Source: an uncultured Clostridia bacterium (GTDB taxonomy: Bacteria > Bacillota > Clostridia > Christensenellales > DTU072). Taken from it: DNA of 64,000 bases. Both the position numbers and the translations under genes were made by a program. The notes under the pieces were generated by a model. The model worked only from the letters and a program-made list of their open reading frames with translations, was not told the DNA's origin and did not search any database. This document shows positions 1 to 64,000 of this stretch, piece by piece. Within the stretch, counting starts at the first letter, position 1; the number at the start of each line of letters is the position of its first letter. The stretch lies in assembly GCA_944371785.1 (NCBI GenBank), contig CALVXZ010000001.1, positions 17,210 through 81,209 of the forward strand, written 5' to 3'.

Positions 1-490
1 TGTTGATGTTCAAAACGGGCTCCGTCAATCCAAGACGGTCGAACAGCGTCTTTGCCACAAGCATCACTTCGGCGTCGGCGTAAGGTGATGCGCTGCCGTA
101 CAATTCTATCCCGAATTGATGGTGTTCGCGCAGCCTGCCCGCCTGCGGACGTTCGTAACGGAATACGGGAGTGATATAATACATTTTCAGCGGCTGAGGA
201 TTTTCCTGCAGTCCGTTTTCGATGTACGCCCTGGCGACTCCGGCGGTACCTTCCGGTTTCAAAGTAACGCTGCGGTTGCCTTTATCCAAAAAGGTATACA
301 TTTCCTTGTTGACTATATCGGTGGTGTCGCCGACTCCCCTAAGAAAAAGTTCGGTGTGTTCGAACGTCGGAGTGCGGATCTCGCGTATTCCGAAATCGGC
401 GGCGGTCCGTCTGACGACGGATTCCAGGTAGTGCCATTTGTATGCGTCCTCCGGCAGGACGTCCTTTGTGCCTTTCGGTATGTTTATCAT
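1..490 (-). CDS. hisS: Histidine--tRNA ligase, N-terminal part (gene continues past the window start)
   Basis: Absent from the ORF track because it runs off the edge. My reverse-strand translation from the ATG at 490 gives [49 protein letters not shown]...[16 protein letters not shown]...[24 protein letters not shown], which matches class II HisRS motifs. It starts 4 nt after the hslU stop. Confidence 0.85.
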
Positions 491-494
491 AAGT

Positions 495-1805
495 CTACAG
501 TATATATTTCCTTAAGTTCAGATTCTTCGTAGCGCGCTCCATGTGTTCGGTGACGTAAGCTTTGTCGATGACCAATTCGACGTCTTCGTGACCGCCCGAA
601 GCATTGAAACTGACGTCTTCCAACAGCATTTCCATTACCGTATGCAATCTTCTGGCGCCGATGTTTTCGTTGTTCTCGTTTTCCAGGAAAGCTATGCGCG
701 CAAGTTCGTTAATGGCTTCGTCGGTAAATTTCAATTTGATATTGTCCACTCCCAACAGCGCGGCATATTGCATTATTATCGCGTTATCGGGTTCTTTCAG
801 TATCTTTGCAAAGTCGCTTTCGGTGAGGCTCTGCAATTCGACTATCACGGGGAACCTGCCCTGCAATTCCGGAATAAGGTCGTTTACCTTGGAAATATGG
901 AAAGCGCCCGCCGCGATAAACAATATAAAATCGGTCTTTATGTTCCCGTATTTGGTGTTTACCGTGCATCCTTCGACTATAGGAAGGATATCCCTTTGCA
1001 CTCCTTCCCTGGAAACGTCGGGTCCGTGAGTGTTGGATTTTCCGGCGATCTTATCCATTTCGTCGATAAAGATGATCCCGTCCTCTTCCGCGCGCTTTAT
1101 CGCTTCGGAAGCTATGGCGTCGTCGTCGATAAGTTTTCCGGCTTCTTCGCGCGTAAGGAAGGTATACGCTTCCTTTACGGTCACCTTGCGCTTTTTGTTC
1201 TTCGGCGGGATTATTTTACTCATCAGCTCGCCGAAGTTGGTTTCGTTTCCTCCCAAAGGTCCCAGCTGCAAAGCCTGAGGACGTCCCTGGAATTCCATTT
1301 CCACCATTATCCCGTCCAATTTGCCTTCCCTGAGTTCGTCGGTAAGTTCTTTCCTGAGTTCGTCCGCACTCTTTTCGGGATGGTTCTTGCGACGTCCGGG
1401 CAGCAATCCTTCTATCAGCTTCTTTTCGGCCGTCTCCCTGGCTTTGGGCTCTACTTCGGCGATTTTTTCCTCGCGCACCAATCTTATGGCGCATTCCACA
1501 AGGTCGCGCACCATACTTTCCACGTCCCTGCCGACGTAACCCACTTCGGTGAACTTCGTGGCTTCGACTTTGACGAAAGGCGCTTTGACCAATTTCGCAA
1601 GCCTCCTGGCGATCTCCGTCTTGCCCACGCCGGTGGGTCCTTTCATTATGATGTTTTTCGGAGTGATCTCCTCGCGCACTTCCTGCGGCAGGCGCGAACG
1701 CCTGTAACGGTTCCTTAGCGCGATCGCCACGGCGCGTTTAGCCTCGGTCTGCCCTATTATATATCTGTCAAGTTCGTTTACTATCTGTTTCGGAGAGTAT
1801 TCCAT
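495..1805 (-). CDS. hslU: ATP-dependent protease ATPase subunit HslU
   Basis: 436 aa. N-terminus [36 protein letters not shown], Walker [16 protein letters not shown]. Lies directly downstream of hslV. Confidence 0.95.
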
Positions 1806-1815
1806 ATTGCCTCCT

Positions 1816-2352
1816 TTACACTATTTCCACGGTAAGATTATAGTTTGTAAAAACGCACAGATCCGCGGCTATTTTCATGGCTTTTCTGACTATTTCCTCC
1901 GCCGGCAGATCGGTGTTTTCCAATAAAGCTCTGGCGGCGCTGAGCGCGTAATTTCCGCCCGATCCTATTGCGCAGACTCCCGATTCGGGTTCGATGACTT
2001 CGCCCGTACCGGATACTATAAGAAGGTTGTCTTTATCGGCGGTGATCAGCATGGCTTCCAATTTCCTTGCCTTGTCCTGACGCCACAATTCCGCAAGTTC
2101 CACGGCGGCGCGCGTCAGGTTGCCGCTGAATTTCTGTAACATTTCTTCGAATTTTTCGCTTAAAGCAAAAGCGTCCGAAACAGAACCTGCGAATCCGACA
2201 ACGACTTTGCCGTCGTAAATACGTTTTACTTTGACGGCGTTGCCTTTGAATATCACCGATTCGCCGAACGTGACCTGTCCGTCGCCGCCTATAGCGGTCA
2301 CGCCGTTGCGTTTGACGGCGCAAATTGTAGTTCCTTTAAGTAATTCGGTCAT
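1816..2352 (-). CDS. hslV: ATP-dependent protease peptidase subunit HslV
   Basis: 178 aa. N-terminal GTTICAV (Thr nucleophile context) and [14 protein letters not shown]. Paired with hslU. Confidence 0.95.
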
Positions 2353-2445
2353 TTTGACTCCTTTCGGGATGACTCCCGTCGTTATTTTGCTGTGTCGGCA
2401 AACGCCTGCGCGCGTTTACCTTATTATATTATTGTAATATCGCTG

Positions 2446-3759
2446 TCAAGCGGTCGGGGCTGAAAACCCCGCCGTTTGCGTATCGGCAATGAATTTCTTC
2501 AAATCCGCGATCGCGCGTTCGGAATACGCGCGTTTTCTGAGGCTTTTGTCGCGGATACCTTCTATCTGAGGCAGCAGCATAAAGCTGACGTGCATCGGCT
2601 GAAAATTTCCGGAATATCCGGAAACATACCGTTGCAGACCGCCTATAACCGTCGTTTCGGGCAGAACCACGCCCTGTCTTCCGGAAAGTTTTTCCGCCAT
2701 CGACATACCGGCTATCAACCCCGAAGCGGCGCTCTCCAGATACCCTTCGACGCCGGTAATCTGCCCCGCAAAAAACAGGTTTTCGCGCCCTTTCACCGAA
2801 AAATCAGCGTTTAAAAATCCCGGAGAACGGACGTAGGTGTTTCTGTGCATTACCCCGTAGCGCACGAATTCTGCGTTTTTCAGCGCCGGTATCATCGAAA
2901 ACACGCGCTTCTGTTCGGGGAATTTCAGATTCGTCTGGAATCCGACCAGGTTGTAAAGGTGCTCGTAGTTGTCCTCCTTGCGCAGTTGAACTATCGCATA
3001 CGCGCGTTTACCGTCCGCGCCGAATATACCCACGGGACGGAGAGGTCCGAATCGCATTGCGTCCCTGCCGCGCGCGGCAAGTTCCTCTATCGGCATACAG
3101 CCTTCGAAAAGTTCCCCTTTTTCAAAGTCCTTTGCGATGACTTTTTCGGCTTTTATAAGCTCCTCCCGAAACCTTCCGTATTCCTCATCGTTCAAAGGAC
3201 AGTTCAGATAGTCGGCGTCGCCTTTTCCGTACCTTGCCGCAAAAAAGCTTTTGTCGGGATCTATCGAAGCCGCTGTCACTATAGGCGCGGCGGCGTCGTA
3301 AAAATACAGCCTTTCCGGCACAAGTTCGGCAATGGCTTTCCCCATTCCGTCCGAAGTCAGCGGTCCCGTAGCGATTATCGAATTATCTTCGATACGGGTA
3401 ACTTCTTCACGGATAACGGTAACCCTATTCGTATTTTTCAATATACTTTCGATGGCAGACGAAAACAAATTTCTGTCCACCGCCAGCGCTCCGCCGGCAG
3501 GAACCCTGGATTCGTAAGCCGCTCTGACGACAGCCGAATCCAACAGCTTCAGTTCCTCTTTCAGAACGCCTTGCGCGGTATCCGGGTCGACGCTTTTCAA
3601 AGAATTGGAACATACCAATTCGGCTATGCCGCCGCCTTTATGTACCGGCGTCGGAACGACGGGACGCATCTCGTAAAGTTCCACCGTCACTCCGCGTTTA
3701 GCAAGCTGATATGCGGCTTCGGCGCCTGCCAATCCGCCGCCTATTACTTTTACGGTCAT
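2446..3759 (-). CDS. trmFO: Methylenetetrahydrofolate--tRNA-(uracil-5-)-methyltransferase TrmFO (Gid)
   Basis: The ORF track extends to 3978, but the FAD motif MTVKVIGGGLAGAEAAYQLAKRG begins at the ATG at 3759. That ATG overlaps the topA stop as ATGA. The upstream extension is Arg/Gln-rich junk read inside topA. Confidence 0.9.
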   Translation of the reverse strand: MTVKVIGGGLAGAEAAYQLAKRGVTVELYEMRPVVPTPVHKGGGIAELVCSNSLKSVDPDTAQGVLKEELKLLDSAVVRAAYESRVPAGGALAVDRNLFSSAIESILKNTNRVTVIREEVTRIEDNSIIATGPLTSDGMGKAIAELVPERLYFYDAAAPIVTAASIDPDKSFFAARYGKGDADYLNCPLNDEEYGRFREELIKAEKVIAKDFEKGELFEGCMPIEELAARGRDAMRFGPLRPVGIFGADGKRAYAIVQLRKEDNYEHLYNLVGFQTNLKFPEQKRVFSMIPALKNAEFVRYGVMHRNTYVRSPGFLNADFSVKGRENLFFAGQITGVEGYLESAASGLIAGMSMAEKLSGRQGVVLPETTVIGGLQRYVSGYSGNFQPMHVSFMLLPQIEGIRDKSLRKRAYSERAIADLKKFIADTQTAGFSAPTA

Positions 3760-5924
3760 CTTTCCTCGTCCGGACGGGCGGAAGTTTCCGCCTGCCTGGA
3801 TTCCGTTTTCGCCGTTCTGCCCTTTTGATCCATCATCTCGTAAAAAGGCACTCTGGTCCCGCATTCGGGATTCGTGCATACGAATATCCTTTCGTTGCCT
3901 TCCTTTCTGACCCTCATCTGCTTTCCGCAAACGGGGCATTTTATCTTTTCGGGCACTTCCCAGCTCATATATTTGCAATCAGGGTAGTCGGAACAGCCGT
4001 AAAACACCTTTCCGGCTTTGGACCTGCGTTTATAAACTTCGGCTCCGCATAGCGGACAATACCCCACGGGTTCGTCGAGGCTCTTTATGTTCTTGCACTT
4101 CGGATAATTAGGACAAGCCAGGAATTTTCCGTATTTGCTTTCCTTTATCACCATTTTCGCGCCGCATTTTTCGCATATGACGTCGCTGACTTCTTCCTGT
4201 TTCGGCAGCCTCTTTACGCCGGCGTAGCCCGCGTCTTTCAATTCGCGTTCAAAACCGGGATAAAAATCCTCTATCGTCTTCTGCCATTCGGAACCGTGTT
4301 CTATTTCGTCCAATTTCTGTTCCATATCGGCTGTAAAATGGATATCGACGATGTTTTTGAACCATTCTTCCATAAACTCGGTGACCTGTTCGCCCAAAGG
4401 AGTTGGTTTGAACAGCTTTTGTTCTTTCACGACGTATTCGCGCTTTGTCAGCACCGAAATGACCGTGGCGTAAGTGGACGGGCGCCCTATTCCGTTTTCT
4501 TCCATCGCCTTTATCAGCGTGGCTTCGGAATACCTGGGCTGCGGTTTAGTGAATTTCTGTTCGCACTTTACATCCTTTTTGCGGAGCGGTTCGCCCTCTT
4601 TCAGATCGGGTAAGGAGCTGTTTTCGGAACCGTCTTCTTCCTTCTTTTCGATATCGTATACCGCCGTAAACCCTTTGAAGATCAACGCTTTGCCGCTGAC
4701 TTTGAATCCGTATTCGACGTCGGAAACGGCTTTTACCCGCACGTTCATTGTGTTGTAAACCGCCTCGGACATCTGGCTTGCGAGATAGCGGTCGTAGATC
4801 AGCTTGTAAAGCCTGTAATGATTCTTTTGAAGTTTGTCTTTCAGGCTTTCCGGGGTCCTTTGGAGGTTGACGGGACGGATGGCTTCATGCGCGTCCTGTA
4901 CGTTCTGACCCTTTGAAGCGTAAAAATTAGGTTTTTCGGGCACATAATCGGCGCCGTAGTTTTTGGCGATATAATCGCGCGTAGCGGCTTGCATTTCCGC
5001 GGATATGCGGACGGAGTCCGTCCTGATATAAGTCACCAACGCCGTCTGACCTTCTCCCGGAATGTCCACGCCTTCGTAAAGCTGTTGCGCGATCTGCATG
5101 ATCTGCGGAGAGGATAACCCCAGCTTCTGAGAGCCGTCCTGCTGCAGAGTCGAAGTCGTGAACGGCGGCGCCGGATGCGAACGTTGAACGCTGCGTTTTA
5201 CCGTGTCGACGGACCAATCGGACCTTTCCAGCCTCTCCATTATAACGTCGACTTGTTCTTTGTTTTCTGGCTTTAGTTTCTTTCCGCCGATATCCTGCAG
5301 GAGCGCTTTGAATACGGGGGACTGCGTGCCCTGTTTTAACAACGAAGCCGTTACAGTCCAATATTCTTTCGGCACGAAGACGCGGATCTCGCGTTCGCGG
5401 TCGACTATCATTTTCAATGCCGCCGATTGCACCCTGCCGCCTGAAAGTCCGCTTTTTATCTTCCTTGAAAGTATGGGGCTGACTTTATAGCCCACCAATC
5501 TGTCCAACACTCTCCGCGCCTGTTGGGCGTTGACGAGGTTCATATTGATTTCCCTGGGGCTTTCGATCGCGCGGTTTACGGCTTTGGAAGTGATCTCGTT
5601 GAATTCGATACGGTTTTGCCTGCCCAACAATCCCAAATAGTTGGCAAGATGCCAGCTGATGGCTTCTCCTTCGCGGTCCGGGTCGGTCGCAAGGAAAGTA
5701 AATTCGGAGGCTTTGACTTCGTCTTTCAGCCGTTTTATCAATTCCTTTTTCTTTGAATCGGACACGACGTATTCGGGTTTGAAGCGGTTTTCTATATCGA
5801 TACCCAAAGTCTTTGCGGGCAGATCGCAAATATGTCCGCCCGACGCCATTACTCTGAATCCGCTGCCCAGATACTTTTGGATTGTCTTTGCCTTGGAAGG
5901 CGATTCCACGATTACTAACTTCAT
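3756..5924 (-). CDS. topA: DNA topoisomerase I
   Basis: 722 aa. Toprim N-terminus MKLVIVESPSKAKTIQKYLG, catalytic-Tyr context YIRTDS, and several C-terminal CxxC zinc ribbons. Confidence 0.95.
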   Translation of the reverse strand: MKLVIVESPSKAKTIQKYLGSGFRVMASGGHICDLPAKTLGIDIENRFKPEYVVSDSKKKELIKRLKDEVKASEFTFLATDPDREGEAISWHLANYLGLLGRQNRIEFNEITSKAVNRAIESPREINMNLVNAQQARRVLDRLVGYKVSPILSRKIKSGLSGGRVQSAALKMIVDREREIRVFVPKEYWTVTASLLKQGTQSPVFKALLQDIGGKKLKPENKEQVDVIMERLERSDWSVDTVKRSVQRSHPAPPFTTSTLQQDGSQKLGLSSPQIMQIAQQLYEGVDIPGEGQTALVTYIRTDSVRISAEMQAATRDYIAKNYGADYVPEKPNFYASKGQNVQDAHEAIRPVNLQRTPESLKDKLQKNHYRLYKLIYDRYLASQMSEAVYNTMNVRVKAVSDVEYGFKVSGKALIFKGFTAVYDIEKKEEDGSENSSLPDLKEGEPLRKKDVKCEQKFTKPQPRYSEATLIKAMEENGIGRPSTYATVISVLTKREYVVKEQKLFKPTPLGEQVTEFMEEWFKNIVDIHFTADMEQKLDEIEHGSEWQKTIEDFYPGFERELKDAGYAGVKRLPKQEEVSDVICEKCGAKMVIKESKYGKFLACPNYPKCKNIKSLDEPVGYCPLCGAEVYKRRSKAGKVFYGCSDYPDCKYMSWEVPEKIKCPVCGKQMRVRKEGNERIFVCTNPECGTRVPFYEMMDQKGRTAKTESRQAETSARPDEER

Positions 5925-7031
5925 TTAATTTGCTCCGTAACAGTTGTTTTCGGCTTTATATATCAACCCGAGGATCTCCATGGTCGCAAGCGTTGCGTTC
6001 AGCTCCGCGACTTTCATTCCCGTTATCATCATCAGTTCTTCGAAATGAGCATTGCCCTTTTTCAACCTTTCGATAATAGTTTTTTGCATGCCGTCCACGG
6101 CTATAGCCGGTTCGGACTTAGATTTGTATCTGAGCCCCAGCCCGGATATCACAGTTTCGGGAGAAACGGCTATCGCGCCCTGCAGCCTTTCCAGGTAAGC
6201 GTTGCCGCCCTTTCCGTATCTGTTGAATATCGAATGCGGCACTATATACAGTTCTTTGCCCTGTTCCAGCGCGTAATTGGCGGTGATCAGCGAACCGCTT
6301 TTGACGCTTGAAGCCTCCGGCACCAATACCGCTTTCGACAAACCGGAAACGATGCGGTTCCTTTCGGGAAAGTGGAAGGGCAGCGCCGAAGTCCCCGGGC
6401 AGTATTCGCTGAGGATAAGCCCGTTCTTTTTGATTATTTCTTCGTACAGATACCGGTTTTGCGAAGGATACGGGATATCCGCTCCGTTACCCAGGACCGC
6501 TATCGTCTTTCCTCCGTTTTTCAGTGCGACGGAGTGCGCTTTCGAATCCACGCCCCTGGCAAGTCCGCTGACAACGGTAACGGAATGCCTGACAAGCGCT
6601 TCCGTAAAGATTTCCGTCGCGCGTTCGCCGTCGTGGCTGACGGATCTGCTGCCGACTACCGCGACGCAAAGCGTTTTCATCAGTTTTACGTCCCCGATAG
6701 CGTACAGCACCGCCGGAGGAACGTCTATTTTCGTCAGACTGTCGGGATATTCTTCGTCGCCGTAAAACACCGCCTGTATCCCTTTGGAATACATCAGTCC
6801 GATCACTTTGTCGATCTGCCTTTCGTCGGGAACGCAAGCGGCCATTCTGTTTGCCGTAGCGTCCGCCAACACCGCGCCTTTCAAAGACAGCGCGCTTTCG
6901 GGGCGCATATAGAGTTCCGCGACGTCCGCCCCGGACAGAGTTAACGCCGCAAGCGCCTGTCTGGACAGCCCGGCGCCCGTTTGCAACCATATCGTCGCTC
7001 TCAATAACTTTTCCCTGTCGCCGTTACGCAT
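5925..7031 (-). CDS. dprA: DNA-processing protein DprA (Smf)
   Basis: 368 aa. GSRSVS...GLARGVDSKAHSVAL Rossmann-like DprA core. Abuts the topA start with no gap. Confidence 0.9.
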   Translation of the reverse strand: MRNGDREKLLRATIWLQTGAGLSRQALAALTLSGADVAELYMRPESALSLKGAVLADATANRMAACVPDERQIDKVIGLMYSKGIQAVFYGDEEYPDSLTKIDVPPAVLYAIGDVKLMKTLCVAVVGSRSVSHDGERATEIFTEALVRHSVTVVSGLARGVDSKAHSVALKNGGKTIAVLGNGADIPYPSQNRYLYEEIIKKNGLILSEYCPGTSALPFHFPERNRIVSGLSKAVLVPEASSVKSGSLITANYALEQGKELYIVPHSIFNRYGKGGNAYLERLQGAIAVSPETVISGLGLRYKSKSEPAIAVDGMQKTIIERLKKGNAHFEELMMITGMKVAELNATLATMEILGLIYKAENNCYGAN

Positions 7032-8562
7032 TGTTCGTCAGATCCGCAGTCTTGTATTGTATGGCTTCGGCGACGTCGCCTACCCGAAGCTCCGCCCTGC
7101 CGTCCAGATCGGCAATCGTGCGCGCCACCTTTAAAATCCTGCCCACGCCCCTTGCGCTAAGCTTGTTGCTGTGAAAAGCGTATTTTAAAAGTTCTTCCGC
7201 TTTTTCGTCCAGCCTGCAATATTTGTCCAGATGCGCGTTTTGCATTTCGGCGTTGGTGTGTATGCCTTCACCTGCATATCTTGCGCGTTGGATCTCGCGT
7301 GCGGCGGAAACGCGTTTCCTGACTTCGGCGCTGGATTCGCCAAAACCATCGGAGCGCAATTCGTCGTATTTGACCATATCCACATTGACAAATATGTCGA
7401 TCCTGTCCATCAGCGGTCCGGATATTCTGCCGATATACCTTTTCCTTTCCGCGTCGGTACAGGTGCAGACCCTGTCCGGATCCTGCGAACCGTAGTTACC
7501 GCAAGGGCACGGGTTCATTCCCGCGACCAGCATGAACCGCGCGGGATATTCTATTGAACGCGCGACGCGCGTAACGGTAACCACGCCGTCTTCCAGAGGT
7601 TGCCGCAAGGTTTCCAGAGTGCGTTTGTCGTATTCGGGCATCTCGTCCAAAAACAACACGCCGTTATGCGCCAAAGACACTTCTCCGCAGGTGCTTTTCT
7701 GTCCGCCGCCTATCAGACTGACCGTCGTTGCCGTGTGGTGCGGAGTCCTGAACGGTCTGACGGTGACCATACCTTCGTTCGGATCCAGGATCCCGGCGAC
7801 GCTGTGAATCTTTGTGGTTTCCAGAGCCTCGTCGAAACTCATATCCGGCATTATGGTGGGAATGCATTTTGCAAGCATCGTCTTTCCCGCGCCGGCTGGT
7901 CCGCACATGATAAAGTTGTGTCCGCCTGCCACGGCTATTTCCAACGCACGCTTCGCCTGAGCCTGACCTTTGACGTATTTCAGATCGACTCCGTATCTGT
8001 CGTGCGCGGGTTTTGCCGCGTAAAGTTTATGCTTTACGGGCGGCAGATCTTTCATGCCTCCCAAAAAAGCGCAGGCTTCGGAAAGGTTTTTCGCCGCATA
8101 GACTTCGGCGTTAAGGACGTAAGCCGCTTCCTCGGCGTTCGCCGCCGGGATTATGAACTTTCCGTAACCGCTCTGCACGGCCGAGATCAGTAACGGCAAA
8201 ACGCCGTTGACGTGCCTCAGACTGCCGTCCAGCGACAATTCGCCGATCATAACGAAATCCTTTACGCGTTCTCCGGAGATCTGTTCGGTGCTGAGCAAAA
8301 AGCCTACCGCTATCGGAAAATCAAATGAAGAGCCTTGCTTCTTTATATCAGCAGGCGCCAGGTTTACGGTAGTCCTGCGCGGCGAAAAGTCGAAAAACGA
8401 ATTCTTTATCGCGGCGCGGACGCGGTTTCTGGACTCCTTCACGGCGCCGGAAGCAAGTCCGACGACGTCAAAAGAAGCGATACCTTTCTGTGTATCTACC
8501 TCGATATCCACGGGATAGCCTTGCAATCCGTCCAAAGCGTATGAAGTAACCGTCGCTATCAT
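7024..8562 (-). CDS. comM: Mg-chelatase-like AAA+ protein ComM/YifB
   Basis: 512 aa. N-terminal Lon-like domain, Walker A GPAGAGKTMLAKC, and VLFLDEMPE Walker B. Overlaps the dprA start by 8 nt. Confidence 0.9.
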   Translation of the reverse strand: MIATVTSYALDGLQGYPVDIEVDTQKGIASFDVVGLASGAVKESRNRVRAAIKNSFFDFSPRRTTVNLAPADIKKQGSSFDFPIAVGFLLSTEQISGERVKDFVMIGELSLDGSLRHVNGVLPLLISAVQSGYGKFIIPAANAEEAAYVLNAEVYAAKNLSEACAFLGGMKDLPPVKHKLYAAKPAHDRYGVDLKYVKGQAQAKRALEIAVAGGHNFIMCGPAGAGKTMLAKCIPTIMPDMSFDEALETTKIHSVAGILDPNEGMVTVRPFRTPHHTATTVSLIGGGQKSTCGEVSLAHNGVLFLDEMPEYDKRTLETLRQPLEDGVVTVTRVARSIEYPARFMLVAGMNPCPCGNYGSQDPDRVCTCTDAERKRYIGRISGPLMDRIDIFVNVDMVKYDELRSDGFGESSAEVRKRVSAAREIQRARYAGEGIHTNAEMQNAHLDKYCRLDEKAEELLKYAFHSNKLSARGVGRILKVARTIADLDGRAELRVGDVAEAIQYKTADLTNNA

Positions 8563-8583
8563 TTAATACTCCGCCCTAGCAAA

Positions 8584-8606
8584 GAGGAGCCTTTTTTTGG
8601 CTCCTC
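8584..8606 (-). terminator. Hairpin downstream of the 779-aa membrane protein gene
   Basis: GAGGAGCC-(7 nt)-GGCTCCTC 8-bp stem. On the minus strand it is followed by UUUGCU, a short U tract. Confidence 0.45.
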
Positions 8607-8613
8607 CCGATGA

Positions 8614-10953
8614 CTATTTATGCTCTTCGGAAGCGTTCTCGTCTTCGCCCCCGGAAGATTCCTCGTCGGAGCCGCTGCCCGATTCCTTTGCCTGTTTCTT
8701 TGCCAATCTCCTGGCTTTGCTCTCCTGGTTGACCTCTTTGATGGCTTCGCCGGTCGCGCTGACCAGGGAGCCTACTTTGCCGCCTGCCGTAGCAAACGCC
8801 TTTTTGATCCTAATGAACGAATAGCGCAGGTGCTCCGGATAAGAAACGTTCATCGGACGCTGTTCGGCGGCGCGGTTGTTGACCAACACGTCGTAAGCGA
8901 TGACTATATAATAGATTATCGCCGCAAGGTGGAAAGCTCCGAAAACGTACATTATCGCGGTAGTTTCGTAAGATATCGCAATAACGCCCGTGGAGTCGTA
9001 GCCCGTGATCAGATAGACGTAGGAAATGTTGACGTAAGCGAGGACGGCATATACGATGAACGCCGCATACAGACGCTTGTCTTTCAGCATCGCCGTGGCG
9101 ATGAACAGTAACGGCAAGGCAAGGAATATGCTTTCGGGCGTCATGGAGTTTCCGAACACCCAAAGCGCTATCACGCAGGAAGCCGCTATCAACGTAAGGT
9201 TGATCCTGTTGCGCATTCTGAAATACGCCACCGCCAGCAACGTGACTACGAATATGATATACAGTATCGTCACGAAAATCGACTGAATGCCTACCGCCTC
9301 GAAGTTGTTTCCGAGCAGTCCCTGGAAGTTGAACGCGTTTGCGGAGTAAACTCCGGCGCCTTCGACGGTGGTGATATACCTGTTGAACGCCGAGAAAGCG
9401 TTGCCTGCCGCCACTTCGTTGAATACGAACGGCAAGGATATCAGATAGAAGACAATCAGACCAGCCACCATCATCGTTATCGGAACGGCTACGTCTTTTA
9501 CGGATTTATCACGGATTCCCCTGTAGATCCTGTAACCGGTATAGAACAGCACCGCGGGCACGACATACAGTGCCGAAACGGTAGTCATTGCGGCGGCAAA
9601 ATACGAAACCGCCATCCCGACGTAGCTGTTTTTGTTCAACAGGAAATAGAACGCCAGCACCACGAACATCACGGTAACGGATTCGTAACTGCCCCATGCC
9701 GCGGAGAGCGCGAACACGGTGGGAACCAATCCGTAGAATGCGGACATTATCGTCGCAGCCACGCGGTCGAAGCGTTTTTCGAGGATCCTGTAGATCAGCG
9801 CGACGGTCGCGAGGTCGGCGGTCACCGCTATTAATTTGATCACGGTGACGACGGACAGTTGAATTGAAGCTTCCTCCAATCCGATCGCTCCCAACGCCCT
9901 GCCGATCAGCCCGGCAAAAGTATTCAGATACATTTGCAGCGGCAACATCGTCTGATAAGCCGTATAATAATGAGAATACAGATAAGTGGTTCCGTAAGTC
10001 GCCACCTGCGTACCCATATAAGCGTTCCTGGTAAGGTCGTAACCGAAATGAGTGGACAGAATGTTGTTAGAACCCATTATCGCGGATTCAATCAGAGTTA
10101 TCAGCAGCCTGATAAGTCCTGCGGAACCTACGGCGATCAACAGTCCCATCCATTTTGCGGAACGAAGCTTTTCAAAGAACTTGTTTTGAGTGGAGACGCC
10201 TTCGAACGCCATCGAACGCGAACGCAAAGCGTAAGCCGCATATCCCAACAGCAATATCGCTACCGCGCCCAAAACGACGTAAACCACGTTGTTTTCGCTG
10301 GCCATTCCGTAAACGGCGTTATGCAGAGAATAAAAACCGTACGCTTCCTTGTCCTCGGCGGAAACGGTGCCGACTCTGCCGACGTATTCCAACTTCAGGT
10401 CGTTGATCGTGACTTCGGAATTGACGGGAAGCGATTCGGTTCCGACGAATATCCCGATATGATATTCACCGCGCGTACCGGGAGTTTCGAAATAAAATTC
10501 CACGGTTCCGTTGCCCCTGGTATTGTGCACGTTGTTGTCGGTGGAACCTATGTTGAACTGAGGATCCTCCACGAACCCGATATACATACCGCTGAAATCG
10601 TCCTCGTCGCCGAAAGCCGATACGGAATCGATATCGTACGAATACGAAATTTTATATTCTGAATTCGCCTTTAACCAAACGGTTTGAATCGCGGAAGCAT
10701 ATCCGGCAGATTCCGTGTCTATCGTCAAACCGTCCGAACCGGTCGAAAACACGCTACTGACCGCTATGCTGTTGCCGGCGGAAAGTTCCCATTCGTTTTG
10801 CAGATCTTCGACGCCGGAATAATAGAAATCCGATGTGGAATTTGAAAAGGTCAGAATTTGCGCGCCGGGTTCGTCAATAAATTTTCCCGTGCAGCCCGTC
10901 AAAACAAAAACAATGGCGAGCGCTGCCACCAAAATTAAGATGCTTTTTTTCAT
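8614..10953 (-). CDS. Lipoprotein-signal polytopic membrane protein with an N-terminal extracytoplasmic beta-rich domain (possible GT-C-type glycosyltransferase)
   Basis: 779 aa. Signal plus lipobox MKKSILILVAALAIVFVLTGC. About 200 aa of soluble Ser/Thr/Gly-rich domain, then a dozen or more hydrophobic segments, then an acidic Ser/Glu tail (SGSGSDEESSGGEDENASEEHK). The function assignment is weak. Confidence 0.8.
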   Translation of the reverse strand: MKKSILILVAALAIVFVLTGCTGKFIDEPGAQILTFSNSTSDFYYSGVEDLQNEWELSAGNSIAVSSVFSTGSDGLTIDTESAGYASAIQTVWLKANSEYKISYSYDIDSVSAFGDEDDFSGMYIGFVEDPQFNIGSTDNNVHNTRGNGTVEFYFETPGTRGEYHIGIFVGTESLPVNSEVTINDLKLEYVGRVGTVSAEDKEAYGFYSLHNAVYGMASENNVVYVVLGAVAILLLGYAAYALRSRSMAFEGVSTQNKFFEKLRSAKWMGLLIAVGSAGLIRLLITLIESAIMGSNNILSTHFGYDLTRNAYMGTQVATYGTTYLYSHYYTAYQTMLPLQMYLNTFAGLIGRALGAIGLEEASIQLSVVTVIKLIAVTADLATVALIYRILEKRFDRVAATIMSAFYGLVPTVFALSAAWGSYESVTVMFVVLAFYFLLNKNSYVGMAVSYFAAAMTTVSALYVVPAVLFYTGYRIYRGIRDKSVKDVAVPITMMVAGLIVFYLISLPFVFNEVAAGNAFSAFNRYITTVEGAGVYSANAFNFQGLLGNNFEAVGIQSIFVTILYIIFVVTLLAVAYFRMRNRINLTLIAASCVIALWVFGNSMTPESIFLALPLLFIATAMLKDKRLYAAFIVYAVLAYVNISYVYLITGYDSTGVIAISYETTAIMYVFGAFHLAAIIYYIVIAYDVLVNNRAAEQRPMNVSYPEHLRYSFIRIKKAFATAGGKVGSLVSATGEAIKEVNQESKARRLAKKQAKESGSGSDEESSGGEDENASEEHK

Positions 10954-11019
10954 CTCGGCTCCTTATTGAGTTGTTGTCATACGTGCGCCGCCGCAGCGGC
11001 GCACGCCGAACGTTTTTAC

Positions 11020-11364
11020 TTACCTGCCTGCCTGCTTTACTTTCGCCGCTTTGCCGGTACGTCCTCTCAGATAGTACAGCTTCGCGCGTCTTACTTTGCC
11101 CTTTCTGGTGATCTCGATGTGATCGATCTTCGGGGAGTGCAGGGGGAACGTACGTTCTACGCCTACGCCGAAAGAAAGACGTCTTACGGTAAAGGTTTCG
11201 CGGATGCCGCCGTTTTTCCTGGCAATAACCGTGCCCTCGAAGGCCTGAAGCCTTTCACGGGTGCCTTCGACGACTTTTACGTAAACTTTGACGTTGTCGC
11301 CGATGTTGAAATCGGGCAGGTCGGTTCTGAGACCTTCTTGTTCGATGATGTCGATGATGTTCAT
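11020..11364 (-). CDS. rplS: 50S ribosomal protein L19
   Basis: [50 protein letters not shown]. The ATG at 11364 is preceded by AGGAGGT. The 30-aa upstream extension in the ORF track is ignored. Confidence 0.95.
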
Positions 11365-11513
11365 ATGACTTACCTCCTGTAAACGACGTACGTATCGGTT
11401 TGGGATTTTATTGCCCGACATAGGTCCGCCGCAAAGTCTAGTATATGATACCAAAAAGCCAAACCCGGCGCAAGCGTTTTTTACAGATATTTAATATTAA
11501 ATTTTAATGGAAG

Positions 11514-11538
11514 AAAAACCCGGCGCCGAAACCGGCGT
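11514..11538 (-). terminator. Weak terminator-like hairpin downstream of yraN
   Basis: Minus strand reads CGCCG-GUUU-CGGCG followed by CCGGGUUUUU. Confidence 0.35.
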
Positions 11539-11554
11539 CTGTAAATTAAATTTT

Positions 11555-11599
11555 ACGGCTTATCGCCGGCAATCCGCCGGCAATCCGCCCGTAAGCCGT
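11555..11599 (-). repeat. Nested hairpin containing an 11-nt tandem repeat
   Basis: ACGGCTTA (11555-11562) pairs with TAAGCCGT (11592-11599). The enclosed loop holds CGCCGGCAATC x2.4 (11564-11590), whose palindromic GCCGGC copies can pair with each other. Confidence 0.6.
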
Positions 11600-11628
11600 C
11601 AGTCCCCCGTCCGCATTGCGGTGACCGA

Positions 11629-11985
11629 TCAATTCCAATAACCGTAAAAAGCGTTCGGAATGTGTTCGATCATGTCGTTTCTGACGGCGATGATATCGAA
11701 CCTGATTTCGACGTCGTTCAGACCGCGTTCCAGAATATACGCTTCCGCCGCTCTCAGAAGGTTGCGGCGCTTGGCGCGGTCCACCGTTTCCGCGGCGTCG
11801 CCGAAGTCGCCGGTGGCGCGCGATCTTACCTCGACGAAGATCACCGCTCCGCCCTTTTCCGCGACTATATCGATCTCTCCCCGCCGGGCGTAGGAAACGT
11901 TCCTGTCTATGACGCGGTACCCTTTTTTTATCAGATATTCGGCTGCCGCCTGTTCGCCTCTTACTCCTTCTTCGGATGTGTTCAT
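11629..11985 (-). CDS. yraN: YraN-family (UPF0102) endonuclease-like protein
   Basis: 118 aa. GEQAAAEYLIKKGYRVIDRN...GEIDIVAEKGGAVIFVEVRSR. Confidence 0.85.
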   Translation of the reverse strand: MNTSEEGVRGEQAAAEYLIKKGYRVIDRNVSYARRGEIDIVAEKGGAVIFVEVRSRATGDFGDAAETVDRAKRRNLLRAAEAYILERGLNDVEIRFDIIAVRNDMIEHIPNAFYGYWN

Positions 11986-12029
11986 AATCTTCAGCTTTTA
12001 TAAAAATCTGTGTTTCGGGCTGCCGAAAA

Positions 12030-12662
12030 TCACTTTTCGGAGTCCGATTCTCCCAATATGTTTTTCAGGAAACTTTTCCTGTGTATCGGGCAAGGTCCGT
12101 ATTTTTTAATGGCTTCGATATGAGCCTTGGACCCGTAGCCTTTGTGTTTTTCGAATCCGTATTCGGGATATAATTCGGCGTATTCGGTCATCAGCTTGTC
12201 CCTTTCCACCTTTGCGAGTATGCTTGCCGCGGCTATGCAATGCGACAGCGCGTCGCCGTGTATCAAAGCCGTATACGGCACGGGAAGTTCCTGTTTCACC
12301 GCGTCCACCAGAACGTGTTGCGGTATAGGAAACACCGAAGTCAACGCCTCTTTCATCGCAAGTTTCGTCGCCTGCAGGATATTGATTTCGTCGATTTTTT
12401 CGGGGGAAACGAATACTACTTTATAAGCGACGGATCGGTTTATCAGTTCGTCGTAAATTTTTTTGCGCTTTGCTTCGGAAACCTGTTTGGAATCGAAAAC
12501 GCCTTCCACCGGGTCGGAAAGATCGGGGATACAGCACGCCGCGGCGACGGGACCCGCCAAAGGTCCTCTGCCGGCTTCGTCTATGCCGGCTATCAGCCGA
12601 ATGCCCTTTTTGATAAGAGCGTTTTCGTAAAAAAACATATCTGTTTCGGAAAATTTAGACAT
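12030..12662 (-). CDS. rnhB: Ribonuclease HII
   Basis: 210 aa. GIDEAGRGPLAGPVAAA active-site motif. Confidence 0.95.
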   Translation of the reverse strand: MSKFSETDMFFYENALIKKGIRLIAGIDEAGRGPLAGPVAAACCIPDLSDPVEGVFDSKQVSEAKRKKIYDELINRSVAYKVVFVSPEKIDEINILQATKLAMKEALTSVFPIPQHVLVDAVKQELPVPYTALIHGDALSHCIAAASILAKVERDKLMTEYAELYPEYGFEKHKGYGSKAHIEAIKKYGPCPIHRKSFLKNILGESDSEK

Positions 12663-12709
12663 ATATCCTCGTTAAAAACAAAAACCGCCGTGTCGGAACA
12701 AACGGCGGA

Positions 12710-13549
12710 TCAGATCGCGTCCAAAGGGAGTTTGGTAAGGTAGCCTTTGCGGTAATCGTTGACGAACGCCTGGGCGGCGCGCGTAATATCGGGGATACCT
12801 CCGCGCTGAATCAGCCCCCGGGATACGGCGATAGCCTCCAACGCTTCCCCGGGCGGAAGTTCCGCCGGGATCTTCCCGTAACGAAGCTCTATCGCGGAGG
12901 GATCCAACTCCGAAATGATCTTGTAACCTTCGGCGGCAAGTTCCGTAACGTCTACCACTTCGTCGCGGACGGAGCCCACCAACGCAAGCCTTACCGCCTT
13001 GGCTTCGTCGGAAAAATCGGGGTACAGCACCCCGGGAGAATCCAACAGTTCTATCGAACGGCCGATCGATATCCACTGTTTGCCGCGCGTTACTCCGGGA
13101 CGGTTGCCCGTCACGGCGCGTTTGGACGGAGCCAGCGAATTTATCAAAGTCGATTTTCCGGAATTCGGCACGCCTATGACCATGGCGCGGATTATTTTGT
13201 TTACGCCTTTTTCCTTGTATCTCGCAATAGCCTCGGCGTTCAGATCGAACAGGCTTTTGACTATTTTCGGAGCGTCTTTTTTTGAAGCGGAATTGGTAAA
13301 AATACATTCGGCGCCGCGCGATTTAAAATGATCGACCCATTTGTTAAGTTCTGTTTGGGATACCAAATCGGCTTTATTGAGTACATACAGACGGCTTTTC
13401 GATCCGATAACGGGTTCGAATGCGTCGCTTTGGGAAGAGCGCGGAACTCTGGCGTCCAACACATAGACCACCGAATCCACGTTCTTTATTTCCTCTTTCA
13501 TCATCCTGACGGCCTTTGCCATGTGGCCCGGGAACCAATGAATCCGCAT
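12710..13549 (-). CDS. rbgA: Ribosome biogenesis GTPase A (YlqF)
   Basis: 279 aa. Circularly permuted GTPase with NKADL preceding GVPNSGKSTLIN. N-terminus MRIHWFPGHMAKA. Confidence 0.9.
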   Translation of the reverse strand: MRIHWFPGHMAKAVRMMKEEIKNVDSVVYVLDARVPRSSQSDAFEPVIGSKSRLYVLNKADLVSQTELNKWVDHFKSRGAECIFTNSASKKDAPKIVKSLFDLNAEAIARYKEKGVNKIIRAMVIGVPNSGKSTLINSLAPSKRAVTGNRPGVTRGKQWISIGRSIELLDSPGVLYPDFSDEAKAVRLALVGSVRDEVVDVTELAAEGYKIISELDPSAIELRYGKIPAELPPGEALEAIAVSRGLIQRGGIPDITRAAQAFVNDYRKGYLTKLPLDAI

Positions 13550-13551
13550 AC

Positions 13552-14253
13552 TTAAATCCGTTCGTCCTTATGCAGTTCGTTGTATTTTTCGATCAGATCG
13601 GGGCGGCGTTCCGAAGTGATTTTCAGGCTTTCCTTCAGCCGCCACGCGGCTATCTGCGCGTGATGCCCGGAAACCAGAACTTCGGGTACTTCTACACCCA
13701 TAAAATTCTGCGGCCGCGTATACTGAGGATATTCCAAAAGCCGTTCGGAAAAACTTTCCTCCGCCGTTGATTCATCGGAGCCCAGAACGCCCGGAACATA
13801 CCTAAGGATCGCGTCTATAACGACCATCGAGGCAAGATCCCCCGAAGTCAGAACGTAATCCCCTATCGACAGCTCTTCGTCGATATCCATATCGATGACG
13901 CGCTGGTCCACGCCTTCGTAAGCGCCGTTTAACAGCACGATGTTTTCGGTTTTCGAAAGCCGCACTACGGCGTCCTGATCCAAGTGCGCTCCTTTGGGGC
14001 TCATATATATTCTCAGAGCCTTTCTTTCGGGATCCACGGCGTTTATCGCGTCGTGAATGGGCTGCGGAGTCATCACCATGCCTGCGCCTCCGCCGAAGGG
14101 ATAATCGTCGGTCTTTTTATGTTTATTCGCGGAATAATCACGGATATTTACGATTTTGACTTCCGCAAGACCCTTTTCGAGAGCTTTTCCGACCAGGCTT
14201 TCTTTCAACGGCGCGTACATTTCGGGAAAAATCGTCAAAACGCTAATCTTCAT
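13552..14253 (-). CDS. trmD: tRNA (guanine37-N1)-methyltransferase
   Basis: 233 aa. MKISVLTIFPEMY...DDYPFGGGAGMVM...SIGDYVLTSGDL. Confidence 0.95.
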   Translation of the reverse strand: MKISVLTIFPEMYAPLKESLVGKALEKGLAEVKIVNIRDYSANKHKKTDDYPFGGGAGMVMTPQPIHDAINAVDPERKALRIYMSPKGAHLDQDAVVRLSKTENIVLLNGAYEGVDQRVIDMDIDEELSIGDYVLTSGDLASMVVIDAILRYVPGVLGSDESTAEESFSERLLEYPQYTRPQNFMGVEVPEVLVSGHHAQIAAWRLKESLKITSERRPDLIEKYNELHKDERI

Positions 14254-14779
14254 ACACAGCCACCTTCCCGAAAACTTCGGCGTCCAATAAAAGCGTCCCC
14301 GTTTCGGGAGAAACTTCCTTTATCAGTCCTTTGACGGCGGGAAACAAGATCTCGTTGCCCGCGCGTAAGCCGCCATTTTTCGTCGAAGCGCCGGAACGAC
14401 TTTCGCTGAAGACCGTGATCACCGGAGTCGGAGCATTCAAACCCACGTCGGTCACTTTCCCTATCTTTTTTCCGTCGCTGAGCGCGCATTCCAAACCGAT
14501 CACGTCGTCCCAGAAAAATTCGTCCGCGTCCAGCTTCGGACGGAAAGCGTCGGGTAAATAAGCCGTTCCGCGTAAGGAATCCGCATTTTCGGGAGTGTCT
14601 ACTCCCTTCAGCTTTATCAACGCTCCGCCGTTTACCGCCCGTATCGACTCCACAGAATATTCTTTTCCGCCGAAAAACACGACGAAAACCTCCGAAAAAA
14701 ACTTCGGAGATAAATTCGTGGAAAGTCTGATCTCGCCTTTTATGCCGTGCGCACGGCAAAAATCGCCCAGCGGCAGCAT
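14243..14779 (-). CDS. rimM: 16S rRNA processing protein RimM
   Basis: The ORF track start at 14782 is TTG. The ATG at 14779 overlaps the upstream gene's TGA by 1 nt. HGIKGEIRL motif plus a PRC-barrel-like C-terminus. Sits in the rpsP-KH-rimM-trmD context. Confidence 0.85.
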   Translation of the reverse strand: MLPLGDFCRAHGIKGEIRLSTNLSPKFFSEVFVVFFGGKEYSVESIRAVNGGALIKLKGVDTPENADSLRGTAYLPDAFRPKLDADEFFWDDVIGLECALSDGKKIGKVTDVGLNAPTPVITVFSESRSGASTKNGGLRAGNEILFPAVKGLIKEVSPETGTLLLDAEVFGKVAVYED

Positions 14780-15009
14780 CAACGCTCTTCGATAAATACG
14801 TCGTAACGACGGTCCATGCCCTGCGAAGCCGCCTTTACGACGGTGCGGATGGCTTTTGCCAGCCTGCCGCCTTTGCCTATCAGCCTCGCAACGGAATCTT
14901 TGTCCACCAACACTTTAATGTCTACCCTGTCGCCGTCATCCAACATTATGATCTCGTATGAAGAACTGTCGACGACCTGCCCGACAAGAAAGTCCACAAA
15001 ATCGCGCAT
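14779..15009 (-). CDS. ylqC: KH-domain RNA-binding protein (YlqC family)
   Basis: 76 aa. GKGGRLAKAIRTVVKA is a KH GxxG motif. Located between rpsP and rimM. Confidence 0.85.
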   Translation of the reverse strand: MRDFVDFLVGQVVDSSSYEIIMLDDGDRVDIKVLVDKDSVARLIGKGGRLAKAIRTVVKAASQGMDRRYDVFIEER

Positions 15010-15015
15010 GACGGA

Positions 15016-15348
15016 TTATTCCTCTGCCTTAACCTGAGCTTCGACGGCGGCTTCGACCGCGTCTACTTCCTTGGGCTCTTCTTTCGCGGCTTTCGCGTAA
15101 TTTGCGGAAACGATTCCGGCGTTTACGAATAACGACTTCACGGTATCGGTGGGTTGCGCGCCGACCTTCAGCCACTTTTCTGCAAGATCTTTGTCGATTT
15201 TGATGTCTGCCGGGTGGACCTTCGGATTGTAGTAACCGATCTGTTCGATATATTCGCCGTCACGGGATTTTCTGGAATCGATCGCTACGATACGGTAGAA
15301 GGGATTTTTCTTTGCGCCCATTCTGTGAAGTCTGATTTTTACTGCCAT
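15016..15348 (-). CDS. rpsP: 30S ribosomal protein S16 (with an acidic/Ala-rich C-terminal tail)
   Basis: [42 protein letters not shown]. Confidence 0.95.
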
Positions 15349-15440
15349 TGTTGTTTGTCCTCCGTTTATATATGGATATTGTTTGTCGAATATTATAATA
15401 TTGTTGCTACAGATACCGAACTATATCAAAATCGGCACTG

Positions 15441-16769
15441 CTATTTGAATCCCTTCATCGGGAAAGGCATTTTCCCGGTGGAAAGTTTCTTTACCATTTG
15501 TTTTGTCTGTTCGAATTGGTTCAAAAGCTTGTTGACGTCCTGTACCTCGGTTCCGGAACCGCGGGCGATCCTCCTTCTGCGCGAAGCGTTAAGGATCTGA
15601 GGATTACGCCTTTCCTTCGGCGTCATCGACAAAATTATCGCCTTTGTCTTTTCCAGCTGTTTTTCGTCCACGTCCAAATTTGCACCTTTCAGCCGTTGAC
15701 CCATTCCGGGGATCATATCCAACATATCGCGCATGTTACCCATTTTCTTCATGCTGTTCAATTGTTGCAGATAATCCTCCAAGTCGAAGGAATTTTCCTT
15801 CATTTTCTTTGCCATTTTGGCGGCTTCTTCCTCGGAAATGGCATTTTGAGCTTTTTCGATCAGCGTTAAAACGTCGCCCATCCCCAAAATTCGGGACGCC
15901 ATTCTGTCGGGGTGGAAAGGTTCGATATCAGTCAATTTTTCGCCCGTTCCGACGTACTTAATGGGTTTGCCGCAGATGGCTTTTATCGAAAGCGCCGCGC
16001 CGCCGCGGGTGTCGCCGTCCAATTTTGTCAGGATCACGCCGGATATATCCAATTCCTGATTGAACGAAGAGGCTACGTTGACAGAATCCTGTCCCAACAT
16101 GGCGTCTACCACCAGCAGGATCTCTTTCGGACGTACTTTGTCTTTTATAGCGCGGAGTTCGTCCATTAAAGGTTTGTCGATGTGCAGTCTGCCCGCAGTA
16201 TCGACAATTACAAAATCAAAGCCGTTTTTTGTAGCGTAAGCTACAGCTTTTTCGGCAATTTCTACCGGATTGATTTGTCCGAGGCTGAACACCTCTACGC
16301 CGGCCTTTTCGCCCACGACCTGCAACTGTTTAATGGCTGCCGGGCGGTAAATATCGCCTGCGGCGAGCAACACTTTTTTATTGTCGCGTTTCAACATCGC
16401 CGCCAATTTGCCGCACATCGTGGTTTTACCCGCGCCCTGCAGTCCGCACATCATATATACGGTAGGCGGTCTGTCCGAAGTTTCCAGCTTCGCGTGTTTG
16501 GAGCCCATCAGTTCGACCAATTCGTCGTTGACGATTTTAACGACCTGATGACTGCTTTCCAAACCTTTCAGTATCAATTCGCCCTTTGCTTTTTCGGAAA
16601 CTCTGTTTACGAATTCTTTTACGACGGTATAATTGACGTCGGCTTCCAACAAAGCGACGCGGACTTCGCGCATGGCGTTTTTAATTTCGAGTTCCGACAG
16701 CGCGCCTTTATTTTTGAGTTTCGAAAACGCATGATTTATTTTTTCGGATAAAGAGCCGAAAAGCGCCAT
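15441..16769 (-). CDS. ffh: Signal recognition particle protein Ffh
   Basis: 442 aa. GLQGAGKTTMCGKLA, DTAGRL, and a Met-rich M domain (MKKMGNMRDMLDMIPGMG). Confidence 0.97.
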   Translation of the reverse strand: MALFGSLSEKINHAFSKLKNKGALSELEIKNAMREVRVALLEADVNYTVVKEFVNRVSEKAKGELILKGLESSHQVVKIVNDELVELMGSKHAKLETSDRPPTVYMMCGLQGAGKTTMCGKLAAMLKRDNKKVLLAAGDIYRPAAIKQLQVVGEKAGVEVFSLGQINPVEIAEKAVAYATKNGFDFVIVDTAGRLHIDKPLMDELRAIKDKVRPKEILLVVDAMLGQDSVNVASSFNQELDISGVILTKLDGDTRGGAALSIKAICGKPIKYVGTGEKLTDIEPFHPDRMASRILGMGDVLTLIEKAQNAISEEEAAKMAKKMKENSFDLEDYLQQLNSMKKMGNMRDMLDMIPGMGQRLKGANLDVDEKQLEKTKAIILSMTPKERRNPQILNASRRRRIARGSGTEVQDVNKLLNQFEQTKQMVKKLSTGKMPFPMKGFK

Positions 16770-16770
16770 A

Positions 16771-17091
16771 CTATATCTCCTTTATTCGTTCAAGAATATT
16801 GCCCAACGTTTTTTTCGAACCTGCGTCCGAAGCGTTCATAACTTTTTCGATCTCGGCGGTCAGATTGCTTATTTTCCTGACCAAACCGAGTTTCGCTTCG
16901 AAATTCAACAGTTTTTCTTCCGCTCTTTTCAAGGTATCGAAAACTGCCTGCCTGGAAACGTTCAATTCCGAGGCGAGTTCGTTCAACGATTTATCCTCGT
17001 CGTAATACCCTTTTATCACCTTTTGCTGGTAATCCGTCAACAACCCGCCGTAGTAGTCGTTCAACAGTCCCATCTCAATGTGTTTAAGCAT
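16771..17091 (-). CDS. ylxM: YlxM/p13-like helix-turn-helix protein
   Basis: 106 aa. LLNDYYGGLLTDYQQKVIKGYYDEDKSLNELASELNVSRQAVFDTLKR. Lies immediately upstream of ffh. Confidence 0.9.
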   Translation of the reverse strand: MLKHIEMGLLNDYYGGLLTDYQQKVIKGYYDEDKSLNELASELNVSRQAVFDTLKRAEEKLLNFEAKLGLVRKISNLTAEIEKVMNASDAGSKKTLGNILERIKEI

Positions 17092-17125
17092 CTTTCAACC
17101 TGTCAAGCAATTTACCTGTACACCA

Positions 17126-17154
17126 ATTCTATCAAAGTGTTACCCGCCTGTCAA
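17126..17154 (-). promoter_or_regulatory. Sigma-A-type promoter for ylxM-ffh
   Basis: Minus strand: TTGACA (17154-17149), a 17-nt spacer, then TAGAAT (17131-17126). Predicted 5'UTR is about 30 nt. Confidence 0.55.
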
Positions 17155-17685
17155 GCAATTTTGTTTGTCGCATATTAAATTATTTTTCCTATGTTTGCAA
17201 AAATCAAAGATACTTGACCGAAAAGTTACGGACGAATCTTTTCCCTGCGGTATCCGGCAGGTTTTCACTTCGCTCGGATCGGTTCCGAACGCTTTCGCGC
17301 AATCCTGCGCATAAGCCGGAATAAAAAACGTAAATTTAGTCCGCTCTCCGTCGGAAACATTTTCATCTTTTTGTCACGAACTTTTAAATCAAAAAAATTT
17401 TCGTTCGCAACGGAAAGCATAGCGGAATTTTACCTTTTTAGACCGCGGCTCCGACATTCGGTAAAAACGGATTTCCGCAGCGCGCGAAGGTGTACTAAAT
17501 TTCAGACTTGCGATTTGAACGTATTCCGTCTTTTTCCATAACGGAAAACAAAAAAAAATAAAAGTTTACGCAATTCCTTTTATTGCCGCGAACCGCCCTC
17601 CCCTCCGTATCCCCGTATTAAAGCCAAGTAACGCCGATATCCGCACTTTTCGGGCTTATTTTCAGCGGCAATGAATTAATAAGAG

Positions 17686-17714
17686 TTGCATAAAAGTAAA
17701 ATATATGGTAATAT
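17686..17714 (+). promoter_or_regulatory. Sigma-A-type promoter for the PEP carboxykinase gene
   Basis: TTGCAT (17686-17691), a 17-nt spacer ending in TGg, then TAATAT (17709-17714). RBS AGGAGA lies 6 nt before the ATG at 17744. Confidence 0.5.
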
Positions 17715-17743
17715 ATCCTTAATCTTACTTTTAGGAGAACGAT

Positions 17744-19540
17744 ATGGAACTTACTACAAACCAACATGTTCTGGATTTCGTAAATAAGTACGTTGACCTG
17801 ATGAAGCCCGACAAGGTGGAATGGATCGACGGAAGCAAAAAACAGCTGAACGCTTTGACAAAGATTGCCGTTTCTACGGGAGAAATATACAAATGCAATC
17901 AAAAACTCCTGCCCGGCTGTCTGTATCACCGCACTGCGGTAAACGACGTTGCCAGAGTTGAAGGCAGAACCTTTATCTGCTCCCGCGAACAGAAAAACGC
18001 CGGCCCCACCAACAATTGGATGGATCCCAAAGAAGCGTATAAGAAACTTGACGCGATCGCAGACGGTTGTATGAAAGGCAGAACGATGTACATCATTCCG
18101 TTCAGCATGGGTAAGATCGGATCCCCCTTCGCCAAATACGGCATCGAGTTGACCGATTCCATTTACGTAGTGTTGAATATGGCTATCATGACGCGCGTTT
18201 CCGCTAAGGTCCTCGCCAAATTAAAAGATTCCGACGATTTCGTTCGCGGCATCCACAGCAAAGTCAACCTGGACGAAGAAAACCGCTATATCTGCCAATT
18301 CCCCGAAGATAATACCATTTATTCGTTGAACTCCGGCTACGGCGGCAACGTGCTGTTGGGCAAAAAGTGCTTTGCGTTAAGGATCGCAAGCTACCAGGGC
18401 TGGAAAGAAGGATGGATGGCGGAGCATATGCTGATCCTGGGCGTTCAGAAACCCGACGGCGACATTAAATACATCACCGCCGCTTTCCCGTCCGCCTGCG
18501 GAAAGACCAACCTCGCAATGTTGATCCCTCCCGAAACCTATACAAAGAAAGGCTATAAGGTGTTCACGGTCGGCGACGATATCGCCTGGATCCGCCGCGG
18601 CAAAGGCGGTATGCTGTATGCCGTCAACCCCGAAAACGGCTTCTTCGGCGTCGCGCCCGGCACGAACGTAAAATCGAACCCGAACGCGCTTGCCACCACT
18701 CAAAAAGATACCATCTTTACCAACGTCGTATACATCCCCTCCACAAAGACCGTTTGGTGGGAAGGATTGGACAAGAATCCTCCGAAGAACGCTTTGGATT
18801 GGAAAGGCAACAAATGGCACGGCGGTATGGTTGACGCCGACGGCAAAGTCATCAAAGGCGCTCATCCGAACTCCCGTTTCACGGCCCCCGCAAAGAACTG
18901 CCCCTGCCTCTCTTCCGAATTCGAAAACCCGAAGGGCGTGCCGATTTCGGCTATCATCTTCGGCGGAAGACGTGCAAAAGCCGCGCCGTTGGTCTATGAA
19001 GCACGCGATTGGAAACACGGCGTATTCGTCGGTTCGATCATGGCTTCCGAAACCACTGCGGCGGCAGCCGGTGCTGTCGGCGTAGTACGTCACGATCCTA
19101 TGGCGATGCTCCCCTTCTGCGGATACAATATGGCGGATTACTTCCAACATTGGTTGGATATGGGCAAAAAGGTCAAGAATAAACCGAAGATCTTTAACGT
19201 CAACTGGTTCCGTACCGATGACGAAGGCAACTTCCTGTGGCCCGGATTCGGCGACAATATGAGAGTTTTGGATTGGATCATCCAACGTTGCGAAGAAACC
19301 GTCGACGCAGTCGAAACCCCCATCGGATATATGCCGAAGCCCGAAGATATCAACCTCGAAGGTTTGGATATGTCCGTCGAAGATCTGAAAAAGATCCTGG
19401 ATTGCGACAAGAAGGTCTGGACCGCCGAAGCCGACGATATCGAAAACTACTATCGCACCAAGTTCGGCGACACTCTGCCCAAAGAACTGTATGCAGAGCT
19501 TGCCAAACTCAAAAAGAACCTCAGAAAGCGTTCTATGTAA
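17744..19540 (+). CDS. pck: Phosphoenolpyruvate carboxykinase (GTP)
   Basis: 598 aa. FPSACGKTNLAML P-loop, and GDDIAWI and NWF motifs typical of GTP-type PEPCK. Confidence 0.95.
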   Translation: MELTTNQHVLDFVNKYVDLMKPDKVEWIDGSKKQLNALTKIAVSTGEIYKCNQKLLPGCLYHRTAVNDVARVEGRTFICSREQKNAGPTNNWMDPKEAYKKLDAIADGCMKGRTMYIIPFSMGKIGSPFAKYGIELTDSIYVVLNMAIMTRVSAKVLAKLKDSDDFVRGIHSKVNLDEENRYICQFPEDNTIYSLNSGYGGNVLLGKKCFALRIASYQGWKEGWMAEHMLILGVQKPDGDIKYITAAFPSACGKTNLAMLIPPETYTKKGYKVFTVGDDIAWIRRGKGGMLYAVNPENGFFGVAPGTNVKSNPNALATTQKDTIFTNVVYIPSTKTVWWEGLDKNPPKNALDWKGNKWHGGMVDADGKVIKGAHPNSRFTAPAKNCPCLSSEFENPKGVPISAIIFGGRRAKAAPLVYEARDWKHGVFVGSIMASETTAAAAGAVGVVRHDPMAMLPFCGYNMADYFQHWLDMGKKVKNKPKIFNVNWFRTDDEGNFLWPGFGDNMRVLDWIIQRCEETVDAVETPIGYMPKPEDINLEGLDMSVEDLKKILDCDKKVWTAEADDIENYYRTKFGDTLPKELYAELAKLKKNLRKRSM

Positions 19541-19560
19541 TTCATCTGCAAACAAAAAAG

Positions 19561-19591
19561 ATCGCCGTCCGGACAGGACGGCGATTTTTTG
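19561..19591. terminator. Bidirectional intrinsic terminator (pck on plus, metallophosphoesterase operon on minus)
   Basis: Perfect 10-bp stem ATCGCCGTCC/GGACGGCGAT with a 5-nt loop, flanked by A6 upstream and T6 downstream. Confidence 0.8.
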
Positions 19592-19660
19592 TATCGTTCT
19601 AAAAAACTGTCTTCGTTATTCGGCTTCGGCACGAAATCCGTCGATAACGGATAAGACCGA

Positions 19661-20713
19661 TCATTCGGGCAGCAGGATATTGGAAACGGCGACTTCGGCG
19701 TTCTCGCCAGAGATCGTTATCAGCTTTCCGCCTATCATATCGTCGTCGTGATAGACCTGACGGGTGCTTTTTACCCCGTAATGCAAACCTATTCCTTTAT
19801 ATTCCACGGAATAATCGTTGACGTGGTCATGTCCGACGAACACGTCCGTAGTCGCGCCCAATTGCTTTATTTTATCGAACATACCTATGTTTATCAAAGC
19901 GTGGCATTCATCTTCGCGCCTTTCGCCGAAGCCGATCGCGGGATCGGAACCGTTAAGCTGCCATTCGTCGAAAGCCACGCGGTATTCCGGCAGAGGAATA
20001 TGGAAAAACATCATCGATTTAGCGTATCCGGATTCTATCAGGTTGGTTTGCAGCCAATCGTACCAATAAATCTGGCCTGTTTCGAAAGTACCGTACGAAA
20101 ATTCGGGGTAATCTTCCAAATATGTACCGGAATCCATCATTATCAGCGAATAATACGGTTCTCCGTTCCTGGTGATATTGACAGCGTAGTTTCCCAGACC
20201 GCCTATGTTTACGGGGCCGTTTCGATACAATGAATATTCGGCGTTTTCATAAATTTCGCCCATATAGAATTTATCCGCCCTTCCTTCGTCGTCATGGTTT
20301 CCGTAAGTGACCGCCCAAGGGATGCCTATATCGGAAAAAAGCTCCGCAACGTGTTCGACGTAAAAGTTGTTTTCGACGGTCATAACCATATCGCCCGTAA
20401 TTACGATCATATCCGGATCGGCTATTTCCACGGTACGGCGTATCAGCTCGTCGCTGTCGGCTATCTTGTACCCGGCGCGATAGTGCAGATCGGTGAGTTG
20501 CAAAATCCTGAACTCGTCGCCGTCCATATTTATCGTGGTTATGTCGTCGATATCGAAAGTATCGTTCCCGTCCTTATCGATTTCAGTCCATATGTTGTCG
20601 TAATCGGGATCGGACGGGAGTCTGACGTATACTCCCAGCAAAGTTATACCCGTTATCAACGCGGCTGTTAAAATCACGGCGATCGCTATCAGAAAAGCTC
20701 TGGATCCATTCAT
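19661..20713 (-). CDS. Membrane-anchored calcineurin-like metallophosphoesterase
   Basis: 350 aa. N-terminal TM segment (FLIAIAVILTAALITGITLLGV), then LTDLHY, ITGDMV, GNHD and VGHDHVND motifs. Confidence 0.85.
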   Translation of the reverse strand: MNGSRAFLIAIAVILTAALITGITLLGVYVRLPSDPDYDNIWTEIDKDGNDTFDIDDITTINMDGDEFRILQLTDLHYRAGYKIADSDELIRRTVEIADPDMIVITGDMVMTVENNFYVEHVAELFSDIGIPWAVTYGNHDDEGRADKFYMGEIYENAEYSLYRNGPVNIGGLGNYAVNITRNGEPYYSLIMMDSGTYLEDYPEFSYGTFETGQIYWYDWLQTNLIESGYAKSMMFFHIPLPEYRVAFDEWQLNGSDPAIGFGERREDECHALINIGMFDKIKQLGATTDVFVGHDHVNDYSVEYKGIGLHYGVKSTRQVYHDDDMIGGKLITISGENAEVAVSNILLPE

Positions 20714-20733
20714 AACGCGCTCCTTTTATTGTT

Positions 20734-21318
20734 TTATAGCGGAATATAATAAATCATACCCGCCGCCGCCGATATCAATATCAGCGCTATGGGCGGAATT
20801 TTCTTTTTGGATATCAGTCTGTACGACAGAGCGATGCCGCCTACTACCGCAAATATGATCAAAGCGTGGAAATTGAAATCGCCTTTGACGGAAAAATCGT
20901 TGTAGTTCGCGTAAAAACACTTTACCACCAACAAAAGTCCCGTGGATATGATCAGCCCCCAGATGATCGGAGTCACTCCTTTCATCGCGGCTTTCACATA
21001 CTTGTTTTTGGAAAAGTTTTTGAACAGCGCGGCTATCGCCAGAATGATCAGAAACGCCGGAGTGACTACCGCCGCCGTCGCCAAAAGACTTCCCCAGAAT
21101 CCGCCGATATCGCTGCCGACGAAAGTCGCCAGGTTTATTGCGATCGGACCGGGAGTCGATTCGGCTATGGCGATATAGTTCCACAGTATATCCTCGTCGT
21201 CTATCCAACCGCGCGACAAAACTTCGTCGCGGATTATCGGGATCATTCCGTATCCGCCGCCGAACGATACCGTACCTATTTTTAAAAACGAGAACAGGAG
21301 CTGTAACCAAATATTCAT
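20734..21318 (-). CDS. Chromate ion transporter (CHR) family protein, short-chain half 2
   Basis: 194 aa. IGTVSFGGGYGMIPIIRDEV...IAIAESTPGPIAINLATFVG. The same-strand ORF 20726-21310 in another frame is Arg-rich noise. Confidence 0.85.
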   Translation of the reverse strand: MNIWLQLLFSFLKIGTVSFGGGYGMIPIIRDEVLSRGWIDDEDILWNYIAIAESTPGPIAINLATFVGSDIGGFWGSLLATAAVVTPAFLIILAIAALFKNFSKNKYVKAAMKGVTPIIWGLIISTGLLLVVKCFYANYNDFSVKGDFNFHALIIFAVVGGIALSYRLISKKKIPPIALILISAAAGMIYYIPL

Positions 21319-22181
21319 TGCTTATCCTCCTCGTCCTCGTCGGATTTCGGCGTTGGCAGCGCCGCGGAAACTTCCGCCGCCGGACCGTCCTTTTTCTTGT
21401 TGATCAGATCGACGACTATTTTATAAATTATTCCGGTGGCTATTCCTATCAAAATAAGGTATATCGACGAAAAATCTATGTTGAATATATCGAATAAAGT
21501 CACCAATAAGAAAGCCGGCAGGAACACGCACCAATCGAATACGTCTTTGCGCTTCTTTTTCATCATCCCGACGCCGGCGGATATTATCAGAATGGCGATA
21601 CCTACCTTTATCCCTTCAAAAGCGTATTGCACGGGAGTAAACGCCATGAATTCGTCGTAAAACAACGAAATTATATATATGATCGCCACGCTGGGAATGC
21701 AAACCGCCACTACCGCGACCAAAGCCCCCCAGAACCCCACCAATTTATATCCGATGAACGTAGCCGAATTTATGGCTATCGGTCCCGGAGTCGATTCGGC
21801 TATGGCGATTATTTCGTAAAATTCCTCGTTAGTTATCCAACGCCTTTTGCGGACGTATTCGTTTTCTATCAAGGCTATCATTGCGTAACCGCCGCCGAAA
21901 GTGAATAATCCTATCTTTATATAGCATAAAAACAGCTTCAGCAACAGCTTGCACCTGCGGCAGAAACGCTCTTTTTTGGTTTCACCCTCCGGAACTATCA
22001 GGTCTTCGGACATTTCTTCCGCGTCTTCGTCCGCGGATACGGAAGCACCCTTATCCGACGCTTTTTCGGGCTGCGTCAAACCGTCCGAACCCGTCACGGC
22101 AGACTGCGCCGCAATTTCTTCGGGCTTGTTCGCGTCGGCGTTTTCCATCGTCTCGGAGTTTTTCCCGGGCTGGTTATCCAT
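21315..22181 (-). CDS. Chromate ion transporter (CHR) family protein, short-chain half 1, with an acidic N-terminal extension
   Basis: 288 aa. The core is IGLFTFGGGYAMIALIENEY...IAIAESTPGPIAINSATFIG. The first ~95 aa are low-complexity. Alternative starts exist at M12 (22148) and M57 (22013). ATGA overlap with half 2. Confidence 0.8.
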   Translation of the reverse strand: MDNQPGKNSETMENADANKPEEIAAQSAVTGSDGLTQPEKASDKGASVSADEDAEEMSEDLIVPEGETKKERFCRRCKLLLKLFLCYIKIGLFTFGGGYAMIALIENEYVRKRRWITNEEFYEIIAIAESTPGPIAINSATFIGYKLVGFWGALVAVVAVCIPSVAIIYIISLFYDEFMAFTPVQYAFEGIKVGIAILIISAGVGMMKKKRKDVFDWCVFLPAFLLVTLFDIFNIDFSSIYLILIGIATGIIYKIVVDLINKKKDGPAAEVSAALPTPKSDEDEEDKQ

Positions 22182-22602
22182 TGTTCTTTTTCAATACCTC
22201 GCTGACCGTGCGCATATCGCATTTGCCGGCGTATTCGGATTTAAAATGTTTCATCACGGCAGGCACCGATTTGTCGGGCAACGCGGATATGACGGCGGCT
22301 ATTTCCTCTTCCGTCATCATCTGCGGCATAAATTTTTTCACGGCGGCGATCTGTGCGTCCAGGTCGGCTACCTTTTCTGCCCTTCCCGCCGTTTCAAAGC
22401 CCTGTCTTTCGTCCAAAAGTTCCTTTTCGCTCTTTTGCAAAACGGCTACGACGTCGGAATCCTTTAATTCCGCGCCCTTTGCCCTGAGTTCGATTTCGGC
22501 AAGCATTATTTTATTCAATACCACGCTAAGCACGCCGGACGTATTCTTGTCGTGTGCTTTCATCGCTTCTATGCGCGCCGCTTTTATATCGTCTTTTAAC
22601 AT
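22174..22602 (-). CDS. yqeY: GatB/YqeY domain protein
   Basis: 142 aa. MLKDDIKAARIEAMKAHDK...LNKIMLAEIE...AVISALPDKS. Confidence 0.85.
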   Translation of the reverse strand: MLKDDIKAARIEAMKAHDKNTSGVLSVVLNKIMLAEIELRAKGAELKDSDVVAVLQKSEKELLDERQGFETAGRAEKVADLDAQIAAVKKFMPQMMTEEEIAAVISALPDKSVPAVMKHFKSEYAGKCDMRTVSEVLKKNNG

Positions 22603-22632
22603 ATCCTCAGCTTCCTCCGCTGATTAAAATTT

Positions 22633-23358
22633 TTACATCTTGATCGACAATTTTGTCGCTATATCGAAAAATTTCCAAGGCGCGTCTTCCTTCGGAGGAT
22701 AAACCCTGAAAACAAGCTTTTCTTTTGTTACGGGATGCGGAAACCTTATTTCGGTAGCCCAAAGCGCCATATTGTAACCTTCGGGCGTTTTTGCGTTTCC
22801 GTATTTTACGTCGCCGAAAACGGGGCATCCGATGGTCTTTAACTGCACGCGGATCTGATGGCTGCGTCCCGTATAAATTTTTACGTCCAACAGCGCAAGG
22901 TTTTCGCGGGTTTCCAGAACGGCGTATTCCATCAACGCAAGTTTTGCTCCCTCCGTCGCTATCGGCACGCAATAGACGGTGTTCCTGGCTTCGTCTTTGT
23001 ACAGCGCGTTTTTCAAAAACGCTTTCTTTTCCTTAGGGATCCCCGTGGTGACGGTAAGATACCTTTTTTCGAACTCGCCCGATTTAATGCACTCCTGCAA
23101 GCGCGCCGCCGCCTTTGAGGTTTTCGCAAACACCATGACTCCGCCGGTGGGTCTGTCCAGACGGTGGACCAATCCCAGATAAGCTTCGCCGGGTTTGTCG
23201 TACTTGTCCTTTATATAGCGTTTTAACGCAGAAAGCAAATCGTCGTCGCCGCTTTGATCTTCCGCGACAGGCACGTTTTGCGGTTTTACGACCACCAGAA
23301 GATGGTTGTCTTCGTATACGATATTGATGTCGTTATAGTCTATCATTTTGTTTTCCAT
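22633..23358 (-). CDS. RluA-family pseudouridine synthase
   Basis: 241 aa. HRLDRPTGGVMVFAKT catalytic Asp motif and YTGRSHQIRVQL. There is no S4 domain. Confidence 0.9.
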   Translation of the reverse strand: MENKMIDYNDINIVYEDNHLLVVVKPQNVPVAEDQSGDDDLLSALKRYIKDKYDKPGEAYLGLVHRLDRPTGGVMVFAKTSKAAARLQECIKSGEFEKRYLTVTTGIPKEKKAFLKNALYKDEARNTVYCVPIATEGAKLALMEYAVLETRENLALLDVKIYTGRSHQIRVQLKTIGCPVFGDVKYGNAKTPEGYNMALWATEIRFPHPVTKEKLVFRVYPPKEDAPWKFFDIATKLSIKM

Positions 23359-23368
23359 ATCCGTTAAA

Positions 23369-24232
23369 TCAACCGAATGTAGTAAATGCGCTGGCGCCGG
23401 AGGGTAAAACGACGTTTTTCCTGCCGGTAGGCAATGCCAGCTCGTATGCTTCGGTATTACCTCTGCCGTTCAATGCTATGTCTATTATGTTTTTCGTCAC
23501 CGTGGGCTGCAGCCCCGTCGTGTACGAATTTATCAGGAAAAACAGCGGATCGTCGGACAATAGCGTCACGGTCTTTTTGACGAAATCGAACACGGTGTCT
23601 TCCAACTTCCATATCTCGCCTTTCGGACCCCTGCCGTAGCTGGGAGGATCCATAATCACCGCGTCGTAACGGTTTCCGCGGCGGATCTCACGTTCTACGA
23701 ATTTGATACAATCGTCCACTATGTAACGCATCGCCTTCTGCCCGAGCCCCGAAAGTACGGCGTTTTTGCCGGCGCGTTCGCACATCGCCTTCGCCGCGTC
23801 AACGTGAGTCACTTCGGCGCCTTCCTTTGCGCAAGCCACCGACGCACCTCCGGTATAAGCAAACAGATTCAGGACCTTTATCCGTCTGCCGGACGATTTT
23901 ATCAGATTCCGCATCTTAGACCAATTATATGCCTGTTCGGGGAATATACCGGTGTGCTTAAAGCCCATAAGCTTCAATACGAACCTCAGATCTTTCCAGG
24001 ATATCTCAAATTCGTCCGGAACTTTTTTCAGGTATTCCCAGCTGCCGCCGCCGGATCTGGATCTGCGGTAAACGGCGCTGAGTCCCGGGTATTTTTCCAT
24101 ATCGAAAGGCGCTTCCCATATCACCTGCGGATCGGGGCGCAGCAAGACGACAGATCCGAAGCGTTCCAATTTCATTCCGCCGCCGGTTTCTATGACTTCG
24201 TAATCTTTCCAATCGGATGCGAGAGCTATCAT
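23369..24232 (-). CDS. Class I SAM-dependent (rRNA-type, RlmI/YccW-like) methyltransferase
   Basis: The ORF track extends to 24445, but the ATG at 24232 (MIALASDWKDYEVIETGGG) overlaps the upstream stop as ATGA. LNLFAYTGGASVACA SAM motif and VIMDPPSYGRG. Confidence 0.8.
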   Translation of the reverse strand: MIALASDWKDYEVIETGGGMKLERFGSVVLLRPDPQVIWEAPFDMEKYPGLSAVYRRSRSGGGSWEYLKKVPDEFEISWKDLRFVLKLMGFKHTGIFPEQAYNWSKMRNLIKSSGRRIKVLNLFAYTGGASVACAKEGAEVTHVDAAKAMCERAGKNAVLSGLGQKAMRYIVDDCIKFVEREIRRGNRYDAVIMDPPSYGRGPKGEIWKLEDTVFDFVKKTVTLLSDDPLFFLINSYTTGLQPTVTKNIIDIALNGRGNTEAYELALPTGRKNVVLPSGASAFTTFG

Positions 24233-27024
24233 TGTTCGCTGTCGTCGTTTTGCAATATCTCTGTCGCCAAAGATTCGTATGCGGAGGTGTTGTCGATATT
24301 TTTCAGTACCGACCAGAATTCTTTCGCGTCGGTCTTGTGGTTTTCCCTGGCAAGCAGCCTGATTATGTTTATCAAACCGAATATAAGTTCGTGTCTGACG
24401 GCGTTTCTGGCGTTCTTGAAATCGGCGTAATCCAATTCCGTACAAAGATCGCCTTTATACAGCCTCAATATATTCCGCATGATCCGCACTTTTTCGGGAA
24501 GCGATTCGGTTTCCGAAAAATCGCGGCTCAGTTTCAAAAACCTGTGGTAGTCGCAGTTCAGATCTTCCAGGTGCAATACGTAAGTGGAGTTTATATATTC
24601 CAATTTAAACTTTATACCGTACTGCGTAAGCGTTTTCCTGATAATGTTGTTCGTGGTTTTCAGATTGTTTATCGCGGAATCGTAAACGTAGTCTTTCCAC
24701 ATATAATCGATGATGGCGTTGCGGTCCATACCGTTTTCGCCGGCAAGAATATAATACAGGAACAGTTCCTTGGATTTCCTGGTCTTCCATTGTATTTCCT
24801 TGCCGTGAGAAGTTATCGAAGTGACTCCGGCACCAAGCATCGTCACGTTCAGAATGCCCATATCGCTGCCGGAACCGTTTTTGGAATCTATCAGAGCCTT
24901 TATCTTCGATACGATCTCCGGTTCGATATTGTGCGATTCGGCTTCCTGTATGATGGGACCGAAAACCGCGGTATCGGTCAGCACCATTCGCATACCGTAA
25001 TTTTCGCTGCACCTTAAAATATTAGTCACTATGGAATCGACGTCGCGTATCCCGCCCTTCGCCAACAGACAGTTCGCCGCAAGTCCCATACTGTATAACC
25101 ATACGAACGAACGGTTTTCCGCCGCGTCTATCGCCAAGGTAGCGGCTTTGTAGCTTCTGGCGCGGTTGCCCTCTTTCAACGCAGCGTACGAATAGATCTG
25201 GAACATCATCGAACGGTATTTCGGCGCCATTGCTTCGGATTCGTGCAGATACAGATTCGCAAGTTTTTCGGCATAGGCGACGCGGTTGAACAAACAGTTC
25301 AGATAACACCTGACATATACCGTGAAATATCTTTCGAAGCCGAAATCACCCGTCATCATACTGCCGTATGCGAGATCGGAATATTTCAAAGCCGATTCCT
25401 CGTTGCCGTAGAAACTTTCCATCAACGCTTTAACCGAATACAGCATATGGATATCGTTGAACAGAGAGTTGTTTATAGCGTAGCTTAAAGCCTCGTCGAC
25501 CAGACTCTTCGTGCGTTTCAGATCGCCGTCGAAATAGTTCATGGCGATTATCCTTAACGGCACGACGTACAGAGGGAAGAGTTTCTTTATCCTCTCCGCC
25601 GTTTCCATCGATTTTCTGTAATTGCCTATACCGAAATAATAAGTTTCGATGTTTTCCATCAGCTTCAGCGACCAGAAATGTTCGTCGCCGCCGGGCGCGT
25701 TCAACGCCGCTTCAGCCTCCGAAACCGAAATTTTCCCGTGTCTCAGAGAATCGGGAGTGATATATTGCAAAACTTTCAGATAAAAAGCATCGTCGCCCGT
25801 AAATTGTTCCTTCAGACCGACGAAAAACGAATTCAGCGTTTCGATATCGCCTTTTTTCAGCATACAATATATTTTCAGATAGTTCGCGCACGCGACGGAA
25901 CGCGTGGTGCCTACCTTTTTCAACGATTCGATGATCCTGTCCGTTTCCTTTAACGCAAGATCGTAATTTTTATCCCGTTTGGCAAGTATGCACGCTCCCA
26001 ACAAAGCGGTAAACGGATATTCGGCGGGATCCGCGGATATCTGCATATCCAGGTGCGCCGCGATAAAATTCATAGAGTTGATGATCTCCTCGTCGGAACC
26101 GATTATCTTCTCCAAAGTCCTGTTCATCATCCCTGCGTCGCCGTGATCGTACGCAAAAGTCAATGCGTCGTAAGACGAGACGTGTCGGAAAAGATATTCG
26201 AACAGCCTGGATTCGACGGGAACGCCGACATAATCTCCCATATGGTGATTCAGCTGTCTGTCCCTTCCGGATAAATAATCCACGAGCTCCCTTTTCAGGA
26301 CATAGAATCCGCATCCCGAAGTATGCTTGCATTCGGTAAGATAACCGCCGTGCGCACGGCACAGCGCGTTGAGTCTGGGAATAGATTCTGGGGAAATTTC
26401 GTTCAGGATCCCGACGGGGAAAGCACCGTATTTACCTATATATTTCAACAAAGCGACGTCCTCTATCGGCACCGCCGTAAGATACATTTCCGGAGTGCAG
26501 AATTCGGAAGACGGCGGCAGAGAATCCTTATCGATAATACCGGGGCATTTGGGTTCCAATTTGACAACCGGGATATTCAGATAACAATCCGAAGACATCA
26601 CGACGCGCACGTTGGAAGGCGCTTTGGAAATCAAATAGACGTATTTTTCGAAAGTGCAGTCTTTGGAAAGCAGTTCCAGCCTTTCAAAAATCAAAAGTAC
26701 GTTCTTTTCCAACGATTTAAGATAATCCAGAACGACGCGGATACCGACGTCGGAACCGTTGTATTTGGAATCGCAGAACAGAATCTGTTTTATGCGCAAA
26801 AGTTTCGCGGGCTGATCGGAAAGAACTTTTTCCGCCAAAGTTATACAAAGCTGTCTTAGGTCGTCGACAGCGGCGTTGAACCTGTAACAATATTCGAATT
26901 TTTCGGACAGCTCCTGTAAAAAGCCTTCTTTGTCGTATTCGGACGGGGCAAACAAGAAAGTCGCCGTCTGATCCGACGCCACAATATCGTTAATCAAAGC
27001 GCTTATGCCCGTTTCAAGCTTCAT
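24229..27024 (-). CDS. Large SARP-type transcriptional regulator: P-loop-less N-domain, TPR-like repeats, C-terminal OmpR-type wHTH plus BTAD
   Basis: 931 aa. The C-terminal ~230 aa are LNVTMLGAGVTSITSHGKEIQWKTRKSKELFLYYILAGENGMDRNAIIDYMWKD...NNLKTTNNIIRKTL...YVLHLEDLNCDYHRFLKL...LRLYKGDL. This follows the SARP pattern of wHTH followed by a bacterial transcriptional activator domain. The middle is helical-repeat-like. No GxxxxGK[ST] motif is seen. Confidence 0.85.
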   Translation of the reverse strand: MKLETGISALINDIVASDQTATFLFAPSEYDKEGFLQELSEKFEYCYRFNAAVDDLRQLCITLAEKVLSDQPAKLLRIKQILFCDSKYNGSDVGIRVVLDYLKSLEKNVLLIFERLELLSKDCTFEKYVYLISKAPSNVRVVMSSDCYLNIPVVKLEPKCPGIIDKDSLPPSSEFCTPEMYLTAVPIEDVALLKYIGKYGAFPVGILNEISPESIPRLNALCRAHGGYLTECKHTSGCGFYVLKRELVDYLSGRDRQLNHHMGDYVGVPVESRLFEYLFRHVSSYDALTFAYDHGDAGMMNRTLEKIIGSDEEIINSMNFIAAHLDMQISADPAEYPFTALLGACILAKRDKNYDLALKETDRIIESLKKVGTTRSVACANYLKIYCMLKKGDIETLNSFFVGLKEQFTGDDAFYLKVLQYITPDSLRHGKISVSEAEAALNAPGGDEHFWSLKLMENIETYYFGIGNYRKSMETAERIKKLFPLYVVPLRIIAMNYFDGDLKRTKSLVDEALSYAINNSLFNDIHMLYSVKALMESFYGNEESALKYSDLAYGSMMTGDFGFERYFTVYVRCYLNCLFNRVAYAEKLANLYLHESEAMAPKYRSMMFQIYSYAALKEGNRARSYKAATLAIDAAENRSFVWLYSMGLAANCLLAKGGIRDVDSIVTNILRCSENYGMRMVLTDTAVFGPIIQEAESHNIEPEIVSKIKALIDSKNGSGSDMGILNVTMLGAGVTSITSHGKEIQWKTRKSKELFLYYILAGENGMDRNAIIDYMWKDYVYDSAINNLKTTNNIIRKTLTQYGIKFKLEYINSTYVLHLEDLNCDYHRFLKLSRDFSETESLPEKVRIMRNILRLYKGDLCTELDYADFKNARNAVRHELIFGLINIIRLLARENHKTDAKEFWSVLKNIDNTSAYESLATEILQNDDSEQ

Positions 27025-27053
27025 TCGTTCTCCTGCTCATTACCCTTTTCACA

Positions 27054-27092
27054 ACTATAATTTGGTAAATATATTGTAAATTAATCGTAAAT
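27054..27092 (-). promoter_or_regulatory. Promoter/operator of the SARP gene: -10 TATAGT preceded by three 11-bp-phased ATTTAC direct repeats
   Basis: Plus-strand GTAAAT occurs at 27065-27070, 27076-27081 and 27087-27092. The minus strand reads ATTTAC-N5-ATTTAC-N5-ATTTAC-caaat-TATAGT (27059-27054), followed 29 nt later by the ATG, with an AGGAGA RBS. Confidence 0.45.
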
Positions 27093-27263
27093 AAAAGTCA
27101 AGTGAATTCTCAGTGAACGTTGACGTTTTAATGAAAAATTCGACTAAGCACGCGCTATATTCGTTAGTAGCTTTGTTTTTATTGTGTTTTTTTCGGTAAA
27201 ACTTTTTCGTCTTAAACCGCTCACATTGCCGCCTTCTGCCGAATATATTGAGTCGAGGTGACA

Positions 27264-27512
27264 ATGAATATAAACGATTATATCCGCAAAAAAAGCCGAA
27301 ACAACCTCTCGCCCGAAGAAGCCGTCAAAAAATACGCCGCAATGGACGAACAGAGCCTGATGTCGGAGCTTTTCAAGACGGCGGCGGAAGGCAGAGCGTC
27401 GGGAGAACTCACCGACGAGGTCATAGACAATTTCTATACGACGGTGGCTCCGATGCTTTCCCCGGAACAATCCGAACGTATGCGCGAACTCATCCGCGAA
27501 CTAAAAAAATAG
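27264..27512 (+). CDS. Small charged helical protein of unknown function (82 aa)
   Basis: MNINDYIRKKSRNNLSPEEAVKKYAAMDEQSLMSELFKTAAEGRASGELTDEVIDNFYTTVAPMLSPEQSERMRELIRELKK. GAGGTG lies just upstream of the ATG at 27264. The ORF track start at 27258 is GTG. Its stop is 3 nt before the next ATG. Confidence 0.6.
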   Translation: MNINDYIRKKSRNNLSPEEAVKKYAAMDEQSLMSELFKTAAEGRASGELTDEVIDNFYTTVAPMLSPEQSERMRELIRELKK

Positions 27513-27515
27513 GTT

Positions 27516-27920
27516 ATGGATATTTCATCTCTGTTACCGCTGCTATTGATGCAAAACGGGTTGTTTTCGGGAAAGGATTCGTCGGGCGGAATGAACGCCG
27601 CGGACCTGATGCGACTTTTCGGGGCAATGAACGGCGGATCTAAAAATCCGTTTTCCGAAATGTTCGGAAACGCCGCTAACTTCGGATCGGGGACTTCGCC
27701 GTTTGCCAATATGTTCGGCAACAATCCGTTTTCGGGGGCATTCGGCAAAAACTCCGGATCCGCGGAACGGAATAACGGCGGATTCGGTAAAAGCGCCTAC
27801 CGCGCCGAAGAAAACCGCGGATATTCGTACAACAAGGACAACCCTTCGAAAGACAATCTGAACGCGATGTTCCCCGAAGAATTGTTGAAAATGCTGCGCA
27901 ACTTAAACCGCGGAAGATAG
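27516..27920 (+). CDS. FG/Asn/Gly-rich low-complexity protein of unknown function (134 aa)
   Basis: Hydrophobic N-terminus MDISSLLPLLLMQNGLF, then repeated xFGx units (LFGA, MFGN, NFGS, MFGN, AFGK, GFGK), then a basic C-terminus. Translationally coupled to the 82-aa ORF. Confidence 0.55.
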   Translation: MDISSLLPLLLMQNGLFSGKDSSGGMNAADLMRLFGAMNGGSKNPFSEMFGNAANFGSGTSPFANMFGNNPFSGAFGKNSGSAERNNGGFGKSAYRAEENRGYSYNKDNPSKDNLNAMFPEELLKMLRNLNRGR

Positions 27921-27940
27921 AAAATATAAGTGCCGAAAAC

Positions 27941-27960
27941 AAAAAAAGCGCCCTGAGCGC
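27941..27960 (-). terminator. Intrinsic terminator of the candidate sRNA
   Basis: Minus strand reads GCGCU-CAG-GGCGC followed by UUUUUUU. Confidence 0.6.
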
Positions 27961-28135
27961 GACCGATCCGTGGGACTAAGTAATAACAAACCCGCGTATG
28001 TGCAGGTGGGCGAACTGTCGCTCCCTTTTGTCTTCCCCTGGCGTCGGACAAAGTCCGGGGGGCTTGACATTATGAGCCGAACGCGTAAGCCCTTTTGGAT
28101 GTTAGGGTTCCACACGCTTAGCCCCACATCTCGGC
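27941..28135 (-). ncRNA. Candidate ~195-nt structured small RNA (class unassigned; 6S-like size and closing helix)
   Basis: Predicted +1 G at 28135, 7 nt after a TATAAT box. The 5' segment GUGGGGCUAAG (28127-28117) pairs with CUUAGUCCCAC (27980-27970). An outer GCCGA/UCGGU helix also forms. Each helix contains a G.U pair that would be an A.C mismatch on the plus strand. Internal hairpin CGGAC-UUU-GUCCG (28057-28045). Ends in a GC hairpin plus U7. Confidence 0.6.
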
Positions 28136-28141
28136 AAAATT

Positions 28142-28170
28142 ATTATAGCACATATCTTTTTAATTGTAAA
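28142..28170 (-). promoter_or_regulatory. Near-consensus sigma-A promoter of the candidate sRNA
   Basis: Minus strand: TTTACA (28170-28165), a 17-nt spacer ending in TGc (extended -10), then TATAAT (28147-28142). Confidence 0.65.
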
Positions 28171-28184
28171 TACCCAATTTTTCG

Positions 28185-28204
28185 GGCGCGGAAACCGCCT
28201 TTTT
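28185..28204 (+). terminator. Weak plus-strand terminator-like hairpin beyond the sRNA gene
   Basis: GGCG-CGGAAAC-CGCC followed by TTTTT. The only plus-strand transcripts that could reach it come from the small-ORF pair. Confidence 0.35.
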
Positions 28205-28244
28205 CAGCCAAGGCAAAACATAAAAACCCGTTTAAGCCAAAGCG

Positions 28245-29471
28245 TTATTTTACGTCTTTGTCCGTTTCCGGCGCGTCCTCGGATTTATCGTAATCGCCGG
28301 ATTTATCGGAGTCTTCGGTTCCGACTTTTTCCGCGTCGAGATTTTCGGTCTTTTCGCCGTTCTCGTCAATCTGCAGAGAATTGTCGGACGCAGCCGTTTT
28401 GTCGGCTTTTATGAATGGATACAGACGGGTCATTTTTTTATTCGTTATCTTCTTTTTATAGACCGCTATTCCCGCCGAAAGGTAAGCCGCGATAATCAAC
28501 GCCGCGACGCATCCGATCGCGATTCCTGCGATTTCGCCTCCCGAAAGCTGTTTTTCGGGTGCCGCAACTATCGTAATTACAGCCGTCATCGATTCCGGCG
28601 CGTTATGGTTTCCGTCGGGCAGGAACGTCGCGGTGACGGTATGGCTCCCGACTTCCACGGCGTCGTTACCGGAATAAATCACCTGCAATCCTTCCGGAAC
28701 GCTGCCTGAAACGAAGATCGATTTAGCATTGCCGTCATAGGTAAATTCCGCGTCGGAAAAGATCACGCCGCTCATATCGTAATCTACCTTTTCGATGATC
28801 AGTTTGCAGGTTATGTTCAGATCGAAATAATTCGGATCGTCGATGTCGAACAACAGACGGATAAAGTTTTCCCCCGCGGGATAAACCGTGTCGCCGGGAA
28901 ATGTCGGGGCTACTGTCAGATACCCGTTTTCGAATTCCGGCAGCGGCGTCCTGTCGATAATCTGTTGCAGAGTTTCGCCGTATACTCCGGTAAACATAAA
29001 TCCGCTCAGCCCCGGAAAGCCGCCGTACGCGCGGTAAATTTTATAATCGGCGGTGACCGTCGTTTCGGGAACGCCCCCTATTTCGGGAATGGTAACGTAA
29101 ATAACGTAGTCCCCCGCGTTTTCGGGAAGCCCCGGCTGAATATCGCCGGCAACTCCGTCCGTAACGGGCGCGAAGGCAAACGACATCGAAGAATAATCCG
29201 TTTTGTTTCCGGAAAAATCGGTTATGACGAAATCCACGCCCGGTTCTATGGGTTCGCCGTCGTAATAGGGTTCTGTCAAAGGATCGAAATTTTCCGTCGG
29301 CAGAGAAAACACATAATCCGTTTCGTCCGCGGCGGCGTTACCTGCCGGCGTGCGCGGCGGGGCGAAAGCCGCAAACAACGCAAGCGCCGACAAGATCAAA
29401 ATCAAAGACGCGACCGCCGAAAAAACGGCGATCGCCCTTACGGATTCAGATTTCCGAACGTAACCGCGCAT
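28245..29471 (-). CDS. Surface protein with an MBG/Ig-like repeat region, an N-terminal signal anchor and a C-terminal TM plus acidic tail
   Basis: 408 aa. N-terminal anchor AIAVFSAVASLILILSALALFAAFA. YDGNAKSIFVSGSVPEGLQVIYSGNDAVEVGSHTVTATF is an MBG-type motif. C-terminal TM segment IAGIAIGCVAALIIAAYLSAGIAVY, then an Asp/Glu/Lys tail. Confidence 0.8.
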   Translation of the reverse strand: MRGYVRKSESVRAIAVFSAVASLILILSALALFAAFAPPRTPAGNAAADETDYVFSLPTENFDPLTEPYYDGEPIEPGVDFVITDFSGNKTDYSSMSFAFAPVTDGVAGDIQPGLPENAGDYVIYVTIPEIGGVPETTVTADYKIYRAYGGFPGLSGFMFTGVYGETLQQIIDRTPLPEFENGYLTVAPTFPGDTVYPAGENFIRLLFDIDDPNYFDLNITCKLIIEKVDYDMSGVIFSDAEFTYDGNAKSIFVSGSVPEGLQVIYSGNDAVEVGSHTVTATFLPDGNHNAPESMTAVITIVAAPEKQLSGGEIAGIAIGCVAALIIAAYLSAGIAVYKKKITNKKMTRLYPFIKADKTAASDNSLQIDENGEKTENLDAEKVGTEDSDKSGDYDKSEDAPETDKDVK

Positions 29472-29486
29472 TCTTGGATCAGTTTG

Positions 29487-31124
29487 CTACAGCGAGAAAT
29501 TCAAAGTCTTTCTTTCGCCGTTTTCGATATATTTTACGGTAAAGTAATTGTTGTCAGAGCGTTCGGCGGAGATTATCATCGCGTTGGATTTTTCAAAAGT
29601 ATCCGTCAGCAGTTTCAATTGTTCTTCGTTGAACGTGCCCACGTCGTCGGAGACGAACAATACGTTTCCGAACAGATGGTTGATCTTTGCCAGAAGCTGT
29701 TTCTGTTCCTTCGTGAAGCGCAGGTTGTAATCCCTTACAAAGAACACGTCGGGATCGTTGCAGAACGCTCTGCCGTCCAAGTGACGTCTGAAGACGGTGG
29801 ATATCATCGCGTTCTTGGCGGAAGGGATCTCGTTGGTCAGGTTGATACGGTTGTGGAATCTGTCTTTGAAGCTTAAAGCGACGTCACAGCTTATCCTGCA
29901 GGCGTCGACTATTCCGAAAGCCGATCCCAAAGGCACGCCGCAACCCAATAAAAGCTTGTCGCCCACGCATTCGCGTAAGAATTCCATAGCGTCCGCCATA
30001 ATCTTTCCGCGCGTCAGTCCGTTTCTGGGGAACATACACTGCGAATACAGGAAGTCCAATTTGACCATATCGTAGCCCCATTCGTTCAATATCACGTTAA
30101 AGAAGTTGCGGATGTGTTCCCTGACTTCCTCGTTGTAGATATCCAACGTATAGGCTCCGCCCCAGCCCGGGCAGCCCAGAACGGGTTTGCCGGCGGCGTC
30201 TTTTATCAGCCAATCGGGGTGTTCGTTAGCGGTACGCGAAACGCGCTGTACGTTGAAGGGAGCCAACCATATCCCCGCCAAAAAGCCTTTTTCGTGGATG
30301 CTGTCGGCAATAAATTTCATACCGCGCGGGAATTTTTCCGAAGGATCCAGCCAATCCCCTACGAAAGTTTCGTACCCGTCGTCCACCTGGAACACGTTCA
30401 CGGAATCGGAAACTTTGGAAATTCCTTCGAGGTCGCGCAAAATAATCTTTTCGTCGATCTTTTGGAAATAGTTATACCAGCTGGTATACCCTGCCATATG
30501 ATCTATCCTGGGCTTCGGTACGCCCATTCTGCGGAAATATTCTTCGAAGACTTCGTCGTATTTGCCTTTGATACGCACCACGTTCATCAGCTCGTAGGAC
30601 GTTCCGGACGGCACTTCCGCGCCGGCAACGTCCTTGGTAATGACGAAACTGCCTTCGTCCATTCCGACGTAAAACACCGTAAAGCCGCTGCTTTCGTTCA
30701 AGGAACCGTATAGCTCCACGTCGTCTTCCAACCTGAAATAACAGTATGTAAAAGAATGAAAATTACCGCGCTTGGAGGAATACTTCGTAAAGTTGTAGTC
30801 CCCTGCCGGAGTAGCCAGCTTTCTGCCTATCGGCAGCAACCTGACAATGGCGGGTAAACCTTTTTGTTTGTCGTCGGCGGTGTATTCCGCCGAAGTCGTC
30901 CACGATTGGTAACCGTTCGAGAAAAAACGTTCCTCGTTGACGCACTTGCGGTTATAACTCAACGAAAAAGATATCAATTCCAGCTTCTCTTTCGGAGTAA
31001 TGACCGTTTTTATACCGCTTTCGTCGGCTTTTTCCTCTATGACGTAATGTTCGTTCTGGTATAAATCGTCCTCGTAGATCCTGCCTCCGAAACGGTATTT
31101 GATGTGCATTCTTTTTTCTTTCAT
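29487..31124 (-). CDS. Clan GH-D glycoside hydrolase (GH36-like alpha-galactosidase)
   Basis: 545 aa. FQVDDGYETFVGDW, GFLAGIWLAPF and YDMVKLDFLY (K-x-D nucleophile context). No signal peptide. Confidence 0.75.
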   Translation of the reverse strand: MKEKRMHIKYRFGGRIYEDDLYQNEHYVIEEKADESGIKTVITPKEKLELISFSLSYNRKCVNEERFFSNGYQSWTTSAEYTADDKQKGLPAIVRLLPIGRKLATPAGDYNFTKYSSKRGNFHSFTYCYFRLEDDVELYGSLNESSGFTVFYVGMDEGSFVITKDVAGAEVPSGTSYELMNVVRIKGKYDEVFEEYFRRMGVPKPRIDHMAGYTSWYNYFQKIDEKIILRDLEGISKVSDSVNVFQVDDGYETFVGDWLDPSEKFPRGMKFIADSIHEKGFLAGIWLAPFNVQRVSRTANEHPDWLIKDAAGKPVLGCPGWGGAYTLDIYNEEVREHIRNFFNVILNEWGYDMVKLDFLYSQCMFPRNGLTRGKIMADAMEFLRECVGDKLLLGCGVPLGSAFGIVDACRISCDVALSFKDRFHNRINLTNEIPSAKNAMISTVFRRHLDGRAFCNDPDVFFVRDYNLRFTKEQKQLLAKINHLFGNVLFVSDDVGTFNEEQLKLLTDTFEKSNAMIISAERSDNNYFTVKYIENGERKTLNFSL

Positions 31125-31174
31125 GTTTCCTCCTGTGCGCTTCGCCCGACGCTTATATCGGCTAATCTTAAATA

Positions 31175-31203
31175 ATTATAATATATAAAACGCCGAATTT
31201 CAA
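31175..31203 (-). promoter_or_regulatory. Sigma-A-type promoter for the GH36-like/MBG operon
   Basis: Minus strand: TTGAAA (31203-31198), a 17-nt spacer, then TATAAT (31180-31175). Confidence 0.55.
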
Positions 31204-31357
31204 TAAACAATTTAAAAAAATGCGGTCAAGCATAACAAACGGTTGCCTTTTACCGTTGACGACCGCCGCGCACCGCCGTTACGGAAAAGAAAATCAACCT
31301 CCGCAAGCGGCTTTCGGTAATATCCGCGTCGGCTGCGGAATAATCATTACGGTGAAT

Positions 31358-32206
31358 ATGTCTGTCAGAATTCATCCGGCTTTCTGGGCGGCTGCCGCCG
31401 TAATGTGTCTTACGGGGAATCTGCCCGCGCTTGCGGCGGCGCTTGCAATAGTGCTGATCCACGAACTTGCGCACGCGGGAGCCGCTTACGAACGCGGATT
31501 CGTAATGAACAAGATAACTTTGATGCCTTACGGCGCAGTATTGTCGGGTGAAGAAAACATTCCCGAAAAAGACGCTTTTCTGATCGCCGCGGCAGGTCCC
31601 CTTTCAAACGCCGCTATATGCCTGATCCTTTGGGCGGTATGGTGGCGTTTTCCTGCGGTTTACCCTTATACCAAGGTTCTGTTCGACGTCAGCTTTGCAA
31701 TAGGAGTTTTTAACATCCTTCCGTTTTATCCCCTGGACGGGGCGAGAATGCTGTTGGCGGTTTCCAAAAATAAACTGCGCGCGCTGAAAATATTAAAAAT
31801 TTTCGGAGTGGCAGGTTCATTTCTGATGCTGGCGTGGTTTGCGGCTTCGGCTTTTCATTCGCTGAATCTTGCGCCGGCGATAATGGCTGTTCCCCTGTTC
31901 CTGGGCGCCGTAGGCGGCACCGAAAAGGAACGCTACAGGCATATTTACGAATGTATTTCGGAGGGAAAAGTCAAAAACGCGCCGTTGGAAAACAAAACGG
32001 ACACCGTGTATTGGGGGCTTAAATTGAGGACGCTTTTGAAAAGGCTGAACCGAAACTGCCTGCGCTCCTTTGTGGTTGTGGACGACGATATGAAAACGGT
32101 CAAAAAACTTTCGGAAAAGGATTTTCTGAAGCTTCTGGAAAGAAACTCCGTAAGCGCGACGCTTAAAGAAGCTTTAGAGTTTTCAGACGCGCCGCGTCCA
32201 AAGTGA
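31358..32206 (+). CDS. M50 site-2 metalloprotease, SpoIVFB-like, with a CBS-like C-terminus
   Basis: The ATG at 31358 gives MSVRIHPAFWAAAAVMCLTGNLPALAAALAIVLIHELAHA (HExxH). NILPFYPLDGARML is the S2P NxxPxxxLDG motif. The upstream 46 aa of the ORF track are ignored. Confidence 0.8.
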   Translation: MSVRIHPAFWAAAAVMCLTGNLPALAAALAIVLIHELAHAGAAYERGFVMNKITLMPYGAVLSGEENIPEKDAFLIAAAGPLSNAAICLILWAVWWRFPAVYPYTKVLFDVSFAIGVFNILPFYPLDGARMLLAVSKNKLRALKILKIFGVAGSFLMLAWFAASAFHSLNLAPAIMAVPLFLGAVGGTEKERYRHIYECISEGKVKNAPLENKTDTVYWGLKLRTLLKRLNRNCLRSFVVVDDDMKTVKKLSEKDFLKLLERNSVSATLKEALEFSDAPRPK

Positions 32207-32390
32207 TCTCTATATAATAATTCCTTCCGGACGGCGTTATTTTCAGATTAAGATCGCCTGCGCCGTATTCGAACCAACCTCCCAACACCCTGTCTACGTC
32301 GTTAAGAAGCGATTTTCCGAAACCTTCGGGCAGTCTGTCGCTGCGGTTCAGCGCCTCCGCCATACGCCTTTCGGGGTCTGATTGTTTCAT
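32163..32390 (-). CDS. minE: MinE-like topological specificity factor, N-terminally short
   Basis: 75 aa. A GGAGG RBS inside the minD 3' end lies 7 nt before the ATG. ERRMAEALNRSDR resembles the MinE contact helix (xERLxxxLxxDR). The C-terminus DVDRVLGGWFEY..LNLKITPSGRNYYIEITL resembles the MinE beta-alpha fold pattern. Starts 2 nt after the minD stop. Confidence 0.55.
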   Translation of the reverse strand: MKQSDPERRMAEALNRSDRLPEGFGKSLLNDVDRVLGGWFEYGAGDLNLKITPSGRNYYIEITLDAARLKTLKLL

Positions 32391-32392
32391 TG

Positions 32393-33145
32393 TTATTTCC
32401 TCCCGAACAAAAAGAATCTTTTCCGTTCGCTGACGCGGTAGCCTTCTTTATCTGAATCTATCGCTTCCGCCAAACGGATATACGCTTTTCTGGATTCGCT
32501 GCGCGGAGCCGAAAGCGAATTAATGCCGATCTCGTCGGATTCGGGCAATTCTCCCAATAGTTTCAGCCTCATCAGCCCCGCAATCGCGTCGCCGGATACG
32601 GCTTCGCCCTTCTGAACGCGTTCGGGAATTACCCTGTTCACTACCAATCCGCAAACGTCAACGTCGTAAACGCCCAAAGCCTCCAAGGTCCTGTCGGCGT
32701 CCTTTACCGCGCTGAGATGCGGAGTAGTCACTATAACGACTTCCTTCGCCGCGGAAACCGCGCGGTGAAAACCCTGTTCGACTCCGGCAGGAGCGTCTAT
32801 CAGCACATAATCCGCCGTTTTTGCGTAAATAGCCGTGATCGCCTGAAAAGCCGCCGCTTTTATACCCTCACTGCCTTTCACGGACGGCAGTAGCCCCACC
32901 CCGGGGAAATCCTGCGATCCTATCAGAGCTTCCTCCGGTAAAGCCCTGCCGGATATAACGTCGAACACGTCGTAAACGACCCTGTCTTCCAACCCCAAAG
33001 CGATATCCAGATTGTTCAATCCGACGTCGGCGTCGATCAGAGTCACTTTATAGCCCATTCCCCCCAAAATAATGCCTAAATTGGCGGTAACGGTTGTCTT
33101 TCCCACGCCGCCTTTACCGGATACGACGGCAATGATTCTTGCCAT
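32393..33145 (-). CDS. minD: Septum site-determining ATPase MinD
   Basis: 250 aa. Deviant Walker A SGKGGVGKTT and a C-terminal amphipathic KRFFLFGRK. Confidence 0.9.
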   Translation of the reverse strand: MARIIAVVSGKGGVGKTTVTANLGIILGGMGYKVTLIDADVGLNNLDIALGLEDRVVYDVFDVISGRALPEEALIGSQDFPGVGLLPSVKGSEGIKAAAFQAITAIYAKTADYVLIDAPAGVEQGFHRAVSAAKEVVIVTTPHLSAVKDADRTLEALGVYDVDVCGLVVNRVIPERVQKGEAVSGDAIAGLMRLKLLGELPESDEIGINSLSAPRSESRKAYIRLAEAIDSDKEGYRVSERKRFFLFGRK

Positions 33146-33225
33146 AAAAAATCACCTCTACCGATGATAGCATCCGTGAAAGAGGTGATTTTGAAAGTTT
33201 TTGTCGAATTCGGACTACTTCCGAT

Positions 33226-35847
33226 TTACTTCAGATCGTCGATACGGCGTAACAGCTTTTCGCGTTTCAGCTTGTTTTCATCAAGCTTTCTGCGTTCCGA
33301 TTCCACCAACGCTTCCGGAGCCTTGGATATGAATCCGCTGTTCGAAAGCATTCCTTCGCCGCGGCGTATCTCGTTTTCGACCGACTTCAATTCTTTGTTC
33401 AGACGCTCGGTCTCCTTCCGGAAATCGACCAGATCGCCCAAAGGTATGAATATTTCGCCGTCGGACAGCGCGATCGATACGAATTTGCCGCCGATCTCGT
33501 CCTTGGAACGGATATATCTGACTTCTTCGACTCCGGCAAGTTTTTTCAGATAGGTTTCGTTGCGCCTCAGATAACTTTCGGCGTCGCCGGAAACGCAAAT
33601 ACCGATCTTCTTCGAAGGCTGGACTCCCATCTCCGCACGAACGTTACGCACTGCGCGGATGACGTCTTTCACCTTTTCGAATCTGCGGTATTCGGCGGTG
33701 AACATAAATTTCTTGCTGTATACCGGGTAAGATTCCACCATTATCGCGCCGCTTTCGCCGCATTCCGACCAGATCCTTTCGGTAATGAACGGAGTAAACG
33801 GATGGATCAGTTTCAGTATCTGTTTCAAAACGTAAGTCAGCACCGACAGCGTCCTGGCTTTTTCCGCCGCGGAATCGCCGTAAAGGGCAGGCTTCGTCAG
33901 TTCGATATACCAATCGCAAAAATCGCTCCAGATAAAATCGTACAATTTTGCGTTAGCCATTCCGAGTTCGTATTTTTTCAGGTTGGCGTTGACTTCCTTT
34001 ATGGTCTTGTTTAATTTATAGAGTATCCATTTATCTGCGGAACTGTAGTTAAAGCTACCGAATTCGGGCATATTCACACCATCGGCGTTCATCAGCACGA
34101 ATCTTGCGGCGTTCCACAGTTTGTTCAGGAAGTTTCTGCTGGGTTCCATCTTGTCTTCGCTGAAGCGGATATCGGATCCGGGAGCGACGCCGGTGGTCAG
34201 ACTGAACCGAAGCGCGTCCGCGCCGTATTTGTCTATCAGCATAATCGGGTCTATGCCGTTACCCAAGGATTTGGACATCTTTCTGCCTTCCGCGTCGCGG
34301 ACGATACCGTGAATAAGCACTTCCGGGAACGGGATCTCGCCCATATGTTCCAATCCGCTGAAAATCATTCTTGCCACCCAGAAAAAGATTATATCGTACG
34401 CGGTGACCAAAAGGTTCGTCGGATAGAAATATTTCAGATCCTCGGTTTCGTCGGGATATCCCAAAGTGGAGAACGGCCACAGCGCCGAAGAAAACCAGGT
34501 GTCCAGGACGTCCTCGTCGCGTTTCAGGTTGCGGCTGCCGCACTTCGGGCATACGGTGGGATCTGTCTTGTCGACTATGACTTCGCCGCAATCGGAACAA
34601 TACCACGCAGGTATCTGATGCCCCCACCACAGCTGACGGGAAATGCACCAATCGCGGATATTTTCCATCCAATTGAAATAAATCTTTTCAAACCTTTCGG
34701 GGATAAAGGTTATTTTCTTGTTCTTTACGACTTTGATCGCGGGTTTTGCCAGAGGCTCCATTTTCACGAACCACTGTTTGCTGACGATGGGTTCGACGGT
34801 GCTGTGGCAGCGATAGCATACGCCCACGTTGTGTTCGTAAGGTTCTATCTTTTCCATCAGACCCTGTTCCTCGAGGTCGTGTACGATACGTTTTCTGGCT
34901 TCGTCCCTGTCCAGACCTTTATAAGTGTAACCGTTTTCGTTTATTACGCCGCCGTCGTCCATTATGCGTATGACGGGAAGGTTGTGCCTTAGCCCTACTT
35001 CGAAGTCGTTGGGATCGTGTGCGGGAGTGATCTTTACGCAGCCCGTTCCGAAGTCCAATTCGACGTAATCGTCGGCTATGATCGGAATTTCCCTGTCCGT
35101 CAGCGGCAATTTCAGCATTTTGCCGATCTTGTCGGTATAACGTTCGTCTTTCGGATTGACCGCGACGGCGGTGTCGCCCAAGAGCGTTTCCGGCCTGGTA
35201 GTGGCGATCACCAGATAACCCGATCCGTCGGCATACGGATAACGTATGTGCCACAGATTCGATTGTTGCGGTTCGTATTCCACCTCGGCGTCGGACAGCG
35301 CGGTATGGCAATGCGGACACCAATTGATGATCCTGCTGCCGCGATAAATCAAGCCCTTCCTGTAAAGATTGACGAATACTTCGCGGACGGCTTTCGAACA
35401 GCGTTCGTCCATCGTAAACGCCTCTCTGGACCAATCCAACGAACAACCCAGACGCCTTAGCTGCTGTACTATCCTGCCGCCGTAAGTCGCCTTCCATTCG
35501 TAAGCGCGTTTCAAAAATTCCGCTCTGCCTATATCCTCTTTTTCCAAGCCCTCTTCGCGGAGTTTGTCTACGATTTTAACTTCGGTGGCGATGCTGGCGT
35601 GATCGGTACCCGGCAGCCACAGCGTGGAATAACCCTGCATACGCTTGTGCCTGACGATTATATCCTGAATGGTATTGTTCAGCGCGTGCCCCATATGCAG
35701 CTGCCCCGTAATGTTCGGAGGCGGTATGACGATAGAAAAAGGCGGTTTCGAATAATCGACTTCGGGAGTAAAATATCCTTTCTTCTCCCATTCTTCGTAA
35801 ATAGAGGTTTCGAAACTTTGAGGCTCGAAATTTTTCTCCATATTCAT
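33226..35847 (-). CDS. valS: Valine--tRNA ligase
   Basis: 873 aa. [14 protein letters not shown] (HIGH), KMSKSLGN (KMSKS), and a C-terminal coiled coil. Confidence 0.97.
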
Positions 35848-35890
35848 TTTGCGGTTTCCTCTTAAAAAAGCAAGTTATTTATTCAGACGC

Positions 35891-35918
35891 GTTCCGCCCG
35901 TAACGGTACGGGCGGAAC
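35891..35918. other. Perfect 12-bp GC-rich hairpin between pgsA-like and valS, with no U tract
   Basis: GTTCCGCCCGTA-ACGG-TACGGGCGGAAC. Confidence 0.7.
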
Positions 35919-35932
35919 GATATAAATCCGTT

Positions 35933-36652
35933 TTATTCCTTTTTGTCCGCGGCGGACGCGTCGGCGTCGCTTTCCGCAGCGACGTTAGCGCCGTCCTCGG
36001 TCGCGTTTTCGGAAGCGTTTTCGGGTACGTTTTCGACGTTCACGCCCTCTTTTGCGGCTCTTTTTTTTGCTAATATACCTTGGATGATGCCTATCGCCTG
36101 TTTCAGATAGTTAAAGAACGCGATATACGTCAGTACCAATCCGATGCCCAGCACTATCCAATCCAAGTAAAACACTTTTTCCGCCCAGAACGGATGGAAA
36201 AAGCTCATTATTATGGCGCCGGATATCGTTGCGGACGCCACTTTACCCATATAATTCGCTTTTATGTTCTTGCTGTCGCCCGCCATGAACACGCCGCCGA
36301 CGACCATAGTCGCTTCTTTTAATATCAAAACGACTATGAACGCCCAATGAACGTAAGAAATGATCACCAGACCCAGAATCGTCGCGCAATGCATCACTTT
36401 GTCGGCGACGGGGTCTATCATCTCGCCGAGTTGCGATCCCTGATTGAAATGCCTGGCGATATAACCGTCCACGACGTCGCTGGCCGCCGCAACCACCAAA
36501 AGTATCAGTCCGATCATAGGCAGACGGTATTCTCCTACGGACAGATAGGTTTCGGGATCTATCGTGCACCACATAATAAACGGAACGCAAAGTATCCTGA
36601 AAAGCGACATCATATTGGGAATAGTCCAAAGTTGTTTCAACAGTTGTTTCAC
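35933..36652 (-). CDS. pgsA: CDP-alcohol phosphatidyltransferase (PgsA-like) with an acidic C-terminal tail
   Basis: 239 aa. DVVDGYIARHFNQGSQLGEMIDPVADKV matches DGx2ARx8Gx3Dx3D. GTG start with GGAGG 8 nt upstream. Confidence 0.85.
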   Translation of the reverse strand: MKQLLKQLWTIPNMMSLFRILCVPFIMWCTIDPETYLSVGEYRLPMIGLILLVVAAASDVVDGYIARHFNQGSQLGEMIDPVADKVMHCATILGLVIISYVHWAFIVVLILKEATMVVGGVFMAGDSKNIKANYMGKVASATISGAIIMSFFHPFWAEKVFYLDWIVLGIGLVLTYIAFFNYLKQAIGIIQGILAKKRAAKEGVNVENVPENASENATEDGANVAAESDADASAADKKE

Positions 36653-36715
36653 ATTTATTTCCTCCGGAAAGTTTATGCGCGCCGCGCAGTATGCCGGAAA
36701 GCGCGCATTGGTATG

Positions 36716-36744
36716 ATTATAACATACTATTATAGAGAATGCAA
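36716..36744 (-). promoter_or_regulatory. Sigma-A-type promoter for pgsA-like/valS
   Basis: Minus strand: TTGCAT (36744-36739), a 17-nt spacer, then TATAAT (36721-36716). Confidence 0.55.
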
Positions 36745-36781
36745 ACTTTATACCAAGTTTAATTGTCCGTCGGTGCTGCCG

Positions 36782-36814
36782 AAAAAAATGCGATTTCCGG
36801 AAAAGAAAATCGCA
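36782..36814 (-). terminator. Intrinsic terminator after ligA
   Basis: Minus strand: UGCGAUUU-(10 nt)-AAAUCGCA followed by U7. Confidence 0.75.
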
Positions 36815-36856
36815 AACGGACCCGTATGGAGCGACGGCGCGGCGGTAAAGATAATT

Positions 36857-38812
<1,956 letters not shown>

Positions 38813-41017
38813 TCACTTTTTCAGCGTGACGGGTGCAAGCTGCAATACGAATTTCTTTATTCCCAGGTCTTTGAACGCGATGGAAGCGGTTGTTTCCTTC
38901 CCGGAGCCGCTGACGCTAAGAATGACTCCTTCGCCGTACCTGGGATGCCTGACTTCCGCGCCTTTGACAAAGCCGGTCAGATCCTTTTCGGCGGCGGCGA
39001 TAACCGGTTTCGGAGCGATAACGGGTCTGCCGGACTTCCTTTCGGATAAAAACGGAGGTCTTCCGCCCGAACCGTAAACGTACTCGGAACGCATTTTCAT
39101 ATTCAGATATGCGTCCGAATGCACTCCGCGGCTTTCTTCCACGAAACGCGACGTCAGACAAGGTTCGATATGGTTGAACTTAAACCGTCTTACGGCGTTC
39201 GTGATAAACAGTCTGTCCTTTGCGCGGGTTATGGCAACGTACATGACCCGGCGTTCTTCCTCCATAGATTTCGCGTCGGATTTCAGTGCCTGAGCGGACG
39301 GGAAAGTGCCTTCTTCCAATCCTACGGCAAAAACCACCGCAAATTCCAGACCTTTTACCGCGTGCATAGTGGCGACTGTGACCTTGTCGCGGTCGAAGTC
39401 CTCCTCGGAATCGTCTCTGACCAGCGAAACCGTCTGCAGGAAATCGTTCAGATCGGCTTCCGGATACTTTTCCTCGAACTGTTTTACTTCGGACAGGAAT
39501 TCCTTTACGTTTTCCCATCTTGCGGCTTCCTCTTCGGAGCCCGCCGAAGTATAGTATCTTTCAAAACCGACTTTTTCTATCAGGTACTCCGCGAAATCTC
39601 CCACTTTTATATATGAATGAGAGATCAGATCGCCTATCAAAGCCGTAAAAGGCATTGTCTTTTTCTTTATCTGTTCGGGGAGTTCCTCGGAAAGCAGCGC
39701 GTCGAACATCGATTCGCCACGCGAGGACGCAAAGTCCCTTATCTTTTGAACGGTGGCTTCGCCGATACCCCTTTGAGGTACGTTGATTATCCTTTCCAAC
39801 GCCTCGTTGTCGGCGTTGTTGGATATCAGCCGCATATACGCCACGGCGTCCTGAATTTCCTTTCTGTCAAAGAACCTTATACCGCCCAAAACGCGGTATT
39901 TCATTCCCGTCTTTGCCAAAGCCGTTTCAAAAAGCCGCGTCAGCGAAGTCGCCCTGACCAATATCGCAAAATCCGACTTTCGGTACCCGTAACGCGCTAT
40001 CAGGAACCTTATTTTGTCGATAACCCAATCGGCTTCCTGTATGTCGTTGTATGCCGTGAAGTAGGTTACTTCCGCGCCCGAACCCCTTATCGGTTCCAGC
40101 GTCTTTTCGTGGCGTTCGTTATTGAAACGGATCAGGTTGTTGGCGGCGTCCAGGATCTGCGGCGTGGAACGGTAATTTTCCACAAGTCTGTAAATTTTCG
40201 TCCCGGGGAACTCTTTGTCGAAGTTCAGGATGTTTTTGATTTCGGCTCCGCGCCAACCGTAAATAGACTGATCGTCGTCGCCCACAACAAATATGTTGCC
40301 GTTTTCGCCGGCTATGAGTTTGACTATTTCGTATTGCACCCTGTTGGTGTCCTGGAATTCGTCGACGTGAATGTACCTGAACCGCTTGCGGCAATACGAC
40401 AGAGCTTCCTCCGAAACCGTCAGCACCTCTTTCATCCTGTGCAGGAGATCGTCGAAATCCATGGCGTTGGACGCCGTCAGCAGTTCGTTGTACCTTTCGT
40501 ATACGCGCTTTATGTCGTACGCGCTGTCGGTCAGTCCGTTTATTTCGCGGAAATATTCGTCGGGATCCATACCCGCGTTCTTCGCGCGGGAGATGTGTTC
40601 CTTCATCACCTCTTTCAACTGCTGACTTTCGATATGCAATTCCCTCATCGCCTTTGCGATGACTCTTTTGGAATCGGTTTCGTCGTATATCGAAAAATTC
40701 TTTTTGAATCCGATGTGCTCGGCAAACTTCCTCAGCATAGAAGCCGAAAAGGAATGGAATGTGGAAACCCACACGCCGTTGTCGGCGCCCAGCAATACTT
40801 CCAGCCTTTCGCGCATTTCGGCAGTCGCCTTGTTCGTAAAGGTTATCGCAAGAATGTTCCAACCGGGAACGCCGAGTTCTTTTACTATATAAGCGACCCT
40901 GTGCGTCAAAACGCGTGTCTTGCCGCTGCCGGCTCCTGCAAGCACCAAAACTGCGCCTTCGGTGTCTGTGACTATCTTTTTCTGACTTTCGTTCAGGTTA
41001 TCTAAAATCGAATCCAT
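38813..41017 (-). CDS. pcrA: ATP-dependent DNA helicase PcrA/UvrD
   Basis: LAGAGSGKTRVLTHR, VDEFQDTN and VMYVAITRAK motifs. The ORF track start at 41035 is TTG. The ATG at 41017 (MDSILDNLNESQKK) has GAAGG upstream. Confidence 0.95.
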   Translation of the reverse strand: MDSILDNLNESQKKIVTDTEGAVLVLAGAGSGKTRVLTHRVAYIVKELGVPGWNILAITFTNKATAEMRERLEVLLGADNGVWVSTFHSFSASMLRKFAEHIGFKKNFSIYDETDSKRVIAKAMRELHIESQQLKEVMKEHISRAKNAGMDPDEYFREINGLTDSAYDIKRVYERYNELLTASNAMDFDDLLHRMKEVLTVSEEALSYCRKRFRYIHVDEFQDTNRVQYEIVKLIAGENGNIFVVGDDDQSIYGWRGAEIKNILNFDKEFPGTKIYRLVENYRSTPQILDAANNLIRFNNERHEKTLEPIRGSGAEVTYFTAYNDIQEADWVIDKIRFLIARYGYRKSDFAILVRATSLTRLFETALAKTGMKYRVLGGIRFFDRKEIQDAVAYMRLISNNADNEALERIINVPQRGIGEATVQKIRDFASSRGESMFDALLSEELPEQIKKKTMPFTALIGDLISHSYIKVGDFAEYLIEKVGFERYYTSAGSEEEAARWENVKEFLSEVKQFEEKYPEADLNDFLQTVSLVRDDSEEDFDRDKVTVATMHAVKGLEFAVVFAVGLEEGTFPSAQALKSDAKSMEEERRVMYVAITRAKDRLFITNAVRRFKFNHIEPCLTSRFVEESRGVHSDAYLNMKMRSEYVYGSGGRPPFLSERKSGRPVIAPKPVIAAAEKDLTGFVKGAEVRHPRYGEGVILSVSGSGKETTASIAFKDLGIKKFVLQLAPVTLKK

Positions 41018-42006
41018 TTCGTACCTTCGTACCAATCGTACCCCAACCGGAGCCGCATTTCGTCTATCGCGTAAGTATCCGTCATGGAAGCCATATAATC
41101 GGTTATGGCTTGTTCGGGGGAACCGGACAGCTTCGCATACAATTCAGGCACCGCGGACGGATTCGCGCGATAGTAATCGAACAGCGCGGACAGCCATTCC
41201 TTGGCGCGCGCTTCTTCTTGTATCGCGTGCTCGGCAAGATAGACGTTTTCGAACATAAATTTACGCAAAAGCGCGGTCGCTTCCGAAAATTCGGGCGACT
41301 GCGCGACGAAATCGTGCCCGTACGACAGCGAAACTATGTCCGCGACCATATTGTTGATCCTTTGGCGTTTGCCTTCGCCCAGAACGCGTACAGCCGATTC
41401 CGGCAGCTCCTTTTCGTCCAAAAGCCCCGCCCTGACTGCGTCGTCCACGTCGTGATTCAGGTACGCTATCCTGTCGGCAAATTGTATTACCTTGCCTTCC
41501 AGGGTCATCGGATGCCCGGAGCCGCGATGTTCCTTTATTCCGTCGATGACTTCGGCGGTAAGGTTCAGACCCGCGCCGTCGTTTTCCAACAAAGTCACCA
41601 CTCTGACGCTCTGTTCGTTGTGTTCGAATCCGCCGCCCAACGCCGCCAGCACCCTTTCGCCGATGTGTCCGAAAGGAGTGTGCCCCAGGTCGTGTCCCCA
41701 GGCAATGGCTTCGGTAAGATCTTCGTTAAGTTTAAGACACCGTGCGATGGTGCGCGCGATCTGCATAACTTCTATCGTATGCGTCATACGCGTCCTGTAA
41801 TGATCTCCCTGCGGCGCGATGAAAACCTGCGTTTTATGCTTTAACCGCCTGAACGCCTTGCTGTGTATTATCCTGTCGCGGTCGCGTTGAAATTCGGTGC
41901 GCATCGGACAAGGCGGTTCGCTTTTCGCCCTGCCTTTCGTATCCCCGGATTTTAACGCATATTCGGACAAATATTCGGATTCGAAGTGTAAATACTCGTC
42001 TTTCAT
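41002..42006 (-). CDS. dgt: dGTPase-like HD-domain triphosphohydrolase
   Basis: 334 aa. FQRDRDRIIHSKAFRRLKHKTQVF...THTIEVMQIART...GHDLGHTPFGH. Confidence 0.9.
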   Translation of the reverse strand: MKDEYLHFESEYLSEYALKSGDTKGRAKSEPPCPMRTEFQRDRDRIIHSKAFRRLKHKTQVFIAPQGDHYRTRMTHTIEVMQIARTIARCLKLNEDLTEAIAWGHDLGHTPFGHIGERVLAALGGGFEHNEQSVRVVTLLENDGAGLNLTAEVIDGIKEHRGSGHPMTLEGKVIQFADRIAYLNHDVDDAVRAGLLDEKELPESAVRVLGEGKRQRINNMVADIVSLSYGHDFVAQSPEFSEATALLRKFMFENVYLAEHAIQEEARAKEWLSALFDYYRANPSAVPELYAKLSGSPEQAITDYMASMTDTYAIDEMRLRLGYDWYEGTKWIRF

Positions 42007-42099
42007 CTATAAAATTTTATCATATACGCGCGCACGAAGTCAACCGCGGCACCTGTAAAGTTTTGCCGCCCTTTCAAAGTGCGGTTCCCCCGAAAACGG

Positions 42100-42121
42100 A
42101 AAAAGCATGCCCGAAGCATAC
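42100..42121 (-). terminator. Intrinsic terminator after thrS
   Basis: Minus strand: GUAUGC-UUCGG-GCAUGC (includes one U.G pair) followed by U5. Confidence 0.6.
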
Positions 42122-42158
42122 TTTTTCGCAATTTCGTGTCGTCTGTCAAATGTCCGGA

Positions 42159-44090
42159 TCAATCCAGCACCAGGTTTTCGGTTTCGGTACGCACCTTGGC
42201 AACGAAGTCTTCCTCGCTCATCGCGCCGATATCGCCTGCCGAACGGCTGCGGACGGAAAGCATTCCGGATTCCGCCTCTTTGTCGCCGATTATCAGCATA
42301 TAAGGTATTTTATCCAATTGCGCCGAACGGATCTTGTATCCGATCTTTTCGTTTCTGACGTCGGCTTCCGCGCGAATACCTTTTTTCTTCAGCCGCGCCG
42401 TCAGTTCGTTGACGTAATCGGCGGTGCGTTCCGTCAGAGACAGGACTCTGACTTGCTCCGGAGCCATCCACACCGGGAAAGCGCCCTTGTATTTTTCGAT
42501 CAGCAACGCTATCGTCCTTTCGTAACAGCCTATCGAGGTGCGGTGAATGATATACGGACGCGCCTTCATACCGTTTTCGTCGACGTAGGTCATATCGAAG
42601 TTTTCGGCAAGGAACATATCGACTTGCAAAGTGATCAGAGTGTCCTCTTTCCCGTAAACGTTTTTGATCTGAATGTCAAGCTTCGGTCCGTAGAACGCCG
42701 CTTCGCCGATGCCGACGGTATATTTTACGCCGAGGTGGTTTAAAATCTTTTCCATTTCCGCCTCTGCCTTGGACCATTTTTCGGGATCGTCTATATATTT
42801 GACTTTATCGGTCGGATCCCATTTGGAGAACCTGTACGAAACGTCCTGTTCTATGCCGACGGCTTTTAACATATATCTGGCAAGCTCCAACGCGCCTTTG
42901 AATTCCTGTTCCAGCTGTGAAGGCATACAGATTATGTGACCTTCGGATATCGTGAACTGCCTGACGCGGATCAGCCCGTGCATTTCTCCGGAGGCTTCGT
43001 TCCTGAACAGCGTCGAAGTTTCGCCGTAACGTATCGGCAGATCACGGTAAGATTTCATTCCGTTGTTGTAGATTGTGTATTGGAACGGGCAGGTCATCGG
43101 GCGCAGAGCCATGACCTCGTTTTCGTTTTCGTTATCGATAACGAACATTCCGTCGCGGTAATGATCCCAATGCCCGGAGATCTTATACAGCGCGGATTTC
43201 GCCATATACGGAGTCTTGGTGCAGACGTAGCCGCGGCGTTCCTCCTCGTCCTCGACGAACCTGGTCAGGATCCTGAAAAGTTTGGCTCCCTTCGGCATCA
43301 GCAAAGGAAGTCCCTGTCCTATGTTTTCGTCGGTCATGAATATGCCCATTTCGCGCCCCAGCTTGTTGTGGTCGCGCAGTTTGGCTTCTTCCAAAGCTTT
43401 CAGATACTCCTCCAGATCGGATTTTTTGTTGAAGGAGGTTCCGTAGATCCTGGTAAGCACTTTGTTATGTTCGTCGCCGCGCCAATACGCACCGGCGATG
43501 GAAGTCAGTTTGAACGCTTTGATATAGCCCGTGGACGGGATATGCGGACCCGCGCAAAGATCGACGAAGTCGCCCTGACGGTACATACTTATTACGGCGT
43601 CGTCGGGAAGATCGTTTATCAGTTCGACTTTGTAGCTTTCGTCCTGTTCGCCGAAAAATTTCAAAGCGGCTTTACGGCTGACCTCTTCCCTGACTATCGG
43701 AATGTTTTCTTTTATTATTTTTTTCATTTCGGCTTCGATCGCCGGAAGAGATTCCATGTTTATCGGAGTCACGAAATCGAAATCGTAATAAAACCCGTTT
43801 TCGATAGCCGGACCGATCGCCACCCTGGCGGTGGGATAAATACGTTTTACTGCCTGCGCAAGAACGTGAGCAGTACTGTGACGGTAGGCGCGTTTCCCTT
43901 CCTCCGTGTCGAATCCCAAAAATTCCACTTCGGCATCTTCGTGTATCGGAGCAGCCATTTCGGTAACCTTTCCGTTGACTTTGGCTACCAAAGCCGAACG
44001 GTAAAGCCCGTCCGAAATCGAACGAGCTATCTCGGCAGGCGTTATGCCGTCGGGAAATTCTTTTTTGTCGCCTCTTAATGAAATAATCAT
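42159..44090 (-). CDS. thrS: Threonine--tRNA ligase
   Basis: 643 aa. N-terminal TGS-like domain, editing-domain motifs, class II core (RVRQFTISEGH), and a C-terminal anticodon-binding domain. Confidence 0.97.
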   Translation of the reverse strand: MIISLRGDKKEFPDGITPAEIARSISDGLYRSALVAKVNGKVTEMAAPIHEDAEVEFLGFDTEEGKRAYRHSTAHVLAQAVKRIYPTARVAIGPAIENGFYYDFDFVTPINMESLPAIEAEMKKIIKENIPIVREEVSRKAALKFFGEQDESYKVELINDLPDDAVISMYRQGDFVDLCAGPHIPSTGYIKAFKLTSIAGAYWRGDEHNKVLTRIYGTSFNKKSDLEEYLKALEEAKLRDHNKLGREMGIFMTDENIGQGLPLLMPKGAKLFRILTRFVEDEEERRGYVCTKTPYMAKSALYKISGHWDHYRDGMFVIDNENENEVMALRPMTCPFQYTIYNNGMKSYRDLPIRYGETSTLFRNEASGEMHGLIRVRQFTISEGHIICMPSQLEQEFKGALELARYMLKAVGIEQDVSYRFSKWDPTDKVKYIDDPEKWSKAEAEMEKILNHLGVKYTVGIGEAAFYGPKLDIQIKNVYGKEDTLITLQVDMFLAENFDMTYVDENGMKARPYIIHRTSIGCYERTIALLIEKYKGAFPVWMAPEQVRVLSLTERTADYVNELTARLKKKGIRAEADVRNEKIGYKIRSAQLDKIPYMLIIGDKEAESGMLSVRSRSAGDIGAMSEEDFVAKVRTETENLVLD

Positions 44091-44115
44091 TTTTATTTTA
44101 CCTCTGAAGTTAAAT

Positions 44116-45882
44116 TCAATTATTTATGATCGCCAATATTTCGTTGAAACTGCCGATCAGATCCTGTTCGGGATACGGATCGCCGGGATAATCGACGTCT
44201 TCGTTCAGACCGTTCTGATTATAGAAATCGTAGTAAATATCCTTTTTGAATCCGTCGGCTTCAACCGCCGCATAGGAATATCTTGCGGTCGTTCCGCGTT
44301 TCGGACGGTGGGTCACGGTATATTTGTCGTCTTCCTCCGATTCGTCGCCTATTTTCAGATAAGTGCCGTCAGCTGCCGCCGCGCCCGGGGAATCCGCCGC
44401 AACGTAATCGGGGAAAAGCGCCTCGATCGTTTCGCCGTTTTCCAAGATCACGGTTTCGATGCCTTCGACGATCTCGCCGGCGATGCCCTGGTAAACTCCG
44501 CTCATCGCGGAATAAACTTTGTCGTAAGAGGAGCTGCCGTATACTCTGCCGGCGATGCCGCCCACGGCGGCGTACTGCCCGTGCAGATTGATCGCGGAAT
44601 CGTTACCCGAAGCGAAATTGGTGTATTTCTTGTTTTCGAATTCCCCTGCGGCAGCTACGGACAAAAGATCGGAATTATATAATTGTCCGATTATGCCTCC
44701 GGAATAGTTGTTCAGACCGCCGTCGCCCGTTTCCAGATAAACGTAAGCGACTGCGTTTTCGATGCTTCCGAAAGCGATATATCCCGTGATCCCGCCCAAA
44801 GACGCAAGATAAGTGTTGTCGGTAGACCCCAAAGGTCCTGCCGATATCGTGACGCTTGCGCCGTCGCCCGATGCCGATTCGATCGCGGAAACCGCGCCGA
44901 CCGCCGCGTCGGATATCGACCCGCAATCGTATAATCCGGCTATGCCGCCTGCCATCACCTTACCCAATCCGTTCGCGCTGAGCGTGCCCGTAAATACGGC
45001 GGAGGATGTTTCGGCGCGCTGAGCCAATCCGAACAAGCCGCCTGCGGTAACGGCTTTGCCGTTTATGATCATCGCTCCGTCCGCCGCGACGTCCGAAGCC
45101 GTGACTTTCGAAGCCGAAGACGAGGTGTTGTTTTCGGTGCGGATCAATCCGGCTATGCCGCCCGCATACACGTCGTCGATGTTGCTCCTGTCGTTAAGGC
45201 TGAATCTGCCGCTGATTTCGATATCGACGGAAGACGTGACCCCGGATAAAACCAGGTTGCCTTCCGCATACCCCATAGCTCCGCCGGCAAAAGCCGTCAG
45301 TTTATAACCTTCGTCCAAAGTGGCGTTATAAATGGCAAGATTCCCGGGCGTCAATTCGATATTGCCTTTCAAAGTGACGTTTTCCAATTTTACGTCGCCG
45401 TAAGCGAACGCCGCCAAAGCGCCGATATAAGTGACCTCGGAATCGGCTTCGGCAACGATGTCGAATTCGACGGTAAGATTTTTGACTTCGGCGTTGTATA
45501 AATATCCGAAAAGCCCCCAATAACGCGTTTCCTCGGCGGAAAGTTCGTTTTCGCCTTCGGCAACCGCCGCCGTATGCGCGACGGAGTATCTGATCGTGTG
45601 ACCGGCTCCGTCCAGGACGCCCCTGAAAGAAGTATCGACTCCGTTACCCAACGGAATATAATCGCTGCCGAGGTCTATATCGTTTGTCAGAGTAAATGTC
45701 CCCAATGCGGAAGCTTCGCCGGCTTGTTCGGAAATGGCTTTGAACTCCTCGGCGGAAGATATGGTCCGGGTATAAGGCGCCGGCGCCGGCTCATCGGGAT
45801 CGCACGCCGTCATTGCGACGACTCCCGATACGGCAAGCAACACAACGGATATGATCAAAAATATCTTTCTGGACTGCTTCAT
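44116..45882 (-). CDS. Lipoprotein with repeated GLUG-type motifs
   Basis: 588 aa. Signal plus lipobox LLAVSGVVAMTAC. About 9 spaced G-[GL]-[ILF]-[AGT]-G units (WGLFGY, AGGAMGY, AGGIAGL, AGGLFGL, AGGIAGL, LGGITGY, SGGIIGQ, VGGIAGR). Its stop is 25 nt upstream of the thrS start. Confidence 0.8.
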   Translation of the reverse strand: MKQSRKIFLIISVVLLAVSGVVAMTACDPDEPAPAPYTRTISSAEEFKAISEQAGEASALGTFTLTNDIDLGSDYIPLGNGVDTSFRGVLDGAGHTIRYSVAHTAAVAEGENELSAEETRYWGLFGYLYNAEVKNLTVEFDIVAEADSEVTYIGALAAFAYGDVKLENVTLKGNIELTPGNLAIYNATLDEGYKLTAFAGGAMGYAEGNLVLSGVTSSVDIEISGRFSLNDRSNIDDVYAGGIAGLIRTENNTSSSASKVTASDVAADGAMIINGKAVTAGGLFGLAQRAETSSAVFTGTLSANGLGKVMAGGIAGLYDCGSISDAAVGAVSAIESASGDGASVTISAGPLGSTDNTYLASLGGITGYIAFGSIENAVAYVYLETGDGGLNNYSGGIIGQLYNSDLLSVAAAGEFENKKYTNFASGNDSAINLHGQYAAVGGIAGRVYGSSSYDKVYSAMSGVYQGIAGEIVEGIETVILENGETIEALFPDYVAADSPGAAAADGTYLKIGDESEEDDKYTVTHRPKRGTTARYSYAAVEADGFKKDIYYDFYNQNGLNEDVDYPGDPYPEQDLIGSFNEILAIINN

Positions 45883-45893
45883 TTTCTATGGTC

Positions 45894-46799
45894 TTATCCT
45901 TTAAACGCTTTGTCGATGAACGCCGCCATGTCGGCATACACTTCTTTTCTGTTGATCTCGTTCAGAATTTCGTGTCTTGCGCCGGGGTAGCTCTTGTATT
46001 CGGCGTTCAGACCGTATTGCAGATAGTACTTGTAAAGCTTTTCGGCAAGCACCGTTTTGTTGGAAACGGGGTCGTCCGCGCCCACGGCAATCAGTATCGG
46101 CAGATCCTTCGGTATGGCGTTCGCCCTGTCGCCGTACATCTTTTGGATGCTGCGGAAAAAGTAGTAATAATAGTCGATGCTCAAAGGATATCCGCAATAT
46201 TCGTCAGCCTCGTATTCGGCGACTTTTGCGCGGTCGCGCGACAGCCAGGCAAAACGCTGACCCTGCGATTCAAAGGGCTTGTTGTATGCGCCGAAGCTGA
46301 GCTTGTCGATAAGTTTACCTGTCTTGTCGCCGCCTATGAAAAGTCTTTGCACCGCGGCAACGGCTTTTCCGAGGCCTACCAATATCCCGCGCATATACGC
46401 GGTTCCGGAAAGTATGCAGCCTTTCAAAGAATCGGCATACAGTTCAAGATACCTTTGCGAAAGGAACGAACCGTAAGAATGCCCGAAAAGCAGGACTTCC
46501 AGACCGTAATGTTCCTTTGCGTAATCGACAACGGTTTTAATGTCCTTTACGGAATTTTCAAAGGAATCGGGGGCGACTTTGCCCAACTCTCCGTCGGGGT
46601 TGAATTTGTGTCCCCTGTGGTTGTCGGCAAGGACTATGTAGCCCGCTTTGTTCAGATATCCGGCAAAATCGTCGTATCTGTCCGCGTGTTCCGCCATACC
46701 GTGAGCGATCACCACGGCGCCGATAGCGTTTTCAACCTCGTCCCAAACGGAAACGGTGTTGTATTTGTCGTCAAACGTTTTCAATTGAATGTGCTGCAT
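45894..46799 (-). CDS. Alpha/beta hydrolase (lysophospholipase/monoacylglycerol lipase-like)
   Basis: 301 aa. VVIAHGMAEH and LLFGHSYGSFL (GxSxG nucleophile elbow). Confidence 0.85.
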   Translation of the reverse strand: MQHIQLKTFDDKYNTVSVWDEVENAIGAVVIAHGMAEHADRYDDFAGYLNKAGYIVLADNHRGHKFNPDGELGKVAPDSFENSVKDIKTVVDYAKEHYGLEVLLFGHSYGSFLSQRYLELYADSLKGCILSGTAYMRGILVGLGKAVAAVQRLFIGGDKTGKLIDKLSFGAYNKPFESQGQRFAWLSRDRAKVAEYEADEYCGYPLSIDYYYYFFRSIQKMYGDRANAIPKDLPILIAVGADDPVSNKTVLAEKLYKYYLQYGLNAEYKSYPGARHEILNEINRKEVYADMAAFIDKAFKG

Positions 46800-46908
46800 A
46801 TGGTCCTCCCGATTTCACGCGTATGCGTTTAAAGACTATAGTATATATTATCACTAAACCGAATATAATTCAACTATTGAATTAAAAATTCTTTCTTTCG
46901 GAGGCAAG

Positions 46909-47934
46909 ATGCGTACCGTTTTATTGGCAGGAGGAGGCACCGCCGGGCATGTGATGCCGGCGATAGCCGTCGGTGAAGAATTAAGGAAAATGGGTTTCAA
47001 CGTGATTTTCGGAGGCGGTTGCGGAATGGAAAAATCGATTGCCGAAAAATATAAAATCCCGTTTTTCGGTGTCCGAACAGTGCGTTTCAGTCGCCGAAAC
47101 CCCTTTGAAAACTTTAAAATACCTTTTGTGTTAAAACAAGGCGCGGCAGAGGCGAAAAAGGTTTTGTCGGAATATAAAACCGCCGCAGTCTTTGCAAAGG
47201 GCGGCTACGCTTCGGTGCCGTGGGCGCTTGCGGCAAAGAGTCTGGATATCCCCGTGTTATGTCACGAATCCGATCTGAGTATGGGGTTGGGAAACAAACT
47301 TATCTCCCGTTTCGCGGCAAAAGTTTTAACTTCTTTCCCCGAAACCAAAGGCGGAATTTGCGTCGGAAATCCCGTCCGGAGCGAGATATTTTCGGGTTCG
47401 AAGGAACGCGCGATGAAAAAATACGGCTTTTCCGGGGAAATAGTGCTGATATTCGGCGGCAGCCAGGGAGCCGCCGCCATAAACGAATGCGTATTCGCGG
47501 CGACAAAGGCGCTGACGGCGGTTTCGGAAGTCGTCCATATTACAGGAAAAGGCGTTTCCGCACCCGAAAGAAAAGGATATATCCCCGTGGAATATGCCGA
47601 CGATATAGCAGACCTGTATGCCGCGGCGCATACGGTGGTCACGCGCGGCGGAGCGGGCGCGCTGGCGGAAATATCGGCTTTGGGAAAGCGTATGATAGCG
47701 ATACCCCTGCCGAAAAGCCGTTACAGCCGCGGCGACCAGGTGGAAAACGCCGAATATTATATGAAGAACGGGCAATGCCGCGTAATATTCGAAAACGAGC
47801 TCGGCGTAACCGAACTCGTCAGAGCCGTAGAGCGCGAACAAATGCTGCCCGTTCGCAAACCCGTCAATTCAAACGCCGCACGGAAAGCCGCCGAGGCGGT
47901 TGCCGAAGTCATTTCCAGGCGGCTGGATTATTAA
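46909..47934 (+). CDS. murG: UDP-N-acetylglucosamine--N-acetylmuramyl-(pentapeptide) pyrophosphoryl-undecaprenol GlcNAc transferase
   Basis: 341 aa. MRTVLLAGGGTAGHVMPAIAV and a GT28 C-terminal domain (VVTRGGAGALAEISALGK). Confidence 0.9.
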   Translation: MRTVLLAGGGTAGHVMPAIAVGEELRKMGFNVIFGGGCGMEKSIAEKYKIPFFGVRTVRFSRRNPFENFKIPFVLKQGAAEAKKVLSEYKTAAVFAKGGYASVPWALAAKSLDIPVLCHESDLSMGLGNKLISRFAAKVLTSFPETKGGICVGNPVRSEIFSGSKERAMKKYGFSGEIVLIFGGSQGAAAINECVFAATKALTAVSEVVHITGKGVSAPERKGYIPVEYADDIADLYAAAHTVVTRGGAGALAEISALGKRMIAIPLPKSRYSRGDQVENAEYYMKNGQCRVIFENELGVTELVRAVEREQMLPVRKPVNSNAARKAAEAVAEVISRRLDY

Positions 47935-49226
47935 ACGCCGATGATCTTCAGACTGTCGCCGGCGGTATATAACACCATTTCCCTGCCTTCGGAATCGGTC
48001 AGAGCGGCGATACCGTCGAAGGCGCCGAAGTCACCGGACAACGTCTTTCCGTCGCGGTCTATCCTAAGAAGTTTGAGTTTTTCGCCGTCGGAATACAAAA
48101 CCTTAAATCCGCCGTCGAAGCTGACGCAATCGAATATCCTCTGTACGCTGCCTTTCAGCGCAGACGAGGAATTAAAATTGAGTTCGTAATCTATCATATA
48201 TAGCCTGGTTTCTTCGGCGTGCGTCAGCAGCATTATGTTTTCGCCGTTCATATACGCTTCCGCGCTATCCGCAAGTCCTACTCCCACGCGCTTGACGTCC
48301 TTAGAAAGATCGGTCTTTATGAGCTGAACTCCGTCTGCTCCGCGTTCTACCACAAGGTATTTCTGCGCGCCTTCGGAAGGTATCGGAGTAATGCTGAGCA
48401 GCTCTTTTTCGGGAACGGTCTCCGTCGTTATCGGCGAAAGCTCCGTTGAAAGTTTCAGAATCGAATAACCTTGTATCCCCTTCACCGCCAAAAGGTAAAA
48501 TTCCATAAAATCGTATACGTCCGCCACGCTGCCGCCGATCAGACTGTCCGAAGCGACTATTACTCCGTCAGCGAATTTGTACGCTTTCGTCTTGTCGGCT
48601 CCTGTAAGGAACAGCAGGAAGCCTTCGTTCAGCGCATAGACTTCCGCACCGTTGCAATCGGTCATCTCCGTAACGTAAGCGTCGTTAAGTTCCGCCGAAA
48701 GAGTATGAACGTAGCTTTTCCCCGAACCGGAGGTCACGACGACGAGCCCTTCGGCGGTCAGGCGCGAATTCAAATATGCGTCGCCGCCTTTCAGGTGCCT
48801 CAGCGCGGAGATCGTGCCGTCGGATTCCAATTTCAACACGCTGACGGTTTTTACGCCGGCAGTATTCAGAGCCCCCTCTTTGCCCGCGTGCGTGATCACC
48901 GCATACTGACCGTCGGAGGTGTTGTGCGCGGCGTTCAGTTCCACTCCGCCTTCCGCCCACAGCGTTTGCGTGTATGTATAAAACGCGCTGGCTTCCGGCG
49001 GTATCGGCGAAAACGGTTCGGGGACTTCCTGAGGTTCGTCGTCCGGAGTCACGTCCGGCGCGACGTCGCCGTCCGGAGGTTCGGTCTGATCCGATGAAAT
49101 TCCGCCCGGATTTTGTTCCCCCGTCGCCTGACTGTCGGCGGCGGGCACCAACACCGCCGCGACTGAAAGCGCGGCAAGGGTCAGCAGTAAAATGACTGTC
49201 AGAGTTTTCGGGGTGTTTTTTGCCAT
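47931..49226 (-). CDS. Signal-anchored extracytoplasmic protein of unknown function
   Basis: 431 aa. N-terminal TM segment TLTVILLLTLAALSVAAVLV, an acidic Pro/Asp/Glu linker, then ~330 aa of beta-rich sequence. I recognise no motif. Confidence 0.75.
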   Translation of the reverse strand: MAKNTPKTLTVILLLTLAALSVAAVLVPAADSQATGEQNPGGISSDQTEPPDGDVAPDVTPDDEPQEVPEPFSPIPPEASAFYTYTQTLWAEGGVELNAAHNTSDGQYAVITHAGKEGALNTAGVKTVSVLKLESDGTISALRHLKGGDAYLNSRLTAEGLVVVTSGSGKSYVHTLSAELNDAYVTEMTDCNGAEVYALNEGFLLFLTGADKTKAYKFADGVIVASDSLIGGSVADVYDFMEFYLLAVKGIQGYSILKLSTELSPITTETVPEKELLSITPIPSEGAQKYLVVERGADGVQLIKTDLSKDVKRVGVGLADSAEAYMNGENIMLLTHAEETRLYMIDYELNFNSSSALKGSVQRIFDCVSFDGGFKVLYSDGEKLKLLRIDRDGKTLSGDFGAFDGIAALTDSEGREMVLYTAGDSLKIIGV

Positions 49227-49356
49227 AACTCCTCCTTAGCCCGAAGGCGAAGCCTTTTTTACAGATTATAATCCGCTTTTCGGGTACGGGCTTCGGAATG
49301 ACAAAACTACCGAAATTAAAACATTTTCCGCATAATATAATATTCGGATATCGATC

Positions 49357-49379
49357 AAAAAAAGCGGCTGTTTGCCGCT
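49357..49379 (-). terminator. Intrinsic terminator after rnc
   Basis: Minus strand: AGCGGC-AAACA-GCCGCU followed by U7. Confidence 0.75.
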
Positions 49380-49391
49380 TTAAGATCGAAA

Positions 49392-50081
49392 TTATTTGAA
49401 TTTTTTCAAAGCCTCGGCGCTTGCCGCCTGTTCGGCTTTCTTTTTGGATCTTCCGCGCCCCGCTCCGTAAAGACTGCCGTCGATATAAACTTCGGCGACG
49501 TACGCTTCCGGCGGATTGCCGTCGTCAGTAGGCGCGATCTCGAAACGGCATTCGGCGCCGCGCTTCGTGACGGTTTCCAACAGCCTCGATTTCGAATCGG
49601 AATCGGTTTTCAGAGAAAAATCTTTTTCCATTACGTCGTTCAACAGACGTTTTATGAATTTTTCGGCTTCGGCAAGTCCGCCGTCCGTCATGATCGCGCC
49701 CGTAACGGCTTCGAATATGTCCTCTTTCACCTTCGCGCTGGCAGCCACTTCCGCGGAAGCTTTGCCCGCCCCGTGCAGGACGTATCCGACTATACCGAGA
49801 TCTTCGACGCGGCGCGCCAAAGTCGGTCCCGAAACGATCTGAGCCTTGGCTTTCGTCAGAAAACCTTCGTCCTTGTCGGGGTATCTTTTCATCAGATAGA
49901 CGGACACCGTCATTCCCAAAACCGAGTCCCCCAAAAATTCCAACCTTTCGTAAGAACGCGCCCCGTGTTCGTTTGCGTATGACGCGTGCGTCAACGCCTC
50001 GTCCAAAAGAGCCGTGTTTTTAAAGGTATACCCTATCAGTTTTTCGACCAGCCGTAGTTGTTTTAACCGCTCAGTCGTCAT
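49392..50081 (-). CDS. rnc: Ribonuclease III
   Basis: 229 aa. ERLEFLGDSVL signature and a C-terminal dsRBD (GRGRSKKKAEQAASAEAL). Confidence 0.95.
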   Translation of the reverse strand: MTTERLKQLRLVEKLIGYTFKNTALLDEALTHASYANEHGARSYERLEFLGDSVLGMTVSVYLMKRYPDKDEGFLTKAKAQIVSGPTLARRVEDLGIVGYVLHGAGKASAEVAASAKVKEDIFEAVTGAIMTDGGLAEAEKFIKRLLNDVMEKDFSLKTDSDSKSRLLETVTKRGAECRFEIAPTDDGNPPEAYVAEVYIDGSLYGAGRGRSKKKAEQAASAEALKKFK

Positions 50082-51060
50082 TACCTTCCTCCGAATTCAA
50101 ATCGACTGCCTGCAAAATCGCAGCCGCTATGGATTTAGCTTTTGAAGAACCGTGCGCTTTTATTACCGTTTTTTCCAATCCTGCAAAAACCGCGCCGCCG
50201 TGCGCGTTGTAATCCATCGTCTTTTTGATCTTTTTCAGGACGGGTTTCATCAACAGATACCCTATTTTCGCACGCAGACCGCCGCTCATTATGCCTTCTT
50301 TCAGGAGCGTCATAAACGCCAGAGCGGTGCCTTCGCACGCTTTCAGGGCGACGTTGCCGCTGAATCCGTCGGAAACGACGACGTCGATATCGCCGGACAG
50401 GATCTCCCTTGCCTCTATGTTTCCGACAAAGTTAAGATCGTTTTTTTCTTTTATCAGCCTGAAGGCTTCGCGGGTAAGGTCGGTGCCTTTCTGATCCTCG
50501 GTGCCGTTGCACAGCAATCCGATCGCGGGATCGGAAATACCCAAATATTTTTTCGCCATTTCGGCACCCAGCCGGGCAAAGTTCAGCAACATCTCCGGTT
50601 TGCATTCGGAGTTCGCGCCGCAATCTATCAGAATGACTCTGCCGCCTTTTACGGTGGGGAGCACGGGAGCCAGCCCGGCGCGGATTATGCCGGGTTTGCG
50701 CTTTACCAACAGCGTCGCCGCGGTCAATACCGCGCCTGTGCTTCCCGCGGAAACGAACGCTTTTGCGTCGGGATCGGTATTCAAAAGGTTCAACCCCTTT
50801 ACCAACGACGAATTTCTCATCTTCCTGACCGCCTCTACGGGAGGCATTTCGCAGGTGATGACGTCGGGAGCGTCGACGATTTCCAACCTGTCTTCGGGCA
50901 CTTGGTCGGATAACCCGTCAATCAACGTCTCCAATTTGGCTTTGTCGCCCGTCAAAGTTATCGAAAAACCTTTCCTTTCCGACAACGCCGTCAACGCGCC
51001 GATAACCGTTTCTTTAGGAGCGTAATCTCCGCCGTATGCGTCTAAAATTATCTTTATCAT
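50071..51060 (-). CDS. plsX: Phosphate acyltransferase PlsX
   Basis: 329 aa. MIKIILDAYGGDYAPKE...GFSGNVALK. Its 3' end overlaps the rnc start by 11 nt. Confidence 0.95.
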   Translation of the reverse strand: MIKIILDAYGGDYAPKETVIGALTALSERKGFSITLTGDKAKLETLIDGLSDQVPEDRLEIVDAPDVITCEMPPVEAVRKMRNSSLVKGLNLLNTDPDAKAFVSAGSTGAVLTAATLLVKRKPGIIRAGLAPVLPTVKGGRVILIDCGANSECKPEMLLNFARLGAEMAKKYLGISDPAIGLLCNGTEDQKGTDLTREAFRLIKEKNDLNFVGNIEAREILSGDIDVVVSDGFSGNVALKACEGTALAFMTLLKEGIMSGGLRAKIGYLLMKPVLKKIKKTMDYNAHGGAVFAGLEKTVIKAHGSSKAKSIAAAILQAVDLNSEEGNDD

Positions 51061-51169
51061 ATCAAGACACCCTATAAAAATTTATATCAAAAACGCCGGC
51101 TTCGCAGCTGAGGAGGCTGACTGGGACGGCGTTCAAAAGAATGGGAAGCCGTAAAGCTTCCCCCGCTGA

Positions 51170-51364
51170 TTAATTTTCCTTTTTGTCTTCCTTCGGAACT
51201 ACAACTTGTCTGCCGTTGTAGTAGCCGCAATTCGGGCAAACCCTGTGAGGAGTAATCATCGTCTTGCATTGCGGGCACTCCGTCAAATTGGGAGCGGAAA
51301 GCTTCCACTGCGCGAAACGGGTATTTCCTCTTTGCTTCGATACTTTACTTTTAGGTACTGCCAT
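51170..51364 (-). CDS. rpmF: 50S ribosomal protein L32 (zinc-ribbon form)
   Basis: MAVPKSKVSKQRGNTRFAQWK...CPQCKTMITPHRVCPNCGYY. Confidence 0.9.
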   Translation of the reverse strand: MAVPKSKVSKQRGNTRFAQWKLSAPNLTECPQCKTMITPHRVCPNCGYYNGRQVVVPKEDKKEN

Positions 51365-51401
51365 GGTGCACCTCCTATATTGTACTTACAAACGCTTGAT
51401 A

Positions 51402-51430
51402 ATTATATATGATATATTTCGGCTTGTCAA
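51402..51430 (-). promoter_or_regulatory. Consensus sigma-A promoter for rpmF-plsX-rnc
   Basis: Minus strand: TTGACA (51430-51425), a 17-nt spacer, then TATAAT (51407-51402). Confidence 0.65.
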
Positions 51431-51445
51431 ACAAATTTCGAATAT

Positions 51446-52654
51446 TTATGCCTTTTCGACAAGCTCTTTCGCGTCGCGCGCTATTACCAATTCCTCGTTG
51501 GTCGGAATTATGACGACTTTTACCGCGGAATCGGGCAAATGCATCTCGGTGAGCCCCTTCGGAGATCCCATCGAAGCGTTCTTTTCAAAATCGAATCTGA
51601 CGCCGAAAACCTCCAGCCCTTTCATAATGAGTTCCCTTGCGTAAGAGGAATTTTCACCGATGCCGCCCGTAAAGACTATGCAATCCAATCCGCCCATAGC
51701 CGCAACGTAGGAACCGATGTACTTCCTGACGCGGTAAGCGAACATATCGAAAGCCAGACGCGCCTTTTCGTCGCCTGATTTTGCAAGTTCCGTCAAATCA
51801 CGGCAATCGGAATATCCGGCTATGCCCTGGAAACCGCATTCCTTATTAAGGTAGGTGACTATTTCGGAAGCCGTCTTTCCCTTCTGTTCCGCCAAAAAGC
51901 CTACTGTCGCGGCGTCGATATCGCCGGAACGCGTGCCCATTACCATGCCTTCCAAAGGCGTCAACCCCATGCTGGTGTCCACGCACTTTCCGTCCACTAC
52001 GGCGGCAAGCGACGATCCGTTGCCCAAATGGCAGGTCACTATCCTGGATCCCGCAAAGCCCAGATATTTTACGGCTTCGCCGGAAACGTATTTATGCGAA
52101 GTACCGTGGAACCCGTACTTCCTGACGCGGTATTTTTTGTAGTCTTCGTATTTGATGGCGTACATATACGCGTAAGGCGGCATCGTGGAATGGAACACCG
52201 TATCGAATACCGCCACGTTTTTCTTGTCGGGCATCAGTTTCATGCAGGAACGGATACAGCCGATATTGGCAGGCATATGCAAAGGCCCCAAAACCGTGTT
52301 GCGGTCGCATATCTTCAATACCTCGTCGTCGACTATGACGGAAGAAGTAAAATCCTCGCCGCCGTGCAACACTCTGTGACCTATAACTCCGATTTCATCC
52401 ATCGAACCGATGACCCCCTTTTCGGGATCGGTCAGCGCGTTCATCACCAAAGTGAACGCCTCCGTATGGTCGGGAATTATCTGTTCGAGCACCAGCGTCT
52501 TTTCGGGAGCTCCCGATACCTGCTGTTTCAATTTTCCGGTAAGCCCCGTACCTATCTTTTCGACGATACCTTTTCCGATAGTCTTTTCGTCGGTCATGTC
52601 GATGACCTGATATTTCAGCGACGAACTTCCTGCGTTCAATACCAATACTTTCAT
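51446..52654 (-). CDS. ackA: Acetate kinase
   Basis: 402 aa. MKVLVLNAGSSSLKYQV, GHRVLHGG, FTGGIGENS. Confidence 0.97.
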   Translation of the reverse strand: MKVLVLNAGSSSLKYQVIDMTDEKTIGKGIVEKIGTGLTGKLKQQVSGAPEKTLVLEQIIPDHTEAFTLVMNALTDPEKGVIGSMDEIGVIGHRVLHGGEDFTSSVIVDDEVLKICDRNTVLGPLHMPANIGCIRSCMKLMPDKKNVAVFDTVFHSTMPPYAYMYAIKYEDYKKYRVRKYGFHGTSHKYVSGEAVKYLGFAGSRIVTCHLGNGSSLAAVVDGKCVDTSMGLTPLEGMVMGTRSGDIDAATVGFLAEQKGKTASEIVTYLNKECGFQGIAGYSDCRDLTELAKSGDEKARLAFDMFAYRVRKYIGSYVAAMGGLDCIVFTGGIGENSSYARELIMKGLEVFGVRFDFEKNASMGSPKGLTEMHLPDSAVKVVIIPTNEELVIARDAKELVEKA

Positions 52655-52699
52655 AAAACTTTCCTTAATTATATTCCTGATTGTAGCCTTGGCAACCGA

Positions 52700-53695
52700 T
52701 TAATATTGCAAAGAAGTTATTGCAACGACGCCGACGACGTCCGCCACGGAACAGCCTCTGGAAAGGTCGTTTACGGGCTTTGCAAGTCCCTGACAGATAG
52801 GTCCGATAGCGTCCACGTTGCCGAAGCGCTGAACGAGTTTGTATCCGATGTTTCCGGATTGCAGATCGGGGAATATCAACACGTTGGCGTTTCCCGCAAC
52901 CATGGAACCGGGCGCCTTTATGGCGGCGACTTTCGGAACGATCGCGGCGTCAAGCTGCATTTCGCCGTCCACGTCGAATCCGAGATCGGTCCTGGCTTTC
53001 AACGCTTCGGTGGCGGAGACGACTTTGGCGACGTTCGGGTGCGAAGCCGAACCTTTCGTGGAGAAACTGAGCATCGCCACTTTGGGTTCCTTTATACCTG
53101 CGATCGATCTTGCCGATTCCGCGGAGGCGATCGCGATATCCACCAGCTGTTCGGAAGTCGGATCGGGTATGACGGCGCAGTCGCCGTAAACCATCGCTCC
53201 GTCGTCGCCGTAAGGCGAACCTTCGGGCAGACCCATTATGAAGCAGCTGCTGACGGTTTTGATCCCCGGACGGCTTTTGATTATCTGTAATGCGGGGCGC
53301 AGAACGTCGCTGGTCGCATTAATTGATCCGGCAACCATGCCGTCGGCGTCGCCGGCTTTTACCATAAGGCATCCGTAATAAAGGGGATTTTTGACCAAAA
53401 GCTCGGCTTTTTCGGTAGTCATTCCCTTTTCCTTCCTGAGTTGGTACAATAAATCGGCGTACTCCGCGGCTTTTTCGGAAGTCAACGGATTAACGATTTC
53501 CACTTCGCTGAGATCGGCGTCTTCGGCTTTGGCTTTGATGACGCGTTCGTCGCCCAAAAGGGTTATTTTTGCTATTTTTTCTTGCGCTACGATGGCAGCA
53601 GCCTGAATTATGCGCATTTCTTCGCCTTCCGCAAGCACTATGTGTTTGCCGCGTGTTTTGGCTTCGGCGATTATTGCATCCATTATTTTGGACAT
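52700..53695 (-). CDS. pta: Phosphate acetyltransferase
   Basis: The start MSKIMDAII at 53695 follows GGAGGG. The ORF track M1 at 53707 lies within that RBS. SDVLRPALQIIK and LIFPDLQSGNIGYK motifs. Confidence 0.95.
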   Translation of the reverse strand: MSKIMDAIIAEAKTRGKHIVLAEGEEMRIIQAAAIVAQEKIAKITLLGDERVIKAKAEDADLSEVEIVNPLTSEKAAEYADLLYQLRKEKGMTTEKAELLVKNPLYYGCLMVKAGDADGMVAGSINATSDVLRPALQIIKSRPGIKTVSSCFIMGLPEGSPYGDDGAMVYGDCAVIPDPTSEQLVDIAIASAESARSIAGIKEPKVAMLSFSTKGSASHPNVAKVVSATEALKARTDLGFDVDGEMQLDAAIVPKVAAIKAPGSMVAGNANVLIFPDLQSGNIGYKLVQRFGNVDAIGPICQGLAKPVNDLSRGCSVADVVGVVAITSLQY

Positions 53696-53817
53696 GACAC
53701 CCTCCAAACTCTTGTTGATTTTCTTGAATTATGGTATATAATTATATACAACATATAGTATATTACTACCATATGCACCCGAAAAGCAAGTATTTTAGAA
53801 AAGCTCGGAGTCCGAAT

Positions 53818-55011
53818 ATGAAAATTACAGCGATAATAGCCGAATACAATCCGTTGACAAACGGTCATGCGCTGCATTTGAAGCGCGCCCGAGAAGAAAC
53901 GGGAGCCGATACCGTGCTGGTCGTCATGAGCGGATCGTTCACTCAGCGTGGCGAAGCCGCCATCGCCGATAAATATATGCGCGCCGAACAAGCCGTTTAC
54001 GCCGGGGCGGATATCGTCGTCGAACTGCCGACTATTTATGCGATTTCCCCTGCCGACAACTTCGCATACGGAGCGGTAAAGACTATTTCGGCGTTCGCCG
54101 ACGTGCATTACATAAGTTTCGGTTCGGAGTGCGGCGACGTCGGAAAAATCGAAAAGCTGGCGGATCTTTTGCTGAACGAACCCGCCGAATTCAGCGCGGT
54201 GCTGAAAGCCGCGTTGAAAAACGGATCATCCTTCCCGAAAGCGCGCGCCGAAGCCCTGAAAAGCTATGCGGCGGCGCATCCCGAATACGACGGGCTGAAG
54301 GACGTTCTGGATTACCCGAACAATTCCCTCGGCGTGGCTTACGTTATGGCGGTGAAAAAAGCCGGTCTGGACATCGCGTTCCATACCGTGCGCCGCGTAG
54401 GCGGAAGTTACGATTCCACGGATATCGACTGCGAATACCCTTCCGCCACCGCCGTAAGGCTGGCGTTTAAGCGCGGCGAAACCGAAAAGCTGCAAAACGC
54501 CGTTCCGAAGTCGGTGATGGGAATGCTGTCGGTGATCTCTCCGCAAGGCGATACTTTGGGAGATATGGAGCTGTTCAAGCTGAAAAGCATCTCCGGATAC
54601 GAATTGGAAAATTACTACGACGTTTCGGGCGGCATACACAACAGGCTGAAGATCGCCGCCAACGACGCTCACGACATCGGCACGCTCCTGGAAAACGCAA
54701 AGACGAAAAATTATACAATGGCGCGGCTGAAACGCATAGCGTTATACGCTCTGTTGGATATCACCAAAAAAGATTGGGAGGACGCCGTAAACGCGCCGCC
54801 CTACGTTAATATATTGGCGCTTCGGAAGGAAAGAAAGGACATACTCAGCATGCTGTCAATGGGCTGTAAAAACGTGCTGACAAGGTATTCGGACGTTTCC
54901 AGAGTCGACAAATCGTTAAGGCGTTTCGTAAAGTTGGATTACCTTACCCAAGGTACCCTGGAAATAATAAACCGTTCCGGAATGTTCGCAAAAAAGATGC
55001 TGTTGATCTGA
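53818..55011 (+). CDS. tmcAL: tRNA(Met) cytidine acetate ligase TmcAL (YlbM/UPF0348)
   Basis: The ATG at 53818 follows GGAG. MKITAIIAEYNPLTNGHALHLKRAREETGADTVLVVMSGSFTQRGE. Confidence 0.85.
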   Translation: MKITAIIAEYNPLTNGHALHLKRAREETGADTVLVVMSGSFTQRGEAAIADKYMRAEQAVYAGADIVVELPTIYAISPADNFAYGAVKTISAFADVHYISFGSECGDVGKIEKLADLLLNEPAEFSAVLKAALKNGSSFPKARAEALKSYAAAHPEYDGLKDVLDYPNNSLGVAYVMAVKKAGLDIAFHTVRRVGGSYDSTDIDCEYPSATAVRLAFKRGETEKLQNAVPKSVMGMLSVISPQGDTLGDMELFKLKSISGYELENYYDVSGGIHNRLKIAANDAHDIGTLLENAKTKNYTMARLKRIALYALLDITKKDWEDAVNAPPYVNILALRKERKDILSMLSMGCKNVLTRYSDVSRVDKSLRRFVKLDYLTQGTLEIINRSGMFAKKMLLI

Positions 55012-55041
55012 TTCCGACTAACGGCTGAAAACCCGTTTTTA

Positions 55042-55070
55042 AAAACCGCCTTCCGGGCGGTTTTGCTTTT
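55042..55070 (+). terminator. Intrinsic terminator after tmcAL
   Basis: AAAACCGCC-TTCCG-GGCGGTTTT followed by GCTTTT. Confidence 0.7.
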
Positions 55071-55131
55071 GAAGTAAACCGTATTTTTCCGCCGCGCGGA
55101 AAGGAATAACCGCCGCCGCGGTAAAATAAGA

Positions 55132-55605
55132 TTGTATGTGAAACTTTATATACGGGTGCTTTCTCTGACTGCGGCTCTGATGTTCGTATTCGTCGTCGGA
55201 TACTCGGCGGGTCTGGCAGTTGACGACGCGGTCATCGGGAAATTGCTGCTTTTAAAGGATCTGCCCGTCCCCGGCAAAAATCTTTTCGAACCGGTGTGGT
55301 CGTTGATATATCTGTCCGAAACCATAGTGCTGACGGCGACTTTCGCCGACGCGAAACTAAGGAAAAATTTCGCGCTGTGGGCGGCCTTCGGCGTACTTTA
55401 CATTATCTGCTGCCGCGCGTTTTTTGCGGAAGCGTTCATTCTTTCGTTGGGAGCCTTGTCGGAAATTTCGATAATCTGCGCCGTACTGTGGCGGAAATAT
55501 TACGGGCGTTCCCGGTTGCTGTGCGCCGTCCATACCGTCGTTTCGTTATGGTTCTTTTATCTGACGGCGTTGAATTGGGCTTTGGTACAGGGATCCGCCC
55601 TTTAA
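55132..55605 (+). CDS. Five-TM membrane protein, TspO/MBR-like
   Basis: 157 aa. LKDLPVPGKNLFEPVWSLIYL resembles the TspO LKKPxxxPPxxxFxPVWxxLY motif. Non-ATG start (TTG at 55132 or GTG at 55138). The assignment is tentative. Confidence 0.5.
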   Translation: MYVKLYIRVLSLTAALMFVFVVGYSAGLAVDDAVIGKLLLLKDLPVPGKNLFEPVWSLIYLSETIVLTATFADAKLRKNFALWAAFGVLYIICCRAFFAEAFILSLGALSEISIICAVLWRKYYGRSRLLCAVHTVVSLWFFYLTALNWALVQGSAL

Positions 55606-57578
55606 CTAAGACTTATTTTATATAGCTGTTTTGCCAGAGCGTAGGCTGTGAGCTCTTCCTTATGCGCGTTCAGATCGACTTTGTCTGCAAGCTCGCGCGC
55701 TTTTATCATCATCCTGACGGGCAGCATCGCTCCGCCCTTTCCGGATTGTTCTTCGCCCAGCCACTCGCCCGCGCCGCGTATGGCAAGGTCGCGTTCGGCA
55801 ATTTCCAATCCGTCGGTTTCTTCGGTCATGACCTTCAGACGGATCTGTTCCTCCGCGTCCTTTTCCGTATAGAGGAAACAATAGCCCCTGTCGCCCTTTC
55901 TGCCGATCCTGCCGCGCAGCTGATGCAGTGCCGCCAAACCGAATCTGTCGGCGTCGAATACCGCCATTACGGTGGCGTTCGGTACGTCTATACCGACTTC
56001 TATCACCGTGGTCGAAACGATCACGGAAATTTTATTCGAATAAAAATCGTCCAAAACCGCCTGTTTTTCGGCGGCTTTCATTTTGCCGTGCAACAACCCG
56101 ACCGCAGGCTTTCCGTTGTATAATTTGGTCAGCTCTTTATATAGTTTTTCGGCGGAGGAATTTTCGATTCCTTCTATATCGCGGATCCTCGGAGCCACGA
56201 CATAAGCCTGCCTGCCCTTCATACACTCTTCGGCTATGAAATTCAGCATAGCCTTTTTCCCCGCTTTCGTGACGACTTCAGTGGTGACGTTCCCGACGTA
56301 TCTGCGGTCTATATTCAAAACTTCCACGTCGCCGAACACCGTAAGTCTCAAAGAACGCGGTATCGGCGTCGCCGATAAAGTCAGCGTGTCTTCCGAACGG
56401 CTTTTTGCGATCAGGGCGGTGCGTTCCGCCACTCCGAAACGGTGCTGTTCGTCTATTATCGCAAGCGAGAGCGCCTTGAAAGTCACGGCATCGGATATGA
56501 CGGCGTGAGTACCTATCACTATATCGGTTTCGCCGGAAGCCGCGGCGGAAACGACGCATCTTTTTTCCTTTGCCGCGAGTCCTGCCGTCAGCAAAGATAC
56601 CCTTACCCCGAACGGCGCAAGTATCCCCGAAAAAGTCCTGAAATGTTGGGCGGCGAGGATCTCCGTCGGAGCCATCACCGCGACCTGATAACCGCATTTT
56701 ACGGCATAGTAAGCGGTCAAAAGCGCTACTATCGTCTTTCCGGAGCCGACGTCGCCCACCAACATCGCGTTCAGCGCGTCGATCCCGGTCAGCCCCGACA
56801 GAATGCCGTCCAGAGCCGCCTTTTGCGAAGCCGTCAGCCTGTACGGCAGAGATTCCGCCACCGCGTCTATCACCGAAGTGTTTTCGCCGTAAAAAAGCGT
56901 TCTTCTGCGCTTTCCGACTACCAGACGGTAGGCGGCGATATCCTTCACCACGCTTTCGAGTTCGATCCTTTCTTTCGCCTGTCTGCCTTGCGCGACGGTA
57001 GTCGGCAGATGCGCCGACCGGGCGGCTTCAGATAAAGGTATTTCGTCCGAAGCCTCCGGTACCAGGCTCTTTAACGTATAACCTTTTTCGACGGCGTCCT
57101 TTACGGCTTCGCGGAAAACTCCCTGCCCGATAAGACCTTTCAGCCTGTAAATGGGTTTGATGCCCCGCCCCTTGGTTTCGACGGCGGTTTCTGCAGTGGG
57201 ATTTATCAGCTCCGCCGCGCCGTTTTCCTTTTTCAGTTTGCCGTAAACTCTGACGGCGGCGCCGACGTAAACCGTCTTCGAAACGTAATTGGCGTTGTAC
57301 CAGGTAAGTTTTAGTTTGTAACCGTCCGAGGTCACTCCGCGTGCCCTGAATAATTGCAGTTTGCCCCTTCTTACGGGTCTTGCGGCGTACTCTATAAATA
57401 AAACGGCGACCACGAAATCGCCGTTTTCGGCAATTTTAAGGTCGCTCTCCGCATCCAGATCGATATAATCCGCCGGAGTGTAAGCAATGAGTTCTTCGGG
57501 AGTGTAAATTCCGAGTTTACCCAGCTTTTCGGCGGTAACCGGTCCTATTCCTTTGATCTTCAACAGTTCCGAAGCCAT
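55602..57578 (-). CDS. recG: ATP-dependent DNA helicase RecG
   Basis: 658 aa. Wedge-domain N-terminus, GDVGSGKT, and DEQHRFG. Confidence 0.95.
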   Translation of the reverse strand: MASELLKIKGIGPVTAEKLGKLGIYTPEELIAYTPADYIDLDAESDLKIAENGDFVVAVLFIEYAARPVRRGKLQLFRARGVTSDGYKLKLTWYNANYVSKTVYVGAAVRVYGKLKKENGAAELINPTAETAVETKGRGIKPIYRLKGLIGQGVFREAVKDAVEKGYTLKSLVPEASDEIPLSEAARSAHLPTTVAQGRQAKERIELESVVKDIAAYRLVVGKRRRTLFYGENTSVIDAVAESLPYRLTASQKAALDGILSGLTGIDALNAMLVGDVGSGKTIVALLTAYYAVKCGYQVAVMAPTEILAAQHFRTFSGILAPFGVRVSLLTAGLAAKEKRCVVSAAASGETDIVIGTHAVISDAVTFKALSLAIIDEQHRFGVAERTALIAKSRSEDTLTLSATPIPRSLRLTVFGDVEVLNIDRRYVGNVTTEVVTKAGKKAMLNFIAEECMKGRQAYVVAPRIRDIEGIENSSAEKLYKELTKLYNGKPAVGLLHGKMKAAEKQAVLDDFYSNKISVIVSTTVIEVGIDVPNATVMAVFDADRFGLAALHQLRGRIGRKGDRGYCFLYTEKDAEEQIRLKVMTEETDGLEIAERDLAIRGAGEWLGEEQSGKGGAMLPVRMMIKARELADKVDLNAHKEELTAYALAKQLYKISLS

Positions 57579-59206
57579 TACTCCACGGAAATGTAATAAT
57601 AATAGTGCTGCTGTCCGCCTTCGTAAGCCATAACGTCGTGGAAGGGATATGCTTCCTTCAGTTCACTGACCAATTGATCCGCGTATTCCTTGTCCACGCC
57701 CTCGCTGTAATACAACGAAATCGACGCGGAATCTTCGCTGAGCATCTTTTCCACGACGGCTTTCGCGACTTCGTTGACGTCGGAACCTTTGGCGACGATC
57801 TTGTCGTAGATGCCGATGATGTCGCCGTTTTTCAATTCAAAGCCGTCCATTTCGGTGTCCCTTACCGAATGAGTGACCTGCCCCGAGCGCACGTTCTGTA
57901 TCGCGCGGCGCATCATTTCCGTGTTTTCTTCTTCGCCCGCCTCGTGATTGAAATTCATCGCCGCGGCAATGCCCTGAGGAATATTTTTTGTAGCTATAAC
58001 TACCAATTTAGCCTTTGTAAGTTCTTTCGCCTGTTCTGCAGCCAGAACGATGTTGCCGTTATTGGGCAGAATGTAAACCGTCTTTGCGCCGATGGAATCC
58101 ACCAGATCGACTATATTCGAAACCGACGGGTTCATCGTCTGACCGCCTTCCAATATCTTGTCTACGCGGAGTTCCTTGAAAATTTTTGCGATGCCTTCGC
58201 CGGTGCAGATCGATACGAGCGCGGTGGGTTTTGCCGGGGTCTTTTTCTTCTTCAAAGCCTTGTTCTGTTCCACCATGTTTTCTATTTTAGGCTTATCCAA
58301 TTCGCCTATCTGCAGCGCATATCCCAACGCTTTGTCGGGATGATTGGTGTGAACGTGGACTTTTACCAACGACAGATCGCCTACGACTATCACGCAATCG
58401 CCTATTTTATTCAGTTTGTCGCGCAATTTATCGATATCGGAAAGCGTCGTCTTTTTAAACAGATTTATGATGAAAAATTCGGTACAGTACTGAAAATGTA
58501 TCTCATCCGGGTCGTGGGAATCGGTAAATTCCTCCTCCTGATTAAATTCCGGAAGGGATACTCCCTCGGTTTCGACGGCTTTTTCCATTTTAATACCCGC
58601 AAGGACGTTGTACATTCCTTCGAGTATCAGCAACAGACCTTTGCCGCCTGCGTCTACCACTCCCGCCTTTTTCAGCACGGGCAGCATATCGGGCGTAGCG
58701 TCCAAGACCTCTTCGCCCTTATGTAAAATAAGTTTGAAAAACTCCTCAAAATCGCTCTTTTTAGAAGAAATCTTTACAGAATATTGAGCGACTAACCTGA
58801 TGACGGTTAAAATTGTTCCTTCTTTCGGGTGCGTCACGGCGTCGTAAGCCGAATCGGAACCGGCCTTCAGCGCACGCGCAAAAATTTTGGTGGTGACTTC
58901 TTCCGAATCCCCCAAAACCGACGCGACGCCTTTGAAAATCTGACTTAAAATTACTCCCGAATTGCCTCTGGCTCCGCGCAGCGCTCCTTTTGCAAGCGCC
59001 TGGCAGATCAGCTCCATCCGATTGTCTTCGACGGCGTCCATCTCCTTTACGGAGCTGGTCATCGTCATCGTCATATTCGTACCGGTATCGCCGTCCGGAA
59101 CGGGGAATACGTTCAGACTGTTTACCAGATTTATGTTGTTTTCCAGGTTGAGCGCGCCGCCTCGGAACATTTCGCGCACCCGACTTGTGTCTATCCTAGT
59201 TGTCAT
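57578..59206 (-). CDS. yloV: DAK2 domain fusion protein YloV
   Basis: 542 aa. PDGDTGTNM and RGNSGVILSQ (Dak2), plus a DegV-like C-terminal half. Downstream of asp23. Confidence 0.9.
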   Translation of the reverse strand: MTTRIDTSRVREMFRGGALNLENNINLVNSLNVFPVPDGDTGTNMTMTMTSSVKEMDAVEDNRMELICQALAKGALRGARGNSGVILSQIFKGVASVLGDSEEVTTKIFARALKAGSDSAYDAVTHPKEGTILTVIRLVAQYSVKISSKKSDFEEFFKLILHKGEEVLDATPDMLPVLKKAGVVDAGGKGLLLILEGMYNVLAGIKMEKAVETEGVSLPEFNQEEEFTDSHDPDEIHFQYCTEFFIINLFKKTTLSDIDKLRDKLNKIGDCVIVVGDLSLVKVHVHTNHPDKALGYALQIGELDKPKIENMVEQNKALKKKKTPAKPTALVSICTGEGIAKIFKELRVDKILEGGQTMNPSVSNIVDLVDSIGAKTVYILPNNGNIVLAAEQAKELTKAKLVVIATKNIPQGIAAAMNFNHEAGEEENTEMMRRAIQNVRSGQVTHSVRDTEMDGFELKNGDIIGIYDKIVAKGSDVNEVAKAVVEKMLSEDSASISLYYSEGVDKEYADQLVSELKEAYPFHDVMAYEGGQQHYYYYISVE

Positions 59207-59236
59207 TTATATCCTTAGGCTTTCGCCTCGTCGTTT

Positions 59237-59587
59237 CTACAATTTTACCCCTACGACGTGGATATCTACCTTTTTAACGCGCATGCCCGTCAGATGTTCT
59301 ACGTTGTATTCGACGGATGCCGAAAGCGAATCCTTTACGGCGTCACGGTTGACGCCGTCTTTCAATATCACATATAGTTCCACAAAAATGCGGTTGTCCA
59401 TCGCAACGATCTTTACGCCTTTACTTTTGGGAACTTTGTTAAAAAGAGTCAATATGCTGTCGCTTAGCCTGCGACTTTGAAGCTCCACCACTCCGTAACA
59501 ATCCAACGTCACTCTGCTGACTATGACGGCTACGGCTTCGTCGCTGATATTAATATTTCCGTAAACGTTAGTGGTTGTAAGAGCCAT
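59237..59587 (-). CDS. Asp23/Gls24 family envelope stress protein (YloU)
   Basis: 116 aa. ISDEAVAVIVSRVTLDCYGV...VKKVDIHVVGV. Confidence 0.9.
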   Translation of the reverse strand: MALTTTNVYGNINISDEAVAVIVSRVTLDCYGVVELQSRRLSDSILTLFNKVPKSKGVKIVAMDNRIFVELYVILKDGVNRDAVKDSLSASVEYNVEHLTGMRVKKVDIHVVGVKL

Positions 59588-59642
59588 ATTTTATCCACGT
59601 CTTTCGCGCAAACGGTACTTCGCGCGTGTAGTATTATTTAAT

Positions 59643-59671
59643 ATAATAAATTAATTTCAGAATTTATGCAA
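59643..59671 (-). promoter_or_regulatory. Possible promoter for asp23-yloV-recG
   Basis: Minus strand: TTGCAT (59671-59666), a 17-nt spacer, then TATTAT (59648-59643). Confidence 0.45.
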
Positions 59672-59892
59672 GTAATTTTACCTCTATTTTCACATGTCCG
59701 TGTTAAACCCGCGCGTTTATGCGCAAGCCCGCGTCCGACGCGCGCGGAGTTTTCCGACGGCTTTATTCCGTTAAAAGCTGCGTTTTTCCGCGTTAAACGC
59801 TTCCGGAAAGGGAGTTCGCGGCGCGATCGGGATCGAAAAAACAGGTTCGGGAGCCGAAACCGATAAATTTTGTCGCAGTTGCGATTTTTTCT

Positions 59893-59921
59893 TTGACAAA
59901 GCGCGTCATATCATATATAAT
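59893..59921 (+). promoter_or_regulatory. Consensus sigma-A promoter for rpmB
   Basis: TTGACA (59893-59898), a 17-nt spacer, then TATAAT (59916-59921). RBS GGGAGG lies before the ATG at 59956. Confidence 0.7.
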
Positions 59922-59955
59922 AGCTTAGCACGGATAAAATTATCGGGAGGTCAAC

Positions 59956-60144
59956 ATGTCTAAAGTATGCATTATATGCGGCAAAGGCACTATGTCCGGA
60001 AACAGCATAAGTCATAGCCATATCAAAACCAGAAGGTCCTGGACGCCCAACGTCCAAAAAGTCGATACCGTCGACGCCAACGGCAACCCCGTAAAAGGCT
60101 ATGTCTGCACCAGATGCCTTCGCACGATGAAAAAGGCCAAATAA
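59956..60144 (+). CDS. rpmB: 50S ribosomal protein L28
   Basis: MSKVCIICGKGTMSGNSISHSHIKTRRSWTPNVQK. Confidence 0.95.
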   Translation: MSKVCIICGKGTMSGNSISHSHIKTRRSWTPNVQKVDTVDANGNPVKGYVCTRCLRTMKKAK

Positions 60145-60157
60145 TATAACTCCTGTT

Positions 60158-60182
60158 TCGGGTGCGATTCACCCGATATTTT
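60158..60182 (+). terminator. Intrinsic terminator after rpmB
   Basis: TCGGGTG-CGATT-CACCCGA followed by TATTTT. Confidence 0.65.
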
Positions 60183-60206
60183 CATTGAAAGTAAAAATCG
60201 TATTAT

Positions 60207-60234
60207 AAAAGCGCATACCGGGTATGCGCTTTTT
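60207..60234. terminator. Bidirectional terminator (rpe on minus, rpmB on plus)
   Basis: GCGCATAC-CGG-GTATGCGC 8-bp stem flanked by AAAA and TTTTT. Confidence 0.75.
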
Positions 60235-60292
60235 GTTGAAATTTTTATTTAAATTAGGCGGAGTATCGCGTTTTCGGCGAATTGCCGGCAGA

Positions 60293-60943
60293 TCATTGCT
60301 TCAAAGCGGCGATGACGGCGCGCGGATCTTCGGCTTTATATACCGCGGAACCCGCGACTATCATATCTACTCCGGCGGCTTTGCATAAAGCGGCGTTGGA
60401 AGCCCCTACTCCGCCGTCGATTTCTATAATCGTCGGCAGGGCCCGTTCGTCGATATACGCTCTGCCCTTTTTCACCGTTTCCAAAGTTTCCGGAATAAAC
60501 TTCTGTCCGCCCAGACCGGCGTATACGCTCATCACCAACAGCACGTCGCATTTATCCAACAACGCGATATAATCGTCCAGGCTGACGTCGGGATTAATGA
60601 CGATACCGCACTTTACGCCTTTGTTTTTAATCAGATCCAGCGCGGCGGAAGGATCGCGCGAAGCGTCCGGATGGAAGGTAATTATATCTGCGCCCGCGTC
60701 CGCAAAAGCTTCGACGTAGCGTTCGGGCTCGGTGATCATCAGATGAACGTCCAGCGGCAGAGGCGAAATCTTTTTTATCGCCGCTATCATCGGCATACCG
60801 AAGGTAATGTTTTTAACGTAAACCCCGTCCATTACGTCGCAATGAACGTAGTCCGCACCCCAATCCGCCAACGCTTTCACGTCGCGTTCCATATTGACGA
60901 AATCGGCGGAAAGTATGGACGGCGACACTATGGCCTGTTTCAT
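60293..60943 (-). CDS. rpe: Ribulose-phosphate 3-epimerase
   Basis: The ATG at 60943 (MKQAIVSPSILSADF) is preceded by AGGAG. HCDVMDG and MSVYAGLGGQKF motifs. The 51-aa basic extension in the ORF track is ignored. Confidence 0.95.
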   Translation of the reverse strand: MKQAIVSPSILSADFVNMERDVKALADWGADYVHCDVMDGVYVKNITFGMPMIAAIKKISPLPLDVHLMITEPERYVEAFADAGADIITFHPDASRDPSAALDLIKNKGVKCGIVINPDVSLDDYIALLDKCDVLLVMSVYAGLGGQKFIPETLETVKKGRAYIDERALPTIIEIDGGVGASNAALCKAAGVDMIVAGSAVYKAEDPRAVIAALKQ

Positions 60944-60987
60944 AAAAACTCCTTTTTGCCGGTATCGGCGCCGCGGTATCCGATAAA

Positions 60988-61854
60988 TCAATAACGGTGC
61001 TTTTCCGATTCCGTCAATTCGTTGTAGATCTGAAGATATCTTTCGTAACGCCCGGCGTCTATATCTCCCGAGGCAACCGCTTTTTTTACCGCGCAATCGG
61101 GTTCCGAAACGTGGTTGCAGGCGGTGAATTTACAGCCGCCGGAAAATTTCATAAAATCTTCGTAATAATATTTTAACTCATCGGAAGGTATGTTGACAAG
61201 AGTCAACATACTGAATCCGCAGGTATCCATTACCTGTCCGCCCAAAGCCGGGTAAATCTCGACGTGCCTCGTCGTGTTTTTGCCGCGCTTTATCTTTGCC
61301 GACAGCCCGTCCGTTTTCAGATCCAGATCCAGGACCGCGTTCATCAGCGAAGTTTTGCCGACAGCCGACTGCCCGGCAAGGCATACGGTCTTTCCGGATA
61401 CTTCCTCCTCCAAGGCGCCGAAGCCGCGCCGCTCCTTTGCCGAAACGGCGATGACTTTCATAAAAGAATACGCCCTTTCCAATGCGGATATCTCGCCTTC
61501 TCCGGCAAGTTCGCATTTATTGTAGACCAGAACGGGACGAACGCCTTCCCTGAAACAGTTCAAAATTATCTTGTCCGTCAGCAAAAGATCGGGTTTCGGT
61601 TCCTTTGCGATGACTATAAAAGCTGTATCGACGTTGGCTACGAAAGGTCTTTGCAGTTCGTTGCGCCTGGGCAGCACGGAATCTATCACAAAAGCACCGC
61701 TGTCCTCGGTCAGAACGACTCTGTCGCCGACGGTTACGGAACGCGGATTCAGCCGCAGTCTGCCGCGCGCCGCCGCGTCGTAATACGCGCCGTCGGAGTA
61801 TACGGTGTACAGGTTTGATACTATTTTCGTCACCACTCCTTCGGTCTTTTTCAT
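60988..61854 (-). CDS. rsgA: Ribosome small-subunit biogenesis GTPase RsgA
   Basis: 288 aa. Circularly permuted, with YNKCEL preceding GQSAVGKTSLMN. C-terminal Zn motif CKFTACNHVSEPDC. Confidence 0.9.
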   Translation of the reverse strand: MKKTEGVVTKIVSNLYTVYSDGAYYDAAARGRLRLNPRSVTVGDRVVLTEDSGAFVIDSVLPRRNELQRPFVANVDTAFIVIAKEPKPDLLLTDKIILNCFREGVRPVLVYNKCELAGEGEISALERAYSFMKVIAVSAKERRGFGALEEEVSGKTVCLAGQSAVGKTSLMNAVLDLDLKTDGLSAKIKRGKNTTRHVEIYPALGGQVMDTCGFSMLTLVNIPSDELKYYYEDFMKFSGGCKFTACNHVSEPDCAVKKAVASGDIDAGRYERYLQIYNELTESEKHRY

Positions 61855-62903
61855 ATACCGTTCTCCCCGCCGCTCTTTTCGGAAAGATATTTGTTTCTCA
61901 GCTGACCGCAGGCGCCCTCGATGTCGTTACCCATACTGCGCCTTAACGTAGCTCCGATCCCTGCGGCATTCAGCATCTTAGCGATACGTTCGACGCGCTT
62001 TCTGCCCAATCCGTTCATTCCGCGTTCCTTTACGTAATTCAAATTTATCAAATTAACGTGCAAACAACGGCCTTTCAGGAGTTTTATCAGCTTTTTTATA
62101 GATTCGTCGTCGGAATTTTGTTCCGTCAAAGCGTACTCGACGATGATCCTGCGCCCTGTCTTTTCAAAGTAATAATCCGCCGCTGCCATCACTTCGGAAA
62201 TAGGATTGGATCGGTTTACGGGCATCAGCGCCGAACGCTGTTCGTCCGTCGGCGCGTGCAGGGATACCGAAAGCACGACTCCGATTTTTTCGTCCGCAAG
62301 TTTCCTGATCTTTTCGGAAAGCCCGGAAGTCGACAGCGCGATGTTCCTGGCGCCGAAGTTCAGCCCCTTCGGATCGGTGATCATTTTTAAAAATTTGACC
62401 ACGTTGTCGTAATTATCCAACGGCTCACCCGATCCCATTAAAACTATGTTGTTTATAACCCTGTCCGAAGGGGTGCCTCCTTTCAAAGCGTTTACCGCCA
62501 AGACCTCGCCCGCCATTTCCCCGGCGGAAAGATCGCGGATCAGCCCGTTTAAGCCGCTGGCGCAGAACACGCAGCCCATTCTGCACCCCACCTGCGTGGA
62601 AATACAAAGGCTGTTTCCGTAATTATGAGGCATAAACACGCCCTCGACGATGTTTCCGTCGTTGAGTAAAAACAGGTATTTTTCGGCGTCCTTGCCCCGT
62701 ACCGTTTCAAGTATCCTGACGGATCGCGCCGCATATCGCGCGGAAAAATAATCCTTTACCGCCTTCGGCAGATTGTTGGCTTCGGAATAGTCGCGGTTTC
62801 TGAGGCGCATATCGTTCAATTGATCGGCGCGGTATTTCGGGAAACCGCCGTCGATGACCTCGCGCGTCAACTCGTTAAAATCCAAATCCTGCAACAATTT
62901 CAT
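61851..62903 (-). CDS. rlmN: 23S rRNA/tRNA A2503/A37 C2-methyltransferase RlmN (radical SAM)
   Basis: The ATG at 62903 (MKLLQDLDFNEL) overlaps the rsmB stop as ATGA. CISTQVGCRMGCVFCASG is the CxxxCxxC motif. Confidence 0.95.
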   Translation of the reverse strand: MKLLQDLDFNELTREVIDGGFPKYRADQLNDMRLRNRDYSEANNLPKAVKDYFSARYAARSVRILETVRGKDAEKYLFLLNDGNIVEGVFMPHNYGNSLCISTQVGCRMGCVFCASGLNGLIRDLSAGEMAGEVLAVNALKGGTPSDRVINNIVLMGSGEPLDNYDNVVKFLKMITDPKGLNFGARNIALSTSGLSEKIRKLADEKIGVVLSVSLHAPTDEQRSALMPVNRSNPISEVMAAADYYFEKTGRRIIVEYALTEQNSDDESIKKLIKLLKGRCLHVNLINLNYVKERGMNGLGRKRVERIAKMLNAAGIGATLRRSMGNDIEGACGQLRNKYLSEKSGGENGI

Positions 62904-64000
62904 TTTTTCTTCTCCGTCACGCAGATGAAAAATCCGTCCCATTTCCCGTCGGGCATTATCAATCTGCCGAAATCGGTGTTGTTTTTGTAGCTATAGATAC
63001 TGAAATCCCCGTGTTTTTTGAGAAAGTCTTTTATGACTTCCTCGGTTTCCGCCTTCAGCACCGAACAAGTGGAATACACCAATCTGCCTCCCGGCGCAAC
63101 GTATTCGGCGGCTTCGGACAAAATGGCTTTCTGGACGGGCACGATGGTTTCCACGTCGCCGGGGCGTTTGTTTATCGTGACGTCGGGTCGGTAAGATATC
63201 ACGCCCAATCCCATACACGGCGCGTCCACCGCGACGCAATCGAATGCGTTCAACCATTCTTGTCTGCGGCATAGCGCGTCGTTTTGCAGGGCGTTCAGCT
63301 TTACCCCCATTCTATCGGCGTACGCCTCGATCAATTTTACGCGGTGAGGATATAGATCCGCCGCCGTGACTTCCGCCCCTTTTTCGGCGGCGTATACGGA
63401 TTTTCCGCCGGGCGCAGCGCATACGTCCAGATACTTTTTTCCGTTTATATCTCCGAAAGCGTTCACGCATTCCATCGATGACGGAGAAATAAACGTGATC
63501 TTACCGGATGCATTCAGTTCTTTCAACCGCGTATCGGGCATCGAAAACCAACCGCCGGCTTCCGACCGCGTCAGCGTTTCCAGCCCGGACAGGTCCTCCG
63601 TTTTCCCTTTCCTTCCCAACCTGAAATGCACGAGGTCTGACGCCGGAGGGCGCAGTACGGTTTTCGGGTCGACGCCGTCTTTTTCCAACGCTTCGATGAT
63701 GAATTCGGGAGCGTTAAGTTCGGCTTCGCGTTTTTGTATACCTTCGGGTTCGGGAAGCGTCGGATATTTTTTCAGGACGGCGTTTACGAACCCTTTGACG
63801 CCGGATCCGAATTTTTTCCCGGCGAAAGCCACGGTTTCGTTTACAACCGCATATCCCGGTATCTCGCCGTGTTTCAGCATAAACATCGCCGCCATCAACA
63901 GCGGCTTCAGCGCGGGCTTTACGCCGCGCGGCGCCAAGGTTTCCAAAGCGTACTTCAGGGAAAAATAGTTTTCGACGACTCCTTTTACGACAAACGTCAC
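62900..64000 (-). CDS. rsmB: 16S rRNA m5C967 methyltransferase RsmB/Sun, C-terminal part (gene continues past the window end)
   Basis: DVCAAPGGKSVYAAEKG SAM motif, DAPCMGLGVISYRPD, and YSTCSV catalytic Cys. Confidence 0.85.
   Translation of the reverse strand: MTFVVKGVVENYFSLKYALETLAPRGVKPALKPLLMAAMFMLKHGEIPGYAVVNETVAFAGKKFGSGVKGFVNAVLKKYPTLPEPEGIQKREAELNAPEFIIEALEKDGVDPKTVLRPPASDLVHFRLGRKGKTEDLSGLETLTRSEAGGWFSMPDTRLKELNASGKITFISPSSMECVNAFGDINGKKYLDVCAAPGGKSVYAAEKGAEVTAADLYPHRVKLIEAYADRMGVKLNALQNDALCRRQEWLNAFDCVAVDAPCMGLGVISYRPDVTINKRPGDVETIVPVQKAILSEAAEYVAPGGRLVYSTCSVLKAETEEVIKDFLKKHGDFSIYSYKNNTDFGRLIMPDGKWDGFFICVTEKKK

Follow-up and report, generated by a model that had tools for sequence, protein, structure and literature searches.

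We identified an array of direct repeats in the promoter of a gene encoding a 931-aa regulator, which lies in a 64-kb stretch of DNA (64,000 nucleotides, hereafter the window) from a Clostridial gut bacterium. The repeats are embedded in a predicted near-consensus promoter, are found upstream of orthologues as divergent as 20% protein identity, and co-vary with the recognition helix of the adjacent regulator. We judge the chances to be about even that the regulator binds these repeats and represses its own promoter, a reading that was built from promoter and protein comparisons. The initial annotation of this locus had proposed positive autoregulation. Autoregulation fits the way in which the repeats track the recognition helix, but the positive sign is not supported, since the sites lie within a core promoter that looks strong.

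On the minus strand, positions 27092..27054 read ATTTAC-gatta-ATTTAC-aatat-ATTTAC-caaat-TATAGT, which agrees with the three ATTTAC hexamers in exact 11-bp phasing that had originally been described. The first repeat (R1, 27087..27092) is located at approximately −26..−21 in the promoter spacer, and exactly 8 bp separate it from the −10 element downstream. The second (R2, 27076..27081, approximately −15..−10) shares its last three bases with the first three of the −10 element TACAAT, and the third (R3, 27065..27070, approximately −4..+2) lies over the predicted transcription start at about 27066. The repeat region is 41 bp upstream of the regulator ATG (27024). Abutting the −35 element is a clade-specific TTCAC-N6-TTCAC (27102..27117, minus strand), which consists of two pentamers (27102-27106 and 27113-27117) 11 bp apart. 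When both strands of the window were searched, ATTTAC-N5-ATTTAC-N5-ATTTAC had a single exact match, and 0.12 matches with up to three mismatches were expected by chance; two or more matches to the triple pattern were obtained in none of 100 shuffled sequences. Every match to TTYAC-N6-TTYAC in the window falls inside this one intergenic region. The repeat array is a non-chance feature.

The predicted core promoter, common to all orthologues, is a near-consensus sigma-A TTGACT-17-TACAAT (27101..27073, minus strand), which matched the sigma-A consensus at 10 of 12 positions in a consensus scan. Its −10 element TACAAT (27073..27078) is conserved in all orthologues, the −35 element TTGACT (27096..27101) is conserved at the optimal spacing of 17 bp, and GGAG within the AGGAG ribosome-binding site (RBS) of the regulator gene (27030..27034, minus strand) is invariant in the alignment. 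A different −10 element, TATAGT (27054..27059, minus strand), had been chosen in the initial annotation, which saw no good −35 element. TATAGT does start one further 11-bp step past the third repeat, leaving a gap of 5 bp, but it is present only in the window and in a group of 84% identity and is absent at 83% and 61–63% identity; it is probably part of the 5′ untranslated leader. The TTGACT at 17 bp, invariant across orthologues, had been overlooked, as had the TTCAC pair. In distant orthologues, the RBS or ATG comes only 6–18 nt after TACNAT, which argues that TACAAT is the true −10 element. The RBS directly follows the −10 element in L028, L021, and L029, and the regulator ATG is 6–7 nt after it in L042 (1488-1503) and L044 (about 1493-1504). 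The ATG position in L042 and L044 predicts leaderless mRNAs. As a lesson for annotation, promoter calling from a single sequence can mislead, here in the choice of TATAGT over TACAAT.

It had also been suggested that the repeats replace the −35 element. Only R1 occupies the position used by SARP activators: the gap between R1 and the conserved TACAAT is 8 bp, but R1 is not the 3′-most repeat, since R2 overlaps the −10 element, including bases that sigma must melt, and R3 lies further downstream, covering +1. The TTGAC of the −35 element is itself repeat-like and precedes the R1 TTTAC by 10 bp, an offset that is fixed at 10 bp family-wide and is 11 bp in L009 and L012.

An RNA-element reading of this region was rejected, with no Rfam match at E ≤ 1 for 26800-27500 and a leader hairpin at the level of shuffled sequence (z = −0.13). 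Motifs for sigma-E, CtsR, and the Spo0A box were compared by eye only, and none fitted. Three orthologues of 61–63% identity (L006, L008, and L009) contain a perfect hairpin, CCGAAA-N3/4-TTTCGG, at the predicted mRNA 5′ end immediately downstream of R3; its counterpart in the window is weak and no better than shuffled sequence.

A word-indexed homologue search with the full protein retrieved only seven close relatives, whose loci were fetched, and word-indexed searches with the C-terminal fragment or with a 32-sequence alignment gave no further relatives. Among the best 150 of 637 matches of an exhaustive profile search were at least about 35 full-length members of the family, ~920 aa in length and with identities as low as 20%. 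Loci of the distant family members were obtained by a metagenome scan and by exact look-ups.

Alignment of the upstream regions of orthologues of 84–61% identity revealed an invariant block of ~70 bp, TTCACnGAnAwTTCAC-TTGACT-TnnATTTACGAwTAATT-TACAAT-ATATTTACC, with the intergenic DNA outside it diverged. The repeat block was also found at 43% protein identity. Absence of the repeats upstream of orthologous regulators had been named in the initial annotation as evidence that would count against its proposal; both the repeats and their phasing proved to be conserved there. A family-wide core, TTGAC-N5-TTTAC-N6-TTTACNAT, is retained upstream of orthologues down to 20% identity, and TTGAC(T/A)-N4-TTTAC-N6-TTTAC[ACT]AT is kept upstream of nearly all family members obtained, including those of 20–33% identity. 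The core survives in the GC-rich L043 and in the apparently leaderless L042 and L044.

In an alignment anchored on the −10 element, the information content is high at TTGACTT, TTTAC, and TAATTTACAAT and drops between the pentamers, where 5–6 nt are variable; conservation in this profile peaks at (A/T)TTTAC[ACT]AT. This periodic conservation, high in TTTAC and low in the intervals, is the footprint expected of a protein contacting one helix face. R1 is not contacted by sigma, and its invariance thus needs an explanation other than RNA polymerase. The TTTAC of R1 keeps its position in 22 of the 23 loci whose regulators have the canonical recognition helix described below, including orthologues of 20–22% identity. 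The R1-R2 spacing is likewise conserved in 22 of these 23, the exception, L025, keeping the R2-R3 spacing instead.

R3 occurs in the close clade as well as in L015, L016, L017, L018, L020, L022, L025, and L040. It is absent from many other loci (L019, L021, L023, L024, L028, L030, and L042-L044) and therefore appears to be a clade-specific addition. The TTCAC pair was also identified in L015 and is absent from L016-L030. In L040, a TTCAC-N6-TTCAC (704-719) lies ~33 bp further upstream of the −35 element, so that its placement varies with respect to both promoters. The neighbourhood upstream of the regulator is unconserved across the family, while the promoter core is conserved. A tRNA-like sequence is located directly upstream of the regulator promoter in L017, L018, L023, and L024, and asd and dapA or dapB occupy this place in other distant loci.

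TTTAC-N6-TTTAC occurs at this promoter only in 255 kb from 21 distinct loci. A repeat search had been suggested as a way to define a regulon; it revealed no second exact TTTAC-N6-TTTAC in the 64-kb window and the fetched flanks, and the eight matches with one mismatch are at chance level (5.3 expected).

The regulator (24229..27024, minus strand) contains a P-loop-like N-terminus with a degenerate Walker A, a central region of predicted TPR-like helical repeats, and a SARP-fold domain at its C-terminus. This last domain, comprising wHTH and BTAD (residues 716-931; 24232..24879, minus strand) with the recognition helix DSAINNLKTTNNIIRKTL, was delineated using AF2 and Foldseek. Pfam, NCBIfam, and PDB sequence searches with the full protein and with its C-terminal 207 aa gave no match. 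The Pfam models Trans_reg_C (PF00486) and BTAD (PF03704) did not match the regulator even at E ≤ 10, neither was matched at E ≤ 0.01 by any of 32 family members, and a profile of the C-terminal domain returned nothing meaningful from PDB sequences. When 1.8 billion proteins were searched, the family profile matched the wHTH-BTAD of REC-wHTH-BTAD and STAND-TPR-wHTH-BTAD proteins (E 1e-15 to 1e-8). For residues 716-931, an AF2 model based on 23 sequences of the family reached a pLDDT of 91.4, and its top six Foldseek matches in the PDB were the SARP domains of AfsR (8hvr, 8k60) and EmbR (2fez, 2ff4), with E values of 8e-7 to 7e-6, TM scores of 0.59–0.65, and a probability of 1.0; OmpR/PhoB DNA-binding domains were the next fold matches. 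The C-terminal wHTH-BTAD that had been assigned to the regulator from sequence is borne out by the profile search and these fold matches, and according to the model the C-terminal domain is a SARP-fold wHTH+BTAD that is cryptic at the sequence level.

A full-length AF2 model built from seven sequences (pLDDT 60, and below 50 over residues 717-823) was unusable for the wHTH; at this low confidence, residues 290-715 are all-helical. TPR families match up to 12 of 32 family members, TPR_MalT matches five, and AAA_22 and AAA_16 match two; the window protein has no Pfam match. The Walker A motif of the window protein is a degenerate FAPSEYDKEGF (residues ~20-35; 26920-27000), and distant orthologues encode an intact FAPAGTGKTDF (e.g., L016) or FAPAGSGKTDF. 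From this comparison, the intact motif is ancestral and the motif of the window protein a degenerate form of it, and the ATPase switch may have been lost in this clade. A Response_reg (receiver) domain was not matched in the window protein and is found only in more distant relatives of ~370 aa. The layout of the family appears to be a STAND-like ATPase followed by TPR and a C-terminal SARP domain.

Invariant residues of the family cluster in the wHTH, foremost in the recognition helix SAINNLKTTNNIIR. Where this canonical helix is kept (I/V/L and T/S changes allowed), TTTAC-N6-TTTAC is present in the promoter at all 23 distinct loci; where it is altered, the repeats are present at none of four loci, namely L027 (KTNNN), L029 (NNNMR), and L038 and L039 (AMQNLRTTNNYIR). 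The association between helix and repeats (Fisher p = 5.7e-5) is based on post hoc classes and about three independent losses, uncorrected for phylogeny. Canonical-helix proteins that are just as divergent (20–22% identity) keep the repeats. Judged from these sequences, the co-variation of helix and repeats favours the adjacent regulator over an unrelated factor as the binder. L027 keeps TTGACA-18-TACTAT without any repeats, indicating that the promoter does not need them. The promoters of L038 (91-156) and L039 (200-220) are of the extended −10 type (TGnTATAAT) and lack TTGAC; L038 also contains two copies of TACATTAA at a distance of 20 bp, possibly representing another operator.

In the mechanism that we propose, the operator would be built into the core of TTGACT-17-TACAAT and would consist of the family core plus clade additions, i.e., the third TTTAC over +1 and the two TTCAC upstream. 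The C-terminal SARP-fold wHTH domains of the regulator would bind the TTTAC repeats head-to-tail on one helix face, and their occupancy would exclude or stall RNA polymerase, resulting in negative autoregulation of the operon. Repression would presumably respond to whatever is sensed by the N-terminal STAND/TPR part. It is favoured because the repeats overlie the spacer, the −10 element, and the start of a promoter expected to be active unaided. By analogy with SARP-activated promoters, an activating or dual role through the position of R1 is possible. More tentative, and on balance doubtful, is the broader proposal that the operator half-sites double as −35-like and −10 elements (TTGAC / TTTAC / TTTACAAT) and that a cryptic-SARP STAND/TPR family, widespread in Clostridia, autoregulates in competition with sigma-A. 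If true, this would represent a SARP-fold repressor acting by promoter mimicry, outside actinomycetes and secondary metabolism, and through this switch the expression of ribosomal-RNA modification enzymes would depend on some signal.

SARP-type activation is an alternative that we regard as unlikely. The regulator would then bind TTGAC (−35..−31) and R1 (−25..−21) as an afs-box-like pair centred near −29 and, making AfsR-like contacts with sigma region 4 and the beta flap, would activate its own operon; R2 would merely be the −10 element with a T-rich lead-in. [quoted passage not shown] Similar to these targets, the promoter studied here has direct repeats one helical turn apart, and R1, exactly 8 bp upstream of the −10 element, takes the position of the 3′ repeat of SARP-activated promoters, in agreement with the published rule and with an AfsR box at −40 to −19 (PMC10936776), although R1 is not itself the 3′-most copy of the array. 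The SARP fold of the domain and the repeat-like TTGAC at its nearly fixed offset are also consistent with activation. However, the −35 element, the spacer length, and the −10 element are near consensus in every orthologue rather than poor as in SARP targets, and the array reaches, through the TT at −14/−13 and, in many lineages, a third TTTAC at +1, into elements that must be occupied by RNA polymerase. Furthermore, the distance from TTGAC to R1 is 10 bp, not 11, and the promoter of L027 persists without repeats.

Even less probable, in our view, is binding of the repeats by another factor, such as an OmpR/PhoB-family response regulator encoded elsewhere, with the adjacent regulator merely its target. 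PhoP/OmpR-type boxes are TTxAC(A) direct repeats with a period of ~11 bp that are bound head-to-tail, and whether OmpR/PhoB boxes mediate activation or repression is set by their position relative to the core promoter. The TT(T/C)AC direct repeats found here, with their 11-bp period, would be generic sites for wHTH response regulators and resemble the TT(A/T/C)ACA repeats of Bacillus PhoP and the PHO boxes of Streptomyces and Mycobacterium (see PMC11825685 for context on such boxes). Against another factor, the motif is restricted to the promoter of this gene family in all sequence examined, it travels with the gene across differing neighbourhoods and GC contents, and it is lost exactly where the recognition helix of the regulator has changed. 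Unlike OmpR/PhoB boxes, which are regulon-wide, it forms a single gene-linked candidate operator within the 255 kb examined. Unlike OmpR/PhoB regulators, the regulator has no receiver domain or phosphorylation switch, and a BTAD follows its wHTH.

It is very improbable that no dedicated factor is involved and that the conserved DNA of the spacer and start site tunes RNA polymerase kinetics or DNA curvature, or stems from a phased T-tract, its repetition being incidental to a TTTACAAT −10 element. The −10 element largely explains R2, sigma explains the −35 element, and the spacers are AT-rich. However, the R1 pentamer is invariant while flanking spacer bases vary, it is retained in the GC-rich genome of L043, and it is missing where the recognition helix has changed; in addition, some clades have gained a third copy and still others in phase.

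With repression by the adjacent regulator as the preferred reading, the protein can be compared with known systems. To our knowledge, SARP regulators have been studied almost solely as activators of antibiotic pathways in actinomycetes. The domain identified here shares with SARPs (AfsR, ActII-ORF4, and DnrI; EmbR; 8HVR, 8K60, 2FEZ) an OmpR-type winged helix followed by a BTAD, and SARPs are its best fold match in the PDB. As in AfsR, a SARP domain is apparently joined to a STAND ATPase and TPR repeats in the regulator, but in the opposite order: it lies at the C-terminus here and at the N-terminus in AfsR, as in published SARP architectures (PMC10936776). Different from actinomycete SARPs, the domain has diverged beyond recognition by the Pfam models Trans_reg_C and BTAD, the repeat is TTTAC rather than TCGAGNN or the afs box, and the host is a Clostridial gut bacterium. 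MalT/LAL-type STAND factors are similar in their size of ~900 aa, N-terminal P-loop, and C-terminal DNA-binding domain, and MalT-like TPR matches occur in members of the present family; the regulator differs from them in having a SARP-type wHTH+BTAD instead of a LuxR-type HTH and, in the window protein, a degenerate Walker A.

The nearest sequence relatives of the C-terminal domain are Firmicutes REC-wHTH-BTAD and STAND-TPR-wHTH-BTAD proteins (e.g., P0051, P0053, P0060, and P0063), and two of these (P0060 and P0063) have the same layout of N-terminal ATPase, TPR, and C-terminal DNA-binding domain. Trans_reg_C and BTAD are recognisable by Pfam in these relatives, unlike in the regulator studied here, which has no receiver and a degenerate Walker A. 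We know of none of these relatives that has been characterised with a defined operator, and a literature search for characterised Clostridial STAND-BTAD regulators found nothing relevant. Clostridia from guts and digesters encode a STAND/TPR-like protein with a SARP-fold domain that is missed by standard domain libraries and is placed at the end opposite to that in known SARPs. The candidate operator, conserved to 20% identity, provides a directly testable DNA target for this uncharacterised family, and its SARP-type direct repeats appear to be embedded in a consensus promoter rather than to replace promoter elements.

Downstream of the regulator lie genes for a SAM-dependent (RlmI-like) methyltransferase (23369..24232, minus strand) and, as the next gene of the putative operon, a pseudouridine synthase (PseudoU_synth_2; 22633..23358, minus strand). 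The methyltransferase ATG overlaps the regulator TGA (ATGA, 24229-24232), which suggests that both belong to the same operon and implies translational coupling. The order regulator, methyltransferase, and pseudouridine synthase is conserved in orthologues down to ~21% identity. Because the operon is shared, autoregulation would also set the level of the RNA-modification enzymes. SARP pathways, by contrast, concern antibiotic biosynthesis, and the presence of rRNA methyltransferase and pseudouridine synthase genes in this operon is a hint that modification of the ribosome may be regulated.

Two small divergent ORFs (27264..27920, plus strand) are located on the other side of the repeats and encode proteins of 82 aa (27264-27512) and 134 aa (27516-27920). 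The former ends in RMRELIRELKK, the latter is Gly/Asn/Phe-rich and of low complexity, and neither was assigned to a family by Pfam (even at E ≤ 1) or NCBIfam. Homologous small-ORF pairs adjoin regulators of only 32–33% identity (L016 and L025). In L040 (31% identity), a divergent ORF pair resembles them in size. The pair in the window has its own promoter-like CTCACA-18-TATATT (27220..27249, plus strand) directly upstream of its RBS, and the TATATT/TATTAT/TACTAT element and its position are conserved. The initial annotation had regarded the control region as shared with the divergent pair; this conserved promoter of its own, its variable distance to the repeats, and the absence of the pair from many orthologues argue against shared control. 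The length of 233 bp given for that region holds with a GTG start at 27258 and becomes 239 bp with the ATG at 27264.

Follow-up and report, generated by a model that had tools for sequence, protein, structure and literature searches.

A strictly co-occurring pair of small genes in Christensenellales has a promoter matching a sigmaK-type motif

Two small genes of an uncultured Clostridia bacterium lie divergently from a large regulator-like gene in the 64-kb window (the whole stretch of DNA analyzed, 64,000 nt), and the question raised by this locus is whether the pair answers to that neighbor or forms a unit of its own. ORF1 (27264–27512, + strand; 82 aa, with the sequence quoted in the original prediction) ends in a TAG stop at 27510–27512, which is followed by "gtt" and then by the ATG of ORF2 (27516–27920, + strand; 134 aa), confirming that the first frame ends 3 nt before the second begins. 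The 931-aa ORF occupies 24229–27024 on the − strand, separated from ORF1 by a 239-bp intergenic region, and the pair is indeed divergent from it. Comparison with the orthologous locus L001 revealed 8/2/35 differing sites at codon positions 1/2/3 of ORF1 (pN 0.049, pS 0.70) and 39/28/65 for ORF2 (pN 0.24, pS 0.75). ORF1 is under strong purifying selection, and this synonymous-site check (pN far below pS for ORF1, below it for ORF2) bears out the earlier view that the pair is real coding sequence. ORF1 has a codon-usage log-likelihood ratio of 0.41 and ORF2 one of 0.25, compared with −0.07 or lower in the other five frames and a mean of 0.415 for confirmed genes; moreover, ORF2 is intact in L001–L004 and L008, with an unchanged 3-nt gap to ORF1. 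Both are genuine protein-coding genes of the + strand. The 18 nt upstream of the ORF2 start contain no GGAGG-like sequence; since this start lies only 3 nt past the ORF1 stop, translation of the two genes in the window is probably coupled, as in operons with stop and start codons a few nucleotides apart and no downstream ribosome-binding site. Orthologous loci in which the gap is at least 7 nt supply ORF2 with a GGAGG-like Shine–Dalgarno sequence of its own.

Public gene calls in L001–L004 annotate, in place of ORF2, an antisense "shadow" ORF, which corresponds to 27434–27748 on the − strand of the window and is called by public annotation pipelines in orthologous loci. One could argue from this choice that the antisense ORF is the real gene, or that the region is noncoding, and codon-position statistics cannot tell the two strands apart because the antisense frame shares its wobble position with ORF2 and stays open whenever ORF2 avoids TTA, CTA, and TCA codons. 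We give this argument almost no credence: the codon-usage score of the antisense ORF (−0.07 to 0.08) is that of noncoding sequence, as against 0.25 for ORF2; the start position, N-terminal motif, and C-terminal helix of ORF2 are kept down to 20–30% identity and persist in divergent arrangements where ORF2 does not overlap ORF1 at all; and the antisense ORF would have to overlap the strongly constrained 3′ end of ORF1. The preference of gene callers for the shadow ORF over ORF2 amounts to a systematic mis-annotation in public records.

ORF1 is acidic (pI 5.2), with five predicted helices and the core motif KYs.MSEe.LM.ELF...G.L....LD.FY.....mL.pEQ.e+m.eLI..LK., and its family comprises at least 666 clusters at 50% identity, some members of which (P0077, P0101, P0155) have Gly/Tyr-rich N-terminal extensions. 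A Foldseek search of its AF2 model (pLDDT 76, moderate confidence) against PDB and BFVD returned nothing below E = 0.65, and weak similarities of the ORF1 profile to EF-hand and phage-portal sequences in the PDB (E ≥ 0.12) were taken as noise. We also rejected as a functional clue the 1,149-aa protein P0040, in which ORF1-like stretches occur seven times: since its place in an eCIS (contractile injection) locus is that of the tape measure, the match was taken as repeat or coiled-coil similarity. ORF2 is basic (pI 9.4) and rich in Gly, Asn, Ser, Phe, and Met; the proteins of its family (13% Asn, 13% Gly, 11% Met) are 75–246 aa long and of low complexity. They begin with a hydrophobic helix, LLPLLLM in the window and conserved as [LM]LP[LF][LM][LM]M, and end with a conserved amphipathic helix, MFPEELLKMLRNL in the window; the middle region between them is fast-evolving and hypervariable. 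ORF2 is probably disordered, and some relatives (L005) contain Cys/Pro-rich inserts. Neither protein of the pair has a signal peptide. The originally featureless picture thus holds for signal peptides and known families but overlooks the N-terminal motif and C-terminal helix of ORF2.

Searches of Pfam and NCBIfam gave no match for either window protein, only scattered chance matches for 123 ORF1 relatives, and no family for 35 ORF2 relatives. Together with the lack of a sequence or fold match in the PDB, this upholds the statement that neither ORF belongs to a known family. Relatives of both are named only "hypothetical protein" in their sources, and no description of either family was found in the literature. 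On these comparisons, the ORF1 family and its partner ORF2 are two protein families not previously described.

Every ORF1-like gene examined, at ~55 loci in Christensenellales and Oscillospirales, has an adjacent ORF2-like gene, in tandem at ~43 loci and divergent (head-to-head) at 9–10. ORF1 and ORF2 are an obligate two-gene module, strictly co-occurring among the loci examined. A homologue of the 931-aa gene adjoins the pair in ~20 loci, within one subclade only, and is absent from ~20 other pair loci with adequate flanks. At two loci (L055 and L056), ORF1 is followed by the gene of a subtilisin-like (S8) peptidase, in which inspection by eye showed no obvious signal peptide; its matches to mycosin (E = 1e-35) and CspBA (E = 1e-23) are both far below the family cut-offs, reflect generic subtilase similarity only, and provide no specific link to germination. 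A DUF421/DUF4363 operon, the C. difficile homologue of which is sigmaG-controlled, is also present at one locus with the pair (L034). In the window, the neighbors of the pair are all housekeeping genes. The region downstream of the pair (27945–28136, − strand) holds a 6S-like RNA candidate that scores 16.6 bits against Rfam RF00013, short of the gathering threshold of 46.4 (E = 0.28); it has a canonical sigmaA promoter and a terminator, has a fold z-score of −3.0, and is near-invariant across species.

The pair has a promoter of its own at 27221–27249 (+ strand), with the −35 element tCACA at 27221–27225, a 15-nt gap, and the −10 element G-AATATATT at 27241–27249. Because only 5 nt separate the −10 element from the ORF1 Shine–Dalgarno sequence, GAGGTGA (27255–27261, + strand), the transcript probably has a very short 5′ leader. 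A position matrix of 37 nonredundant loci, in which the ATA of the −10 element served as alignment anchor and is hence fixed, yields the family consensus kmAC-N15-G[C/A]ATAnnAT. At −35 it has G/T in 32/37, C/A in 33/37, A in 31/37, and C in 29/37, then m; after a fixed 15-nt gap, the −10 element has G in 29/37, C/A in 36/37, and, after ATAnn, A/T followed by T in 35/37. The TT and G of the sigmaA −35 hexamer TTGACA are not conserved across these loci, and the divergent ORF2-like genes of L055 and L056 bear the same promoter motif. The published C. difficile sigmaK consensus has "AC" at −35 and a −10 element such as CATATAAT; B. subtilis sigmaK promoters consist of a 5-nt −35 and a 10-nt −10 element, 14–16 nt apart, and differ from sigmaE promoters solely by C in place of T at position 4 of the −35. 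With AC at −35, a gap within this range, and a CATA-type −10 in the 37-locus matrix, the pair promoter matches the sigmaK type by motif. Against this reading, the window copy of the −10 begins with AATA rather than CATA, a promoter scan lists the same site as weakly sigma70-like (CTCACA-18-TATATT), and two loci (L027 and L028) have a perfect TTGACA at −35. Canonical sigmaA promoters are present in the same window, for the regulator and the 6S-like RNA. A window-wide scan with a degenerate sigmaK-like motif yielded 12 sites where 7.6 were expected; this is no enrichment, and the scan was set aside as uninformative.

What, then, is the divergent neighbor? Judged by its domains, the 931-aa protein belongs with the STAND/MalT-like TPR proteins: its N-terminus is a degenerate P-loop STAND region, followed by a MalT-like TPR middle and, at the C-terminus, by an invariant winged-helix-like segment, QWKTRKSK...SAINNLKTTNNIIRKTL, and a helical domain. 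AAA_16 was matched in 4/12 homologues and TPR_MalT in 8/12, in the order characteristic of STAND/MalT-like proteins (AAA_16, then MalT-type TPR). The Walker A motif reads SEYDKE in the window protein, whereas GxGKT is intact in distant homologues. The AF2 model has a low pLDDT (59 overall, below 50 in the winged-helix region), and Foldseek thus gave generic TPR proteins only, MalT domain III (1hz4) among them, which is no test of SARP membership; a profile search of PDB sequences gave no match. The AAA_16, TPR_MalT, and MalT domain III matches ally this family with MalT/LAL-type STAND regulators, from which it differs in its degenerate Walker A and in a C-terminal DNA-binding domain that is not of the LuxR/GerE type.

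The SARP label given to this gene is not supported at HMM significance. SARPs (ActII-ORF4, DnrI, AfsR, EmbR) join an OmpR-type winged helix to a BTAD domain; Trans_reg_C (PF00486) is absent at E ≤ 1 from the whole protein and 12 homologues, and at E ≤ 10 from C-terminal fragments, while BTAD (PF03704) was matched weakly in 1/12 homologues (E = 0.013 full-length, 0.22 for the C-terminal fragment) and never in the window protein. There are likenesses to SARPs. By eye, the C-terminus reads LG.. g..i.W.tRKskeLf.yL....g..r..i.d.lW......sA.nnL.t.i..iRk.L, then a helical domain, and it is predicted, at low pLDDT, to fold as H-H-H-beta-beta followed by helices; direct repeats with 11-bp spacing adjoin the gene; and the protein joins an NTPase to TPR repeats, as do AfsR-type "large SARPs". 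In contrast to SARPs, which have an N-terminal SARP domain and repeats over the −35 of the target, the domain order is reversed, with the candidate DNA-binding end at the C-terminus; the hexamer repeats lie over the gene's own promoter; and the host is of the Clostridium class, with no biosynthetic cluster near the gene.

These repeats occupy an intergenic block at 27065–27107 (+ strand), in which three GTAAAT direct repeats with 11-bp spacing are followed by AGTCAAGTGAA. Three such spaced repeats are expected 0.06 times by chance, and the block is conserved in all regulator-bearing loci. It overlaps the −35, spacer, −10, and +1 of the regulator's sigma70-like promoter, found by the promoter scan on the − strand (TTGACT at 27101–27096, a 17-nt spacer, TACAAT at 27078–27073), and not the −35 of ORF1. 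The distance from block to ORF1 promoter is variable (~35 to 130 bp), and neither the vicinity of that promoter nor the rest of the loci contains a second copy of the repeats. The block is a candidate autoregulatory operator of the 931-aa gene. The original prediction took the pair for the most obvious candidate target of the SARP-like 931-aa protein; in this reading, the protein would activate the pair directly through the shared intergenic region. In support, ~20 loci have pair and regulator side by side in divergent orientation, with regulator identity down to 30%; adjacency is kept even in L023 and L024, where the locus is rearranged and the regulator lies downstream on the same strand; and the putative recognition helix, which is invariant, goes together with direct repeats that are likewise invariant and whose 11-bp spacing is a typical geometry for SARP/OmpR-type binding. 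On the other hand, the distribution of the pair reaches far beyond that of the regulator, and ORF1, ORF2, and their promoter are conserved also in the ~20 loci without the 931-aa gene. The sole conserved operator-like element sits over the regulator's own promoter, and synteny extends equally to the pseudouridine synthase and methyltransferase genes on the flanks, so adjacency of pair and regulator may be simple conserved gene order. Direct activation by the neighbor is thus unlikely, and the pair, with its own conserved promoter, is probably not a target of the large regulator. The analysis corrects a tempting but unsupported inference of regulator and target from divergent genes.

Our best guess, held tentatively, is that the module acts independently of the 931-aa regulator as a lineage-specific structural or assembly pair of late sporulation. 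ORF1 and ORF2 form a co-transcribed module with its own promoter, and the transcript would have a very short leader beginning at the Shine–Dalgarno sequence. The small acidic helical ORF1 may bind ORF2, a basic, multivalent, and probably disordered protein, at its short Met/Leu-rich helices, serving as its partner or chaperone at a near-fixed ratio; the complementary pI values (5.2 and 9.4) favor such a partnership. With less confidence, we suggest that a sigmaK-type mother-cell sigma factor reads the kmAC-15-nt-G[C/A]ATAnnAT promoter and that the two proteins are lineage-specific structural or assembly proteins of the spore-surface or coat kind, made in late sporulation. The promoter architecture matches that of sigmaK-dependent, lineage-specific coat and exosporium proteins (such as the C. 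difficile cotA, cotE, cdeC, cdeM, and bclA class), and the pair shares with coat proteins, including the Gly/Tyr-rich ones of B. subtilis, small size, lack of a signal peptide, low complexity, fast evolution, and Cys-rich or Gly/Tyr-rich variants among relatives. The pair differs from them in having no sequence or fold similarity to any described coat family, and in a lineage for which sporulation is unproven. Coat proteins are not known to have Met-rich helix repeats or to come with an obligate helical partner. The 3-nt stop–start distance, the downstream gene without a Shine–Dalgarno sequence, the combination of an acidic helical with a basic, probably disordered protein, and strict co-occurrence also recall coupled chaperone–client or partner pairs, although ORF1 and ORF2 have no homology to known chaperone families.

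One difficulty for the sporulation model lies in the host. The Christensenella species in culture are described as not forming spores, and for most MAGs of Christensenellales the prediction was that they do not sporulate; the literature on sporulation in the order is equivocal, and we found no firm statement for this genus. The window contains no sporulation genes, and its M50 peptidase is not diagnostic. We rejected a "SpoVM-like" ORF at 60224, located downstream of rpmB, because its start lies within the rpmB terminator hairpin. Since sporulation in the order is unproven, a vegetative role is nearly as likely: the pair could form a cytoplasmic module that the housekeeping sigma factor transcribes, its promoter being atypical with an 18-nt spacer; ORF2 would be a disordered Met/Asn/Gly-rich scaffold or a membrane-associated or condensate-forming protein, and ORF1 its helical partner. 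The sigma70-like listing of the site and the perfect TTGACA of two loci fit such a module, a realistic contender, as do the broad retention of the pair in an order whose cultured members do not sporulate, the housekeeping genes around it, and the high, gene-like codon adaptation of ORF1. What speaks against it is the promoter pattern, unexpected for sigmaA, in which the defining TTG of the −35 is unconserved while AC and the G[C/A]ATA extension are conserved, as fits the sigmaK-type consensus. In a further reading, which we consider very unlikely, ORF2 would give rise to a processed or secreted peptide; the S8 protease present in some lineages would mature it, and ORF1 would have an accessory or immunity role. 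The conserved, leader-like N-terminus and hypervariable middle of ORF2, the S8 peptidase coupled to ORF1 in L055 and L056, and a radical-SAM gene nearby in Christensenella-type loci would suit a peptide precursor. However, most loci have no S8 gene, genes for a transporter or a modification enzyme are absent from the operon, the convergent radical-SAM gene belongs to the PflA/PflX activase type, and ORF2, conserved also at its C-terminus, is in its length (75–246 aa) and low complexity unlike known RiPP cores.

The late-sporulation model, if extended beyond this locus, makes a more doubtful proposal: that, across Christensenellales and in parts of Oscillospirales, the pair and its kmAC-N15-GCATAnnAT promoter are the sign of a functional late-developmental regulon of sigmaK type, with both proteins as new spore-surface components. 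These gut lineages are generally regarded as not forming spores. Such a regulon would imply either that sporulation occurs cryptically or that a mother-cell sigma factor has been re-purposed, with ORF2 as a Met/Asn/Gly-rich multivalent matrix protein and ORF1 as its dedicated helical adaptor. If the sigmaK reading is wrong, the role of the pair would be vegetative; either way, it represents a strictly co-inherited partnership of a helical and a probably disordered protein. Christensenellales are abundant, heritable, health-associated gut bacteria and mostly uncultured, and, if the sigmaK reading is true, the pair would make it simple to recognize late sporulation from genomes in lineages whose ability to form spores is disputed, with a bearing on both transmission and cultivation.

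The two small plus-strand genes, ORF1 (27264-27512, 82 aa, stop TAG) and ORF2 (27516-27920, 134 aa, start ATG), lie where the original prediction placed them, the TAG being followed by gtt and then the ORF2 ATG, which gives the 3-nt gap it described; the 931-aa minus-strand ORF (24229-27024) is likewise divergent from them, 239 bp upstream of ORF1. Comparison with the orthologues at L001, a related locus from another genome, gave differences by codon position of 8/2/35 for ORF1 (pN 0.049, pS 0.70) and 39/28/65 for ORF2 (pN 0.24, pS 0.75), the synonymous-site pattern of coding sequence in both cases. With 28 confirmed window genes as the training set (real-gene mean 0.415), codon usage gives log-likelihood ratios of 0.41 for ORF1 and 0.25 for ORF2, with the other five frames over ORF2 at or below -0.07. 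Both ORFs are protein-coding. Public gene calls in L001-L004 miss ORF2 and annotate an antisense ORF of 111-112 aa (8171-8506, minus strand; window equivalent 27434-27748, minus strand) that runs into the 3' end of ORF1. This is a shadow ORF: the wobble position is common to both frames, so that the antisense frame is open whenever ORF2 avoids TTA, CTA and TCA; the biased codon content of ORF2 is the cause of a systematic mis-annotation of these four loci. That ORF2 is itself spurious, as such gene calls would have it, is barely conceivable: its start site, the motif near its N-terminus and the helix at its C-terminus are kept down to 20-30% identity.

A scan of species-representative genomes recovered 46 loci. 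Clostridia MAGs (Christensenellales, 'Christensenella', 'Catabacter') account for all of them, and the closest, at 94% identity, is that of Ca. Stercoripulliclostridium merdigallinarum; one distant member comes from an Acutalibacteraceae genome. At ~43 loci the two genes are in tandem, ORF1 first and the ORF2-like gene -4 to +39 nt after it, and in this arrangement the ORF2-like Shine-Dalgarno sequence is absent where the gap is 3 nt or less and present where it is 7 nt or more; ORF1 and ORF2 are probably translationally coupled. Distant members (L048, L052, L054-L061) are arranged head to head, with the ORF2-like gene upstream. No ORF1-like gene without an ORF2-like neighbour was found among loci with adequate flanks; therefore, the pairing is obligate and older than either arrangement. 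Genes for a NifS-like class-V aminotransferase, a Se_S_carrier (DUF3343-like) protein, endonuclease III and Obg recur in the flanks (L005, L030, L035-L050, L056, L059, L060), and in loci of the Christensenella type 12-30 nt separate the aminotransferase stop from the start of ORF1, whose promoter lies within or just after the aminotransferase gene. At L056 (5339-7636, Acutalibacteraceae-type) and L055 (5258-7347, another Clostridia MAG), both with a divergent ORF2-like gene, a 373-381-aa subtilisin-like Peptidase_S8 protein, in which a signal peptide is not obvious by eye, is encoded directly 3' of ORF1, overlapping it in L056.

ORF1 is acidic (pI 5.2), with five predicted helices (AF2 pLDDT 76). 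Word-based searching returned only five relatives; a profile run exhaustively against 1.84 billion cluster representatives reached 666 proteins with E <= 1e-3, 86 of them with E <= 1e-10. Almost all are 80-150 aa long, and their sources name them only 'hypothetical protein'. They share the core KYs.MSEe.LM.ELF...G.L....LD.FY.....mL.pEQ...m..LI..LK, in which Y24, L32, G47 and Q69 are near-invariant. P0077, P0101 and P0155 have a Gly/Tyr-rich extension N-terminal to the ORF1 domain; at L056 the extension is of 100 aa and Gly/Tyr/Asn-rich. The profile also matches seven times (E = 8e-15) within P0040, a 1149-aa protein encoded at L062 8001-11450, within an eCIS (contractile injection system) locus and in the place of its tape-measure gene; we judged this to be helical-repeat similarity and rejected it as a functionally meaningful homologue.

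ORF2 has the low complexity originally described and is basic (pI 9.4), its 47 relatives averaging 13% Asn, 13% Gly, 11% Met and 10% Leu. Residues 6-12 form an N-terminal motif, [LM]LP[LF][LM][LM]M, followed by one to four more short Met/Leu-rich helices with Gly/Asn linkers and by a conserved amphipathic helix at the C-terminal end. The middle of the protein evolves fast; the L056 relative has Gly/Tyr-rich stretches. The orthologues at L005 (8363-8968) and L025, of 201 and 234 aa, contain an inserted segment with clustered cysteines of the CGC type (GCGCNRDNDCGCKQENGCGCK) and a run of prolines (PPPPPP); the insert resembles a metallothionein or Cys-rich coat protein. Pfam gave no family match for 35 ORF2 members, and none beyond scattered chance hits for 123 ORF1-family members; ORF1 also had nothing significant in NCBIfam, a profile-against-PDB search or Foldseek (PDB, BFVD). 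The two are undescribed protein families, always together, in keeping with the first reading that neither belongs to a known one.

Whether or not the regulator is present, nearly all loci have a bipartite element that ends 4-8 nt 5' of the ORF1 Shine-Dalgarno sequence, the exceptions being a handful of loci with variant elements or none. In a matrix of 37 non-redundant loci, the -35 reads G/T (32/37), C/A (33/37), A (31/37), C (29/37), then A/C/G; after a constant 15 nt, the -10 reads G (29/37), C/A (36/37), A-T-A, t, a/t, a/t, T (35/37), the A-T-A being the alignment anchor and so fixed by construction. The window copy is tCACA (27221-27225), 15 nt, G-AATATATT (27241-27249), plus strand, and the divergent ORF2-like genes in L055 and L056 have the same motif. 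Across the loci the TT and G of the sigmaA -35, TTGACA, are not conserved; canonical sigmaA promoters lie close by, before the regulator and a small RNA. In B. subtilis, a sigmaK promoter consists of a 5-nt -35 and a 10-nt -10, 14-16 nt apart, and is distinguished from a sigmaE promoter solely by C for T at -35 position 4 (PMC517825); in C. difficile, sigmaK recognizes 'AC' at -35 and a -10 such as CATATAAT, and sigmaE 'ATA' at -35 (PMC3789822). The ORF1 pattern fits this published sigmaK consensus; a window-wide scan for the motif was uninformative. The pair is co-transcribed and strictly co-inherited, with an autonomous conserved promoter.

The 931-aa neighbour had been called a SARP, a label that its homologues do not establish. 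The window protein has no Pfam, NCBIfam or PDB sequence match; among 12 homologues (30-63% identity), TPR_MalT was found in 8, AAA_16 in 4, BTAD in 1 (E = 0.013) and Trans_reg_C in none, and C-terminal fragments alone brought no improvement (BTAD 1/12, E = 0.22). Its domain order is also reversed relative to known SARPs. The Walker A of the STAND NTPase (residues ~24-36) keeps GxGKT in distant homologues (FAPSGCGKTDFL, FAPAGTGKTDFL) and is degenerate in the window protein (SEYDKE) and close relatives (FAPSEYDKEGFL), which suggests that nucleotide binding has been lost in this clade. The AF2 model is of low quality (pLDDT 59, falling below 50 in the putative winged helix), and Foldseek with it returned TPR proteins, MalT domain III among them. 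A C-terminal segment, QWKTRKSK...SAINNLKTTNNIIRKTL, is invariant across all homologues and, judged by eye, conforms to the OmpR/SARP pattern. The description that suits the protein best is a STAND/MalT-like TPR regulator whose C-terminus probably forms a winged helix.

The pair had been regarded as the regulator's most obvious candidate targets. The regulator adjoins it in ~20 loci (on the other side in L023 and L024), but in another ~20 with 5-6 kb of flank the pair persists without the regulator, ORF1 there coming after the NifS-like aminotransferase. Footprinting revealed a block at 27065-27107 (plus strand), GTAAAT-N5-GTAAAT-N5-GTAAAT then AGTCAAGTGAA, three perfect direct repeats at 11-bp spacing, conserved in one copy in every regulator-bearing locus down to 30% regulator identity, absent from 39 other loci and unique in the window (0.06 chance matches expected). 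The block co-varies with SAINNLKTTNNIIRKTL, the putative recognition helix, which is itself invariant. It occupies the site of the promoter of the regulator itself, TTGACT-17-TACAAT (27101-27073, minus strand), overlapping its -35, spacer and -10, with the repeats spanning spacer, -10 and +1; between block and ORF1 promoter there are ~35 to 130 bp, depending on the locus. From this placement it looks like a candidate autoregulatory operator rather than an ORF1 activator site, and direct control of the pair by its divergent neighbour is unlikely. The original prediction was right in what it observed, and its interpretation is only partly supported: the pair is tightly linked, divergent from the large gene and of no described family, but the regulator-target reading is not supported.

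Convergent with ORF2 lies a probable small RNA of ~180-190 nt (27945-28136, minus strand), with a near-consensus sigma70 promoter, TTTACA-17-TG-TATAAT (28170-28142), and a terminator of a GC hairpin and T-run (27960-27948). It folds stably (MFE -76 kcal/mol, z = -3.0) and is 92-93% identical in L001-L017, nearly invariant over ~178 nt, whereas the flanking ORF2 protein is only 55% identical. Its best Rfam match, 6S RNA, scored 16.6 bits, under the 46.4-bit threshold, and nothing in the 64-kb window matched Rfam at gathering score. Elsewhere, an M50 peptidase (31220-33145; HExxH and LDG motifs, CBS-like C-terminus) is encoded convergently with a MinD/ParA-type ATPase gene and a 75-aa ORF, a neighbourhood reminiscent of Bacillus minCD-spoIVFB; NCBIfam did not recognize it as SpoIVFB. 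A 54-aa ORF (60224-60388, plus strand) with a loosely SpoVM-like N-terminus and a syntenic position 3' of rpmB was rejected, its ATG lying inside the rpmB terminator hairpin.

We propose that acidic, helical ORF1 would bind the Met/Leu-rich helices of ORF2, a basic, multivalent protein that is probably disordered. More tentatively, a sigmaK-type factor may drive the pair late in sporulation, and the two may form a lineage-specific spore-surface or assembly pair, a reading suggested because there is no signal peptide, complexity is low, Cys-rich and Gly/Tyr-rich variants occur, some lineages carry a protease, and the promoter has this motif. Against it, no sporulation genes were found in the 64-kb window, cultured Christensenella species are reported to be non-spore-forming, most Christensenellales MAGs are predicted not to sporulate, the promoter is also readable as a weak sigmaA site with an 18-nt spacer, and the window-wide motif scan was uninformative; the sporulation model is tentative, somewhat short of an even chance. 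Should the sigmaA reading of the promoter hold instead, the proteins could be vegetative partners or a scaffold, an account nearly as likely as the sporulation model. That ORF2 is the precursor of a processed peptide is highly improbable. The pair now has a concrete, testable functional hypothesis based on its promoter, and the sigmaK link, if true, would raise its interest, as the order is thought to be largely asporogenous.

Follow-up and report, generated by a model that had tools for sequence, protein, structure and literature searches.

The locus studied here is chromosomal and belongs to an uncultured Clostridia bacterium known from gut metagenomes, a host related to Candidatus Stercoripulliclostridium; the whole 64-kb stretch that was analyzed is called the window below. 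The gene order comprises ligA, a CDP-alcohol phosphatidyltransferase gene, valS, and a gene for a ParA-like ATPase, followed by genes for an M50 peptidase, a GH36 alpha-galactosidase (29487-31124, minus strand), and a 408-aa membrane protein, and then by the RNA described here, a convergent small ORF, and the gene of a 931-aa protein without a Pfam match. Gene callers had placed nothing at the RNA site in six contigs from this species (L001-L006), all of which carry an identical RNA and were thus set aside as uninformative for conservation. The 931-aa protein (24229-27024, minus strand) is 61 to 83% identical and syntenic in three congeneric genomes, and its gene lies immediately upstream of one for a SAM-dependent methyltransferase. 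The convergent gene (27516-27920, plus strand), whose 3' end abuts the terminator of the RNA, encodes a low-complexity protein of 109 to 134 aa, rich in Gly, Asn, and Phe, which has no Pfam match and is only 55% identical in L007. The window carries valS and ligA, yet it gave no Rfam match at gathering cut-offs and no tRNA; ARAGORN detected neither a tRNA nor a tmRNA in the 64 kb. Upstream of valS, no T-box leader was called in the window at the Rfam gathering cut-offs, which is unusual for a Firmicute.

The features of the RNA locus are listed here from the promoter to the terminator, with RNA positions counted from the predicted +1.

28165..28170, minus strand: -35 hexamer TTTACA of the ssrS promoter (promoter scan; conserved in relatives)
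28142..28150, minus strand: extended -10 element TGcTATAAT (promoter scan; conserved in relatives)
27941..28135, minus strand: predicted primary transcript of 6S RNA, 195 nt, from +1 at G28135 to the end of the U7 run (ends inferred)
28117..28135, minus strand: 5' arm of the closing stem, RNA 1-19, consisting of GCCGA, GA, and UGUGGGGCUAAG (pairing, covariation)
28105..28109, minus strand: 5' strand AACCC of P2, the "downstream duplex," RNA 27-31 (paired with GGGUU in the Rfam 6S alignment)
28093..28104, minus strand: 5' strand of the central bubble, UAACAUCCAAAA, RNA 32-43 (unpaired in the consensus structures)
28066..28092, minus strand: 5' strand of the internal (apical-arm) stem, RNA 44-70 (97 to 100% paired, seven compensatory pairs)
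28035..28061, minus strand: apical element with a CCCC/GGGG helix, a CGGAC-UUU-GUCCG hairpin, and an ACGCCA internal loop, RNA 75-101
28008..28032, minus strand: 3' strand of the internal stem, RNA 104-128, including GAGCGACAGUUCGCCC (comparative structures)
27990..28007, minus strand: 3' bubble strand (RNA 129-142) and alternative hairpin ACCUGC/GCGGGU (129-134 with 141-146)
27962..27980, minus strand: 3' arm of the closing stem, RNA 156-174, consisting of CUUAGUCCCACG, GA, and UCGGU (pairing, covariation)
27941..27960, minus strand: intrinsic terminator GCGCU-CAG-GGCGC followed by U7 (terminator scan)

The initial annotation had described a stand-alone transcription unit on the minus strand, with a promoter TTTACA-17 nt-TGcTATAAT and a terminator GCGCU-CAG-GGCGC followed by U7 (27960-27941), and both signals proved to be present and to be kept in relatives. 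The promoter is near consensus, matching 11 of 12 consensus positions plus the TG across a spacer of 17 nt, and was the best promoter-like site that the promoter scan returned in 27000-29000; the predicted +1, G28135, lies 7 nt past the -10 element. The promoter (-35 and TGnTATAAT element) stood at a fixed distance from the RNA 5' end in all 10 relatives compared. The -35 hexamer TTTACA was unchanged in eight of them (TTGCAA and TTGAAA in the other two), and TGnTATAAT was found in nine, the exception being L047 with TGcTAAACT. Between congeners the two hexamers were invariant, and the spacer and the upstream DNA had diverged. Just past the closing stem, a hairpin and U-run of unrelated sequence were present in 8 of the 10 relatives. 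The 3' end of the mature RNA probably lies near 27962 or within the terminator.

We compared the locus with the Rfam families, as had been proposed initially. No match reached a gathering cut-off, and the best sub-threshold match on the minus strand was to 6S RNA (RF00013; 16.6 bits, E of 0.3, model positions 38-149, cut-off 46.4 bits), with a local alignment that spanned the bubble and the whole apical arm and omitted the closing arm. The nine closest relatives among the matches listed also fell below the RF00013 cut-off, and L020, L030, L031, L036, L083, L007, and L010 gave no 6S match to Rfam even at an E of ≤1, so the Rfam score shows no gradient inside the sub-clade. Weak matches to other families, namely, tmRNA on the plus strand (13.9 bits), PK-BYV, rimP, P24, and Bacteroidales-2, were dismissed.

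A search with nhmmer, with the window RNA as the query, returned clear homologues in seven relatives, among the matches listed: L083 (an uncultured Clostridia bacterium that matches L008; E of 1.5e-43), L049 (uncultured Eubacteriales SI.O39, 7014..6819; E of 2.1e-33), L020, L030, and L036 (Candidatus Stercoripulliclostridium; E of about 1e-27 to 1e-30), L031 (Clostridia bacterium from sheep rectum; E of 2.1e-27), and L047 (Clostridiales bacterium DTU072, 4050..4242; E of 6e-11). Two of these pass the curated cut-off, with RF00013 scores of 60.8 bits for L049 and 65.5 bits for L047 over model positions 1-187, and the 6S RNA of L085 scored 68.7 bits. Since L049 and L047 are nhmmer relatives of the window RNA and at the same time accepted 6S RNAs, the window RNA is part of an unbroken series of homologues, the more canonical of which reach the curated cut-off, and is homologous to curated members of the family. 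The nucleotides that make up the 6S signature (GAxCC, GGG, AAGCC, GGAAG.C..AA, CCCACCU, and GGxU) are found in it flanking the bubble or in the apical arm.

The same relationship was approached through a search pattern built from positions conserved in the RF00013 alignment, AAGCCC N8-38 GGGAAGNCNNAA N8-28 CCCACCTG, applied to one genome per species; in short form the signature, taken from the window RNA, reads AAGCCC..GGGAAGnCnnAA..CCCACCTG. The scan gave at least 119 loci, and the taxa among the matches listed included Rokubacteria/Methylomirabilota, Myxococcales, Legionella, Nitrospirae, Desulfosporosinus, Paenibacillaceae, Brevibacillus, Lachnospiraceae, and others. Rfam was run at gathering cut-offs on 19 of these loci, and 6S was called at the pattern site in 13, L049 and L047 among them; no call came from the other six, of which five were the closest relatives and the sixth was an Arthrobacter locus. 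Outside the immediate clade, and with the Arthrobacter locus set aside, RF00013 thus exceeded its cut-off at the exact site in 13 of 13 tested loci. In the reverse direction we used two covariance models. R1, built on the rod structure from four near-identical congeneric sequences, scored L049 at 166.8, L047 at 65.4, and L085 at 37.8 bits and was too narrow to reach other phyla. The clade model R2 gave full-length matches at the Rfam 6S coordinates in L021, L022, L071, L058, and L016 (E of 6e-5 to 1e-3), scores that arise partly by construction, these loci having been chosen by a pattern common to the window RNA; it scored L047 at 125 bits and L085, a member of the R2 alignment and scored by construction, at 108 bits.

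We conclude, with a probability of about 93%, that the RNA is the 6S RNA (ssrS) of this uncultured gut Clostridia bacterium, a stand-alone unit that folds into a rod and presumably sequesters sigma-A polymerase. The initial annotation had judged it not assignable to a known class by inspection and had remarked on its 6S-like size and end-to-end helix. The remark was correct, and homology together with the covarying rod described below supplies the assignment; the RNA seemed unclassifiable because RF00013 scores this lineage below its cut-off. With homology to a known family in hand, it is real and not novel: it is a further member of the 6S family, from a poorly sampled lineage, and implies no new biology.

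The candidate seat of the Rfam shortfall lies in the closing arm, which is left out of the Rfam alignment. Over about 146 nt, comprising the bubble strands, the internal stem, and the apical arm, L049 is almost identical to the window RNA, and L049 and L047 share with it the extended -10 promoter, the terminator arrangement, and the rod. Their closing arm, in contrast, has a wholly different sequence, which still pairs, and on the 5' side the window RNA has a few nucleotides fewer between its closing stem and AACCC. L049, with the same core and a closing arm nearer the consensus, gains about 44 bits on RF00013. The window RNA scores 16.6 bits, against 60.8 and 65.5 bits for L049 and L047, probably because of its different closing arm, which stays unaligned, and its shorter 5' side. 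This constitutes a blind spot of RF00013, in which a whole sub-clade stays below the cut-off although its bubble and apical arm nearly match those of sequences above it. Alignment A5, made of 11 sequences and described below, could extend the Rfam 6S seed, its value being mainly for Rfam curation.

We regard it as doubtful that a separate subtype of 6S, remodelled in its closing arm and junction and systematically escaping RF00013, is carried by the window genus together with Candidatus Stercoripulliclostridium and related gut Clostridia. If it were, its function might differ, for example in polymerase affinity, in release kinetics, or as one of two paralogues, and annotation of 6S in this uncultured clade would at a minimum be incomplete. 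It is even less probable, indeed very unlikely, that the RNA is a paralogue or drifted derivative, for example a second copy of the 6S-2 type or an Ms1-like binder of core polymerase, in place of the canonical 6S RNA. The whole sub-clade formed by the window genus, Stercoripulliclostridium, and RGIG6434 does score below the Rfam cut-off, the portion of the genome examined was 64 kb, and some Firmicutes have two 6S RNAs (PMC10578484). Against a paralogue speaks the near identity of the bubble, internal stem, and apical arm to those of L049, a canonical full-length 6S, and neither R1 nor R2 found a second copy in the window or in the compared loci. As for Ms1, it is an actinobacterial 6S-like rod that binds RNA polymerase (PMC9130861). 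Ms1 binds the core enzyme and is not known outside Actinobacteria; the likeness to the window RNA is that of two 6S-like rods, with no match in sequence or to any Rfam model of such a family.

For the 6S RNA identified by homology, we then asked which fold is conserved. The single-sequence minimum free energy (MFE) fold of the 195 nt is multibranched, with paired ends and an energy of -75.8 kcal/mol, as the initial annotation had read the interior. The z-score of folding was -2.7 on the RNA strand and -2.2 on the opposite strand; because these values are modest, folding energy alone is unconvincing. On the window sequence an unbranched rod has an energy of -71.5 kcal/mol, or -74.4 kcal/mol with a small extra hairpin, and so lies 1.4 to 4.3 kcal/mol above the MFE. 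Because these energies do not discriminate, the choice between the two folds was left to comparative data.

RNAalifold predicted an unbranched rod both from the four congeneric sequences and from 10 sequences aligned with MAFFT without a model; in the latter run 12 of the 40 predicted pairs, in the internal stem and the apical hairpin, were compensatory. The closing stem is too divergent for MAFFT, and its arms were therefore tested alignment-free by duplex energy. An arm gave -17 to -30 kcal/mol with its own partner or that of a close relative and mostly -5 to -15 kcal/mol with the arms of other lineages. These two results are the model-independent evidence. On A5, in which the 11 sequences were fitted to the rod model (R1), so that pair counts are biased towards the rod, 97.1% of cells were paired (37 to 45% in slid controls) and 27 of 48 pairs were changed on both sides (5 to 11 in slid controls), 15 of the 17 closing-stem pairs among them; none of 500 shuffles reached the observed values. 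The rod helices were 97 to 100% paired on A5, with many compensatory pairs, versus 70 to 82% and at most one compensatory pair for the helices specific to the multibranched fold, including the GCGA-CAGU-UCGC hairpin. An apparent covariation of G58 with C119 (RNA numbering) in four sequences is ambiguous, as C119 can also pair with G54, and was not relied on. The data thus support an unbranched rod, composed of the closing stem, P2, the central bubble, an interrupted internal stem, and the apical hairpin, as the conserved fold; the multibranched interior is a feature of the single-sequence MFE only. With a covarying rod and a length of about 174 nt when counted through the closing stem, or 195 nt with the terminator, the RNA has the size and the fold of a 6S RNA.

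These results leave hardly any room for a novel, multibranched class of trans-acting small RNA, or for the raiA-type RNA that had been suggested. The MFE structure and the lack of an Rfam family at cut-off fit such a class, but its specific helices are the poorly conserved ones, the rod is within a few kcal/mol of the MFE, homologues of the RNA pass the 6S cut-off, and raiA was absent from the Rfam matches in 27850-28260 even up to an E of 10.

The anatomy of the rod agrees in most respects with the helices proposed initially. In the closing helix, GUGGGGCUAAG (28127-28117) pairs with CUUAGUCCCAC (27980-27970), and the proposed 11 bp extend to 12 bp when U8-G167 is included; with the outer helix GCCGA/UCGGU, the closing stem totals 17 bp. 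The strand argument, that the G.U pairs would be A.C on the other strand, holds for three pairs, G1-U174, U8-G167, and G14-U161. P2 bounds the bubble on the closing-stem side, with 98% of cells paired and one compensatory change (L085). In the apical element, the CGGAC-UUU-GUCCG hairpin, which had been described together with the flanking C and G runs, is present and has four of its five pairs compensatory, and the CCCC/GGGG helix is invariant. The GCGA-CAGU-UCGC hairpin is likewise present in the sequence and is not conserved. The single-sequence fold puts GAGCGACAGUUCGCCC into a local hairpin that is 82% paired and has no compensatory change; it mis-assigns this segment, which belongs to the internal stem. 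The 8-mer reported to occur twice, CAAAAGGG, does have two copies (28097-28090 and 28030-28023), but they stand in two different structural contexts and the repeat looks incidental. The 3' strand of the central bubble is ACCUGCACAUACGC, and CCCACCUG, within the 3' bubble region, is part of the 6S signature. The alternative hairpin overlaps the 3' strand of P2, GGGUU (RNA 143-147, window 27993-27989).

We also determined how the RNA and its surroundings are conserved. Counted from +1 through the closing stem, the nucleotide identity of the RNA is 91.5 to 95.4% in three congeneric genomes, in which the GH36 gene is 74 to 82% and the flanks of the RNA 48 to 68% identical, a contrast that speaks for selection on the RNA. 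L007, L008/L009, and L010, with GH36 proteins 89%, 76%, and 73% identical, all carry the RNA, and no copy was found nearby in L011/L012, with a GH36 protein 63% identical. Synteny through the GH36 gene extends only to the genus, and outside it no neighbour of the RNA is shared. The 6S cassette is inverted relative to its neighbours in L008 (6399-6574, minus strand), L009 (6361-6536, minus strand), and L083 (3361-3543, minus strand), compared with 27941-28135 in the window. In this congeneric species, the inverted cassette directly follows the GH36 gene and precedes the gene of a 228-aa Flg_new-domain protein. In the window and in L007, the 6S gene follows that of the 408/383-aa membrane protein and has the same orientation as GH36; L010 is without this membrane protein gene. 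Because its neighbours are shared only within the genus, the RNA fits a trans-acting housekeeping RNA.

The conserved same-strand linkage on the upstream side of a gene that marks a riboswitch or leader was not found here. As had been noted initially, the only ORF on the RNA strand starts with GTG; it spans 27903..28127 and encodes 74 aa. The apical loop, compared with that of the window, is 2 nt longer in L010 and 3 nt longer in L008, and because of these indels no reading frame is conserved. That the RNA is a leader or riboswitch acting in cis, or that this ORF is a small protein gene, has next to no probability, for the terminator follows straight after the RNA and the gene beyond it is convergent, L008/L083 have the cassette in inverted orientation, its linkage to the neighbours is lost outside the genus, the loop indels break the frame, and the substitutions are paired, as in an RNA helix; the initial view that the RNA has no target in cis thus stands.

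The identification as 6S RNA invites comparison with the known systems. E. coli 6S (SsrS) is close to the window RNA in size and shares the rod and its central bubble, and in the Rfam alignment the motif classes GAxCC...GGG, AAGCC...GGAAG, and CACCU...GGGUU are kept between the two, with low overall identity. The window RNA is a stand-alone promoter-to-terminator unit, unlike E. coli 6S, which arises by processing of a longer transcript shared with ygfA. Bacillus subtilis, which has 6S-1 (BsrA) and 6S-2 (BsrB), is likewise a Firmicute with sigma-A polymerase. In general, 6S RNA is a rod of about 160 to 200 nt with a central bubble; it mimics an open promoter, binds the holoenzyme with the housekeeping sigma factor, and templates short product RNAs, which unwind the helix next to the bubble, refold the 6S RNA, and release the enzyme (PMC8876501, PMC8414754). 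The hallmarks of the product RNAs are an adenine beside the start on the template, GG at positions 5/6, and AA at positions 9/10 (PMC8414754).

In the window RNA, AACCC(27-31)/GGGUU(143-147) and ACCUGC(129-134)/GCGGGU(141-146) share G143-U146 and are mutually exclusive. Each of the two helices is at least 95% paired across relatives, and they hardly vary, so that covariation cannot choose between them. The refolding potential of a 6S RNA is thus present, as a potential of the sequence. This layout would be the arrangement expected for a release switch: re-pairing of the P2 3' strand into a 3'-bubble hairpin after unwinding of P2 is the release switch of the E. coli type (PMC8876501), with a hairpin of 6 bp in the window RNA versus 9 bp in E. 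coli. The free window RNA is also predicted to form a small hairpin in its 3' bubble, as 6S-1 does (PMC8876501). In the comparison with B. subtilis, inspection of the window RNA revealed no convincing "central bubble collapse helix."

By analogy with these systems we infer polymerase binding, product-RNA synthesis, its start site, and the physiological role, and the most likely function would be sequestration of sigma-A polymerase with release by product-RNA synthesis. The RNA would be transcribed from its strong extended -10 sigma-A promoter and end at the intrinsic terminator. The rod would then mimic an open promoter and fill the active-site cleft of the sigma-A RNA polymerase holoenzyme, and this sequestration would damp housekeeping transcription when nutrients are low. 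On return of the NTPs, the polymerase would use the 5' bubble strand as a template, starting at C35 (window 28101), a site suggested by the Rfam alignment and by the product-RNA hallmarks (PMC8414754). The predicted product RNA, 5'-GUUAGGGUUCCACAC (beginning 5'-GUUAGGGUUCC), would unwind AACCC/GGGUU and so free GCGGGU to pair with ACCUGC; once this hairpin had formed in the 3' bubble, the polymerase would be released. Initiation at C35 would make A36 the following template base and give a product RNA that begins with G and carries GG at positions 5/6, as in 6S-1 and in lactic acid bacteria (PMC8414754). The third hallmark, AA at product-RNA positions 9/10, is absent, in which the window RNA differs from the B. 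subtilis RNAs, and in L030/L036 the base beside the predicted start is U, not A.

Two further observations were made on loci met during the searches. The Arthrobacter matches of the signature scan were set aside as 6S candidates, being unrelated chance matches to the pattern. They mark a 77-nt stretch that is (near-)identical in at least 10 Arthrobacter species (L015, 2350-2426, plus strand; further loci in L027, L048, L056, L078, L090, L097, L100, L110, and L120), with the sequence AAGCCCACCGCTATATGAAGGCTGAAGGTTAACAGGGAAGACGCAAATATCCA(C/T)(A/G)ATACGGCAAATCAACCCACCTG, just upstream of a 456-aa ORF. The stretch matched neither Rfam at cut-off nor the 6S clade model, and its folding energy was unremarkable (z-score of +1.6); it is a conserved intergenic element. 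The second observation concerns L085, a Bacillota metagenome-assembled genome, in which the Rfam-confirmed 6S RNA (6727-6906, plus strand) starts 9 nt after a tRNA gene (6645-6718, plus strand), an arrangement that suggests co-transcription with the tRNA and processing, unlike the stand-alone unit of the window.
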